A stretch of DNA of 50,635 bases, taken from Alphaproteobacteria bacterium (GTDB lineage Bacteria; Pseudomonadota; Alphaproteobacteria; Rickettsiales; SXRF01). Below, piece after piece: positions 1 through 50,635 of this stretch (position 1 is its first letter; each line of letters opens with the position of its first letter). The translations under genes and the position numbers were made by a program. The stretch lies in NCBI GenBank assembly GCA_043763155.1, contig JAYULW010000046.1, positions 1 to 50,635 of the forward strand, read 5' to 3'. The notes beneath the pieces are model-generated. The model searched no databases. It was not told the origin of the DNA and saw only the letters and a list, made by a program, of their open reading frames with translations.

Positions 1-2634
1 CAGACGCGCTACCGGCACGCGGTAGGGGGAGCAGGAGACGTAATCGAGGCCGGCTTTCTGGCAGAAGGCGATGGAGGCAGGGTCGCCGCCGTGTTCGCCG
101 CAGATGCCGAGTTTCAGGCTTGGCTTTACCTTGCGGCCACGCTCGACGGCAATGCCGATAAGTTCGCCGACACCGGACTGGTCAATGGAGACGAAGGGGT
201 CTTGTTCCACGATGCCTTGCTTCTTATAGGCTTCGATGAAGCTGGCGGAATCGTCGCGGCTGATGCCGAGGGTGGTTTGCGTAAGGTCGTTGGTGCCGAA
301 GGAGAAGAACTCAGCAGACGCTGCAATATCGCCCGCGCGAAGGGCTGCGCGGGGCAGCTCGATCATGGTGCCTACCATGTAGGTAATTTTCGTACCCGTG
401 GCGGCCATGACGTCGGTGGCTACTTTGTCAATCAGGGCTTTCAGGATTTCGAGTTCCTTGGGCATCATGACCAGCGGCACCATGATTTCGGGCACGATGG
501 ATTGCTTCTTGTTTTTGATGAGGTCGGCGGCGGCTTCAAAGATTGCTTTGGCCTGCATCTCATAGATTTCGGGGTAGGTGATGCCGAGGCGGCAGCCACG
601 GTGGCCGAGCATGGGGTTTTGCTCTTTCAGCTCATGCGCACGGTGGCGCACTACGTCTACGCTTACGCCCGCGGCCTGTGCCACCTGCTTGATGTCTTCT
701 TCGGTGTGAGGGAGGAATTCGTGCAATGGCGGGTCGAGCAGGCGGATGGTGACGGGCAGGCCTTCCATGATGCTAAACAATTCCGTGAAATCGTTGCGCT
801 GCATGGGGAGGAGTTTTGCGAGTGCGGTTTTGCGGCCTTCGACCGTTTGCGACACAATCATTTCGCGCATGGCGATGATGCGTTCGGCGTCGAAGAACAT
901 ATGTTCGGTGCGGCACAGGCCAATGCCTTCGGCACCGAAACGACGGGCGGTCTGCGCGTCTGCGGGGGTTTCGGCGTTGGTGCGGACTTTGAGCTTGCGG
1001 AATTCGTCGGCCCAGCTCATGAGGGTTTCGAAATCGCCGGAGAGCTTGGGCTGCACGGTGGGGATTTCGCCCAGCATGACTTCGCCGGTGGAGCCGTTGA
1101 GCGTGATGATGTCGCCTTCTTTGATGGTGTGGCCCGCGACCTTCATGGTTTTGGCCTTGGTATCAATGCGGATTTCGCCTGCGCCGGACACGCAGGGCTT
1201 GCCCATGCCGCGAGCAACCACTGCGGCGTGGGACGTCATGCCGCCACGCGCGGTTAAAATGCCTTGGGCGACATGCATGCCGTGGATGTCTTCGGGGGAG
1301 GTTTCGATGCGCACCAGCACCACTTTTTCGCGGTGTTCGATGGCCATTTTTTCGGCGTCTTCAGCGGTGAAAACCACTTTGCCGCTGGCTGCACCGGGGG
1401 ATGCGGGCAGGCCGGTGGTGAGCATGGTTTTTTGCGCTTTGGGGTCGAGGGTGGGGTGCAGGAGCTGGTCGAGCGACAGGGGGTCAATCCGCGAAAGCGC
1501 GGATTTTTTATCAATCAGTTTTTCATTCACCATGTCTATGGCGATTTTTACGGCGGCGGCGGCGGTGCGTTTGCCGTTGCGGGTTTGCAGCATCCACAGC
1601 TTGTCGTTCTGGATGGTGAATTCGATGTCCTGCATGTCGCGGTAGTGGGCTTCGAGCTTGTCGAATACGGCCGTGAGTTGCTTGTATACGACGGGCATGA
1701 CCTTGGGCATTTCGTCGAGCGGCACAGGCGTGCGGATACCGGCTACCACGTCTTCGCCCTGGGCGTTTACTAAGAATTCGCCGTAGTATTTATGTTCGCC
1801 GGTGCTGGGGTTGCGGGTGAAGGCAACGCCGGTTGCGCAATCGTCGCCCATGTTGCCGAACACCATGGACTGTACGGTGACTGCGGTGCCCCAGGATTCG
1901 GGGATGTCGTGGAGGCGGCGATAGTAGGTTGCGCGGTCGTTCATCCAAGAGTTGAACACGGCCATGATTGCGCCCCAGAGCTGCTCATGCACATCTTCGG
2001 GGAAGGGGCGGCCAAGTTCTGCGGCTACGATTTCTTTGTACTGGGCGACGAGTTCTTTGAGGTCTTCTGCCGTTAAATCGGTGTCGAGTTCGATGTTGCG
2101 GTCGTTCTTTTTCTGTTCCAGCAATTCTTCGAAATGGTAGTGGTCGAGGTTCAGCACTACGTCGGAATACATCTGGATGAAGCGGCGGTAGGAATCATAC
2201 GCGAAGCGTTCGTTGCCGGTTTTTGCGGCGAGTGCTTTGGCGGTGGCGTCGTTAAGCCCTAAGTTTAACACCGTGTCCATCATGCCGGGCATGGAGGCGC
2301 GGGCGCCGGAGCGCACCGAGAGAAGGAGGGGGTTGGTGGCGTCACCGAATTTAGGGCCTGCTTTGGATTCGACGTATTTTACGGCTGCTGCCACCTGTTC
2401 TTCAAGGCCAGCGGGGAGCTTTTTGCCGCCAGCGTAATAGCCCACGCAGACTTCGGTGGTGATGGTGAAGCCCGGAGGCACGGGAAGGCCCAAGGAACAC
2501 ATTTCCGCGAGGTTTGCGCCCTTGCCGCCGAGCAGGTTCTTCATGTCGGCTTTGCCCTCGGCTGCGCCGTCGCCAAAGGTGTATACCAGCTTGGATGCGA
2601 GTTCGGGTTTGGTCTGTGCGTTGGTCTTGGTCAT
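1..2634 (-). CDS. ppdK: Pyruvate, phosphate dikinase (3' end truncated by the window edge)
   Basis: Not in the ORF track, so translated manually. Starts MTKTNAQTKPELASKLVYTFGDGAAEGKADMKNLLGGKGANLAEM (ATG at 2634, AGGAG RBS upstream). Contains the phospho-His motif GGMTSHAAVVAR (~1210-1250) and the C-terminal LDYVSCSPYRVPVARL at the edge. Confidence 0.97.
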   Translation of the reverse strand, partial: MTKTNAQTKPELASKLVYTFGDGAAEGKADMKNLLGGKGANLAEMCSLGLPVPPGFTITTEVCVGYYAGGKKLPAGLEEQVAAAVKYVESKAGPKFGDATNPLLLSVRSGARASMPGMMDTVLNLGLNDATAKALAAKTGNERFAYDSYRRFIQMYSDVVLNLDHYHFEELLEQKKNDRNIELDTDLTAEDLKELVAQYKEIVAAELGRPFPEDVHEQLWGAIMAVFNSWMNDRATYYRRLHDIPESWGTAVTVQSMVFGNMGDDCATGVAFTRNPSTGEHKYYGEFLVNAQGEDVVAGIRTPVPLDEMPKVMPVVYKQLTAVFDKLEAHYRDMQDIEFTIQNDKLWMLQTRNGKRTAAAAVKIAIDMVNEKLIDKKSALSRIDPLSLDQLLHPTLDPKAQKTMLTTGLPASPGAASGKVVFTAEDAEKMAIEHREKVVLVRIETSPEDIHGMHVAQGILTARGGMTSHAAVVARGMGKPCVSGAGEIRIDTKAKTMKVAGHTIKEGDIITLNGSTGEVMLGEIPTVQPKLSGDFETLMSWADEFRKLKVRTNAETPADAQTARRFGAEGIGLCRTEHMFFDAERIIAMREMIVSQTVEGRKTALAKLLPMQRNDFTELFSIMEGLPVTIRLLDPPLHEFLPHTEEDIKQVAQAAGVSVDVVRHRAHELKEQNPMLGHRGCRLGITYPEIYEMQAKAIFEAAADLIKNKKQSIVPEIMVPLVMMPKELEILKALIDKVATDVMAATGTKITYMVGTMIELPRAALRAGDIAASAEFFSFGTNDLTQTTLGISRDDSASFIEAYKKQGIVEQDPFVSIDQSGVGELIGIAVERGRKVKPSLKLGICGEHGGDPASIAFCQKAGLDYVSCSPYRVPVARL

Positions 2635-2646
2635 AGTGTCTCCTGT

Positions 2647-4803
2647 TTATCCTTCAATACTCGCGAAGCTGGCCAGCTTGTCCATGCTGCCACGGATGGT
2701 GGCGAGCAGGCGCAGGCGGGTTTCGCGGGTGTGTTTGTCGTCGGTGTTAACCATTAAATTGGTAAAGAATGTGTCCACGGGGGCGCGGAGTGCGGCGAGG
2801 CGCTGGAGAGCATCGGCGAATTTTTCCTGCGCCAGCAGGGTGGTGATTTCAGGTTCCAAAGCGGCCAGCAGTTTTTGCAGGGCCTGCTCTTCTGGGGTGT
2901 GGAATGATTCCGCAAGCAATGTTATCGAAGCGTAGGAATCGTAATTCTTTTTGTCTTTCTTTTCTTCGGCGGAGAGAATGCCGGAGGCGCGAACATATCC
3001 GGCGAGTAAGTTCTTGCCGTCGGCGCTTTCGAGGAAGTCTTGCAGGGCGCGGGCGCGGGTGACAATTCTTAACAAATCGTCGTCGCCATTGGCGATGACG
3101 GCGTTGATGACGTCGTGGCGGATGCCTTGGTCTTTGAGTTGGATTTTGAGGCGGTCAATGAAGAAGTCTTGCAGGATGGTGGCAAGGTTTTCAGGGACGG
3201 CGGTGCTTAAATCCTGATGGGCGGTTTCGTTTACGGTGAGGTATATGCCGACCTTGTGTTCGGTGCTGTGCTGGAGGCTGGCGGCGGTTTGCTGGGCGAG
3301 CTTGCCGTGGGCCTGGCGCAGGGCGATGCTTTGGGTGGGGCACAGCGCAAACAGGCCGCCGAGCGGCAAGCGCAGCTTGTTATCGAGGATGATGCGGATG
3401 ATGCCCAGCGCGGAACGGCGGAGCGCAAAGGGGTCTTTGCTGCCCGTGGGTTTTTCACCGATGGCGAACATGCTGATAAGGGTGTCGAGTTTATCGGCAA
3501 GGGCCACGCAGATGGCGGTTTTTTCGGTGGGTACGGCATCGGACGGGCCTTGGGGTTTGTAGTGGTCGCGGATGGCGTCGGCGACGGATGCGTCTTCTTT
3601 GGCGGCCACGGCATAGTAGCGGCCCATGACGCCCTGGAGTTCGGGGAATTCGCCGACCATGCCCGTTACCAAATCGGCTTTGGCGAGGGTTGCGGCTTTG
3701 GCGACTTTGGTTTTGTCGGCGCCGATAGTTCCGGCGATGGCGTCGGCCATGGTGGCGATGCGGGATACTTTGTCGGCGATGGTGCCGAGTTTGGCGTGGA
3801 AGGTGACGGTTTCTAAGCCCTTGGCCCAATCGGCGAGGGATTTTTTGCGGTCCTGGTCCCAGAAGAAGCGGCCATCGGCGAGGCGGGCGCGAAGGACGCG
3901 CTCGTTGCCGGCGATGATTGCCTTGCCGTTGTCGGTTGCGGTGATGTTGGCGGTGATGAGGAATTTGTTGGCCAAGGAACCGTCGGCGTTTTCGAGGGCG
4001 AAATATTTCTGGTGGGCGCGCATTTCGGAGACGAGGACTTCCTTCGGCAAATCCATGTATTTGGCGTCAATGGTGCCGGTTAAGGACACGGGATATTCGA
4101 CGAGGCCGGTGACTTCTTCGAGGAGGCCTTCGTCGGCTTTCAGGGTGAGGTTTGCGGCGTGTGCGGCTTTGGTGGATTGCTCAAGGATGTTGGCTTTGCG
4201 GCGCTCGCGGTTTGCGATGACGAAGGCTTTTTCGAGGGCGGGTTCGTATTCTGCGGGGTTGTTCACCGTGATGCTTTGGGGCGCGAGGAAGCGGTGGCCG
4301 CGCGTGGTGTTAGAAGCCGTGATGCCTGCGAAGGTGACAGGGATTACTTTGCCATCGAACAGGCAGAGGATGCTGTGCAGGGGGCGTACCCAGTTGGTGG
4401 AACCTGCGCCCCAGCGCATGGATTTCGGCCACGGAAACGTTGCCAGCGTTTCTTCGATGCGCTTTTTAAGAATAACGGCAGTTTGAGTACCTTCTTTACG
4501 GACGATAGCAAAATAGGTGCCGTCTTTCTCGGTGAGGTCGGACTGTTGCAGGTTATTCTTTTTGAGGAAGCCCTGGAGGGCGGCTTCGGGGGCGCCGACT
4601 TTGGGGCCTTTGAGTTCGGTTTCGGTGGCGGCTTGTTCAACGGGAATATTTCTTATCCATAAGCCTATGCGGCGAGGCGTAACATAGCCTGTGTTGTCGG
4701 TGTATTCATAGCCCGCTACGTATTTTGTTAAATAATAAAGGGCATCCGCTTGCATGCGGGCGGGGATTTCTTCGGAGAAGAGTTCGAGAAGCAGGTCGGC
4801 CAT
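2647..4803 (-). CDS. glyS: Glycine--tRNA ligase beta subunit
   Basis: LLLELFSEEIPARMQ, TPRR, WPKSMRWG, WVRP, MVGEFPELQG, PTGSKDPFALRR motifs; 718 aa. Confidence 0.97.
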   Translation of the reverse strand: MADLLLELFSEEIPARMQADALYYLTKYVAGYEYTDNTGYVTPRRIGLWIRNIPVEQAATETELKGPKVGAPEAALQGFLKKNNLQQSDLTEKDGTYFAIVRKEGTQTAVILKKRIEETLATFPWPKSMRWGAGSTNWVRPLHSILCLFDGKVIPVTFAGITASNTTRGHRFLAPQSITVNNPAEYEPALEKAFVIANRERRKANILEQSTKAAHAANLTLKADEGLLEEVTGLVEYPVSLTGTIDAKYMDLPKEVLVSEMRAHQKYFALENADGSLANKFLITANITATDNGKAIIAGNERVLRARLADGRFFWDQDRKKSLADWAKGLETVTFHAKLGTIADKVSRIATMADAIAGTIGADKTKVAKAATLAKADLVTGMVGEFPELQGVMGRYYAVAAKEDASVADAIRDHYKPQGPSDAVPTEKTAICVALADKLDTLISMFAIGEKPTGSKDPFALRRSALGIIRIILDNKLRLPLGGLFALCPTQSIALRQAHGKLAQQTAASLQHSTEHKVGIYLTVNETAHQDLSTAVPENLATILQDFFIDRLKIQLKDQGIRHDVINAVIANGDDDLLRIVTRARALQDFLESADGKNLLAGYVRASGILSAEEKKDKKNYDSYASITLLAESFHTPEEQALQKLLAALEPEITTLLAQEKFADALQRLAALRAPVDTFFTNLMVNTDDKHTRETRLRLLATIRGSMDKLASFASIEG

Positions 4804-5177
4804 TATTCTTCGATGTCCTTGTGCAGCTCTGTGGTGATGTTGTTGTCCTTGTCGAGGATGAGGACGGTGGGCTTGTGGGCGCGGGCTTCTTTTGCGTCCA
4901 TCTGGGCGTAGGCGATGACGATGACGACGTCGCCGGGGGCAGCCAAATGGGCGGCGGCGCCGTAGATGCCGAAGCGCTTGGAGCCTGCGGGTTCGTTGAG
5001 CAGGTAGGTGGTGAAGCGCTTGCCGTTGTTGACGTTCAGCACGTCTATTTGCTGGCCTTCGATGAGGCCTGCCTGTTCGAGGTAGGTGCGGTCAATGCCC
5101 ATGGAGCCGTTATAGTGCAGCTCGCTGTGGGTGATGGTGGCGCGGTGGAGTTTGGCTTGCATCATGGTGATTAGCAT
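4803..5177 (-). CDS. panD: Aspartate 1-decarboxylase (pyruvoyl proenzyme)
   Basis: K9, H11, G24-S25 cleavage site, R54, T57-Y58 and GAAA all fall at E. coli numbering; 124 aa. Confidence 0.93.
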   Translation of the reverse strand: MLITMMQAKLHRATITHSELHYNGSMGIDRTYLEQAGLIEGQQIDVLNVNNGKRFTTYLLNEPAGSKRFGIYGAAAHLAAPGDVVIVIAYAQMDAKEARAHKPTVLILDKDNNITTELHKDIEE

Positions 5178-6007
5178 GCGGCTTTTTCCTTAGTCTTGGT
5201 CGTGCTGCCTTTGAGGGTGGTGACGCTGTGGCCGGAGATAAGGGTGCGGGGGCCTTTGAGCGTTACGTCCAGCACGCCGCGGCCTTTGCTGGCTTGAAAG
5301 GCGTGGAAGGTGTCTTTGCCGAGGCGCTTGGCCCAGTAGGGGGCGAGGGTGCAGTGGGCGGAGCCGGTGACGGGGTCTTCGTCAATGCCCACCGGCGGGC
5401 CGAAATAGCGGGAGGCGAAATCGAAGCCTTCGGGAACGTTTTTGGCGGTGGTGACGATGACGCCCTGGGCGTCCATCTTGCCGAGTTTTTTGAAGTTGGG
5501 CATGAGGGAGATGAGGGTTGCGTAGTCAGCGACTTCGACGATGTAGTTGTCGCGGCTGAGTTCGCAAGTGGTGAGTTTTGCGCCGAGGGCAGCGAGTGCT
5601 GCGTGGGCTTTGGCGGGTTCGCTTTCGAGGGTGGGGAAGTCGAGTTCTACGGCACCGTTATCCAGCAGGCGGGCGGTGAGTTCGCCGCTCATGGTGTGGT
5701 AGGTTACCGTCTCGCCTTTTTTGAGTTTGCCCATTTGAGCGAGGACGTGGGTGGTGGCGAGGGTTGCGTGGCCGCAGAGGTTGACTTCGACTTCGGGGGT
5801 GAACCAGCGGAGGTCGTAGTTGCGCAGGGATTTTTCGACGGCGAAGGCGGTTTCGGAGAGCTGCATGGAGAGAGCGGTGAGCTGCATGACGTCGCGCTCA
5901 GGGTAGGCTTCCAAAATGCACACGCCAGCGGCGTTGCCCATGAAGGGTTTGGAGGTGAAGGCGTCCACTATCCAGATGGTTTCGGGGCTGATGACTTTTT
6001 GTTTCAT
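5171..6007 (-). CDS. PhzF-family isomerase/epimerase-like protein
   Basis: [46 protein letters not shown]. Confidence 0.93.
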
Positions 6008-6873
6008 GCGGCCTCCCCACTTTTATTTTCTTTGGTTACCCATGTTTCGCAGCATGCTTTGGCGAGGGCGCGGACGCGGCCGATGTAGCTGGCGCGTTCG
6101 GTTACCGAGATAACGCCGCGGGCGTCCAGCAAATTGAAGAAGTGGCTGGCTTTGATGCATTGGTCGTACGCAGGCAAAGGCAGGTGCTTTTCGATGAGGG
6201 CGTTGCACTCGGCTTCGGCGTTGGTGAAATGTTCGAGCAGCTTTGCGGTGTTGGCGAATTCGAGATTATACGCCGAGAATTCTTTTTCGTTTTGCAGGAA
6301 CACATCGCCGTAGGTGACCCCTTGGCCGTTGAAGTCGAGGTCGTACACGTTTTCCTTGCCCTGGATGTACATGGCGAGGCGCTCTAAGCCGTAGGTGATT
6401 TCACCGGACACGGGGCTGCATTCGATGCCGCCGACTTGCTGGAAGTAGGTGAACTGGGTGACTTCCATGCCGTCGCACCATACTTCCCAGCCCAAGCCCC
6501 ATGCACCGAGGGTGGGGGATTCCCAGTCGTCTTCGACGAAGCGGATGTCGTGGGCGTTGGTGTCAATGCCGATTTTGCGCAAGGATTCGAGGTAGAGTTC
6601 CTGCAGGTTTTCGGGCGAGGGTTTTAAGATGACCTGATATTGGTAATAATGCTGGAGGCGGTTGGGGTTTTCGCCGTAGCGGCCATCCTTCGGACGGCGG
6701 GAGGGCTGGACGTAGGCGGCTTTCCACGGCTTGGGGCCGAGGGCGCGCAACGCAGTTGCGGGATGAAACGTGCCTGCGCCCACTTCCATGTCGTAGGGTT
6801 GCAAGATGATGCAGCCTTGCTCGGCCCAGAACTGGTGCAGGGTGAGGATGAGTTGTTGGAATGCTAGTGCCAC
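6004..6873 (-). CDS. glyQ: Glycine--tRNA ligase alpha subunit
   Basis: [52 protein letters not shown]; GTG start. Confidence 0.98.
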
Positions 6874-6967
6874 TATTGCCCGCTCTAATCGTTAAGAGGC
6901 GGCAATAGTAGCGATTTTGCGGTGCGTTTCAAGCCATAAGTAGGGAGAAAAGGCAGGGTTTTTAGGC

Positions 6968-7765
6968 TTAAAAGCCGCGTAAAGACTTCTTTGCCTGCGG
7001 GTCAACGATGCCGATGGAGAAATCCACGCCTATCTTGGCATATTCAGGGATAATCAGGTAGTCGCCGGGCTTTTGCAGGGGGGTGATTTTGGGGAAGGGC
7101 TTGATGTCGAGGGCGACGGTGTGGTAGCCCCGCTGGTTAAGTGTATGTGAAATATCGCTTTCTGTGGATTCGAGGTTTAAGGTGTCGAGGTCGCGGAGAT
7201 GGCCATTGCCCACCAGAAAGGTTGCGAAAAAGGGGGTGTCGCCGGGGAAATTCGCATCCAGATGGTCGGCGATGGTTTTGCCCATGACCTTATTCGAGCT
7301 GGCGACGCGGTCAATGGCGCGTCCGGTGTGGATGTCGCGGATGGATTTCATGAGCGGGTCGGAGGCGGGGACGTGATTATCTTCAAGGCGCTCGATGGCG
7401 CGGGTGGTGAGCAACAGTTTCTGGCCGTGATTGCTTATCTCGTCAACGAAAACGGCATGTTTAGGCACGAGCATGGTTTCGGTGGTGACGATTTGCTGTT
7501 CGGTGGGTTTGCGCCAGAGGCGGCGTTTGCGCATTTCGGCGAGTTTCTGGGCGCGCATGCCGCGGTCGTCCGGGTCGCCTGTGGGGTTTTTTGAGCGGTT
7601 GGGGGATTCGAAAAACCCGACATCTGCGTCTTTGGCCATGGTTTTGTAGAGTTTGCGGGTTTCGACGGAATCGTGGCGCTCGCCGATGAGCAGGACGAGG
7701 CGCGGGTGGTTTTTGCGTAAATCCGCAACGAGATGTTCGATGGTGTCGGTGCGCTCATGTTTCAT
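6968..7765 (-). CDS. Hypothetical protein with TraB/GumN/Tiki (EreA/ChaN superfamily)-like motifs
   Basis: Likely start is M28 of the 292-aa ORF (MKHERT). Motifs LLIGERH, FFES, SNKVMGKTIADHL, FLVGNGHL, LNQRGYHTV. No signal peptide. Confidence 0.55.
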   Translation of the reverse strand: MKHERTDTIEHLVADLRKNHPRLVLLIGERHDSVETRKLYKTMAKDADVGFFESPNRSKNPTGDPDDRGMRAQKLAEMRKRRLWRKPTEQQIVTTETMLVPKHAVFVDEISNHGQKLLLTTRAIERLEDNHVPASDPLMKSIRDIHTGRAIDRVASSNKVMGKTIADHLDANFPGDTPFFATFLVGNGHLRDLDTLNLESTESDISHTLNQRGYHTVALDIKPFPKITPLQKPGDYLIIPEYAKIGVDFSIGIVDPQAKKSLRGF

Positions 7766-7949
7766 GGGCGTGCGGGCATTGTGTTTTGCTTTGCAGGGAG
7801 CCGTATGATGAGGCGCGGATTTTTGGCGCGAAGTGCCGCGATACACTGGCCAATACCCTGCTGCGGTGCCATTTCCATGCTTTTTTATAGCATGAAAAGG
7901 GTTAATAAAGGCGCAAAACTGGTAATGCCACGGTGGGGCCGTGCAAGAT

Positions 7950-7962
7950 TAAGTGATTGATA
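7950..7962. promoter_or_regulatory. IHF-like binding site
   Basis: TAAGTGATTGATA matches the reverse complement of the IHF consensus WATCAANNNNTTR. It lies in the AT-rich gap between aspS and the hypothetical gene. Confidence 0.35.
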
Positions 7963-7972
7963 TTAATGATTG

Positions 7973-9811
7973 CTAGGCGACCTTGGCCTTCTCGGTTTCC
8001 TCGGCCAGCAGCTGCTTGGCTTTGGGGGAGAGTTGTAGGTGGAGTTCGCGCAGTTGTTTGTCTTCTGCGACGTTGGGTGCCTGCATCAGCAAATCTTCGG
8101 CTTTCTGGTTCATGGGGAAGCAGATAACTTCGCGGATATTCGGCTCGTCGGCGAGCAGCATGACCATGCGGTCAACGCCCGGAGCGAGGCCGCCATGCGG
8201 GGGCGCGCCGAATTTGAAGGCCGAAATCATTCCACCGAATTTATTGTCCACGACTTCGGGGCCGTAGCCTGCGATTTCGAAGGCTTTATACATGAGTTCG
8301 GGCTTGTGGTTTCGGATGGCGCCGGAGGAGAGTTCCACGCCGTTGCACACGATGTCGTACTGGTACGCCAAGATGTCGAGCGGGTTTTTGGTAAGCAGCG
8401 CTTCCATGCCGCCCTGGGGCATAGAGAAGGGGTTGTGGGAGAAGATGATTTTCTTTTCGTCTTCGTCATATTCAAAATACGGGAAGTCCACGACCCAGAG
8501 GAATTTGAACACGCCTTGTTCCAGCAGGTTCAGCTCGGTGCCGAGATGGTTGCGCACCTGGCCTGCCAACTTGGCGGCGGCGAGTTCGGTGCCGGAGGAG
8601 AAGAACACGGCGTCGCCGGGCGCGAGGCGCGCAGTGGTTACGAGTTTAGCCAATGCTTCGGGCGATAAGAATTTCACCAGCGGGCCGCCGAATGCTTCAG
8701 GTGCGGTGCCGGGGCCTTTGTAGGTGATGTATGCCAAGCCTTGGGCACCCATGGATTTGGCGAATTCAATCATGTTGTCGAAGAAGGAGCGGGGTTTATC
8801 GGCGCAACCGGGGGCGGGGCAGGCGCGGATGACGCCGCCTGCTTCAATCACCTTGTTGAAAATGCCGAAGCCGGAGCCGCGCCATACGTCGGTTACGTCG
8901 GCCAATAAGATGGGATTACGGAGGTCGGGTTTGTCGGAGCCGTAGGTGAGCATGGCGTCTTTGTAGGTGATGCGGGGGAAGCCTTTTTCGAGTGTGGCGG
9001 GCACGCATTTTTTGGTGCCGAATTCGGCGAATACGCCGTGCAGCACGGGCTCGATAGCGGCGAAGACGTCTTCTTGGGTTACGAAGCTCATTTCGATGTC
9101 GAGCTGGTAGAACTCGCCGGGGCTGCGGTCGGCGCGGCCATCTTCGTCGCGGAAGCAGGGAGCGATTTGGAAATATTTATCGAAGCCGGAGACCATGAGC
9201 AATTGCTTGAACTGCTGGGGGGCTTGGGGGAGGGCGTAGAATTTGCCGGGGTGGATGCGCGAGGGGACGAGATAATCGCGCGCGCCTTCGGGGCTGGAGG
9301 CGGTGAGGATGGGGGTTTGGAATTCGTTGAAGCCCTGGTCAATCATGCGCTTGCGCAAGGATGCAATGACCTTGGAGCGCAGCATGATGTTCTGGTGAAG
9401 CTTTTCGCGGCGCAAATCGAGGAAGCGGTATTTAAGGCGGGTTTCTTCGGGTTGTTCGCGGTCGGAGTTTACCTGAATCGGCAGCGGTTCGGCGGCGGAT
9501 TCGAGGTGGAATTCGGTGAGCTGTACTTCGATTTCGCCGGTGGCCAGATCCTTATTGGTGGTTTCGGCGGTGCGGGCTACGACTTTGCCGGTGATGGTGA
9601 TGACGCTTTCGAGCTTGGTTGCGTTCAGGCCATCGAAATGAGCGGTGCCTTCGGTGGCGACGAGCTGGGTGATGCCGTAATGGTCGCGCAGATCCACGAA
9701 TAATAACGTGCCATGGTCGCGCTTGCGATGCACCCAGCCGGAGAGGCGAACGGTTTGGCCGACGGCGGCAGATGTGAGGGCGGCGCAGTTGTGGGTGCGG
9801 AAGGCGTGCAT
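7973..9811 (-). CDS. aspS: Aspartate--tRNA(Asp/Asn) ligase, probably non-discriminating
   Basis: RTHNC, HRKRDHG (His typical of ND-AspRS), [29 protein letters not shown] insertion domain. Confidence 0.97.
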
Positions 9812-9888
9812 GGTTTGGGTCCTTAAATGGCTCGGAAACCTACCCCTTTACCCGGTTTTGGGGCGGAACGCAAGGTTCGGGCGGGCGA

Positions 9889-10156
9889 TTAGGCGGGGGA
9901 GTGGAAAAATACCACGAAAAGCATGGCCCCGGCCATGAAACAGAGGAGGATGCCGACTAAAAAGCCGAAGGCGACGTTGAGCCAGAATTTTTTTGGGTTT
10001 TCGGATTTTAAGTAGCGGTTTTTGCTGATTTTTATTTGTTTTTCGCGCAGGGCGGTGACGCTTTCGTGCAGGGCGCGGCCGCCCGAATCTATCAGGAAAA
10101 TAGGAGAGGGCGACGAGGCCGATGCTGCCCATGATGCCTGAGATGTTGACGGTCAT
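9889..10156 (-). pseudogene. Small two-TM membrane protein interrupted by a +1 frameshift (pseudogene or sequencing error)
   Basis: Removing one base from the A4 run at 10097-10100 gives an 88-aa protein, MTVNISGIMGSIGLVALSYFLIDSGGRALHESVTALREKQIKISKNRYLKSENPKKFWLNVAFGFLVGILLCFMAGAMLFVVFFHSPA, with stop at 9889-9891. It starts 1 nt after the arnC-like stop. Confidence 0.65.
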
Positions 10157-10157
10157 A

Positions 10158-11075
10158 TCATTCCCCGTGTTCGATGATGCGTTTGACGACGTAATGCGGG
10201 CGGCGGCGGACCTCTAGATAGATGCGGCCCACATATTCGCCGATCAGGCCAAGGCCGGTGATTGCGATGCTGATGAGAAGGGACAGGAGCGCGTCGGTGC
10301 GGTGGCCCGTGCCGAAGAGAAGCAGCCAGAAAAAGAGGAGGGCGCTGATGGCGGACAGGCCGATGCCGACCAGCGTGAATATTTGCAACGGCACGAGCGA
10401 AGAGCTGGTCATGAGGTCGAAATTCAGGCGCAGGAGGCGGTAGAGATTATAATTCGACGTTCCGGCGGCGCGCTCTTCGTGGCCGACTTTGATTTCGGTG
10501 GGGTTGGCTGCAAAATACCAGCTTAACTCAGGGATGAAGGGGGTGGCTTCGGGGGAGGCCACGATGAGGTCCACGATTTCGCGCTTGTAGGCGCGCAGCA
10601 TGCAGCCCTGGTCTTTCATGCGCATGTGGGTGATGCGTTCGCGCAAGGCATTGCTGGCACGGGAAACGATTTTGCGCCATGGGGTGTCGTGGCGCTCGGC
10701 GCGGTAGCCGCCCACCACGTCGTGGCCTTCTTCGATTTTGGCGATGAGGGCGCCGATGTCTTCGGGCGGGTTTTGCAGGTCGCAATCCAGCGTTACGATG
10801 ATTTGGCCGCGCACGGCGGCGAAGCCCGCGATGATGGCTTTGTGCTGGCCGGCGTTGCGCATGAGCTGGATGATGCGCACCGTTTTGGGGTGGCGGGAGA
10901 AGATGTTTTCGAGCTGGGTCTGGCTTGCGTCTTTGCTGCCGTCATTGACGAAGATGACTTCGTAGCTTTTGCCTAGCGCGTCGAGCGCGGGGAAGAGGCG
11001 GGCCTCCATCAGGGGCAGGCTTTGCTCTTCGTGATAGACCGGAATGACGATGCTTATAGCGGGGTCTGTTTTCAT
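10158..11075 (-). CDS. arnC: ArnC-like GT2 undecaprenyl-phosphate sugar transferase
   Basis: SIVIPVY, FVNDGSKD, RNAGQHKAI, TLDCDLQNPPE, DQGCMLRAY, two C-terminal TM segments and GEYVGRIY..VRRRP. Confidence 0.8.
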   Translation of the reverse strand: MKTDPAISIVIPVYHEEQSLPLMEARLFPALDALGKSYEVIFVNDGSKDASQTQLENIFSRHPKTVRIIQLMRNAGQHKAIIAGFAAVRGQIIVTLDCDLQNPPEDIGALIAKIEEGHDVVGGYRAERHDTPWRKIVSRASNALRERITHMRMKDQGCMLRAYKREIVDLIVASPEATPFIPELSWYFAANPTEIKVGHEERAAGTSNYNLYRLLRLNFDLMTSSSLVPLQIFTLVGIGLSAISALLFFWLLLFGTGHRTDALLSLLISIAITGLGLIGEYVGRIYLEVRRRPHYVVKRIIEHGE

Positions 11076-11160
11076 AGGTTGAAATTAAAGCAAGTTTCTG
11101 TTGGTGCAATGTAATTCTGACGGATTGCGCGAAAGTGGGGGCGGGCTTATAGCTTATGGG

Positions 11161-12060
11161 ATGGATACTATTGTTTTTGCATATGGCGCTATGGGGTGTG
11201 CGGGGATTCGGGCGCTGAAGACGGCTGGGTACCGGATTGCGGCGGTGTATACGCATGCGGGCGACGATGCGGCGGCGGGGGAGTCGGTGGCGGCGCTGTG
11301 TGAGGGGTTGCGGATTCCGACGTTTATTTTTGAGGGGAATGAGCAAGAAGAGCTGGTGCGGATGGTGCAGATAGCACCGGATTTCCTGTTTTCGTTTTAT
11401 TACCGGGCGCTGCTGCCCGATGTGGTGCTGAGCGTGGCCAAGCGCGGGGCCTTTAACCTGCATGGGTCGCTGCTGCCTAAATACCGGGGCCGCGCGCCGG
11501 TGAACTGGGTGCTGGTTAACGGCGAAAGCGAGACGGGGGTAAGCTTGCATTATATGACGTCGCGGGCGGATGCGGGGGACATTGTGGGGCAGGCGAAAGT
11601 GGCCATTGCGGATGAGGATGACGCGCGGACGCTACAGCAGAAATTGTTGGTTGCGGGGGCGGAATTGTTGAAGGCTGTGCTGCCTTTGATTGCCAAAGGC
11701 ACGGCACCCCGGCAGGTGCAGGATCTGGCGGCGGGGAGTTATTTTGGACGCCGGACGCCGGACGATGGGCGCATTGACTGGAAACGTGGGGCGAGTGTGG
11801 TGCGCAATTTGGTGCGGGCGGTGGCGAGGCCGTTTCCGGGCGCGTTTTCGGCGGCGGCGGGGCGGAAGTTTTTGGTGTGGGAAGCGGTGATTGTGGAAGG
11901 TGCGGGTGTTGCCGGCGAGGTGGTTTCGGTTTCGCCGCTGATTGTGGCGTGTGGCGAAGGCGCGGTGTGCGTGGTGCAGGGGCAGGTGGATGATGGGGTT
12001 GTTCCGGGAGCGGTGGTTGCGGAAATGCTGGGCTTGCGTGTGGGCGAGGTGCTGGGATGA
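11161..12060 (+). CDS. Stand-alone ArnA-type UDP-L-Ara4N formyltransferase (no decarboxylase domain)
   Basis: MDTIVFAY.., PDFLFSFYYR, FNLHGSLLPKYRGRAPVNWVLVNGESETG, SYFGRRTPDDGRIDW, NLVRAV..PFPGAF; ends at about 299 aa. Confidence 0.87.
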   Translation: MDTIVFAYGAMGCAGIRALKTAGYRIAAVYTHAGDDAAAGESVAALCEGLRIPTFIFEGNEQEELVRMVQIAPDFLFSFYYRALLPDVVLSVAKRGAFNLHGSLLPKYRGRAPVNWVLVNGESETGVSLHYMTSRADAGDIVGQAKVAIADEDDARTLQQKLLVAGAELLKAVLPLIAKGTAPRQVQDLAAGSYFGRRTPDDGRIDWKRGASVVRNLVRAVARPFPGAFSAAAGRKFLVWEAVIVEGAGVAGEVVSVSPLIVACGEGAVCVVQGQVDDGVVPGAVVAEMLGLRVGEVLG

Positions 12061-12938
12061 TTGTGGGTTTGCGGGTGGATGTGGATACGACGAAAGGCAT
12101 GCGCGACGGGGTTCCGGCGCTGGTGGCGCTGCTTGCGACGCACGGCGTTCGCGCGACGTTTTTTATGAGCGTGGGGCCGGATAACATGGGGCGGCATGTG
12201 TGGCGGCTGCTGAAGCCCGCATTTTTGTGGAAGATGCTGCGCTCAGGGGCTGCGGGTTTGTATGGGTGGGATATTCTTTTGCGCGGGACATTCTGGCCTG
12301 GCAGGTTGCTCTCGCGGTTTGGGGAACAGATACGGTTTGCGCGTGATGCGGGGCATGAGATTGGGCTGCATGCGTGGGACCATTATGCGTGGCAGACGCA
12401 TGTGGCGGGGTTTTCGGAAGCGAAGATTTTAGCGCATTTGCGGCGCGGGCGTGAGGCGCTGGAGGGGATTTTGGGCGAGCGGGTGCAGTGTTCGGCGGTG
12501 CCGGGGTGGCGCTGCACGGAGAAGGTTTTGCTCGCGCAAGCGCACATGGGATTTGCGTATCATAGCGATTGCCGTGGGGTTTCGGTGTTTGCGCCGGTGG
12601 TAGAGGGTAAGATTCTGGCGCCGCAGGTGCCGGTGACGCTGCCGACCTTTGATGAGGCGGTGGGGCGCGCCAGCGTGACGGCAGAAAATTATAATGATTT
12701 TATTTTGGGCGCGCTGAAACCTGTGGGGTTGAATGTGTATACCATTCACGCTGAAGTAGAGGGTGGAAGCCAGCTTGACGCGTTTGACGCGCTGTTGCGC
12801 ACGGCGAAAGCGCGCGGCGTGCGATTTGTGCCTTTGCGTGAAGTTTTGCCTGAGAATGCGCCTAAGGGGCGCGTGGTGTTGGCGCCGATGGGCGGGCGCG
12901 AGGGGTGGGTTGCGCAGCAGGGTGATGCGGCCGCATAA
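12057..12938 (+). CDS. arnD: 4-deoxy-4-formamido-L-arabinose-phosphoundecaprenol deformylase-like
   Basis: VGLRVDVDT, FFMSVGPDNMGRH.WRL, HEIGLHAWDH, AVPGW, TLPTFDE, VYTIHAEVEG. Confidence 0.88.
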   Translation: MIVGLRVDVDTTKGMRDGVPALVALLATHGVRATFFMSVGPDNMGRHVWRLLKPAFLWKMLRSGAAGLYGWDILLRGTFWPGRLLSRFGEQIRFARDAGHEIGLHAWDHYAWQTHVAGFSEAKILAHLRRGREALEGILGERVQCSAVPGWRCTEKVLLAQAHMGFAYHSDCRGVSVFAPVVEGKILAPQVPVTLPTFDEAVGRASVTAENYNDFILGALKPVGLNVYTIHAEVEGGSQLDAFDALLRTAKARGVRFVPLREVLPENAPKGRVVLAPMGGREGWVAQQGDAAA

Positions 12939-12963
12939 TATTCGGCATAATATTCGGGCATAA
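12933..12963 (+). repeat. 12-bp tandem duplication over the arnD stop codon
   Basis: GCATAATATTCG at 12933 and 12945, with a partial third copy GCATAA at 12958. Confidence 0.75.
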
Positions 12964-12996
12964 AAAAAGGGCTGGCGGTGTGCCAGCCCTTTTTTT
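12962..12996. terminator. Bidirectional intrinsic terminator
   Basis: A7-GGGCTGGC-GGTGT-GCCAGCCC-T7 between the converging arnD and 13009-13977 genes. Confidence 0.9.
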
Positions 12997-13008
12997 ATGT
13001 GTGGTGCG

Positions 13009-13977
13009 TTATACCTGCATGCCGGAATCGGGGCCTTTGATTACGGCACCGGGAGCGGCTTGCTTCTGGCCGCCATCCAGCGGGGTTTTGGCGTTCATTG
13101 CCACTTCCAGGGTCGGGAATTTTTCCGGCGATGCAAGCGCGGATACTTTTTCACCGAATTTCTTCACGCCGCCGGGAGCGGGTGCGTCGGGGCCTTTGGC
13201 GTCGTTCAGGGCGCCTTCGATGGCTTCCTTGATTTTGTCGGCATCGCCACCGGCGTCTTTGACTGCCTGAATGACTTTCTTGGCACCGGCGGGGTTCTTG
13301 GCGGTAGCGGTTAAGGCTTCTACCAGAAGGTCGGGGTTATCCTGAAGCACTTTAACAGCTTCTGGCGGCAGCTCTTTCATGAGCAGGTCGGTTGCCTTGT
13401 TTACTTTGTCGGCAGCGCCTTTGATGGTGTCGGTTGCGCCGTAACGCTTGGCGTTGTTGCCGGACACGCTGTATTTGCCCTGACCATCGGTCTGGCCTGC
13501 GGCTTCGCGGGCTTTCTGCTCGATGGCGGCATTGGCGATTTCTTCTTTGATAGTGCCGCCTGCTTCGATGCGTGCCAGCGCTTCACCCATTTTCGCCCTT
13601 ACATCGGCGGGTTTGGGTTTGTCGCCGCCATTGGCTGCGGAGAGGTTGGCGATTACGAGGCGGGCAAGGGCCTGGCCTTCGTTGCCGGTGATCTGCACCT
13701 TGTTGCCGCCAGCTACATAATTCGCGACGGGCTTGCCCTGGCCGGGGTTGGTCAAGGCGGGGTTTGCGATGGTGTTGTCCACAATCTGGTCCATGCGGGT
13801 TTTTGCGTCGTCCGCATTTTTAGGAGCGCCTTCGAGGCTGTCGCCGCCAGGAGCGCCACGCGATTGCATGTCGTTCTTCACGTCGTCGTTGTTTTTCAGG
13901 CCACGGTCATCGCGGTATTTGCGAATTTTATCAATGGCACCTTTTTGCTGGTTATTAAAACGACTGCCGTCACCCAT
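13009..13977 (-). CDS. Hypothetical Ala/Lys/Gly/Asp-rich protein (paralogue 1)
   Basis: 322 aa, AGGAG RBS, own terminator, no Cys/Trp/His, no signal peptide or TM segment. Shares ordered blocks with 14229-15047. Confidence 0.88.
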   Translation of the reverse strand: MGDGSRFNNQQKGAIDKIRKYRDDRGLKNNDDVKNDMQSRGAPGGDSLEGAPKNADDAKTRMDQIVDNTIANPALTNPGQGKPVANYVAGGNKVQITGNEGQALARLVIANLSAANGGDKPKPADVRAKMGEALARIEAGGTIKEEIANAAIEQKAREAAGQTDGQGKYSVSGNNAKRYGATDTIKGAADKVNKATDLLMKELPPEAVKVLQDNPDLLVEALTATAKNPAGAKKVIQAVKDAGGDADKIKEAIEGALNDAKGPDAPAPGGVKKFGEKVSALASPEKFPTLEVAMNAKTPLDGGQKQAAPGAVIKGPDSGMQV

Positions 13978-14044
13978 ATACGTCTCCTGTTATTCGTGTT
14001 TCGGTTTTCCTAGAGAGGCCTATCGGTGCCACCCGTATGCTATA

Positions 14045-14091
14045 AGAATATCATGCAAAATGCTTAAAAACTGTGAACAAATTGTTACAAT
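14045..14091 (-). promoter_or_regulatory. Putative promoter: operator box plus extended -10
   Basis: Minus strand GTAACAATTTGTTCAC-N19-TGATATTCT; same architecture as 15149-15195. Confidence 0.65.
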
Positions 14092-14179
14092 TGGCAGTTT
14101 GTGATTTTGTTGTATTTCAGTGTGTTGCTAATCTTTATGGCTTAGGGCAAGGGTTCTTAAGGGAGTTCTTAACAAGCAT

Positions 14180-14216
14180 AAAAAAAGGCTGGCGGGGATG
14201 CCGCCAGCCTTTTTTT
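14180..14216. terminator. Intrinsic terminator of paralogue 2
   Basis: A7-GGCTGGCGG-GGATG-CCGCCAGCC-T7; stem related to the 12962-12996 terminator. Confidence 0.9.
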
Positions 14217-14228
14217 CGTGTCTTCGGA

Positions 14229-15047
14229 TTAGCTCAGGGCGATTTTGCCGCCGGTCTGTGCCATGCCGCCAATGAGGCCAGCCACGTCTTTGGCAGACGT
14301 CGTAGCTTTGTCATTGCTTACAATCACGGTGTCTTTGTTGATGTTCATGGCGGAAACTTTTACTTTCGCGCCCAGGTCGTCGAGGATGCCCTGTGCTTTT
14401 ACTTTATCGCCATCATCTACGGCTTTGTTGAGCTTCTTGGCAAAGTCTTTGTCTTTGCCGGCTTCGATCAACATGCCTGCCTGCTTGTCAGCGAGGTCTT
14501 TTACAGCGTCTTCACCCAGAAGGGCTGCTGCTTTTTCGAAGGCTTCCATGTTGCCTTTGGCTTCGGTGCGGAAACCAGCGAGCTTTGCAGTGCGCGTGGT
14601 GCCCATGGCAGCAATCTTTTCGTCGGTGAGCTTCATACCGATCTTGGCGTCGTCGGCGATGGCGCCGGCGGCTTCGTTAGCGGCATATTCTTTCAAAGCG
14701 GAATCCAGTTTGGCCTGGAATGCTGCTTTTACGCCTTGGGGAGAAGCGAGGATTTCGTCAAATGCTTTGCCCATTTCTTTTTTAGCAGCCGCACCGGTGG
14801 TGCGCTTGCCGAGCTTTGCTTCTTCGTTTGCTACCAGTACGGTGGCCAGGGAGTCCAGATCGCCGTAGCTCAGGTTGCCGCTCAGGCTTGCGCCGGCTTT
14901 CTTGCCGAATGCTGCCTTGGGGGTGACTTTTTCCATCTGGCCAGCGTCTTTGTTGTAATCATGCTCGCCGCCGCGGCTGCCAATGCGATCGCCTACGAAT
15001 CCAAAAGCGTCTTTAAGGTCTTTGTTGCTACCAGTAACTTCAGCCAT
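14229..15047 (-). CDS. Hypothetical Ala/Lys/Gly/Asp-rich protein (paralogue 2)
   Basis: 272 aa, AAGGAG RBS, own terminator, no Cys/Trp, frequent GCT/GCA/AAA codons, no signal peptide. Confidence 0.88.
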   Translation of the reverse strand: MAEVTGSNKDLKDAFGFVGDRIGSRGGEHDYNKDAGQMEKVTPKAAFGKKAGASLSGNLSYGDLDSLATVLVANEEAKLGKRTTGAAAKKEMGKAFDEILASPQGVKAAFQAKLDSALKEYAANEAAGAIADDAKIGMKLTDEKIAAMGTTRTAKLAGFRTEAKGNMEAFEKAAALLGEDAVKDLADKQAGMLIEAGKDKDFAKKLNKAVDDGDKVKAQGILDDLGAKVKVSAMNINKDTVIVSNDKATTSAKDVAGLIGGMAQTGGKIALS

Positions 15048-15148
15048 TTTCGTGCTCCTTATAAATTATATAGAGTATGTAGTCTGAACTACCCCGATCA
15101 TCCGGGCCGTGAATTTTAACAGCCGCGCCTCCGTGAGGGCGGTTGTGT

Positions 15149-15195
15149 AAATTATCACGTACCGTAGCAAAGAAAAGTGAAACAATTGTTACGAT
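15149..15195 (-). promoter_or_regulatory. Putative promoter: operator box plus extended -10
   Basis: Minus strand GTAACAATTGTTTCAC-N19-TGATAATTT; 16/19 identical to the box at 14073-14091. Confidence 0.65.
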
Positions 15196-15482
15196 CTCTT
15201 AACCAAGAGGCGGATTTTACATTTTTTTATGACCGTTAATATTAAAGAGAGATTACCGAAAAAGATTGTTTTCTTGTTATTCGGTCGCTTATTTTTTAAA
15301 AACCTCCAAAATCCGTCATATAATTGTCACAAATTACCAGTGTATTCCGGGGCATGACTTGTGTAAGATGAGATGGTCTGCAAATGAGGCTTTGTTCCTC
15401 GCAGATATTTTGGTTAGCACTCTATGTCCTTTGAGATATTCAGTGCTTTATTATTAAGTCTACTTTGTAAGGACTAACTACT

Positions 15483-15845
15483 ATGAAAACCCAGACCAAA
15501 GACTTAAGCCTGACTTGGCAGATCTGCCTGATGGTAATGTTGAGCGCAGTTATCGTGATGATGCCTGACTTCGCATATGCCGCATCCTCCAACACCCCCA
15601 TGGGTAACGTACTTTGTACCGTTCTCGCATGGTTTACCGGCAACACCGGTAAGGGTCTTGCCACCATCGCCGTAACTGTTATCGGCGTTGGCGCATTGCT
15701 CGGTAAAGTATCTTGGGGTATGGCCATGATCGTGGGTATCGGCGTTGCAATCGTGTTCGGTGCCGCTGGCATCGTGAACGCAATGGGCGGCGGCGTAACC
15801 GGCATCACCGGTAACGGTACCGCAGCAGCAGCTACTACCTGCTAA
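15483..15845 (+). CDS. virB2: TrbC/VirB2-family type IV secretion pilin
   Basis: Long signal peptide ending in AYA, then LC....WFTG..GKGLATIAV..IG.GALLGKVSW..A..V..GVAIVFGA with two hydrophobic helices. AAGGA RBS and own terminator. Resembles rickettsial RvhB2 pilins. Confidence 0.9.
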   Translation: MKTQTKDLSLTWQICLMVMLSAVIVMMPDFAYAASSNTPMGNVLCTVLAWFTGNTGKGLATIAVTVIGVGALLGKVSWGMAMIVGIGVAIVFGAAGIVNAMGGGVTGITGNGTAAAATTC

Positions 15846-15864
15846 TTGCTACGAGACAAAAAGG

Positions 15865-15899
15865 AAAGGCCTTCCGGGAAACCGGGAGGCCTTTTTTTT
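15865..15899 (+). terminator. Intrinsic terminator of virB2
   Basis: AAAGGCCTTCCGG-GAAA-CCGGGAGGCC followed by a T8 run. Confidence 0.92.
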
Positions 15900-15902
15900 G
15901 GT

Positions 15903-16084
15903 CTTTATAGAAGTGCGCTCAAGCGCCGCGCATGCTGCGCGCCGCAATGGCGCTAGTCGTCGTATAGGACTCCTCCGGTGCTTGCTTTGGGGGGCTTTAT
16001 AGAAGTGCGCTCAAGCGCCGCGCATGCTGTACGCCGCAATGGCGCTAGTCGTCGTTTAGGACTCCTCCGGTGCTTGCTTTGGGG
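15903..16084. repeat. Two tandem copies of a 92-bp structured element
   Basis: Copies start at 15903 and 15995 and differ at 3 positions over 90 bp; multiple internal inverted repeats. Confidence 0.95.
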
Positions 16085-16155
16085 TTTTGGGTTAGGCGTC
16101 ACTTAGGCAGCACTGTTCAATGCGGTAGTGGTGGGGAGTGCTTGTCTGGTTTGCG

Positions 16156-17013
16156 CTACTGCTGTTTGGCGGCGGCGCGTTTTTTCTGGCGGGCGCGCTT
16201 GATCCAGTCGGGGTTGGTGGTGAAGGTGCCGACGACTTCGGCTTGCGCGAGGATGTGGGTGCGCATGGCGACGACGGCTTGTTTGCCTTTGACGGGGCTG
16301 GGGAGCTTCAGGGTGGGGATGTCCAGCGCATAGACGGTGAAGTGGTAATTATGGATGCGCTCGTCGTTCCACGGCGGGCAGGGGCCGTCGTAGCCGCCAT
16401 GGTCGCCGGCGGACATCATGGCGTAATCGTTCTGGCCGCTGGTGCCGTAAGGCTTGGTGCCCAGTGTTTTACCGCCGGGGGTGATGCCGTTGCTGTCGCG
16501 CCCTTCAAGCAGGCCGCCGATATTGGGCGGAATATCTACGAGTACCCAATGATAAAAATCCTGCCGGGGGGCGTTGGCGGCGATGCTTTGATGCGGCACG
16601 TTGGCATTTTCAAAGCTTGCGGGCACGTCTTTATCCACGACAAGCACCACCAGCGACTTGGTGCCGGTGGGCGGCGGCGACCATTTGATCGCGGGGTTGA
16701 TGTTGGCGGCGTCACGCGTGCCGCCGCTGCCGTTGCTGGTGCAATAGGTGAAGCGCGGCGGAATATTTTTGCCCGTAGTGATGCCATCAACAGACATGGT
16801 GAAGGCGGTAAGCGCATCTTCGTTGGCTTTGGATTTTTTGTCGGCGGTGGTGACGCGCGTGGTTTTGACTTTGTCTTGTGTGGCTTTGATGCTGCTGCGC
16901 ATGCCTGCCTTGCTGGTGGGCTGGTAGCGTTCGAGGAAGGTTTTTTGCGCATAGGCACTTCCGGCCATCAGGCTGGTGATCAGGAAGGTTGCGGTCAGGG
17001 TGGAGGTGCGCAT
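16156..17013 (-). CDS. Exported YbhB/YbcL (PEBP/RKIP-like) family protein
   Basis: Signal peptide (..GSAYA), NINPAIKWS.PP.GTKS, FYHWVLVDIP, GYDGPCPPWNDERIHNYHFTVYALD. Confidence 0.9.
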   Translation of the reverse strand: MRTSTLTATFLITSLMAGSAYAQKTFLERYQPTSKAGMRSSIKATQDKVKTTRVTTADKKSKANEDALTAFTMSVDGITTGKNIPPRFTYCTSNGSGGTRDAANINPAIKWSPPPTGTKSLVVLVVDKDVPASFENANVPHQSIAANAPRQDFYHWVLVDIPPNIGGLLEGRDSNGITPGGKTLGTKPYGTSGQNDYAMMSAGDHGGYDGPCPPWNDERIHNYHFTVYALDIPTLKLPSPVKGKQAVVAMRTHILAQAEVVGTFTTNPDWIKRARQKKRAAAKQQ

Positions 17014-17201
17014 TACTCTGAAATCCTTGGTGGGCCAATGGGTTGGGCGGCCCTTAGGTGTGGTGGGTATGGTTTATTATACCTACAAAATATGGATGCT
17101 GCAAAGTATTGCGTGGGGGCGCGTAAATCTTAGTTGGGAAACTTGAAAAACTGCGCTAAAAGCCTATTTATACGCAAAACACCTTTGCAAGGCAGGCCTT
17201 C

Positions 17202-17753
17202 ATGTTTATTCAAACCGAAGCTACACCAAACCCTTTGACGCTGAAATTCGTTCCCGGCGTGGATGTGCTGGGAACCGGCACCGCGTTTTTTACCAGCAGC
17301 AATGATGCGCAACACTCGCCGTTGGCGCTGGCGCTGTTTCGCATTGAAGACGTAACGGCGGTATTCCTTGGCAGCGATTTCATCACGGTTACCAAGTCGG
17401 TGGATTCGAGCTGGGACGTGCTGAAGCCGCTGCTGCTCACAGGCATTATGGATCATTTCGTGGCCGGAAAGCCGGTGCTGGAAGCCAAGGACCACGCGTC
17501 GGTGCCTAGCGGCGAAGACGAGAGCGAGCTGGTGAAGCAGATCCGCGAACTGATTGACACGCGGGTGCGCCCGGCGGTTGCGCAAGACGGCGGCGATATT
17601 ATTTTCCGCGGGTTTGAAGACGGCATCGTGCAGCTTGAGCTGCATGGGTCCTGCTCTGGTTGCCCCAGCTCCACCATTACGCTTAAGAACGGCATTGAGA
17701 CCATGCTTAAGCATTACGTTCCCGAAGTGATCGCCGTTGAAGCGGTCGTGTAA
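17202..17753 (+). CDS. NfuA/NifU-like Fe-S cluster carrier
   Basis: MFIQTEATPNP.TLKF Nfu N-domain, RVRPAVAQDGGDI, GSCSGCPSS CxxC motif. Confidence 0.95.
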   Translation: MFIQTEATPNPLTLKFVPGVDVLGTGTAFFTSSNDAQHSPLALALFRIEDVTAVFLGSDFITVTKSVDSSWDVLKPLLLTGIMDHFVAGKPVLEAKDHASVPSGEDESELVKQIRELIDTRVRPAVAQDGGDIIFRGFEDGIVQLELHGSCSGCPSSTITLKNGIETMLKHYVPEVIAVEAVV

Positions 17754-17779
17754 TCCTTTTTTCCTTAGATTGAGCCGAT

Positions 17780-18700
17780 ATGCCCTTACAGTTTTTTCCG
17801 AATAAGCCCCATTTCGATTTCATGCGCAAACGCTGGCTGGGGTTTGGTTTTTCCATCGTGCTTACCCTGCTGTCACTGGGGCTTTTGTTCACCAAGGGCT
17901 TGAACCTTGGTATTGATTTTACGGGCGGGATTTTAATGGAAATCCACACCGAAAAAGAAGCTGATTTGCACACGCTGCGCGAAGCGCTGAACCATCAGGG
18001 TTTTGGCGAAATTTCGTTGCAGAATATGGGTTCGGTCAATGACGTGCTGGTGCGCATCCAGGTCGGGCATGACGACGACCAGTCGAAGATCACCGCGAAG
18101 GTGAAAGAAGTGCTGGCAAGCGTGGAAGGCGACAATGTTGACTACCGCAAGATTGATTTCGTGGGGCCGACCGTGGGGCAGGAGCTGGTGAATAATGGCA
18201 TTATGGCGGTGCTGTTCTCGTTTCTTGCCATCATGATGTATGTGTGGTTCCGCTTTGAATGGCAGTATGGCGTGGGCGCGATTATCGCGCTGGCGCATGA
18301 CAGCATCATGATCCTTGGGTTTTTCTCGGTTACGCGGTTTGAGTTCGGGCTTACGGCGATTGCGGCGATTTTGACCATCGTGGGGTATTCCATCAATGAT
18401 TCGGTGGTGATTTATGACCGTATCCGCGAGAATATGCGCCGGTACAAAAAGATGAGCGTGTTTGACCTGATCAATAACAGTATCAATGAAACGCTGTCGC
18501 GCACCGTTCTTACGGCCAGCACCACCTTGCTTGCGGCGCTTGCACTCGCACTGTTTGGCGGCGAGGTGATTGAAGGGTTTTCATGGGCGATGGTGTTTGG
18601 CGTGATTATCGGCACCTATTCGTCTATCTACCTGTCGGCGCCTGCTTTGTATTACCTGCAAATCCGCCCCTTGCCCGCGACTGAGCCTAAGGCTGCGTAA
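17780..18700 (+). CDS. secF: Protein translocase subunit SecF
   Basis: GLNLGIDFTGG, VGPTVGQEL, GYSINDSVVIYDRIRE, TLSRT, GTYSSI. Confidence 0.97.
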   Translation: MPLQFFPNKPHFDFMRKRWLGFGFSIVLTLLSLGLLFTKGLNLGIDFTGGILMEIHTEKEADLHTLREALNHQGFGEISLQNMGSVNDVLVRIQVGHDDDQSKITAKVKEVLASVEGDNVDYRKIDFVGPTVGQELVNNGIMAVLFSFLAIMMYVWFRFEWQYGVGAIIALAHDSIMILGFFSVTRFEFGLTAIAAILTIVGYSINDSVVIYDRIRENMRRYKKMSVFDLINNSINETLSRTVLTASTTLLAALALALFGGEVIEGFSWAMVFGVIIGTYSSIYLSAPALYYLQIRPLPATEPKAA

Positions 18701-19138
18701 ATGAACTACCCGGAGCTGTACGGCTATTTCTTCGAGGATTTGAAGGTTGGCATGCGCGGTACGGTGAGCCGCACGATTGCAGAAACGGATGTGCGCAATT
18801 TCGCGGGCGTTTCGGGTGATACGAACCCGATGCACCTGAATGAAGAATTCGGCAAGCAAACGCCTTTTGGCGGCTGTATTGTGCATGGCATGCTGACGGC
18901 CAGCCTTATTTCGGCGGTGATCGGCACAAAAATGCCGGGGCCGGGGTGCATTTACATGAGCCAGACACTGAAATTCATGGCGCCGGTAAAGGTTGGCGAC
19001 ACGGTGTATGCGGTGGTGACGGTCAAAGAGCTGATGCCGGAAAAGAAACGCGCCCTGTTTGAGACGAAGTGTTATGTCGGCGACACGGTGGTGATTGACG
19101 GCGAGGCGCTGATCAAGGTGCCTGCCAGAAAAGACTGA
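18701..19138 (+). CDS. MaoC/PhaJ-family (R)-specific enoyl-CoA hydratase
   Basis: FAGVSGDTNPMH, IVHGML, PGPG.IY..Q.LKF.APV. Confidence 0.9.
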   Translation: MNYPELYGYFFEDLKVGMRGTVSRTIAETDVRNFAGVSGDTNPMHLNEEFGKQTPFGGCIVHGMLTASLISAVIGTKMPGPGCIYMSQTLKFMAPVKVGDTVYAVVTVKELMPEKKRALFETKCYVGDTVVIDGEALIKVPARKD

Positions 19139-19139
19139 T

Positions 19140-20078
19140 ATGCAGATCATCCGCGATTTATCCCATTGTCCGGCGGCGCTGAAGGGCGCGGTGGTGGGCT
19201 TGGGAAATTTTGACGGGGTGCATCGGGGCCATGCGGCGATTTTGCGCACATGCGTGGAAGAAGCCAAGCGCCTTGGGGTGGTTCCTGCGGTGATGACGTT
19301 TTCGCCGCACCCACGGGAATTTTTTGCAAGGAATCCAGAGCCTTTGCGCCTCCAGAGTTTTCGCCAGAAGATGGAATTATTCCGCTCGGCGGGGATTGAG
19401 GCGGTGTTCGTGGTGCGCTTTAACGCCCGGTTTGCCGCGCAGTCGCCGGAAGCGTTTGTGCGCGATGTGCTGGGCCTGGATCTGGCCGCGCGGCATGTGG
19501 TGACGGGGTATAATTTTGCCTTCGGCAAGGGGCGCGGTGGGGATACGGCTTTCCTGAAGCAGGCCTGCGGGGCATTGGGGATTGGGTTTACGTCGTGCGA
19601 GCCGGTGGTATCAGATGGCGAAGGCGTTTCTTCAAGCGCGATACGGGTGCGGCTGCGCGAGGGCAAATTGCGCGAGGCTGCGGCGCTGCTGGGGCGCGAG
19701 TACAGCATCGAGGGCCGGGTGATCCATGGCGACAAGCGCGGCGGGGCGATGGGGTATCCGACGGCGAATATTGCGCTGGGGCGGCTGTTTCGGCCACGGT
19801 ATGGGGTGTATGGGGTGCGGATTTTAGTGGATGGGGTGGTGCATGGGGGCGTAGCTAACCTGGGGATTCGGCCTATGTTTGAGCTGAAGGAGCCGCTGCT
19901 TGAGGTGCATGCGTTTGACATGCGCGAGCGGCTGTATGGGAAATTGGTGCGTGTGGAGCTGGTGGATTTTATCCGCGAGGAGCGCTATTTTGATTCGCTC
20001 GACGGGCTTAAGGCCCAGATCGCGCGCGACGAGGCCGTGGCGCGGGGAATGCTGGAAGTGACAAAGGAAACGAAATGA
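19140..20078 (+). CDS. ribF: Bifunctional riboflavin kinase/FAD synthetase
   Basis: GNFDGVHRGH, VSSSAIR, GYPTAN, GVANLGIRP, LEVH.FD. Confidence 0.97.
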   Translation: MQIIRDLSHCPAALKGAVVGLGNFDGVHRGHAAILRTCVEEAKRLGVVPAVMTFSPHPREFFARNPEPLRLQSFRQKMELFRSAGIEAVFVVRFNARFAAQSPEAFVRDVLGLDLAARHVVTGYNFAFGKGRGGDTAFLKQACGALGIGFTSCEPVVSDGEGVSSSAIRVRLREGKLREAAALLGREYSIEGRVIHGDKRGGAMGYPTANIALGRLFRPRYGVYGVRILVDGVVHGGVANLGIRPMFELKEPLLEVHAFDMRERLYGKLVRVELVDFIREERYFDSLDGLKAQIARDEAVARGMLEVTKETK

Positions 20079-20587
20079 ATTTACGCACGCAAAGTTTTCC
20101 GCTGGGGCTGGGGGTGGCGCTGCTGGCGCTGGTGCTGGACCAGGTGAGCAAATGGCTGATTGTGACGCGCATTATTACCCCGGAAGCGCCGGTGGTGGAG
20201 GTGCTGCCGTTTTTCCATCTGGTGATGGTGTGGAACCACGGGATCAGCTTTGGGATGTTTGCGGCGTTCCGCCAGCCAATGCTGCTGACGGCGCTTTCGG
20301 TGATTATTGTGGGAATGCTTTTGATTTGGTTGAATAAAAACACCTCCCTGCTGGTGGCGGTGGCGCTGGGCTGCGTGATCGGGGGGGCGGTTGGTAATAT
20401 GTGGGACCGCCTGCATTACGGGGCGGTGGTGGATTTCCTCGATGTGGCGCTGGGGGATTATCACTGGCCCGCCTTCAATATTGCCGATAGCTGCATCTTC
20501 ATTGGGGTTGTACTTTTGTCTTTCAGCAGTATGTTTACGGAAACGCCAAAGAAACCCTCGGACACACCAAAAGGACCCTCGTTATGA
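20075..20587 (+). CDS. lspA: Lipoprotein signal peptidase II
   Basis: DQ.SK, NHGISFG, GGAVGN..DR, GAVVDF, WPAFNIAD. Confidence 0.96.
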   Translation: MNLRTQSFPLGLGVALLALVLDQVSKWLIVTRIITPEAPVVEVLPFFHLVMVWNHGISFGMFAAFRQPMLLTALSVIIVGMLLIWLNKNTSLLVAVALGCVIGGAVGNMWDRLHYGAVVDFLDVALGDYHWPAFNIADSCIFIGVVLLSFSSMFTETPKKPSDTPKGPSL

Positions 20588-21207
20588 AGTACTGGACATT
20601 GGCAATGGCGGCTAGCGCAGTGGCGCTTGGCGGTTGCACCAGCAGCACGGTGAAAGATACGCTTGGCCTTACGCGCGCCGCACCCGATGAATACCGCGTG
20701 GTGTCGCGCCCGCCGCTTTCGGTGCCGCCGCAGTTTTCGCTGCGCCCGCCTTCTGCAACGGATATGCCGCCGGGGCAAATTGCCGCATCGTCGCAGGCTG
20801 AGTCGCTGATGACAGGCAGCAATGCCAATGGCTCGCTGAACGCCAACACAGCCGTGACGCCGGTAAGCACGGGCAAGGTGGGCAAGATTGCCAAGGGTAA
20901 GAACGATACGGGCGTGAACGCCGCCGATTCGCAGTTCCTGCAGAATGCGGGCGCGGGTAGCGCTAATCCGCATGTGCGCGACGAGCTGGTGGAAGAGCGC
21001 TATGTGAAGGCCGATGAAAAAGACAACGCCCCGTGGTGGGATGTGTTTGACTGGACTGCCGATAAAAAAGACCCGACGGTGGATGCGAAAAAAGAAGCCA
21101 CCCGCATCCAGCAAAATGAAGACGAAGGAAAGCCCGTGACCGATGGCAAGACGCCAGATGTCAAAGCCCGCGATACGGGGCTTCTGGGCAAGATTTTTGA
21201 TTACTAG
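20584..21207 (+). CDS. DUF3035-like lipoprotein
   Basis: Lipobox LGGC, APDEY.VV.RPPL.VPP.F.LRPP, in the usual position after lspA. Confidence 0.82.
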   Translation: MKYWTLAMAASAVALGGCTSSTVKDTLGLTRAAPDEYRVVSRPPLSVPPQFSLRPPSATDMPPGQIAASSQAESLMTGSNANGSLNANTAVTPVSTGKVGKIAKGKNDTGVNAADSQFLQNAGAGSANPHVRDELVEERYVKADEKDNAPWWDVFDWTADKKDPTVDAKKEATRIQQNEDEGKPVTDGKTPDVKARDTGLLGKIFDY

Positions 21208-21232
21208 TATGATCACGCGCGAGCGCTGGGGT

Positions 21233-22585
21233 ATGATCACGAGCGGGCGTTTGGGTTTGGCGTTTGCTTTTGCGCTGGTGTGCGCGCCCATGGCAGTCGC
21301 TGCTGACACTACCCAAAGTTTTACGCTGGCGAACGGGCTTGAGGTGATCGTGATTCCCAATCACCGGGTGCCGGCAGTGAGCCATATGCTGTGGTACAAA
21401 ATTGGCGCGGCGGATGATCCGGCGGGGAAGTCGGGCCTCGCGCATTTCCATGAGCATATGATGTATCAGGGCACGGCGAAGCTGAAAAAAGGCGAATATT
21501 CGCAGACGATCGCCGAGCGCGGGGGGCAGGAAAATGCCTTTACGGGTGAAGATGCGACGTCGTATTACGTGAATATTTCCAAGAAGGAATTGCCGCTGGC
21601 GATGGAGCTGGAGGCCGAACGCATGCGCGGGCTAAAGCCGTCGGACGCGGATGCGCTGAAGGAAAAAGAAGTGATTATCGAAGAGCGCAGGATGCGGATT
21701 GAAAACAGCCCGGAGGCGCTGCTTTCGGAGCAGGTGAACGCGGCGCTTTATCGCAACCACCCGTATCACTGGCCCACCATTGGGTGGATGCATGAGATGC
21801 AGGGGCTGACCAAAAAAGACGTGCTGGATTTCCATGCGAAATATTACCATCCGAACAATGCCATCCTGATTGTGAGCGGGGATGTGACGGCGGATGAGGT
21901 GAAGGTGCAGGCGCAAAAATATTACGGGGATTTGCCGCGCGTGGCGGTGCCGGAGCGCATCTGGAACGACGAGCCGCCGCAGAATGCGGAGCGGCGGGTG
22001 GTGCTGCGGCATGTGAATGTGCAGCAGCCGAGCTGGTCACGCGATTATGCGACCGCCAGTGTGGCCTATGGCAAAAAGGAAGAAGCGCTGCCGCTGTTTA
22101 TGCTGTCGCAGCTGATGGGCGGGGGCAAGACCAGCCGGTTTTACACGTCGCTGGTGGTGGAGCAGAAAATCGCCACGGGTGTGGATGTGAGCTATAACGG
22201 GCTGGTGATCGGGCCTGCGGAGTTTTCGCTGGGGGTTGTGCCCGCGCCGGGTGTTTCGCTGGAGACGGTGGAAAAGGCGGTGGATGCGGAAATTGCCAAG
22301 GTGCTGGATAAGGGCTTCAGCGCGGAGGAAATGACGCGGGCGAAGACGCTTTTGAAAGCTGAGACGCTGTATGCGCGCGATGGGCTGACCTCCATGGCGC
22401 GGATTATGGGCTGGGTGCGCATGTGCGGGCTGGATAAGGATTATTTCACGCGCTGGCCGGATTTGATTGAGGCGGTGACGCCGGAACAGATCGCGGCTGC
22501 GGCCAAAGATACGCTGGTGTTGACGCATTCGGTGACGGCGGAGCTGCTGCCGGAAGTAGCGCCCGCGGTGGAGAAAAAGCCATGA
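21233..22585 (+). CDS. M16 (pitrilysin-like) zinc peptidase, catalytic subunit
   Basis: GKSGLAHFHEH inverted zinc motif HxxEH, NAFT, EERR, signal peptide. Alternative start at 21209. Confidence 0.93.
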   Translation: MITSGRLGLAFAFALVCAPMAVAADTTQSFTLANGLEVIVIPNHRVPAVSHMLWYKIGAADDPAGKSGLAHFHEHMMYQGTAKLKKGEYSQTIAERGGQENAFTGEDATSYYVNISKKELPLAMELEAERMRGLKPSDADALKEKEVIIEERRMRIENSPEALLSEQVNAALYRNHPYHWPTIGWMHEMQGLTKKDVLDFHAKYYHPNNAILIVSGDVTADEVKVQAQKYYGDLPRVAVPERIWNDEPPQNAERRVVLRHVNVQQPSWSRDYATASVAYGKKEEALPLFMLSQLMGGGKTSRFYTSLVVEQKIATGVDVSYNGLVIGPAEFSLGVVPAPGVSLETVEKAVDAEIAKVLDKGFSAEEMTRAKTLLKAETLYARDGLTSMARIMGWVRMCGLDKDYFTRWPDLIEAVTPEQIAAAAKDTLVLTHSVTAELLPEVAPAVEKKP

Positions 22586-23895
22586 GGAAATTAGTGCTGA
22601 TGGCGTTGCTGCTGTGGCCTGCGCCCGCATTTGCCACGCAAGTGCAGGAGGTGGTAAGCGCGAAGGGCGTGAAAGCGTGGCTGGTGGAAGACCATGCGCT
22701 GCCGCTGATTGCGGTGAAGTTTACATTCCTCGATAGCGGCATTGCGTATGACCCCAAGGGCAAAGGCGGGCGGGCGAGTATGGCCGCTTCCATGCTGATG
22801 GAGGGGGCGGGGCAGCTGGACGCAACCGCGTTTAGCAAGGCGCTGGAAGACCATGCCATTGAGCTGGGGTTTGGCGCGGATGAGGATGGGTTTTCCGGCT
22901 CGATGAGCAGCATCAGCGAATATACGCCGCAGGCATTTTCGTATCTGGGGATGGCGCTGAATGCGCCGCGCTTTGATGCGGTGGCCATGGAGCGGGTGCG
23001 CCAGCAGATGCTTTCGGCGCAAACGCAACAGCAGAAAGACCCGGAATATTTATTACAGCGGCGCTGGGCGGCGCAAATTTATGGCGACCACCCTTATGCA
23101 AACGCGGCGCTGGGGACGGATGCGAGCGTGAAGGCGCTCTCTGACGCCGATTTGAAGGGGTATATGCAGGCGTATCTGGCGCGCGACCGGCTGGTGGTTT
23201 CGGTGGTGGGGGATATTACGCCGGAGGCATTGAAGCCGCTTTTGGATGAAGAATTCGGGAATCTGCCAGCAACCGCTAAACCGGATGTGGTGGTTTCGGA
23301 TGTGAAGCTGCCTTTGGCTGCGAAGCAAGATGTGGTGGATAGCGATATTCCGCAGACGGTGGCGGTGTTTGGCACGCAAGGGATCATGCGCGACGACAAG
23401 GCGTTTTATGACGCGTATGTGATGAATTATTTGCTGGGCGGCAGCTCGCTTAGCAGCAAATTATTTTCCGAAGTGCGGGAGAAGCGCGGGCTTACCTACA
23501 GCATTTCGTCGAACCTGATGCCGATGCGCCATGCGGCTGTATGGGGCGGCGGGTTTGCGACGCGTAATGAAAAAGTGGGTGAGGCGGTGGCGGCACTGCG
23601 CGATGTGCTGGGGCGCTTTGCGAAAGAAGGGCCTACGGATAAAGAATTGAAACAGGCGAAGCAGTATTTGACGGGTTCGTTTGTGCTGGGGCTGGACAGC
23701 AACCATGAGATTGCGAGCTACCTGATTACCATGCAGGTGAACCATCTGGGGATTGATTATCTTGACCGGCGCAACGCGCTGATGGAAGGCGTGACCAAAG
23801 AAGGCGTGAAGGCGATTGCAGCAAAGCTGGTGGACCCGAAGGGGCTGCAGGTGGTGATGGTGGGCAAGCCTGTTCTGGAGAAGGCTAAGCCATGA
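22582..23895 (+). CDS. M16 peptidase, non-catalytic partner subunit
   Basis: Signal peptide, lacks HxxEH, has EVREKRGLTY; overlaps the previous stop. Confidence 0.92.
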   Translation: MRKLVLMALLLWPAPAFATQVQEVVSAKGVKAWLVEDHALPLIAVKFTFLDSGIAYDPKGKGGRASMAASMLMEGAGQLDATAFSKALEDHAIELGFGADEDGFSGSMSSISEYTPQAFSYLGMALNAPRFDAVAMERVRQQMLSAQTQQQKDPEYLLQRRWAAQIYGDHPYANAALGTDASVKALSDADLKGYMQAYLARDRLVVSVVGDITPEALKPLLDEEFGNLPATAKPDVVVSDVKLPLAAKQDVVDSDIPQTVAVFGTQGIMRDDKAFYDAYVMNYLLGGSSLSSKLFSEVREKRGLTYSISSNLMPMRHAAVWGGGFATRNEKVGEAVAALRDVLGRFAKEGPTDKELKQAKQYLTGSFVLGLDSNHEIASYLITMQVNHLGIDYLDRRNALMEGVTKEGVKAIAAKLVDPKGLQVVMVGKPVLEKAKP

Positions 23896-25718
23896 GCCTG
23901 CGCATTTTACCAACCACATTGGTGAACCGGATTGCGGCGGGTGAGGTGGTGGAGCGGCCAGCGTCGGTGCTGAAGGAGCTGGTGGAAAACGCGATTGACG
24001 CGGGCGCCCGGCAAGTGGATGTGACGCTGGAGCAGGCGGGGAAAAACCGCATCATCGTGCAGGATAATGGCAAGGGGATGGACAAAAACGAGCTGGCGCT
24101 TGCGGTGCAGCGGCATGCAACGTCCAAGCTGCCGTCGGATGATTTGCTGGATATTCAGTTCCTGGGGTTCCGGGGGGAGGCGCTGCCCTCCATCGGCTCG
24201 GTGAGCCGCTTGACGGTGACCACGCGCCAGAAGGATAGCACGCATGGCTGGAGCCTGCGGGTGGAAGGTGGCGATGTGGGCGAGGTGGAGCCTGCGACGT
24301 GCAATGTGGGGACGCGCGTTGAGGTGCGGGATTTGTTTTATGCAACCCCGGCGCGGCTTAAATTTTTGAAGAGTGAGCGCACGGAAGTGCAGGCGGCGGA
24401 AGATACGCTGACGCGGCTTGCCATGGCGCATCCGGATGTTGGGTTTACGCTGAATTCGGATGGGCGGGACCTGCTGAATGTGCGGCCGGAAAATGATTTG
24501 CTGGACGGGCGGCTGCGCAGGCTTTGCAGCATTATGGGCGCGGGCTTTGCGGAAAATGCGCTGGTGCTGGACAGGGAGCGCGAAGGGGTGAAGCTTACGG
24601 GCTTTGCGGCGCTGCCGACCTTTAACCGGGGGACCAGCTCGGAGCAGTATTTATTCGTGAACCAGAGGCCGGTGCGGGATAAATTATTGCTGGGCGCGAT
24701 ACGCGGGGCCTATGCCGATGTGCTGGCGAATAACCGCCATGCGGTGGTGGTTTTGTTTTTGGATATTGACTCGCAGGAGGTGGACGTGAACGTGCATCCG
24801 GCGAAGGCGGAGGTGCGGTTCCGCGATAGCCAGCTGGTGCGCGGGCTGATGGTAGGGGCGATCAAGCATGCGCTTTCGGAAGCGGGCTTCAGGGCCAGCA
24901 CGGAAGTGGCGGCGAATGCGCTGCAGAGCTTTGCGAGTGTTTCCAGCCCTCATTTTTCGCCGCAGCCGAGGCAGCAATCGTTTTACGCGTATGATTTGCC
25001 GCGGGATAATTTCTCTGGCGGATTTTCGGAAGGCGGGTCGTTGCCCAGCGCGCAGGATTATGGCCAGAACCCGATGTTCAGCCCAATGGCGAAGCCTGCG
25101 GTGGCAGAAGCCGCGCCTTCGTTTGATGAGATGCTGTATCCGCTGGGGGCAGCGCGGGCGCAGCTGCACAAGACCTACATTGTGGCGGAAACCGTGGACG
25201 GGCTGGTGGTTGTGGACCAGCATGCGGCGCATGAGCGGCTGGTGTATGAGCGCATGAAGCAGGATTTGGCGCAGCACGGGGTGCCTACGCAAAAATTATT
25301 GATTCCTGAGGTGGTTGCGCTAGACGAAGCACTGTGCGAATGTCTATTGGCACGCCAGCAGGAATTAATGGAATTTGGACTTATGGTTGAAGCATTTGGG
25401 CCGGGCACGGTTGTGGTGAGGGAAACCCCGGCGTTGCTGGGGGAAGTGAATGTGGCCGAAATGATTACCGAGCTTGCCGATAATTTGCGCGAGTATGGCG
25501 AGGCGCTGGCTTTGAAAGAACATATCGAGGAACTGTGCGGCACGATGGCGTGCCATGGCAGTGTGCGGGCGGGACGCACCATGAACGTGGCGGAGATGAA
25601 TGCGTTGCTTCGCCAGATGGAGCAGACGCCGTTTTCGGGGCAGTGCAACCACGGACGGCCTACCTATATCGAGCTGAAGCGCAAGGACATCGAGAAGTTG
25701 TTCGGGAGGCGCGGATGA
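23892..25718 (+). CDS. mutL: DNA mismatch repair endonuclease MutL
   Basis: NRIAAGEVVERPASV.KELVEN, GFRGEAL, DQHAAHER endonuclease motif, ACH, CNHGRP. Confidence 0.98.
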   Translation: MSLRILPTTLVNRIAAGEVVERPASVLKELVENAIDAGARQVDVTLEQAGKNRIIVQDNGKGMDKNELALAVQRHATSKLPSDDLLDIQFLGFRGEALPSIGSVSRLTVTTRQKDSTHGWSLRVEGGDVGEVEPATCNVGTRVEVRDLFYATPARLKFLKSERTEVQAAEDTLTRLAMAHPDVGFTLNSDGRDLLNVRPENDLLDGRLRRLCSIMGAGFAENALVLDREREGVKLTGFAALPTFNRGTSSEQYLFVNQRPVRDKLLLGAIRGAYADVLANNRHAVVVLFLDIDSQEVDVNVHPAKAEVRFRDSQLVRGLMVGAIKHALSEAGFRASTEVAANALQSFASVSSPHFSPQPRQQSFYAYDLPRDNFSGGFSEGGSLPSAQDYGQNPMFSPMAKPAVAEAAPSFDEMLYPLGAARAQLHKTYIVAETVDGLVVVDQHAAHERLVYERMKQDLAQHGVPTQKLLIPEVVALDEALCECLLARQQELMEFGLMVEAFGPGTVVVRETPALLGEVNVAEMITELADNLREYGEALALKEHIEELCGTMACHGSVRAGRTMNVAEMNALLRQMEQTPFSGQCNHGRPTYIELKRKDIEKLFGRRG

Positions 25719-26707
25719 CGTTTTATATTATCCTGTCGCTTTCGGCGTTTTTGCTGTCGCTTTTGGGCACGCGGCTTACCATTCTGGCGCTGCGCAAGAA
25801 GCAGGTGCCGCTGACGCCGCTGGAAATACAGCAGAAAAAAATGCAGCCCGCGCCCACTGGCGGCGGGGTGGCGGTGGTGATGACGATGATCATCTGCCTG
25901 CTGGTGGCCGATATTGATTACGGGATTGTACTGTCGCTTTTCCTGCTGGCGGCGCTTTCGCTGCTGGACGATCTGATCGGCGTGGTGGGGCCGATTCGCC
26001 TGCTGGTGCAGGTGCTGGCGGTGCTGATTGCGCTCGGAGTTGTGGATACGCCGGTGTTTGGCGGGATGCTGCCGCTGTGGCTGGATAAGGGCATTGTGGT
26101 GGTGATGTGGGTGTGGGTGATCAATATGTTCCATTTCATGGACGGGATTGACGGGATTACGCCCACTGAGATGATTTGCATCGGGCTGGGGCTTTGCGTG
26201 CTTACCATTATCAGCGACACGTTTCCGACGCAGCTTTCCACCTATAGCCTGGTCCTGTTTGCGGCGGGGTGGGGATTCATGTGGTGGAACTGGTATCCGG
26301 CGAAGATTCGCCTTGGCGATGTGGGTACGGTGCCGATCGGGTTTTTCGTGGGGTATTTATTGCTGCTGGCGATTAATGCCGGGTATGGGTATGCGGCGGC
26401 GATTTTGCCTGCATATTATATTTCCGATACGGCGCTTACGATGATTTACCGGGCGTCGAAGGGCAAGCGCATGCTGGCGCGGCACTCGGAATATTATTAC
26501 CGCAAGGCCGTGAGCAAAGGGCGCAGGCACGATACGGTGGCGCGCTATGTGTTTGGCGTGAACCTGCTGCTGATTTTGCTGGCGACGTTTAGCGTTATCA
26601 ATCCGGAGCTGGCGGCATTCTTTACAGGGCTTGCGTATATGGCCGTGTTTATGATCCTTGGCTTTTTTGCCTACACACCGCACAACCCGAACCATGAACC
26701 TTTCTAG
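25715..26707 (+). CDS. MraY/WecA(WbpL)-like polyprenyl-phosphate sugar-phosphate transferase (GT4 family)
   Basis: Multi-TM; PTGGG, LLDD, N..HFMDGIDG, WN.YPAKI.LGD.G. Real start MTFYII overlaps the mutL stop. Confidence 0.85.
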   Translation: MTFYIILSLSAFLLSLLGTRLTILALRKKQVPLTPLEIQQKKMQPAPTGGGVAVVMTMIICLLVADIDYGIVLSLFLLAALSLLDDLIGVVGPIRLLVQVLAVLIALGVVDTPVFGGMLPLWLDKGIVVVMWVWVINMFHFMDGIDGITPTEMICIGLGLCVLTIISDTFPTQLSTYSLVLFAAGWGFMWWNWYPAKIRLGDVGTVPIGFFVGYLLLLAINAGYGYAAAILPAYYISDTALTMIYRASKGKRMLARHSEYYYRKAVSKGRRHDTVARYVFGVNLLLILLATFSVINPELAAFFTGLAYMAVFMILGFFAYTPHNPNHEPF

Positions 26708-28595
26708 CGTACGTTTTAACCGCAATTTGCTGGCTGCGTTTCACGACGCGGGCATGGCAGCGCTGAGCTTTGTGCTGTCAGTGTATATCCGCCTTGGGTC
26801 TGAGCAGTGGTACCTGGCACAGGATTACCTTGTTTCGGGTGCGGTGGGCTTTACGATTGTAAGCGCGGTGGTGTTTGCGTATATGCGCCTGTACCGGGGC
26901 TTGTGGCGCTATGCTTCGATGCAGGACATGGTGGCGATTGTGAAGGCGGTGACGCTCAGTGTGCTGTGTTTTGCGGTGGTGATGTTCGTGCTTACGCGCC
27001 TGCAGGGCATGCCGCGTTCGGTGCTGTTTATCAACTGGATGCTGCTTTCGTTTATGCTGGGGGGGCCGCGCTTCCTGTACCGGGCGTTTAACGACCGTAC
27101 GTTCAAGCTTAGTTTTAGCTTGCGGGAATCGCCCAAGATTCCGGTGCTTTTGATCGGGGCGGGGGATCAGTCGGAGCAATTTATCCGCGATATGTCGCGC
27201 GATTCACGCGCGCCGTTTCGGGTTGTTGGGCTGGTGGATAATAATGCGGCGCAAAAAGGGCGCACGATTCACCGGGTGCGCATTTATGGCGATACGGGCG
27301 CGATCGGGCATATCATCCGCAAGCTGGAGCGCAAAGGGGAGAAGCCGCAGAAGCTGATTGTGGCCGATGATAATGCGGGCGGGTCGAACATCCGGTATTT
27401 GCTGGAGCTGGCCGACCAGATGGGGATTCCGCTGGCGCGCCTGCCGCGCCTTAGCGAGTTTAAGCATGGGCTTTCGGACCGGTTGGAGGTTAGGCCGATT
27501 GCGGTGGAAGATTTGCTGGGGCGGCCGCAAAATGTGCTGGACCGCGACAGTATGCGCGCGCTGGTGCAGAATAAGCGCGTACTGGTGACGGGTGCTGGCG
27601 GCACGATTGGCGGGGAGTTGACGCGGCAATTGGCGGCTTTCCAGCCTGCGGAGCTGATCCTGATGGAGGCGAGTGAATTCAATCTTTATCACATTGATCT
27701 TGAGGTGCGCAGGACGTTTCCGGATTTGAAGCTGACCATCGTGCTGTGCGACGTGCGCGATGTGCGGCATGTGGATGTGGTGTTTCGCGCGCACAAGCCG
27801 GAGCTGGTGTTCCATGCGGCGGCCATCAAGCATGTGCCGATGGCGGAAATCAATATTGAAGAAACGGTGCTGACCAATGTGTTTGGCACGCGCAACATTG
27901 CCGAGGCCAGCCAGAAGCATCTGGTGCAGGCGATGGTGATGATTTCGACCGATAAGGCGGTGAACCCCGGTAATGTGATGGGGGCCACCAAGCGGCTTGC
28001 GGAGAGCTTTTGCCAGGCGCTGGGGAGCGCGGAGCGCAGTATGGGCAAGACCAAGTTTATCACGGTGCGGTTTGGCAATGTGCTTGGCTCTACCGGGTCG
28101 GTGGTGCCGCTGTTTCAGGAGCAGCTTAAGCGCGGCGGGCCGCTTACGGTTACGCACCGCGACATTACGCGGTATTTTATGACGGTGCGCGAGGCGGTGG
28201 AGCTGGTTTTGCAGGCCGCTGTTTTGGGCGCGGGGTATGAAGAACGGCAGGAATGTATTTTTGTGCTGGATATGGGCCAGCCGGTGCGTATTTACGACCT
28301 TGCGGTGCAGATGGTGAAGCTGGCAGGGCTTAGGCCGGATGAGGATATTAAGATTGAATTTACGGGGCTTAGGCCGGGGGAAAAGCTGTATGAGGAGCTA
28401 TTCCACTTTAATGAGAGCGTGGTGAAGACCCGGCATGAGAGCATTTCGCTTGCCAGCCCGCGTTTTGCTGATATGAACTCCCTGCGAAAATCGCTCGATA
28501 CGCTGTATGTGTATTGCTCCGAGCGCAAGACCGAGGAGGCATTGGCGCTTTTGAAGCAGCTGGTGCCTGAATTTAAATCCCTTTTCCATCCATGA
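26694..28595 (+). CDS. PglF/WbpM/CapD-like nucleoside-diphosphate sugar 4,6-dehydratase
   Basis: Four N-terminal TMs, [65 protein letters not shown]. Confidence 0.93.
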
Positions 28596-28599
28596 GTGT

Positions 28600-30141
28600 A
28601 TGACCATTTCTCGCGCGTTGATTTCTGTTTCCGATAAGACCGGGCTGTTGGAATTTGCCCAATTCCTTGCCAATGCCGGGGTGGAAATTTTGTCTACGGG
28701 TGGCACGGCGAAGGCACTGCGCGATGCGAAGATTGCGGTGAGGGATGTGTCGGAGCATACGGGCTTTCCGGAGATTATGGACGGCCGGGTGAAGACGCTG
28801 CACCCGAAGGTGCATGGCGGGCTTTTGGGCGTGCGCGATAATGCGGAACATACGAAGGCGATGACGGATCATAACATCTCGCCGATTGATCTGGTGATTA
28901 TCAATCTGTATCCGTTTGAAGCGACCGTTGCCAAGGGCGCGGGCTTTGATGAGTGCATTGAAAATATTGATATTGGCGGGCCGAGCATGGTGCGTTCGGC
29001 GGCGAAGAACCACGCGTTTGTGACCATTGTGGTGGACCCGGCCGATTATGCGGGCGTGATGGCGGAGATGACGGCGCATAAAAATGCGACGACGCATGAA
29101 ACGCGCAAGAAATTGGCGGCGAAGGCGTATTCCAAAACGGCTTCGTATGATAGCGCCATCAGCCAGTGGTTTAACGCGCAGAACGGGGATATGTTCCCGC
29201 AGGCGTTGACCATTGCGGGCAGCCTGAAAGCACCGCTGCATTACGGCGAGAACCCGCACCAGAAGGCTGCGTATTATGTGACCGACGCGGTGACGCCTTC
29301 GCTGGCGACGGCGAAACAGGCGCAGGGCGCGCCGCTGAGCTATAATAATTACAACGATGTGAGCGCAGCGTTTGAGCTGGTGCGTGAATTTGCGGCGCCT
29401 GCCGTTGCCATCATCAAGCACGCGAACCCGTGCGGCGTGGCGGTGGGTGCTACGATTACCGAAGCGTTTACGAAGGCTTTGGCGTGTGACCCGGTGAGCG
29501 CGTATGGCGGGATTATTGCTACTAACAGGCCGCTGGATAAGGCGTTTTGCGAGGCGCTGGGGTCATTGTTCCTTGAGGTGATGATTGCACCCGATGCGGA
29601 TAAGGACGCGCTGGCGATTCTGGCGAATAAGAAGAAATTGAAATTGTTGCTGACGGGCACGGTTCCGGCACCCGCGCCCAAGATGACGGTGCGCACGATT
29701 TCGGGCGGGTTCCTGTGTCAGGAAGAAGACGCGGTGATTATTGCGGGTGATTTGAAGGGCGTGACGAAGAAAGCGCCGAGCCAAGCGCAGATGGAAGATT
29801 TGCTGTTTGCGTTTACGGTTGCCAAGCATGTGAAGTCGAACACCATCGTGCTAGTGCGCGATAATGCCACGATTGGTATTGGCGCAGGCCAGATGAGCCG
29901 CATTGATTCCACGCGCATTGCCTGCTGGAAAGCGGGCGAAGCGAAGCTGGATACCAAGGGCGCGGTGCTGGCGTCGGATGCGTTCTTCCCGTTTGCGGAT
30001 AATGTGGAAATGGCTGCGGCTGCGGGCATTTCGGCCATCATCCAGCCGGGCGGTTCGATCCGCGATAATGAAGTTATTGAAGCTGCGGATAAGGCCCAGA
30101 TCGCCATGGTCTTTACGGGCATGCGCCATTTCAGGCACTAA
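28600..30141 (+). CDS. purH: Bifunctional AICAR transformylase/IMP cyclohydrolase
   Basis: [56 protein letters not shown]. Confidence 0.98.
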
Positions 30142-30201
30142 ACGCTATCTGACACGGCGCATCACGTCGGCTGCCTAGTGCTGCTTGGTCAGATAGCGTT
30201 T
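30140..30201. repeat. Palindromic element with perfect 14-bp terminal inverted repeats
   Basis: AAACGCTATCTGAC (30140-30153) ... GTCAGATAGCGTTT (30188-30201), 34-nt spacer. Confidence 0.85.
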
Positions 30202-30211
30202 GCACACAAAG

Positions 30212-30245
30212 AAAAAGCCCCGCAGGTTTTGCGGGGCTTTTTTTT
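30212..30245. terminator. Bidirectional intrinsic terminator between purH and gdh
   Basis: AAAAAGCCCCGCA-GGTTT-TGCGGGGC followed by a T run. Confidence 0.9.
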
Positions 30246-33200
30246 AGAGGGAGCGGACGTGGCGGAGGGCCACCATGAGTTTGGGGATGTCGGGGGTTTC
30301 GCCGGTGCCGAGGTCTTCGACGAAGCGGTCGTAGCGGGTGAGGTCGGGGGCGTTGGCCTGCTCCCATGCTGTGATGTCTTTGGTGGTTTCGATGACGTCA
30401 ATGGTGATGCGGCGCTGCTCGTCGTACAGGTCGCCAATGAGGGATTGCACGGCGAGGCGTTCCCAGTGGGAGGCGGTGGCGATGTGGCTGGCGCACAGGC
30501 GCAGCCAGCTCATTTTTACGCGCGCACCCAGTTCGAAGTAGGTTTTGCCGACCTGCGTTACGGGCAGGTTGGTGCGGTGGGCGATGGCGATGATGTCGAA
30601 CGCGGAGGCGAGCATTTCAAGGCTTGCGATCTTCTCGGCAAGCGCGGGAGCCACGCCTTGGTCTTTCAGGGCTGTAAAGACCTTCTGAGAGGCTTGGCGG
30701 GTGGTTTCGGAATGCAGCTTGCTGGCGTTCTTTTCGATTTCGGCGACACCGGGCATGATTTCATTCGCGGCGGTTTCGATGTCGAGCGGCAAAGGAAGGT
30801 TGCGCAGGATCCAGCGGGTGGAGGCTTCAAGGAAGTTTGCGATGCTTGCAAACATCTCTACCTGTGTTGCCACGTTTACATGGGTGGAGAGTTCGATTTG
30901 CTTCCATGCGTCACGAAGCGAGAACACGTCGCGGGCCAGTGTGTAGGCGCTGGCGATGTCGCGCACCGATACACCTAAATCTTCGGCGATGTCGAAGAAG
31001 AAGGTGATGCCGGCGCGGTTGACGATGCTGTTGGTGACCACCGTTGCGATGATTTCACGCTTTAGCGGGTGGCGGGCGATGGCGCCGCTGAAATCCTGCT
31101 GCATGAGCTTGGGGAAATAGCGGTTCAGGTCGCGGGTGTAGTAGGCTTCGTCGGGCAGGGTGGTCTCTAAAAGTTCCTTGTACAGCACCATTTTGCTGTA
31201 GGCCAGAAGGACTGCCAGTTCGGGGCGGGTGAGGCCTTTTTTGGCCACTTTCAAATCGAGCAATTGCTTGTCGGTGGGCAGGAACTCGATGGTGCGGTCG
31301 AGCAGGCCGGTGCGCTCCAGCGTGTGGATGAGGCGGGCCTGAGATTCGAGCAGTACCACGCCTTGTTGCTGGGCGATGGTGAGGGCCTGGGTTTGCAGGA
31401 TGTTGTCCTTCAGCACGAGATGGGCCACGTCTTCGGTCATGGAGGTGAGGAGTTTATCGCGCTTGGCCATTGTGAGTTTGCCGCTGGCGATTTCGCCTGC
31501 GAAGGCGATTTTGATGTTTACTTCATGGTCGGAGCAATCCACGCCTGCGGAGTTGTCAATGGCGTCGGTGTTGATGCGGCCACCAAGGCGGGCGTATTCG
31601 ATGCGGCCTTTTTGGGTAAAGCCGAGGTTGCCGCCTTCGCCGACGATTTTGCAGCGCAGCTCTTTGCCGTTGATGCGTAGGCTATTGTTGGTGCGGTCGC
31701 CGACTTGTTCGTGGGTTTCTTCTTCGGCTTTGACATAGGTGCCGATGCCGCCGTTCCAGAGGAGATCTACCGGCGCGGTGAGGATGGTGCGGATAAGCTC
31801 ATCAGGCGTGAAGGTTGCTTTGGTTGCGCCGAGTGCGGTTTGGGCTTCCTTGCTGATGGTGATGGTTTTGGCGCTGCGCTCGAAGATTGCACCGCCTTTG
31901 GAAAGCAAGGAGGCGTTGTAATCTTTCCATGTGGAGCGGGGGAGGTTGAACAGGCGCTCGCGTTCCTTGAAGCTGGCCTTGGCGTTTGGCGTGGGGTCGA
32001 GGACGATGTGCATGTGGTTGAAGGCGGCGATGAGGTGGATGTTTTCCGAGAGGATCATGCCGTTGCCGAAGACGTCGCCGGCCATGTCGCCGATGCCTAC
32101 CACGGTGAATTCTTCCTTCAAAATATCTACGCCCATTTCGGCGAAGTGGCGGGTGACGGAGACCCAGCCGCCGCGCGCGGTGATGGCCATCTTTTTATGG
32201 TCGTAACCCACCGAGCCGCCGGAGGCGAACGCATCGCCCAGCCAGAAACCGTAGGCAGCGGAGACACTGTTGGCGATGTCGGAGAAGGTTGCGGTGCCTT
32301 TGTCGGCGGCAACGACGAGGTAGGGGTCGTTATCGTCGTGGCGCACCACTTGCAGTGGGGGTGTTACTTTGCCGTTTACGATGTTGTCGGTGATGTCGAG
32401 GAGGCCTTGGAGGTACATTTTGTAGCAAGCGATGCCTTCTTCCATGTAGGCGTCGCGGCCACCGGCGGGAGGCTGTTTTACGACGAAGCCGCCTTTGGAG
32501 CCTACGGGGACGATCACTGAGTTTTTTACCATCTGGGCTTTCATGAGGCCCAATACTTCGGTGCGGAAATCTTCGTGGCGGTCGGACCAGCGAAGGCCGC
32601 CGCGGGCGACTTTGCCGCCGCGTAAGTGGATGCCTTCGACGCGGGTGCCGTACACGGAAATTTCGGCGTAGGGGCGCGGCAGGGGCAGGTCGGGAACGAT
32701 GGCGGAGTTCAGCTTCAGCGACAGGACGGGCTTGTGGGTGCCATCGGCTTGGGTCTGGAAGGCGTTGGTGCGAAGGGTGGCCATGATGACTTCGACATAG
32801 CGGCGCAGGATGCGGTCTTCAACCACGTTGCTGACATGGGCCAGTTGCTGGTCAATGGTTGCGCGGATGGTGGTTTGGGCTTCGTCGCGGTTTTTGGTGG
32901 CGGGGGAGAAGCGGGCGTAGAACAGCGCCACGAGATTTTGCGCGATGGCGGGCTGCTGGTTCATGGCTTGTTCGATGCTGGCCTGCTCGTAGGTGAAGCC
33001 GATCTGCTTCAGGTATTTGGCGTAAGCACGCAAGACCACGACTTCGCGCCAGTTTAACCCGGCTTTGAGGATCAGGGCGTTGAAGCGGTCATTTTCCATT
33101 TCGCGGCGCCAGATTTTCAGCAGGGCTTGTTCCAGCAGGGGTTTTACGGTGGCGAGATCGGTGGTGAGGTCTTTGGGCGCTTGCAGCTTGAAGTCGCGCA

Positions 33201-35016
33201 CCCAGACATTGTTGCCGCCTTGGGGGGTGATGAGGAAGGGGTGTTCTTCGATGGCGCGGAAGCCGGAATTTTCGAGCAGCGGAAGGATGTCCGACAGCGC
33301 GATTTCTTCATTCGGGTTATAGATTTTCAGGTGCAGGAAGGCGGGGTCTTCGTGCTTGTCTTGGAAGAGTTCGAGGGCGAGGCTCTGGCTTTCGATGGCT
33401 TGTTCGATTTTGCTGATGTCATACACCGCAGCGCCTGTGTCGTAGCGGCTGATATAGCCGCGGGGAAAGGCGTCGGCGTATTGGCGCTGGAGGGTTTCGG
33501 TGCGGGTCTCGCTATGGTGCTTTTGTAGCTCTACGTAAAGCAGGTCGCTCCAGAGATAGGCGCGGCGGGCGATTTCGTGTTCGATGACGCCGACATCGGT
33601 TTGCGGGATTTCACCTTGGGTGGTTTTGATGATGAGGTGGAGCCGTGCGAGTGGGGCTTCGGCGATTTGGGTGGCGAAGGAACTGGTGGTGCCGCCGATG
33701 GCTTTTTCGATGATGTCCTGAATCTGGTGGCGGAGATCGGTGGAGAAGCGCTCACGCGGGACGAACACCATGGCGCTTACGAAGCGCTCGAAGGCGTCGT
33801 TGCGCAGGAAAACGCGCACGGCGGGTTTGGCTTCGAGGACCAAGATGCCCATGCCGGTTTCCAGGAGTTCGTCTTCGGACATCTGGAACACTTCGTCGCG
33901 GGGGAAGAATTCGTAGATGGCTTTGAGCGCTTTGCCGTTATGGCCTGCGAGATCGAAATCGGAACGCTTCATGACGTTGGCGATTTTCTGGCGCAGGAGC
34001 GGGATGTGCTCGGCGGACTGGTAGTATACGTTGGAGGTGAAAAGCCCTAGGAAACGGGCTTCGCCGACGACGTTGCCTTTTTTGTCGAAGCGCTTGAGGC
34101 CGATGGTGTCCATGGGCACGGGGCGGTGGACGGGGCTGCGGCGGTTTGATTTCGTAATCTCTACCAATTGTGGCGTGAGGACGAGGTGGCGCAAGGCAGG
34201 CGAAAGGGATTCGAGGCCGCGGAAGGTGGTGTCGCCGCTGAGCTTTAAAATGCCGAGCTTGGAGCCTTCGACGGCTTTGAGTTTTTCCTGCCCTTTGGCG
34301 TCGAAGAAATCATATTCGGCGTAGCCCATGAAAACGAAATTGCGGTTGATGAGCCAGCGCATGAAGTCTTCGGTTTCTTTGATGCTTTCTTCGGAAAAAA
34401 GGCCGGTGTTGGCGCGGATGCTGGTGATGCTTTCCATGGCTTTGGCCATGATGGGCTGCCAGTCTTCGACGGTGGCGGCAATGTTTTGCAAAATGTCGGT
34501 GAGGTCGGCCTTGAGCTGCTCGGCGGTGACGTTATCGGGCAGGGCCGAGAGTTCAAAATGGATCAGGGATTCGTGGGCGGTTTTTTTCTGATCGGCTTGG
34601 CCAAGTTTTTGCAGCTTGCCTTTTTTGTCGCGGTCTACCGGGAAAATGGGATGCACGGTTTCGCGGATGATGAAGCCCTGACGGGTGATTTCGGCGGAGA
34701 GGGAATCAACCAAAAACGGCATGTCGTCGTTGATGAGTTCGATGACGAGGTATTTGGCATCATAGCCGTGGTCTTTTTTGTTGGGCGTGAAGATGCGGAT
34801 TTTGGGCGCGTGGGGCGTGCGGGTTTCAAAGAACTGGAAAGCGGAAGCGGCGAGGGCTACGGCCTGCTTTGGCTCGAAATGCTCCAGGTCGGAGACGGGC
34901 ATTTTGTCGTAGAATTGCTGGATGAAGGATTTTTGCAGGGCGGACATGCCGGAGGGCAGTGCGGCGGTGATGCGTTTGAGCTGCTTGGCGTGAAGCTGAT
35001 GGTAATCCTGTGTCAT
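30244..35016 (-). CDS. Large NAD-specific glutamate dehydrogenase (GDH2/GdhB type)
   Basis: 1590 aa; DDMPFLVDS, HLRGGKVARGGLRWSDR, AQMVKN, YLVVAADKGTATFSD, FASGGS.GYDHK, GDMAGDVFGNG, DNSAGVDCSDHEVNIKI. Confidence 0.96.
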   Translation of the reverse strand: MTQDYHQLHAKQLKRITAALPSGMSALQKSFIQQFYDKMPVSDLEHFEPKQAVALAASAFQFFETRTPHAPKIRIFTPNKKDHGYDAKYLVIELINDDMPFLVDSLSAEITRQGFIIRETVHPIFPVDRDKKGKLQKLGQADQKKTAHESLIHFELSALPDNVTAEQLKADLTDILQNIAATVEDWQPIMAKAMESITSIRANTGLFSEESIKETEDFMRWLINRNFVFMGYAEYDFFDAKGQEKLKAVEGSKLGILKLSGDTTFRGLESLSPALRHLVLTPQLVEITKSNRRSPVHRPVPMDTIGLKRFDKKGNVVGEARFLGLFTSNVYYQSAEHIPLLRQKIANVMKRSDFDLAGHNGKALKAIYEFFPRDEVFQMSEDELLETGMGILVLEAKPAVRVFLRNDAFERFVSAMVFVPRERFSTDLRHQIQDIIEKAIGGTTSSFATQIAEAPLARLHLIIKTTQGEIPQTDVGVIEHEIARRAYLWSDLLYVELQKHHSETRTETLQRQYADAFPRGYISRYDTGAAVYDISKIEQAIESQSLALELFQDKHEDPAFLHLKIYNPNEEIALSDILPLLENSGFRAIEEHPFLITPQGGNNVWVRDFKLQAPKDLTTDLATVKPLLEQALLKIWRREMENDRFNALILKAGLNWREVVVLRAYAKYLKQIGFTYEQASIEQAMNQQPAIAQNLVALFYARFSPATKNRDEAQTTIRATIDQQLAHVSNVVEDRILRRYVEVIMATLRTNAFQTQADGTHKPVLSLKLNSAIVPDLPLPRPYAEISVYGTRVEGIHLRGGKVARGGLRWSDRHEDFRTEVLGLMKAQMVKNSVIVPVGSKGGFVVKQPPAGGRDAYMEEGIACYKMYLQGLLDITDNIVNGKVTPPLQVVRHDDNDPYLVVAADKGTATFSDIANSVSAAYGFWLGDAFASGGSVGYDHKKMAITARGGWVSVTRHFAEMGVDILKEEFTVVGIGDMAGDVFGNGMILSENIHLIAAFNHMHIVLDPTPNAKASFKERERLFNLPRSTWKDYNASLLSKGGAIFERSAKTITISKEAQTALGATKATFTPDELIRTILTAPVDLLWNGGIGTYVKAEEETHEQVGDRTNNSLRINGKELRCKIVGEGGNLGFTQKGRIEYARLGGRINTDAIDNSAGVDCSDHEVNIKIAFAGEIASGKLTMAKRDKLLTSMTEDVAHLVLKDNILQTQALTIAQQQGVVLLESQARLIHTLERTGLLDRTIEFLPTDKQLLDLKVAKKGLTRPELAVLLAYSKMVLYKELLETTLPDEAYYTRDLNRYFPKLMQQDFSGAIARHPLKREIIATVVTNSIVNRAGITFFFDIAEDLGVSVRDIASAYTLARDVFSLRDAWKQIELSTHVNVATQVEMFASIANFLEASTRWILRNLPLPLDIETAANEIMPGVAEIEKNASKLHSETTRQASQKVFTALKDQGVAPALAEKIASLEMLASAFDIIAIAHRTNLPVTQVGKTYFELGARVKMSWLRLCASHIATASHWERLAVQSLIGDLYDEQRRITIDVIETTKDITAWEQANAPDLTRYDRFVEDLGTGETPDIPKLMVALRHVRSL

Positions 35017-35073
35017 GTGCGTCCTGTTTGGTTTTTTATAGATTCGGCTGATTCATGGTGTAAGGTGGGGCTT

Positions 35074-35835
35074 ATGAATAGCACTAATTACGATGAATAT
35101 CTAGCCTCCTGCTGTATCTTTGCGCGTGACGCGGGGCGGTTGATTATGACCTATTTTGAGGGCAACATGAACACCCGCGAAAAAGAAGACCACAGCCCGG
35201 TGACGGATGCGGATATTGCGGCAAATACGTTGATTGTCAAGGCGTTGCACGCGATGGCGCCGCAGATTCCGATTATTGCGGAAGAAGATGATGTGCTGGG
35301 AGCTTCCGGGCATGAAACCTTCTGGCTGGTGGACCCGCTGGACGGCACGCGCAGTTTTGTGCGCGGGGAGCCGGAATTTACGGTGAATATTGGGTTGATC
35401 CACCAGCAAAAACCCGTTTTGGGTGTGATTTTTGTGCCTGCTACGGGGATTTTGTACCATGGGCAGGTGGGCAAGGGTGCGTTTCGCGAAGGCGGGCACG
35501 GGCAGGCGGTTGCTATTCAGGTGCGCAAGCCCGCGGATGACGGGTTGGTGGTGGTGAAAAGCCGCTCGCATCCTTCGGCGAAAACGACGGAGTTTTTAGA
35601 TACCATTAAGGTCAAGGAAATGATTCCGGGGTCCAGCTCGGTGAAGTTTTGCCAGGTGGCCGAAGGGTCTGCCGATATTTACCCGCGCTTTGGCCGCACG
35701 ATGGAGTGGGACACGGCGGCGGGGCATGCGATTCTGGACGCTGCGGGCGGGCGTGTGACGACTGCCGACGGCCAGCCGTTTTTGTATGGCAAGCCGGGGT
35801 ATGAGAATCCGCATTTTATCGCGTATGGTGGCTAG
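35074..35835 (+). CDS. cysQ: 3'(2'),5'-bisphosphate nucleotidase CysQ
   Basis: SPVTDAD, AEE, WLVDPLDGT, EFTVNI, SRSH, GSS, YPRFG.TMEWDTAAG. Real start MNSTNY inside the 449-aa ORF. Confidence 0.93.
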   Translation: MNSTNYDEYLASCCIFARDAGRLIMTYFEGNMNTREKEDHSPVTDADIAANTLIVKALHAMAPQIPIIAEEDDVLGASGHETFWLVDPLDGTRSFVRGEPEFTVNIGLIHQQKPVLGVIFVPATGILYHGQVGKGAFREGGHGQAVAIQVRKPADDGLVVVKSRSHPSAKTTEFLDTIKVKEMIPGSSSVKFCQVAEGSADIYPRFGRTMEWDTAAGHAILDAAGGRVTTADGQPFLYGKPGYENPHFIAYGG

Positions 35836-35843
35836 CTGATGGG

Positions 35844-35870
35844 CTGGATACCGGCCTTCGCCGGTATGAC
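35844..35870. repeat. Short REP-like hairpin between converging cysQ and gshB
   Basis: CTGG-ATACCGGC-CTTC-GCCGGTAT-GAC. Resembles the common alphaproteobacterial GGAT...ATGAC intergenic palindromes; no T run. Confidence 0.6.
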
Positions 35871-35874
35871 GGTT

Positions 35875-36807
35875 TTAGAGGTGGCTTTCTACGGTGTTCC
35901 AGAAATCGGCTTCGAGGGTTGTGCCGTACATGGCGTTGGCCTGTACGAAGCCGGTGGGGGAGGTGATGTTGATCTCGGTGAGGTAGTCGCCGATGACGTC
36001 GAGGCCTGCGAATAGCAGGCCTTTTTCTTTGAGGATGGGTTTGATGGTGTCGCAGATTTCGCGCTGGCGGGGGGTGAGTTCGGCGCGGGCCGGGCTGCCG
36101 CCGGTGCGGAAATTGGCGCGGATTTCGTGTTCGCTGGGGATGCGGCCAAGGACGCCTTTGACGTCGCCGTCGAACAAAATGATGCGGCGGTCTTCGGTTT
36201 TTACTTCCGGCAGGAAGCGCTGCACCATGAGGGGTTCTTTGCTATTTGCGAGGTGCATTTCGACCATGGCGGGGAGGTTGCCGTCGTCTTCACGCACATG
36301 CAGGATGGCGCGGCCACCGTGGCCATAAAGTGGTTTGATGATGATGTCGTGGTGTTCGCGGCGGAATTCTTCCATTTCGCGGATGTCGGCGGTGATCAGG
36401 GTGGGCGGCATGAAGTGCGGCCACATGAGCGGCATGAGTTTTTCGGGGTTGTTGCGCACCGACGCGGGGTTGTTGGTGACGAAGGTTTTTTTGGGCAACA
36501 TTTCCAGCAGGTAGGTGCTGGTGATGTAGGCCATGTTGAAGGGGGGGTCCTGACGCAACAAGACCACGTCCATGGTGTCGAGGCGGGTGTGTTCGGCTTC
36601 CCCTAAAATGTAGTAATTCACGGGATCGTCGGTGAGGGCGAGGGGCTGGGTGTAGGCGGTGACGTGGCCGCCTGCAAGCGTCAATACATCGGGGGTGTAG
36701 AAGTGGATGTCGTAGCCGCGCTTCTGGGCTTCGCGCACCATGAGGAAGGTGGAGTCGCCGCGCGGGTTCAGGTCGCGCGGGTGGTTCATCTGGAAGGCGA
36801 TGCGCAT
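35875..36807 (-). CDS. gshB: Glutathione synthetase
   Basis: RQDPPF...Y, NNPEK, KPLYGHGG, RANF..GG, GLDVIG..LTEINITSPTG. Confidence 0.96.
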   Translation of the reverse strand: MRIAFQMNHPRDLNPRGDSTFLMVREAQKRGYDIHFYTPDVLTLAGGHVTAYTQPLALTDDPVNYYILGEAEHTRLDTMDVVLLRQDPPFNMAYITSTYLLEMLPKKTFVTNNPASVRNNPEKLMPLMWPHFMPPTLITADIREMEEFRREHHDIIIKPLYGHGGRAILHVREDDGNLPAMVEMHLANSKEPLMVQRFLPEVKTEDRRIILFDGDVKGVLGRIPSEHEIRANFRTGGSPARAELTPRQREICDTIKPILKEKGLLFAGLDVIGDYLTEINITSPTGFVQANAMYGTTLEADFWNTVESHL

Positions 36808-36811
36808 GGGG

Positions 36812-37414
36812 TTAGTTTACTGAAGTGTTGCGGCGCGGATCGTCTTTCAGGCGCACATAGCTCACCACGCGCTCAACATAGCTGGTGGTGCTGGAGACGT
36901 AGGTGGCGCGGTCGAGTTCGGCCTGGTCTTGGGCGATGCCCATGATGTAGACGACCTGGTTCACGGTGATAACGGAGTAGTTTACCGAGCGGATGTTTTT
37001 CTCAAACAGCAGGCGGCTCTTGATCTGGGTGCTGATCCAGAGGTCGCGGGCGTAGTTGCCGAAGCCGGCTTTGTTGCTGATCTGGATTTCGTTGATGACT
37101 TCCTTTACGCCGCCAACCTGCCATGCGAGGCGCACGCCTTCGATCTGGGATTCGGGTTTATCTACGTTGCCGGTGAGCAGTACGCGGCCTTCGATGACTT
37201 TGATTTCCACGTTTGCGAGGAGATCTTTGAAGTCGTTCTGGGCGTAGAGGTTTTTGATCTTGAGGACGATTGCGGTGTCGTCAACAGCGTTTCCGGCGGT
37301 GCGTTCCTGAGCTGCAACGCGGGCGCCTTCGCCGCCAGCGCCGATCACGACGGCGGCGCAGGAACTAAGGGCGAGGGAGGCCAGCAGGAAAGAGACAATT
37401 TTGAGGCTACGCAT
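36812..37414 (-). CDS. Dual BON-domain lipoprotein (YraP/DolP-like)
   Basis: Lipobox LSSC, RT.G..VDD, GRVLLTG.V, second BON (D.WIS..IK, VYIMG); next to yraN. Confidence 0.9.
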   Translation of the reverse strand: MRSLKIVSFLLASLALSSCAAVVIGAGGEGARVAAQERTAGNAVDDTAIVLKIKNLYAQNDFKDLLANVEIKVIEGRVLLTGNVDKPESQIEGVRLAWQVGGVKEVINEIQISNKAGFGNYARDLWISTQIKSRLLFEKNIRSVNYSVITVNQVVYIMGIAQDQAELDRATYVSSTTSYVERVVSYVRLKDDPRRNTSVN

Positions 37415-37428
37415 AAGCTACTCCAAGA

Positions 37429-37833
37429 TTACATTCTAAAGGCGTCTTTGATGTGGACGGGCCAGCGGTGCGGGGACATCCAGATAACGTCGAAGCGTAT
37501 ATTATCGGGCTGGGCGCGTCCAAGTCCAGCAGATTTACCGCCCATGCTTTGGTGGCCCGCGAGGAAGCCTTCGAGCGCGCGGGCGATTTTGGCCTGTTTC
37601 ACAGGCGGCACGGTTTCGTTGCAATCGGTGAGGTTTTTGCGGGCTTTGACTTCGATGGCGATGAGGGTTTTGCGCTTTGAGGCGAGGATATCAATTTCGC
37701 CTAGGTGGTTGCGGTAGCGGGAAGCGACGATTTTGTAGCCCTTGGCGCGTAAGTACAGGCCCGCGAGGGACTCGGCGCGGATGCCGTATTTATACGCGGC
37801 CGTGCGCTCAGTCTTTATTCTTTTCCGGGCCAT
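37429..37833 (-). CDS. yraN: YraN family (UPF0102) protein
   Basis: G..AE, L..KGY.I, GEIDI, IEVKAR, IRFDVI, HIKDAF. Confidence 0.93.
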   Translation of the reverse strand: MARKRIKTERTAAYKYGIRAESLAGLYLRAKGYKIVASRYRNHLGEIDILASKRKTLIAIEVKARKNLTDCNETVPPVKQAKIARALEGFLAGHQSMGGKSAGLGRAQPDNIRFDVIWMSPHRWPVHIKDAFRM

Positions 37834-38716
37834 CTTGCATCAGCTTTAAGGCGAGGGTGTACATGTCTTTGCGGGGGTGGCCGGTTTGTTCGGCGAGGAT
37901 GGTTGCGGCTTCTTTGACGCTGTGGGATGCGAGCAGTAATCTGAGCTTGGATTCGATGGCTTCGGGGCTTGGGGCTTCTTCGCCCGGCGGGGCCACCAGA
38001 ATGACCACTTCGCCGCGCGGGTCGCCTGCTTCGCGGTAGTATTGGGCCAGTTCTTTGAGCGTGCCACGGCGGGATTCTTCGAAGAGCTTGGTGAGTTCGC
38101 GGGCGACGGAGGCTTGGCGTGCGCCCCAATGTTCTTCCATGATGTCGAGTGTGTCGCTGACGCGGCGGTTGGACTCGAAAAAGATGAGGGTGGCGGGGAT
38201 GGTGGCAAGTGCTTGCAGTTCTTTGCGGCAGGCTTCTTCCTTGGCGGGCAGGAAACCTGCGAAGAAGAAACGGTCGGTGGGCAGGCCCGACAGGCACAAG
38301 GCGGCAAGCAGGCTGGACGCGCCGGGAAGGGCGGTGATGTGGTGGCCCTCTTCCTGACATGCGCGCACGAGTTTGTAGCCGGGGTCGGAGACTAAGGGTG
38401 TTCCGGCGTCGCTTACCAAGGCTACGCATTTGCCTTCGGCGAGGGCGGCGAGGATTTTCGGGCGGCGGGATTCGCCGTTGTGGTCGTTGTACGAAAGTGT
38501 GGGGGCGGTGATGCCGTAATGGGACAAAAGTTTTGCCGTGACGCGGGTGTCTTCGCAGGCGATCAGGTCGGCGGCTTGCAGCACTTCGAGGGCGCGAAGG
38601 GTGATGTCTTTCAGGTTGCCGATGGGTGTTGCGACGATATATAAACCGGGCGCATGAGGCGCGGGTTGTGTTTGACTGTTGGGTGGTTTCACGTTAGCTT
38701 CCAATGGATTGTTCAC
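37808..38716 (-). CDS. rsmI: 16S rRNA (cytidine1402-2'-O)-methyltransferase
   Basis: LYIVATPIGNL.DITLRA, CEDTR, VSDAGTP.VSDPG, ARELTK.FEE, RGE; exact start uncertain. Confidence 0.95.
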   Translation of the reverse strand: MNNPLEANVKPPNSQTQPAPHAPGLYIVATPIGNLKDITLRALEVLQAADLIACEDTRVTAKLLSHYGITAPTLSYNDHNGESRRPKILAALAEGKCVALVSDAGTPLVSDPGYKLVRACQEEGHHITALPGASSLLAALCLSGLPTDRFFFAGFLPAKEEACRKELQALATIPATLIFFESNRRVSDTLDIMEEHWGARQASVARELTKLFEESRRGTLKELAQYYREAGDPRGEVVILVAPPGEEAPSPEAIESKLRLLLASHSVKEAATILAEQTGHPRKDMYTLALKLMQDGPEKNKD

Positions 38717-38743
38717 CCTTACTATAGCGTGTGGTTCTGGCTT

Positions 38744-39988
38744 ATGAAACTCTCTTTCTTCCCGGTCGCTATGATGGCAGCACTTCTGGGGCTTGCGGCC
38801 TGCGAATCTACCGAATTTCCTGACTTTTCACGCGAGAGGGCAGCCGCCCAGAAAACGGCGGATGCCAGCACGCCGATGACGGTGGAGCCGCCCGCAGTAC
38901 AGCCCAAAGGCGTGATTGCGGCGAATACGCCTGCGCTGAAGGTTGCGCTTCTGGTTCCGCTTTCGGGGGATTCGATGGCGGTGGGTAATGCGATGCTGGA
39001 TGCGGCCACTATGGCGCTTTCGGACAGCTATCTCACCATGCCGTCTGACCAGATTCACAGCCAAGTTATTTTGATGCCGAAGGATACGGGCAATACGCCT
39101 GCGGATTCGGCGAAAGCGGTGAAGCAGGCGTTGGACCAGGGTGCTAGTTTTGTGGTGGGGCCTTTGTTCAGCCAGTCGGTACGGGTGGTGGCGCCCATGC
39201 TTGCGGAGCGCAAAATCAATATGCTGACCTTCTCGAACAACCGCGCCGTTGCGGGTAATGGGGTGTATCTGTTTGGGTTCCTGCCGGAAGAACAGGTGGT
39301 GCGCGTGGCGGAATATGCGTATTTGCATAATATGGAGCGTGTGGCGCTTCTGGCGCCGAACGATTCGTATGGCGAGAAGGTGAAGAAGACACTGATCGAG
39401 TCGTATGCGCGCAAGGGCGGTGTGGTGGCTCCGGCAGAATTATATGCACCTTCACCTGCCAACATTGACGCGGCGGTGACGCGCCTTTCGCAGGCGTATG
39501 CGAATTTGCCGGAAGATAAGCGGTTTCAGGCGATTTTCATCGCGGACGGTGGAAACCAGCTCAAGAATATCCTGATCTCGCTGAAGCGCAGCAAGATTGA
39601 CCTGACCAAGATTAAGCTGCTGGGTACGGGCCTGTGGGACGATCCGGAAGTGGCTGCGATGCCGGAAATGGACGGCGCATGGTTCTCCAGCTCGCCGCCG
39701 GATTCGTATCAGGTGTTTGAGAAGCGCTTTATTGCGACGTATGGCTATAAGCCGGTGCGCCTTGCGAGCCTGGCGTATGACGCGGTGACGCTGGTTGCCA
39801 CTATTTCGATGGCTAACCCCGGTGCTGCGATCACGCCTGAGGCGCTTATCACGCCGGGCGGGTTTATGAGCCCGGCCAACGGCCTGTTCCGCCTGAATGC
39901 CGATGGTTCGTCGGAGCGCCGCTTAGCGATTATGCAGGTGACGGGCGGCGGGTTTAAGGTGGTTGATCCGGCACTGCGGAATTTCTAA
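38744..39988 (+). CDS. LpoA/LppC-like penicillin-binding-protein activator (periplasmic binding fold lipoprotein)
   Basis: Lipobox LAAC, KVALLVPLSG, VGPLF, LLGTGLW, LAYDAV, GLFRL..DG..ER.LA; divergent from rsmI as is usual. Confidence 0.85.
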   Translation: MKLSFFPVAMMAALLGLAACESTEFPDFSRERAAAQKTADASTPMTVEPPAVQPKGVIAANTPALKVALLVPLSGDSMAVGNAMLDAATMALSDSYLTMPSDQIHSQVILMPKDTGNTPADSAKAVKQALDQGASFVVGPLFSQSVRVVAPMLAERKINMLTFSNNRAVAGNGVYLFGFLPEEQVVRVAEYAYLHNMERVALLAPNDSYGEKVKKTLIESYARKGGVVAPAELYAPSPANIDAAVTRLSQAYANLPEDKRFQAIFIADGGNQLKNILISLKRSKIDLTKIKLLGTGLWDDPEVAAMPEMDGAWFSSSPPDSYQVFEKRFIATYGYKPVRLASLAYDAVTLVATISMANPGAAITPEALITPGGFMSPANGLFRLNADGSSERRLAIMQVTGGGFKVVDPALRNF

Positions 39989-39996
39989 GGGGTCTT

Positions 39997-41352
39997 ATGC
40001 CTCAGGCGCAGATGGATGAAGCGACCTACCTGAAGCAGGTGCGGGAGCAGTATGAGCAACTGCCGTATCCGCCGAGGGACCCCGCACGGGAGTTGAATGC
40101 GCTCATTTTTACCATGACCAGCGGCCTTGACCGCATCAATAGCTATCATTACAGCGGCAAGCGGGATTTTTCGCAACCCTTCGAGGTGCTGGTGGCAGGG
40201 TGCGGCACGGGTGATGGGGTTATTTCGCTGGGTACGCAGCTTTATGGCAGTCCGGCGCGTATTACCGCGCTGGATATGAGTACGGCTTCGCTGGCGGTGG
40301 CCAAGGGGCGTGCGGAGGCGCGGGGGCTGGATAATATCCGCTTCGTGCATGACTCGCTGCTGAATGTAAAGGCGCACACGGAAAAGCCGTTTGACCATAT
40401 TAATTGCCTTGGGGTTTTGCATCATCTGGAAGCGCCGGAGGCAGGGCTTGCGGCATTGGAGAGTGTGCTTGCGCCAGACGGGGCGATGCATTTGATGCTT
40501 TATGCGCAGTATGGGCGCGAAAGCGTGTACCAGATGCAAAAGCTGATGCGGCTTGTAAATGGCGATGAGCCGAACATGCAGCGCAAGGTGGATATGTGCC
40601 GCGCGATGCTTGCGCAGCTTCCGGCGCATCACGGGTTTCGCACTTTTGTGGAGACGGTGCAGGATGTGAAGCAGTGGGGCGATTCGGGGCTGTATGATTT
40701 GCTGCTGCACTCGCAGGATGTGGCCTATACGGTGCCGCAGGTGTATGATTTTCTTAGCAGCGCGGGCTTGCAGCCGTCGCACTGGTTTTATGGCGAACAC
40801 CCTAAGGGCAATGATTTGTATCGTGCGAGAGGGCATATCAGTGACCCAGAGCTATTGGCGCAAGCGCAGCAGTTGCCGCTGCGCGACCAGCAGACGGTGG
40901 CGGAGCTGATGGACAGCACGATCGCGCGGCACGAATTCTACGCGGTGCGCAACGTGCCGGCGCTCCCCGACCCCAATGATCTGGATATGGTGCCGCATAT
41001 TGACGTGGTGCATGGAAAAACGCTGGCGGGGGAACTGGGGCAGGCGCTACGTTCGCTGAGCCTGGGGCAGCCGATGCAGGTGCAGCTGCACGGGTGTAAT
41101 GTGCTTGTTTCCAACACGGCGCATGCGGGGTTGCTGCTGATGCATATGGATGGCGAGACCACGCTTCGCACATTGTTTGAGAAGGTGCGCGCTGCCGCCG
41201 GGAATGCGGTGACGGATGCAGAGTTGAAGAGGGAATTCCTGCAATTGTTTGCGGCGTTCAACCGCTATGATGTGATGTTTGTGAAGCATGCAGGCGTGCC
41301 TGCTTATCGCAGCATGGACGAGGCGAATGCACTGCGTGGGAAAAAGGCGTAA
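39997..41352 (+). CDS. Class I SAM-dependent methyltransferase with C-terminal extension
   Basis: QYE.LPYP, VLVAGCGTG motif I, ALD.S, FD.I.C.GVLHHL, DLLLH.Q. Confidence 0.85.
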   Translation: MPQAQMDEATYLKQVREQYEQLPYPPRDPARELNALIFTMTSGLDRINSYHYSGKRDFSQPFEVLVAGCGTGDGVISLGTQLYGSPARITALDMSTASLAVAKGRAEARGLDNIRFVHDSLLNVKAHTEKPFDHINCLGVLHHLEAPEAGLAALESVLAPDGAMHLMLYAQYGRESVYQMQKLMRLVNGDEPNMQRKVDMCRAMLAQLPAHHGFRTFVETVQDVKQWGDSGLYDLLLHSQDVAYTVPQVYDFLSSAGLQPSHWFYGEHPKGNDLYRARGHISDPELLAQAQQLPLRDQQTVAELMDSTIARHEFYAVRNVPALPDPNDLDMVPHIDVVHGKTLAGELGQALRSLSLGQPMQVQLHGCNVLVSNTAHAGLLLMHMDGETTLRTLFEKVRAAAGNAVTDAELKREFLQLFAAFNRYDVMFVKHAGVPAYRSMDEANALRGKKA

Positions 41353-41353
41353 G

Positions 41354-42508
41354 CTATTTCAGTAATTCGGCGGTGAGGGTGCCCAGCACCAGGCGGCCTG
41401 CGAGGGTGGTTTGCAGGCGGGTGGGGTCGTTTTGGAGTAAGCCTTTTTCGGTGTAGAAGGCGATGCGGGCGGCGTTTAAATAATCGCGCAGGTCGAAGCC
41501 GGTTTGTTCCTTGAAATCATTGTAGTGGATGCCTTCTTTCAGGCGCAGGCCCATCATCAGGCGTTCTTCGGCGGCTTCGGCTTCGGGGATTTCGCGCCAT
41601 TCTTCGATGGCGTTTTGGTCGCGGGTGGTTTTTTCCAGCCAGCGTTCGGGGCTTTTGAGGGTGGTGGTGGCGATGCGTTTGCCATCTATGGTGATGCGCC
41701 CATGCGCGCCGGGACCGACGCCGATATAGTCGGTGCCTTGCCAGTAGGCGAGATTGTGGCGGGATTCTTCGCCGGGTTTGGCGTAGTTGGACACTTCGTA
41801 GGCGTACAGGCCACGTGCTGCCATGACGCTTTCTGTCGTGCGGTAAAGTTCTTCGGCTTCGGCTTCATTCGGGAGGGTGAAGCCGCCTTTGGCGTAGGCG
41901 TGGTGGAAGGCGGTGTTTTCTTCGATGGTGAGCTGGTAGAGGGAGAGGTGATTTCCGGCGTGGCCTAATGCTTGTTCGAGTTCGGCTTGCCATGCACCCG
42001 TGGTTTGGTTGGGGCGGGCATAGATGAGGTCGAAGGAGTAGCGGGCGAAGGTTTTTTGCGCGAGCGCAATGGCGGCGAGGGCTTCGTGGCTGCTGTGGCC
42101 CCTGCCTAAAAATTTGAGTTCGGCGTCGTTTAGGGATTGGACGCCGAGGGAGACGCGGTTCACGCCTGCGTTCTGGAAATCGGGGAAGGTTGCGGTTTCG
42201 ACCGAGGTGGGGTTTGCTTCCAGTGTGATTTCGATGTCGGAAGAGGTGGGGAATAATGCGCTCACGCGGTCAATGAGCGCGGCGACGGTGCTTGCGGGCA
42301 TGAGGGAGGGCGTGCCGCCGCCGAAAAAAATGCTGGTGACGGTGCGGCCGGGCATGTGGGCGGCCATCCAGTCCAGCTCAGCAAGCAGGGCTTGTTGCCA
42401 GCGGTCTTGGGCGACTTCTTCGCGCACATGGCTGTTGAAGTCGCAATAAGGGCATTTGGACTTGCAAAAGGGCCAGTGGATATAGACGGCGAGGCTATTG
42501 CGGGGCAT
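41354..42508 (-). CDS. hemW: Radical SAM heme chaperone HemW
   Basis: YIHWPFCKSKCPYCDFNS, FGGGTPS, EITLEANP, YEVSNYA, HNLAYW. Start at M39 of the listed ORF. Confidence 0.95.
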   Translation of the reverse strand: MPRNSLAVYIHWPFCKSKCPYCDFNSHVREEVAQDRWQQALLAELDWMAAHMPGRTVTSIFFGGGTPSLMPASTVAALIDRVSALFPTSSDIEITLEANPTSVETATFPDFQNAGVNRVSLGVQSLNDAELKFLGRGHSSHEALAAIALAQKTFARYSFDLIYARPNQTTGAWQAELEQALGHAGNHLSLYQLTIEENTAFHHAYAKGGFTLPNEAEAEELYRTTESVMAARGLYAYEVSNYAKPGEESRHNLAYWQGTDYIGVGPGAHGRITIDGKRIATTTLKSPERWLEKTTRDQNAIEEWREIPEAEAAEERLMMGLRLKEGIHYNDFKEQTGFDLRDYLNAARIAFYTEKGLLQNDPTRLQTTLAGRLVLGTLTAELLK

Positions 42509-42569
42509 GAAAATATTAACTAAGATGGGGTAGATATTGGTTTTTATGATTTTAGAGTAGTCTGCTGGA

Positions 42570-43424
42570 ATGAAGCTGTCACCTACTGAACAGGACGCCC
42601 TGATTGCGCTGCTTACGCGCATTTACACGGATTTGCACGAGATTGAAACGCAATACCACCTACTGGCGGGCGAAAACGACTTTCGGCCCAGAATCGAGCA
42701 TTTCCATGACGCAGTGCGGGCTTTTTCGTCGCAGGACGTGTCGCACCAAGAGCCGGGCGGGCGGCTTTCCATTGAGATGTTGTCGTATGATTTGAGCTGT
42801 TTGCGGTTTTTGCAGACCATGCCGCTGGCGTCGTTTAAGCCGCACGGGGCCATGTATTCGCCGGGCACGGAGGTGGTGTCGGTGGGGGAAAAAGACCTGA
42901 CGGTGAAGGCCGGACGGCCCAGCCGCCAGACCCGCGAGCGTATTTGCGAGCTGTACCAGAATTATGCGGTGCTGTTTGCTGCCATGCTTAAGCCTATGGC
43001 AGATAGGGATTATTTGGACCGGGTGGATGATCTGGACCAGGATGTGAAGGATTTGCATGCGCTGATTTCCGAGCTTAAGGCGATGGAGGCGGGCAAGGGG
43101 TCGGTGGAGAAGGTTTTGGCTGCCATCCAGCATCTGGAAGAAGAGGGGCTGCGGCATGAGCTGATGGCGTTTATGCAGGGAGAAAAGCATAAGAAAAAAG
43201 ACAATATTACCAAGCTGATGGCCTTTTTGAAGGAGCATATTGCGCAAAAGGACAAGGAATCGGCGGGGATTGACGCGGCGCACATGAATTATGTGATGGC
43301 GCAGCTGGGGATTTTTGAGGGCGCACGGGATTTGCTCAAGAAAATGGCCTCGCAGGGGATGAATCTGGTGGGCAAATTCGTCGAAAACGCCATGGCCGAA
43401 AGCAAACGCGACCTGGGGCGGTAA
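42570..43424 (+). CDS. Hypothetical soluble alpha-helical protein
   Basis: 284 aa, genome-like codon usage, coiled-coil-like C-terminal half, no recognisable motif. Confidence 0.8.
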   Translation: MKLSPTEQDALIALLTRIYTDLHEIETQYHLLAGENDFRPRIEHFHDAVRAFSSQDVSHQEPGGRLSIEMLSYDLSCLRFLQTMPLASFKPHGAMYSPGTEVVSVGEKDLTVKAGRPSRQTRERICELYQNYAVLFAAMLKPMADRDYLDRVDDLDQDVKDLHALISELKAMEAGKGSVEKVLAAIQHLEEEGLRHELMAFMQGEKHKKKDNITKLMAFLKEHIAQKDKESAGIDAAHMNYVMAQLGIFEGARDLLKKMASQGMNLVGKFVENAMAESKRDLGR

Positions 43425-43497
43425 AACTCACGTTATTGCTGGACTTTTTGACGCTTACGCATGAAAATGCGCGGCTATCATACTGTTTTAAGGTTTT

Positions 43498-44820
43498 ATG
43501 TCCGTTAAAGTTCGTTTCGCGCCTTCGCCCACGGGGTTTTTGCATGTGGGCAATATGCGTACTGCATTGGTGAACTGGTTGTTCGCGAAGAAATTCGGCG
43601 GGCATTTTTTGCTGCGCATTGACGATACCGACACGGAGCGCTCCGAGCAGCGCTTTACGGACGCCATCCACGAAGATCTTTCGTGGTTGGGTTTGCAGTG
43701 GGACAGTGAGGCGCACCAGTCGCAGCGGTTTGAGCGTTACCGCATTGCCACCGAAAGCTTGCGCGAGCAGGGACGGCTGTATGCGTGTTATGAAACGCCG
43801 GAGGAGCTGGACGTGCAGCGCAAAATGCTGGCGTCACGCGGGTTGCCACCGATTTATAACCGGGCGGGGTTGAAGCTTACCGATGAGCAGAAGGCAGCGT
43901 TGCAGGCGCAGGGGCGCAAACCCCATTACCGGTTTTTGCTTACTGACGACGCGGTGATCTGGGATGATTTGATTCGCGGGCATTCGCAGTTTCGGCCTAC
44001 GCATATGAGCGACCCGGTGCTGGTGCGCGAAGATGGCGGGCCGGTGTATACGCTGGCTTCCGTCGTGGATGATGGGGAGCTGGCGATTACGCATGTGATT
44101 CGCGGGGAAGACCATGTGAGCAACACGGCGGTGCAGGTGCAGCTGTATGAGGCGCTAGGCTTTAAAGTGCCGCAGTTTGCGCATATGGCGCTGCTTAAGA
44201 CCAAGGACGGGGAAATGTCGAAGCGGCTTGGCGGCAATGACATCCGGGCATTGCGCGAGGCGGGGATTTTGCCGATGGCGGTGAACTCGATGCTTGCGCG
44301 CATGGGCACGTCGGACGCGATTGAAGCGTTTTCAGATTTGACGCCGCTGGTAGAGCATTTTGATTTTTCCAAATTCGGGCGCGCGCCTGCCAATTACGAT
44401 GTGGCGGAGCTGGAAAAGCTGAATGAAAAATTGCTGCATAAGCTGGATTACGGGCAGGTGGCCAAAGATATTTCTTTTGCCGATGAGGGCTTCTGGCTTT
44501 CGGTGCGGGCGAATATTAAACACCTGGGCGAAGTGCGCACATGGTGGGATATTCTGAACGGGGAACTGCCGGATTCGCTGGACGGCGAGGAGCGGGCGTT
44601 TGTTGCCGATACTGCGCAGTTGTTGCCGCCAGCGCCGTGGAGCGAGGCCACGTGGGATGCGTGGCTGGCTGCGATTAAGCCTACGACGCCGCGCAGCGGC
44701 AAGTCGTTGTTCATGCCCTTGCGCAAGGCGCTTACGGGGCTGGAACATGGGCCGGAATTGAAGAAATTATTGCCGCTTCTTGGTCATGAGCGGGTGTTGC
44801 AACGTTTAAAGGGAGAGTGA
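43498..44820 (+). CDS. gltX: Glutamate--tRNA ligase
   Basis: RFAPSPTG.LHVGN, LRIDDTD, HVIRGEDH, MSKR, FMPLR.ALTG..HGP. Confidence 0.96.
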   Translation: MSVKVRFAPSPTGFLHVGNMRTALVNWLFAKKFGGHFLLRIDDTDTERSEQRFTDAIHEDLSWLGLQWDSEAHQSQRFERYRIATESLREQGRLYACYETPEELDVQRKMLASRGLPPIYNRAGLKLTDEQKAALQAQGRKPHYRFLLTDDAVIWDDLIRGHSQFRPTHMSDPVLVREDGGPVYTLASVVDDGELAITHVIRGEDHVSNTAVQVQLYEALGFKVPQFAHMALLKTKDGEMSKRLGGNDIRALREAGILPMAVNSMLARMGTSDAIEAFSDLTPLVEHFDFSKFGRAPANYDVAELEKLNEKLLHKLDYGQVAKDISFADEGFWLSVRANIKHLGEVRTWWDILNGELPDSLDGEERAFVADTAQLLPPAPWSEATWDAWLAAIKPTTPRSGKSLFMPLRKALTGLEHGPELKKLLPLLGHERVLQRLKGE

Positions 44821-45494
44821 TTGTTATGCGCTTATTTGCAGTGTGTTTACTTGCCGGTTTGACGATGTCCCATCAGGCATGGGCCAATAAGGCGGATGTT
44901 GATGTGAGTGTGCAGGACGATGTGACGGTGGATGCCGATGACAGCGACGAGCCGCCCGTGAAAAAGAAAGCGGTAAAGCCCGCGCCCAAAAAAGTTGAGA
45001 AAAAAACCGAAAAGGCAGAGCCGAAAAAGAGCGATAAAAAGCCCGACGACAAGGCTTCTAAAAAAGATGACAAGAAGCCAGATGCGAAGCCGGATGCGAA
45101 AATAGAAGGAAAGCCCGCGAACGCTGCGCCTGATGTGCTGGCGTGCCCGGAGAGCATCAAGGTGGATGCGCAGAAGCTGGATAAGAAAAACACGCCCACG
45201 GGCTTTAGCAGCTACAACGAAGACGTGACGTACTGGCTGGATGCGGTGAATGTGTATGTGGGCGAAAAAACGCCTGAGAAAATGGAGCCGTATAAAAGCA
45301 CCGAAGTTTCCTCGGAGTGGAAGCTGGAAGAAAACGGCAAGCAGCATTACTCGCTGGTGTGCGGTTACCGCGAAACCAGCGTGGTGCTGCGCAAAGCCAT
45401 TTCTGAGAAAATGAAAGCCTGCCACCTGAGCCCTAAGAATAACCCGCAGAACCCGCATGGGCCGCAGGTGCTGCAACAATTTGACTGCGAGTAA
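44817..45494 (+). CDS. Exported protein with Lys/Asp/Pro-rich linker and four-Cys C-terminal domain
   Basis: Signal peptide (..QAWA), low-complexity KKxEK/KPDxK linker, then CP...W...CGY..T...C...C. Start at 44817 (GTG) or 44826. Confidence 0.82.
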   Translation: MIVMRLFAVCLLAGLTMSHQAWANKADVDVSVQDDVTVDADDSDEPPVKKKAVKPAPKKVEKKTEKAEPKKSDKKPDDKASKKDDKKPDAKPDAKIEGKPANAAPDVLACPESIKVDAQKLDKKNTPTGFSSYNEDVTYWLDAVNVYVGEKTPEKMEPYKSTEVSSEWKLEENGKQHYSLVCGYRETSVVLRKAISEKMKACHLSPKNNPQNPHGPQVLQQFDCE

Positions 45495-45495
45495 T

Positions 45496-46833
45496 ATGGA
45501 ACTGAAATTCTACAATACGCTTACCCGTAAAAAAGAAATCTTTGTACCGATCAGGCATGAGGACGTGCGGATGTATGTGTGCGGGCCGACGGTGTATGAC
45601 CGCCCGCATCTGGGCAATGCGCGCTCGGTGGTGGTGTATGACGTGCTGTACCGGCTGCTTACGGAAGTGTTTCCCAAGGTGACGTATGCGCGCAACATCA
45701 CGGACGTGGATGACAAGATCAATGCGGCGGCGAAGGCGAACGGAGAGCCTATTTCTGCTTTGACGCAGCGTGTTGAGGGGTGGTTTTACGATGATATGCG
45801 GGCGCTGAACTGCGCGTCGCCGACGGTGGAACCACGGGCTACGGAGCATATTCCGCAGATGGTTGCGATCATTGAAAAACTTATTGCGCGCGGGCATGCG
45901 TATGTGGCGCAAGGACATGTGTTGTTTGATGTGACGAGCTACGCGGCGTACGGGCAGTTGTCGGGGCGCAAGCTGGACGATTTGATTTCGGGTGCGCGGG
46001 TGGAAGTGGAAAGCTACAAGAAAAATCCGGGAGATTTTGTGCTTTGGAAGCCAGCGGAAAGCGGCGACGATGCTTCTTCGGTGTTTGGAAGCCCATGGGG
46101 CGCTGGGCGTCCGGGCTGGCATATTGAATGCTCGGCGATGAGCGCGCAATATCTGGGCGATAATTTTGATATTCATGGGGGCGGGTCGGATTTAATGTTC
46201 CCGCATCATGAAAATGAAATTGCGCAGAGCTGCTGTGCAAAACCGGGAGTGGAATTTGCAAAATGCTGGATCCATAACGGGTTTTTGACAGTGAACGGCG
46301 AGAAGATGAGCAAGTCGCTGGGGAATTTTACCACCGTGAAAGATTTGCTGGATAAGGGCGTGAAGGGCGAAGTGATTCGCATGGCGCTGCTTATGAGCAA
46401 ATATAACGAGCCGATGGACTGGAACGGCAAGCTCTTGCACGATGCGGAGCTGACGCTGGGCAAGTTTTACAAAATGCTGGACGTGGAAGAAGAAGCGCGC
46501 GAAGTGCCGGATGAGTTTTTGGCGGCGCTGGGCGATGATCTGAACACGCCACGCGCGTTTTCGACGCTGTATAGCATGCACCCCGGTGAGGCGGTTGCGG
46601 CGCTGCGTTTCATGGGCTTTTTGCAGATGAGGGCGAAGGACTGGTTTTTTAAGGAAACGCCCAAGGATGCGAAAGTGGACGAGGCATGGGTGCTGGGCAA
46701 AATTGCGGCGCGCATTGAGGCCAAGCAAAACAAGCAATGGGCGGAAGCCGATGCGCTTCGCAAGGAAATCACCGATCATGGCATTGTAGTGAAAGACAGG
46801 CCGGACGGTACTACGGATTGGGATTGGGCGTAA
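45496..46833 (+). CDS. cysS: Cysteine--tRNA ligase
   Basis: MYVCGPTVY..PHLGN, RNITDVDDKI, GRPGWHIECS, FPHHENE, KMSKS. Confidence 0.98.
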   Translation: MELKFYNTLTRKKEIFVPIRHEDVRMYVCGPTVYDRPHLGNARSVVVYDVLYRLLTEVFPKVTYARNITDVDDKINAAAKANGEPISALTQRVEGWFYDDMRALNCASPTVEPRATEHIPQMVAIIEKLIARGHAYVAQGHVLFDVTSYAAYGQLSGRKLDDLISGARVEVESYKKNPGDFVLWKPAESGDDASSVFGSPWGAGRPGWHIECSAMSAQYLGDNFDIHGGGSDLMFPHHENEIAQSCCAKPGVEFAKCWIHNGFLTVNGEKMSKSLGNFTTVKDLLDKGVKGEVIRMALLMSKYNEPMDWNGKLLHDAELTLGKFYKMLDVEEEAREVPDEFLAALGDDLNTPRAFSTLYSMHPGEAVAALRFMGFLQMRAKDWFFKETPKDAKVDEAWVLGKIAARIEAKQNKQWAEADALRKEITDHGIVVKDRPDGTTDWDWA

Positions 46834-46835
46834 TT

Positions 46836-48419
46836 ATGGGCGAGCGGGTGTATTTGTATGATTCGACGTTGCGCGATGGCGCGCAGGCGCGGGGCGTGGA
46901 TTTTACGGTAGCGGATAAGCTCGCGATTGCGAAGGACCTGGACAAGCTCGGCATTGATTATATCGAAGGCGGCTGGCCGGGTGCGAACCCTAATGACGAT
47001 GCGTTTTTTGCGGAGCCGCCAGTATTGGCGAAGGCGAAGCTTTCGGCGTTTGGGATGACGCGGCGGGCGGGCAGGTCTGCGGAAAATGACCCCGGTTTGG
47101 CGAGTCTTCTGGATAGTGGCGCGAAGAGCATTTGCATTGTAGGGAAAAGTTCGGCCACGCAAGTGAAGAATACGCTGGGGATTACGGAGGCGGAAAATAT
47201 CCGCATGATTTCGGAAACCATTAAGCACATTGTGAAGCATAAGCGCGAGGCGCTGTATGATGCAGAGCATTTTTTCGATGGATATAAGAATAATCCGCAG
47301 TTTTCGCTGGCGTGCCTGAAGGCGGCCTATGAGGCGGGTGCGCGGTGGATTGTGCTGTGCGACACCAATGGCGGGTCGCTGCCGTTTGATGTGGAGCGGA
47401 TTGTTTCGGAAGTGGTGAAGCATGTGCCGGGAACGCATCTGGGCGTGCATTGCCATAACGATACGGATAATGCGGTGGCGAATTCGCTGGCGGCGGTGCG
47501 CGCGGGCGTGCGGCAGGTGCAGGGGACCATCAACGGCATTGGCGAGCGGTGCGGGAATGCGAATTTGATTTCGATCATTCCCAGCCTGATTTTGAAAATG
47601 GGTTTTACGACCGGGGTGACTAAGGAAAAGCTGACCACGCTTACGCATGTGTCGCACTCGCTGGATGAGCGCCTGAACCGGGCGCCCAACGCGCATGCGC
47701 CGTATGTGGGTACGGCGGCATTTGCGCATAAGGGCGGGCTGCATGTGTCGGCGATGGCTAAGGATTCGACGGCGTATGAGCATATTGTGCCGGCGCTGGT
47801 GGGGAATGCCACCGTGGTGCTGGTTTCGGACAAGGCGGGCAAGTCGAACGTGCTGGACCGCATCAGGCAGTTTGGGATTCGCGTGGATGCCGATGACGCG
47901 CGGGTGGGCGAGCTGGTGCATGAGGTGAAGCAGCGCGAAAAAGTGGGCTATGCGTATGAGGGTGCGGAGGCGAGCTTTGAGCTGCTGGCGCGCAAGCTGA
48001 TGGGCAAGGTGCCGGAGTTTTTCGAGGTGCTGAGTTTCCGCGTGATCGGTGAGCGCAGGCACAACGCCAAGGGCAAGATGGTGAGTGTTTCGGAAGCGAC
48101 GATTAAATTGCTGATCGAGGGCGAAGAGATCATGACGGTGGCCGAAGGTAACGGCCCGGTGAACGCGCTGGACGGGGCGCTGCGCAAGGCGCTGGTGAAG
48201 CATTACCCGACGGTGAAAGATATTCAGCTGACCGATTACAAGGTGCGCATTTTGACACCGGGTGAGGGCACGAAGGCAATTACGCGGGTTATGATCGAAT
48301 CGCGCGATAGCAAGGGTGCTATTTGGAACACGATTGGGGTTTCAGCTAACGTGATTGATGCGTCGTTTAACGCGCTGTTTGATTCGGTGACGTATAAGCT
48401 GATGCAGAAGAAAAAATAA
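46836..48419 (+). CDS. cimA: Citramalate synthase (LeuA-like family)
   Basis: DSTLRDGAQ, YIEGGWPG.NP, DAEHFFDG, LCDTNGG, HCHND, FAHKGG.H, GNGPVNALD, DYKVRI. Confidence 0.92.
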   Translation: MGERVYLYDSTLRDGAQARGVDFTVADKLAIAKDLDKLGIDYIEGGWPGANPNDDAFFAEPPVLAKAKLSAFGMTRRAGRSAENDPGLASLLDSGAKSICIVGKSSATQVKNTLGITEAENIRMISETIKHIVKHKREALYDAEHFFDGYKNNPQFSLACLKAAYEAGARWIVLCDTNGGSLPFDVERIVSEVVKHVPGTHLGVHCHNDTDNAVANSLAAVRAGVRQVQGTINGIGERCGNANLISIIPSLILKMGFTTGVTKEKLTTLTHVSHSLDERLNRAPNAHAPYVGTAAFAHKGGLHVSAMAKDSTAYEHIVPALVGNATVVLVSDKAGKSNVLDRIRQFGIRVDADDARVGELVHEVKQREKVGYAYEGAEASFELLARKLMGKVPEFFEVLSFRVIGERRHNAKGKMVSVSEATIKLLIEGEEIMTVAEGNGPVNALDGALRKALVKHYPTVKDIQLTDYKVRILTPGEGTKAITRVMIESRDSKGAIWNTIGVSANVIDASFNALFDSVTYKLMQKKK

Positions 48420-49186
48420 TGGCGGCCCCTGTTGTTGTTTTAGTGCGCCCGCAGATGGGCGAGAATATTGGCGCGGTGGCGCGTGCCATGACCAATTTTG
48501 GTTTATCCGAATTACGATTAGTGGCGCCGCGCGACGGGTGGCCGAACCGCAAGGCCATGGAGATGGCAGCGGGTGCGACGCATATTATTCAGGGTGTGAA
48601 GGTGTTTGAGACGTTTGCGGCGGCGCTTGCGGATGTGCAGCATGTGTATGCCACCACGGCGCGGCCACGCGATATGGAGAAGCTGGTGCTGGAGCCAGCG
48701 GAGGCCATGATCCAGCTTTGCGAGCAGCAGGCGGGCGGGTGGAAAACGGCTTTGGTTTTTGGGCCGGAGCGGACGGGGCTGGAGAATGAAGAAACGGCAG
48801 CGTGCAATACGCTGATTACCATCCCCACCGCGCCGGAGAATAGTTCGCTGAACCTTGCGCAGGCATGTGTGATTATTGGGTATGAATGGTGGCGCAGGCA
48901 GGGGCACCCGACGCCTTCGAGGCAATTGCCGGAGGTTGCGCCACGGGAAGACTGGAACGGGCTTCTTACACAGCTGGAGAGCTATTTAGACGCGGTGGAT
49001 TATTACCGGGTGGCGGCGAAGAAAATGATCATGTGGCATAATGTGCAGACGATGATGCTTCGGGCGCAATGGAGCGCGCAGGAGGTGCGCTCGATGCGCG
49101 GGATTATGCGGGCGCTGTGGGAGAAGCGGCGGCTGGTGGGCGAGGCGGTTGACCCGCCAGAGAAAGATATTCCGCAGGATTCTTAG
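48419..49186 (+). CDS. trmJ: TrmJ/LasT-type SPOUT tRNA methyltransferase
   Basis: LVRPQMGENIGAVARAMTNFG, ATTAR, FGPERTGL, SSLNLAQA. Confidence 0.88.
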   Translation: MAAPVVVLVRPQMGENIGAVARAMTNFGLSELRLVAPRDGWPNRKAMEMAAGATHIIQGVKVFETFAAALADVQHVYATTARPRDMEKLVLEPAEAMIQLCEQQAGGWKTALVFGPERTGLENEETAACNTLITIPTAPENSSLNLAQACVIIGYEWWRRQGHPTPSRQLPEVAPREDWNGLLTQLESYLDAVDYYRVAAKKMIMWHNVQTMMLRAQWSAQEVRSMRGIMRALWEKRRLVGEAVDPPEKDIPQDS

Positions 49187-50313
49187 AACTGCTCGTTGTT
49201 GGTGCCGTCCAGCGGGGTCATCAGGCTGGAAGGCGCACGGTAGCTGTGCATGCCGCGCTGCTTCATGGCGAGGCGTAAGTTTGCCGGGCTATCGGCTTCG
49301 GCGAGGGCCACTTCTTCGGAGATGACACCATTTATATATAATTCCAGCAGGGACTGCTCGAAGGTGCGCATGCCGGTGCCGTAGCCTTTTTCGATGAGTT
49401 CGCGGATTTCGTTTACACGGCCATCGAGAATCATGTTTTTGATGAGGCCTTCGTTGAGCATAACTTCGGTGACGATGCTGCGGCCATTTTCCACATTGCG
49501 CACAAGGCGCTGGGAGATGATGGATTTCAGGTTGAACGATAAGTTCATCAGCACCTGGCGGTGCTTTTCTTCAGGGAAGAAGTTGATGATGCGCTCGACG
49601 GCCTGGTTGGTGTTGTTGGCGTGCAGCGTTGCGAGGCAGAGATGGCCGGTTTCGGCGAAGACGATGGCGTGTTCCATGGTTTCGCGGTCGCGGATTTCGT
49701 CGATGACGATGACGTCTGGCATCTGGCGCAGGGCGTTTTTAAGGCCGATGCCGAAGGAGTAGGTGTCAATGCCCACGTCGCGCTGGGTGATGATGCAGTT
49801 GTTGTGGTCGTGGATGAATTCGATGGGGTCTTCGATGGTTACGATATGGCCGTAGCCGTGCTGGTTGCGGTGGCCGAGCATGGAGGCGAGGGTGGTGGAT
49901 TTGCCGGAGCCGGTGGGGCCTACGACCAGAATCAGGCCGCGTTTTTCCATGATGAGATCGCCGTAGGTGGCGGGCAGTTTCAGCGATTCGAGGCTGGGGA
50001 TTTCGGTGCGGATGCGGCGGATTACCATGCCGGTGTTCTGGCGCTGGCGGAAGAGGTTGATACGCATACGCGCCTTGCCTTCCCAGTCGAAAGCGGTGTT
50101 GTATTCCAGCGTTGCGTCGAACTCGGAGATGGCTTCAGGGCTTAGGATGTCATTGATGATGGAGCGGATGGCTTGCTCATTCATCTTGGTGTCGCCGATG
50201 CGCTCGATGTTGTGGTTCATGCGCATGGTGGGGGGCGCGCCTACGGTGAGGTAGAGGTCGCTGGCGTCCTTGTCTACGAAGATCTGCAAGAGGTTTTTTG
50301 CTGCGATTTCCAT
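49183..50313 (-). CDS. pilU: Type IV pilus retraction ATPase PilU
   Basis: ASDLYLTVGAPP, R.R.N.FRQR, Walker A GPTGSGKST, TIEDPIEF, TQRDVGIDT, FAETGHLCLATLHANN, ADS..NLRL; downstream of pilT. Confidence 0.9.
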   Translation of the reverse strand: MEIAAKNLLQIFVDKDASDLYLTVGAPPTMRMNHNIERIGDTKMNEQAIRSIINDILSPEAISEFDATLEYNTAFDWEGKARMRINLFRQRQNTGMVIRRIRTEIPSLESLKLPATYGDLIMEKRGLILVVGPTGSGKSTTLASMLGHRNQHGYGHIVTIEDPIEFIHDHNNCIITQRDVGIDTYSFGIGLKNALRQMPDVIVIDEIRDRETMEHAIVFAETGHLCLATLHANNTNQAVERIINFFPEEKHRQVLMNLSFNLKSIISQRLVRNVENGRSIVTEVMLNEGLIKNMILDGRVNEIRELIEKGYGTGMRTFEQSLLELYINGVISEEVALAEADSPANLRLAMKQRGMHSYRAPSSLMTPLDGTNNEQF

Positions 50314-50314
50314 A

Positions 50315-50635
50315 TCAGAATTCGTTTGCGCCGCGTTTGGCGTTTTTGCCGCCGGGGCTGTCGTCGGTATCTTCGGAGGTAGAGGTTGCCAGCACTTCGC
50401 GGGCGACAGCGTCGCTTACGGTGCCGTCTTCGACGAGGTTGTTGATGCTGTCTTTCATGATGGTCATGCCGATTTTGCGGCTCATTTGCATAAGCGAGTA
50501 GAGCTGGGGAATTTTGCCTTTGCGGATAAGATTTCGCACAGCGCCGGTGCCGAGCATGATTTCGTGGGCGGCGACGCGGCCGCCGCCTTTGCGCTTCAGC
50601 AGCGTCTGGGCGATGATGGCTTCGAGCGATACGGA
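50315..50635 (-). CDS. pilT: Type IV pilus retraction ATPase PilT, C-terminal part (5' end outside the window)
   Basis: Manual translation SVSLEAIIAQTLLKRKGGGRVAAHEIMLGTGAVRNLIRKGKIPQLYSLMQ contains the PilT AIRNLIRE-like signature. Confidence 0.88.
   Translation of the reverse strand, partial: SVSLEAIIAQTLLKRKGGGRVAAHEIMLGTGAVRNLIRKGKIPQLYSLMQMSRKIGMTIMKDSINNLVEDGTVSDAVAREVLATSTSEDTDDSPGGKNAKRGANEF

Follow-up and report, generated by a model that had tools for sequence, protein, structure and literature searches.

What do two neighbouring genes without recognisable relatives do beside a gene for a VirB2 pilin, and does their position tie them to the T4SS of the cell? The question is raised by genes A and B, which lie in a 50,635-nt stretch of DNA (the window) from an uncultured Rickettsiales-like species (Table 1). 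In the available text of two reports, basal, apparently free-living Rickettsiales carry an rvh T4SS to which no verified effector is assigned, and opinions differ on whether its targets are bacteria, which it would kill, or protists (PMC9352585, PMC11077975). A cis-element common to virB2 and lineage-specific genes of no known family would name concrete, testable candidate substrates and offer a way to the regulator.

Table 1. Features of the locus that carries genes A and B (positions are those of the window).
Feature	Position	Strand	Description	Basis
Terminator 3′ of A	12959..12999	-	Intrinsic (two-way) hairpin; perfect 18-nt arms, 5-nt loop, A-run and T-run	
Gene A	13009..13977	-	322 aa, 33 kDa, pI 8.7; soluble, mostly helical ORFan without Cys or Trp	ORF, profile searches, codon score, model
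RBS of A	13984..13988	-	AGGAG	Read from sequence
Promoter/operator core of A	14050..14094	-	TTGTAACA-ATT-TGTTCACA (11-bp period), then TTCACA-N16-CATGAT; box match 14070-14092	
Terminator 3′ of B	14180..14216	-	Intrinsic hairpin; stem sequence same as that of A	
Gene B	14229..15047	-	272 aa, 28 kDa, pI 7.7; soluble helical ORFan without Cys or Trp; probable remote paralogue of A	
RBS of B	15055..15059	-	AGGAG	Read from sequence
Promoter/operator core of B	15154..15196	-	TCGTAACA-ATT-GTTTCAC, then N17, CGTGAT	
Conserved virB2 upstream box	15312..15334	+	CCGTCATA-TAA-TTGTCACA, 159 bp 5′ of pilin ATG	25.5 bits, rank 2 in genome
TrbC/VirB2 pilin paralogue	15483..15845	+	120 aa; one of four in genome; before PEBP and Nfu genes	
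Terminator of pilin gene	15860..15899	+	-34.8 kcal/mol	

A and B are real genes, each its own transcription unit. Open reading frames, codon scores and hairpin folding agree on two separate genes with a ribosome binding site and a strong terminator apiece, as the preliminary description of the window had proposed. In both, AGGAG lies 6-7 nt 5′ of the ATG. Their coding potentials (0.565 bits per codon for A and 0.591 for B) compare with a mean of 0.37 (sd 0.15) for 709 long open reading frames of the genome, and the frame antisense to B scores 0.17. The terminator hairpins fold with -29.8 kcal/mol (A, z -9.05) and -28.6 kcal/mol (B), stabilities attained by 0/200 shuffles in each case, and their stem, GGCTGGC..GCCAGCC, is found in the whole genome only 3′ of A and B. 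Logan contigs, one each in runs X1 and X2, cover 12188-15797 or 12188-15650 with 0 differences, and the junctions therefore did not arise by faulty binning; X1 and X2 are possibly the source samples. Run X3 holds short identical pieces only, at ~2x depth, and the pieces in run X5 are mostly unlike the locus. DNA of the locus is present in rock and sediment metagenomes, and no RNA run was listed as holding it.

The proteins had been portrayed as free of Cys and Trp, rich in Ala, Gly, Lys and Asp, and devoid of a Sec signal or transmembrane segment, and residue counts and a hydropathy scan bear this out. Ala, Gly, Lys and Asp account for 15.8, 11.8, 10.9 and 8.4% of A, and Ala, Lys, Gly and Asp for 18.0, 13.2, 11.4 and 9.2% of B; Cys and Trp are absent from both. 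The highest 19-residue Kyte-Doolittle mean (0.58 in A, 0.81 in B) indicates no transmembrane segment, and neither N-terminus is hydrophobic enough for a Sec signal peptide (maxima -0.74 and 0.81). GRAVY values are -0.63 (A) and -0.31 (B), and the last 30 residues carry a net charge of +1 in each protein. Helical hydrophobic moments exceed those of shuffled sequences (0.99 for A and 0.95 for B, against 0.80, sd 0.06, for both). The structure models are weak, with pLDDT values of 62.9 (A) and 43.5 (B) and disordered termini, and a predicted A+B complex scored 0.00 in a run without controls.

Homology searches place A and B as ORFans known from one uncultured Rickettsiales-like species and belonging to no known family. 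A word search of 5.8 billion clusters returned self matches only, for each protein and for an A+B profile, and two metagenome scans gave no relatives of either. Over 400 genomes of the order, the profile found this genome and one chance-level match (0.0039). Neither protein has a family in Pfam or NCBIfam at E up to 1 or a useful match in the ESM Atlas. PHROG matches reach E 0.096 at best and PADLOC has none, which places neither protein in a phage or defence family, and no eukaryote-like or toxin domain emerged from Pfam, NCBIfam, PHROGs or PADLOC. Among 1.84 billion representatives, B matched itself and P0003, a 1346-aa repeat protein whose match is a repeat-summing artefact; the best PDB phmmer hit of B has E 1.4. 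The fold search used the model of A, that of B being too poor: Foldseek against PDB gave a best E of 0.2, with designed helical repeats as the top rows, and the best Z of the VIA wide structure comparison (5.4) is at noise level for helical models. Residues 205-244 of A align with one armadillo repeat, and the model of A is helical-repeat-like, as are designed and natural armadillo proteins. The low whole-sequence E, however, comes from this one 40-residue segment summed over every repeat of the target; the independent E per stretch is ~4 and there is no Pfam Arm match, and the hit was rejected. The preliminary description had spoken of a family and looked to homologues syntenic with virB2; the protein and metagenome collections searched yielded none, and neither did the 400 genomes.

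The two genes resemble each other faintly. A Smith-Waterman score of 95, colinear over A78-259 and B35-224, stands against 55.5 (sd 9.1) for shuffled sequences and was reached by 0/1000 full and 2/1000 block shuffles; BLASTP gives E 0.15. Together with the promoter core and terminator stem that are common and unique to them, this local alignment indicates that A and B are probably old, very diverged tandem paralogues. The pair may thus be called duplicated only in the sense of remote paralogy.

The neighbouring gene clearly encodes a pilin: PF04956 matches with 68.3 bits (cut-off 27.9; E 7.1e-19), and hydropathy reveals a hydrophobic leader and membrane segments (19-residue maximum 2.47, N-terminal 9-residue maximum 2.86). 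It had been described as an orphan VirB2 lying back-to-back with A and B across a 435-bp AT-rich spacer. That length and richness (37.7% GC) are confirmed, but B and the pilin gene stand head-to-head. The gene is an orphan only within the window, since the genome's own ten T4SS proteins match contig C46 at the pilin alone by tblastn, and the genome has four virB2 copies in all.

Comparison with related genomes bears directly on whether A and B belong with the pilin. In both same-genus genomes (2/2), a deacetylase gene and a ~300-bp spacer precede the orthologous pilin gene, and A and B are absent. Relatives of A or B occur at 0/57 related pilin loci. A PEBP gene follows the pilin at 19/57 loci and an Nfu gene at 17/57, and the gene upstream varies among the eight loci scanned. 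One locus, L038, has an ORFan divergent from the pilin that is unlike A and B (E 0.92 and 0.44). Judged from these comparisons, the two genes amount to an insertion confined to this species. It occupies a slot of variable content 5′ of a virB2 paralogue that keeps its position, and is not a recurrent module linked to the pilin; the conserved linkage implied earlier fails at 2/2 congener loci and at all 57 pilin loci. Absence from the congeners means that neither gene can belong to the core of the T4SS.

The organism does carry a scattered rvh-type T4SS. In the 2.27-Mb genome (92.9% complete), virB2/B4/B6/B8/B9 lie on C93 and virB10/B11/virD4 on C120; virB3/B4 and three virB6 genes are on C29/C36, and a second virB9 is on C57. 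PF07996, the VirB5 family, has no match in the genome and none in A or B at E up to 1, and given the completeness of the genome we read virB5 as not found. Scattered islets, duplicated virB4, virB6, virB9 and virB2, the presence of virD4 and a missing virB5 agree with Rickettsiales rvh systems as far as the available text of their descriptions goes; A and B, found in one species, are not among the components or effectors described there (PMC2653234, PMC9352585).

A regulatory link between A, B and the T4SS could lie in their upstream regions. The matching promoters noted in the preliminary description share a ~45-bp core (consensus TYGTAACA-ATT-KGTTYCAC), and its exact form, GTAACAATT(T)GTT, occurs in the genome at A and B only. 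Sigma-70, sigma-28 and ECF promoter models gave no convincing fit there, and no Rfam family reached its gathering score within 12800-16100. The virB2 box is a tandem direct repeat, TTGTCAYA-N3-TTGTCAYA, with an 11-bp period. On the sense strand, TTGTCA[CT]A lies <=300 bp upstream of 19/69 pilin copies in relatives, against 32/3066 background windows. From these 19 sites, chosen for the exact 8-mer and drawn from related, non-independent genomes, we built a position weight matrix (PWM) that contains no sequence of the present genome. Across 4.5 million positions its matches at the four virB2 genes rank 1, 2, 19 and 20, and the box thus precedes 4/4 copies, an arrangement like that of T4SS genes in a PmrA-like regulon. 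It also precedes the virB2-B4-B6-B8-B9 cluster.

The same scan puts the match upstream of A at rank 9. This match scores 19.8 bits on the + strand and 15.0 bits on the - strand, and the best match is thus antisense to A and the sense match weaker. Among 1665 genes called crudely from open reading frames and codon scores, A ranks 30 in the sense direction and 10 on either strand, and its sense rank was reached by 1/100 column-permuted PWMs. Gene B scores 12.1 and 10.1 bits (sense rank 85/1665); because 20/100 permuted PWMs do as well, this match is not significant and no better than AT-richness explains. The comparison suggests that the A/B core reads as a variant of the virB2 box, with that of A standing out and that of B at chance level.

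Other genes behind the box are of a similar kind. Nine of the 11 non-pilin genes at box ranks 3-14 lack a Pfam family, against 4/20 random genes (Fisher one-sided p = 0.0014), and Cys-free proteins are weakly enriched among box-linked genes (9/30 vs 258/1635, p 0.04). All-against-all BLASTP of 17 box-linked proteins gave no pair with E < 0.05, and the regulon candidates have no common C-terminal motif. In congener G002 the exact 10-mer occurs at 15 sites and is not over-represented (14 for a reversed control); the eight downstream genes that were scanned or already known encode three VirB2 pilins, four Pfam-less proteins and one Sel1-repeat protein. A variant half-site, TTGTAACAA, occurs seven times in the present genome, six of them intergenic. 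It lies before A, before a further ORFan that lacks Cys (C119; 471 aa) and before a gene whose copy is a perfect TTGTAACAA tandem; it is also present at the L038 ORFan, which is unrelated to A and B. Seven OmpR/PhoB-type output domains encoded in the genome are candidate regulators.

The reading that we tentatively favour is that A and B encode lineage-specific candidate substrates (effectors) co-regulated with the T4SS. A single regulator, probably a winged-helix response regulator of the OmpR/PhoB type, would turn on the T4SS, the pilins and a set of lineage-specific proteins together. The diverged tandem pair would contribute soluble, amphipathic α-helical proteins of ~30 kDa that are no part of the pilus; control by one regulator would make them candidate T4SS substrates, albeit ones that carry no recognisable secretion signal. 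Co-expression with the pilin and T4SS, as the preliminary description proposed, is plausible from the rvh-type T4SS and the box variant at A, although the match at B is at chance, and it makes export by the T4SS plausible in turn. These two points are the partly supported portion of that first interpretation; a protein family and conserved linkage to virB2 are not supported, nor is a sheath or tip role.

It is also possible, if on the unlikely side, that A and B are abundant cytoplasmic amphipathic helical proteins (stress-protective, storage-granule-coating or structural) with a regulator of their own, and that the adjacency to virB2 and the likeness to its box are coincidental. Much of what is known of them would fit: their composition and raised hydrophobic moments, strong single-gene expression signals, codon scores above the genome mean, a promoter core confined to the two genes, the chance-level box at B, occurrence of the locus in rock and sediment samples, and the want of any export signal. 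Yet no phasin, LEA, hydrophilin-type or other stress family matches either protein in Pfam or NCBIfam at E up to 1, and their GRAVY values are not extreme. Housekeeping stress proteins are seldom confined to one species, whereas the congeners lack A and B, and a box rank such as that of A was rare among permuted PWMs.

Export of unfolded A and B through the flagellar apparatus or a type I system, for a surface or extracellular role, is improbable. The genome codes for flagella (four Flagellin_N matches; flagellar genes on C55), and a lack of Cys and Trp and disordered modelled termini would suit such a route, but Flagellin_N and Flagellin_C are missing from A and B at E up to 1, as are hook-associated and RTX matches and Gly-rich nonapeptide repeats, and by eye the regions upstream of the flagellin genes lack the A/B core. 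We give very little credence to a pilus part (a minor pilin like VirB5, a tip protein or a sheath protein) standing in for the VirB5 that rvh systems lack. That no virB5 was found here agrees with the available text on rvh systems, in which most VirB5-like proteins are predicted to have a signal peptide (PMC2653234). A and B adjoin a pilin gene and approach VirB5/TraC, which works with VirB2, in size and helical content; unlike it they have neither a signal peptide nor a PF07996 or other family match, and they are missing from the congeners and all 57 pilin loci though the pilin is kept. The sheath or tip role considered earlier is disfavoured with it. Equally hard to credit are recent genes, possibly de novo or decaying, without selected function: ORFan status would allow this, but the frames of 322 and 272 codons are intact with above-average codon scores and strong ribosome binding sites, and both copies have kept their unique promoter and terminator cores while the coding parts diverged.

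To extend the favoured reading, of A and B as T4SS-co-regulated candidate substrates, to every family-less gene behind the box is distinctly more doubtful. These genes would then be the first candidate substrates of the rvh T4SS in basal lineages, and some of them may end in a C-terminal -QQV tag. On this view at least nine genes besides A and B would be candidates here, and the congener would have a different set.

Two known regulatory systems invite comparison with the box. The Pho box, which is bound by PhoB, consists of direct repeats of 11-bp period with a TGTCA core; the present element is alike in both respects. The genes behind it differ, being pilins and family-less proteins rather than phosphate-uptake genes, and a Pho-regulon reading was rejected because no phosphate genes follow the box sites. 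The second is the PmrA regulon of the Icm/Dot type IVB system, reportedly treated in work of 2007 by Zusman. The present case differs from it: the system is of type IVA and of the rvh kind, the motif is the TTGTCAYA tandem, and computational evidence points to a putative regulator and candidate substrates. What the two have in common, as far as the available text on the Legionella and Coxiella PmrA (CpxR) regulons goes, is an element of response-regulator type before both secretion genes and family-less, lineage-restricted (putative) effector genes, and in Legionella PmrA and CpxR elements upstream of icm/dot genes have been used to predict and find effectors (PMC2701608).

Genes A and B, two reading frames on the minus strand, face a TrbC/VirB2 pilin gene across a spacer of 435 bp (37.7% GC). 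Both frames exceed the genome average in coding potential (A, 0.565 and B, 0.591 bits per codon; genome, 0.37, sd 0.15, from 709 long ORFs), and a long antisense ORF across B scores 0.17 bits per codon. AGGAG precedes the ATG of each gene, and each has a strong hairpin terminator (A, -29.8 and B, -28.6 kcal/mol), which none of 200 shuffled sequences equalled in folding. The ORFs, coding scores, AGGAG elements, hairpins and PF04956 match confirm the arrangement given in the preliminary description, in which two genes with their own ribosome binding sites and terminators lie opposite a VirB2 gene. Its account of the proteins as free of Cys and Trp, rich in Ala, Gly, Lys and Asp, and devoid of a Sec signal or TM segment likewise agrees with their composition and hydropathy, as neither carries a hydrophobic N-terminus or a membrane segment. 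In each of two sequencing runs (X1 and X2, possibly the source samples), one Logan contig reads through from the deacetylase gene to the pilin gene, A and B included, with 0 differences. GC skew is positive in all 1 kb bins of the window (0.03-0.37) and is lowest (0.03-0.07) solely over 13001-16000, where A and B occupy the minus strand.

Genes of the locus, and virB genes on other contigs of the same genome
Feature	Location	Strand	Product or match
Gene A	13009-13977	-	322 aa
Gene B	14229-15047	-	272 aa
TrbC/VirB2 pilin gene	15483-15845	+	120 aa; PF04956, 68.3 bits
virB2-B4-B6-B8-B9	contig C93		
virB10-B11-virD4	contig C120		
virB3-B4 and three further virB6	contigs C29/C36		
Second virB9	contig C57		

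Neither protein matched a family in Pfam, NCBIfam, PHROG or PADLOC. A word-indexed search of 5.8 billion clusters with A, B and a combined A+B profile returned no relatives beyond the queries themselves, and a full HMMER search of 1.84 billion representatives, for which the query was B, returned none; its sole other match was rejected as a repeat artefact. There were no further relatives in the organism's own genome, in two metagenome scans, or in 60 related genomes, where a single match (0.0027) fell within a 1253 aa frame. The combined profile likewise found no relative in 400 genomes of the order, the single match (0.0039) being at chance level. The proposal that the two represent a family of proteins is therefore not borne out by these clusters, scans and genomes, and the pair is real and species-specific. 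Weak AlphaFold models made without an alignment (A, pLDDT 62.9 and pTM 0.52; B, pLDDT 43.5) are mostly helical, and fold searches using the model of A gave rows at noise level only.

The description of the pair as duplicated holds in a qualified form. BLASTP detects similarity between A and B only at an E value of 0.15, but a Smith-Waterman alignment is colinear across most of both proteins (A78-259 with B35-224) and scores 95, compared with 55.5 (sd 9.1) for shuffles, a score matched by 0 of 1000 full shuffles and 2 of 1000 block shuffles; identity by MAFFT is 31%. The upstream regions have a core of approximately 45 bp in common, whose heart, GTAACAATT(T)GTT, is exclusive to A and B across the 2.27 Mb genome, and the terminator stems of both genes contain GGCTGGC..GCCAGCC, also exclusive to the two. 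Because the local alignment exceeds shuffles and these core and stem elements are exclusively shared, A and B probably descend from an old, since diverged, tandem duplication of the entire promoter-gene-terminator unit.

In both of two congeners, the pilin gene comes directly after a polysaccharide deacetylase gene, approximately 300 bp away. Among 57 loci encoding related pilins (records titled uncultured Rickettsiales or Alphaproteobacteria MAGs), a PEBP gene is kept 3′ of the pilin in 19 and an Nfu gene in 17, and none carries a relative of A or B (best tblastn E value, 0.077). The preceding gene varies among eight neighbours scanned, which encode a glycosyltransferase, a sulfotransferase, a DEAD helicase, a hybrid kinase, an N-methyl protein, an EF-hand/dockerin protein and two family-less proteins. 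The deacetylase-pilin adjacency in the congeners, together with these differing upstream neighbours, places A and B, as judged from gene order, in a variable slot beside a positionally conserved pilin copy. The suggested conserved linkage to virB2 is thus absent, and A and B are neither a conserved pilin-linked system nor part of the pilus. The position ahead of the orthologous pilin is occupied in two other genomes by hydrophilic proteins that lack Cys and show no relation to A or B, namely a 370 aa ORFan (L038:3604-4716, minus strand) and a 275 aa EF-hand/dockerin-like protein (L024:2730-3557, minus strand). Congener contigs break in or beside tandem virB2 copies (ends of G001:C13 and C5, and of G002:C13 and C12), so that pilin copy number in these genomes is probably under-assembled.

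Other features surround the pair. The 13 nt unit GCATAATATTCGG is tandemly repeated at 12925-12960, at the 3′ end of the deacetylase gene and directly ahead of the terminator of A, and a terminator-flank-like remnant (T7-ATG) lies at 15222-15235; both may be scars of the insertion of A and B. The stretch from the pilin terminator to the PEBP gene contains, at 15900-16083, two tandem 92 nt copies, 96% alike, of a dispersed repeat family (28 matches on 23 contigs of the genome), and contig depth in X1 and X2 peaks there. A GT2 glycosyltransferase, a formyltransferase and the polysaccharide deacetylase are grouped at 10158-12938, a set that we take to resemble an aminoarabinose lipid A modification cluster; the formyltransferase is absent from the equivalent place in G001.

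Ahead of the pilin gene, at 15308-15333, a repeat finder detected a weaker, third occurrence of the A/B core; the pilin box itself lies at 15312-15334. This element, AATTGTCA(C/T)AAA, also precedes the pilin gene in both congeners and the remaining virB2 copies of the genome. Of 69 pilin copies in relatives, 19 have TTGTCA[CT]A in sense orientation in the 300 bp upstream, mostly 141-192 bp ahead of the start; the background rate is 32 of 3066 windows. The aligned sites form a tandem direct repeat with an 11 bp period, a layout typical of winged-helix response regulators, and this box resembles a Pho box. The genome encodes seven regulators of the OmpR family. Our searches of open-access papers and preprints turned up no account of such a box for Rickettsiales. 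A weight matrix was built from the 19 sites of the relatives, which are not independent of one another, using no sequence of this genome; among 4.5 million positions it ranked the genome's own pilin sites 1, 2, 19 and 20, and a plus-strand site in the promoter of A (14070-14092), antisense to that gene, 9. Ranked against 1665 crudely called genes, A comes 30th on the sense strand and 10th with both strands considered, and B comes 85th on the sense strand. Column-permuted matrices ranked the gene equally high in 1 of 100 cases for A and 20 of 100 for B; thus the match at A exceeds what AT-richness yields, whereas that at B does not. The half-site variant TTGTAACAA from the core of A occurs seven times in the genome, six of them intergenic. 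It also precedes another Cys-free ORFan and a gene bearing a perfect 11 bp tandem of TTGTAACAA, and is found at the unrelated ORFan of L038, which is transcribed divergently from the pilin gene there. On contig C119 (18577-21144), two adjacent Cys-free genes of 331 and 471 aa have box-like sites upstream (ranks 21 and 14); the 471 aa protein has no Pfam family, and the site of the second gene has the core AATTGTAACAATT, in common with A.

As the best-supported reading of function, we tentatively propose, from these predicted sites, that A and B might be members of a set of lineage-specific proteins co-regulated with the T4SS, and hence candidate substrates. The evidence from the box is computational; the best site at A is antisense, and B lacks independent support. 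The main rival reading, in which they represent an abundant cytoplasmic helical protein under a regulator of its own, seems to us less likely. The genes behind the box bear on this choice. Nine of the 11 non-pilin genes ranked 3-14 (crude gene calls) lack a Pfam family, the other two being COX3 and GDT1, compared with 4 of 20 random genes of similar size (Fisher one-sided p 0.0014); this count leaves out five proteins chosen by eye from exact 8-mer sites, four of which have no family and one sub-threshold matches only. In the congener G002, an exact 10-mer is not enriched as a word, since it has 15 sites and its reversed control 14; eight genes examined downstream of it comprise three VirB2 pilins, four family-less genes and one Sel1-repeat protein. 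Only six of the 1665 crude genes end in -QV, and three of these are box-linked and family-less (C119:11223-11702, C36:16479-17660 and gene A; ranks 3, 6 and 30; ends SQQV, TQQV and GMQV). This ending, noted post hoc in small numbers, may be a C-terminal tag.

The genome, which is 92.9% complete, carries four virB2 copies and gave no match to the VirB5 family. Its T4SS has the scattered, duplicated layout described for the rvh system of Rickettsiales (PMC2653234), and the genome's flagellins and GC content of 56.5% are consistent with the basal environmental lineages described in PMC9352585. The co-regulated set that we tentatively propose would also have a parallel. In Legionella, PmrA and CpxR elements are common to icm/dot genes and effectors (PMC2701608), and a box common to virB2 and family-less genes presents a similar pattern.
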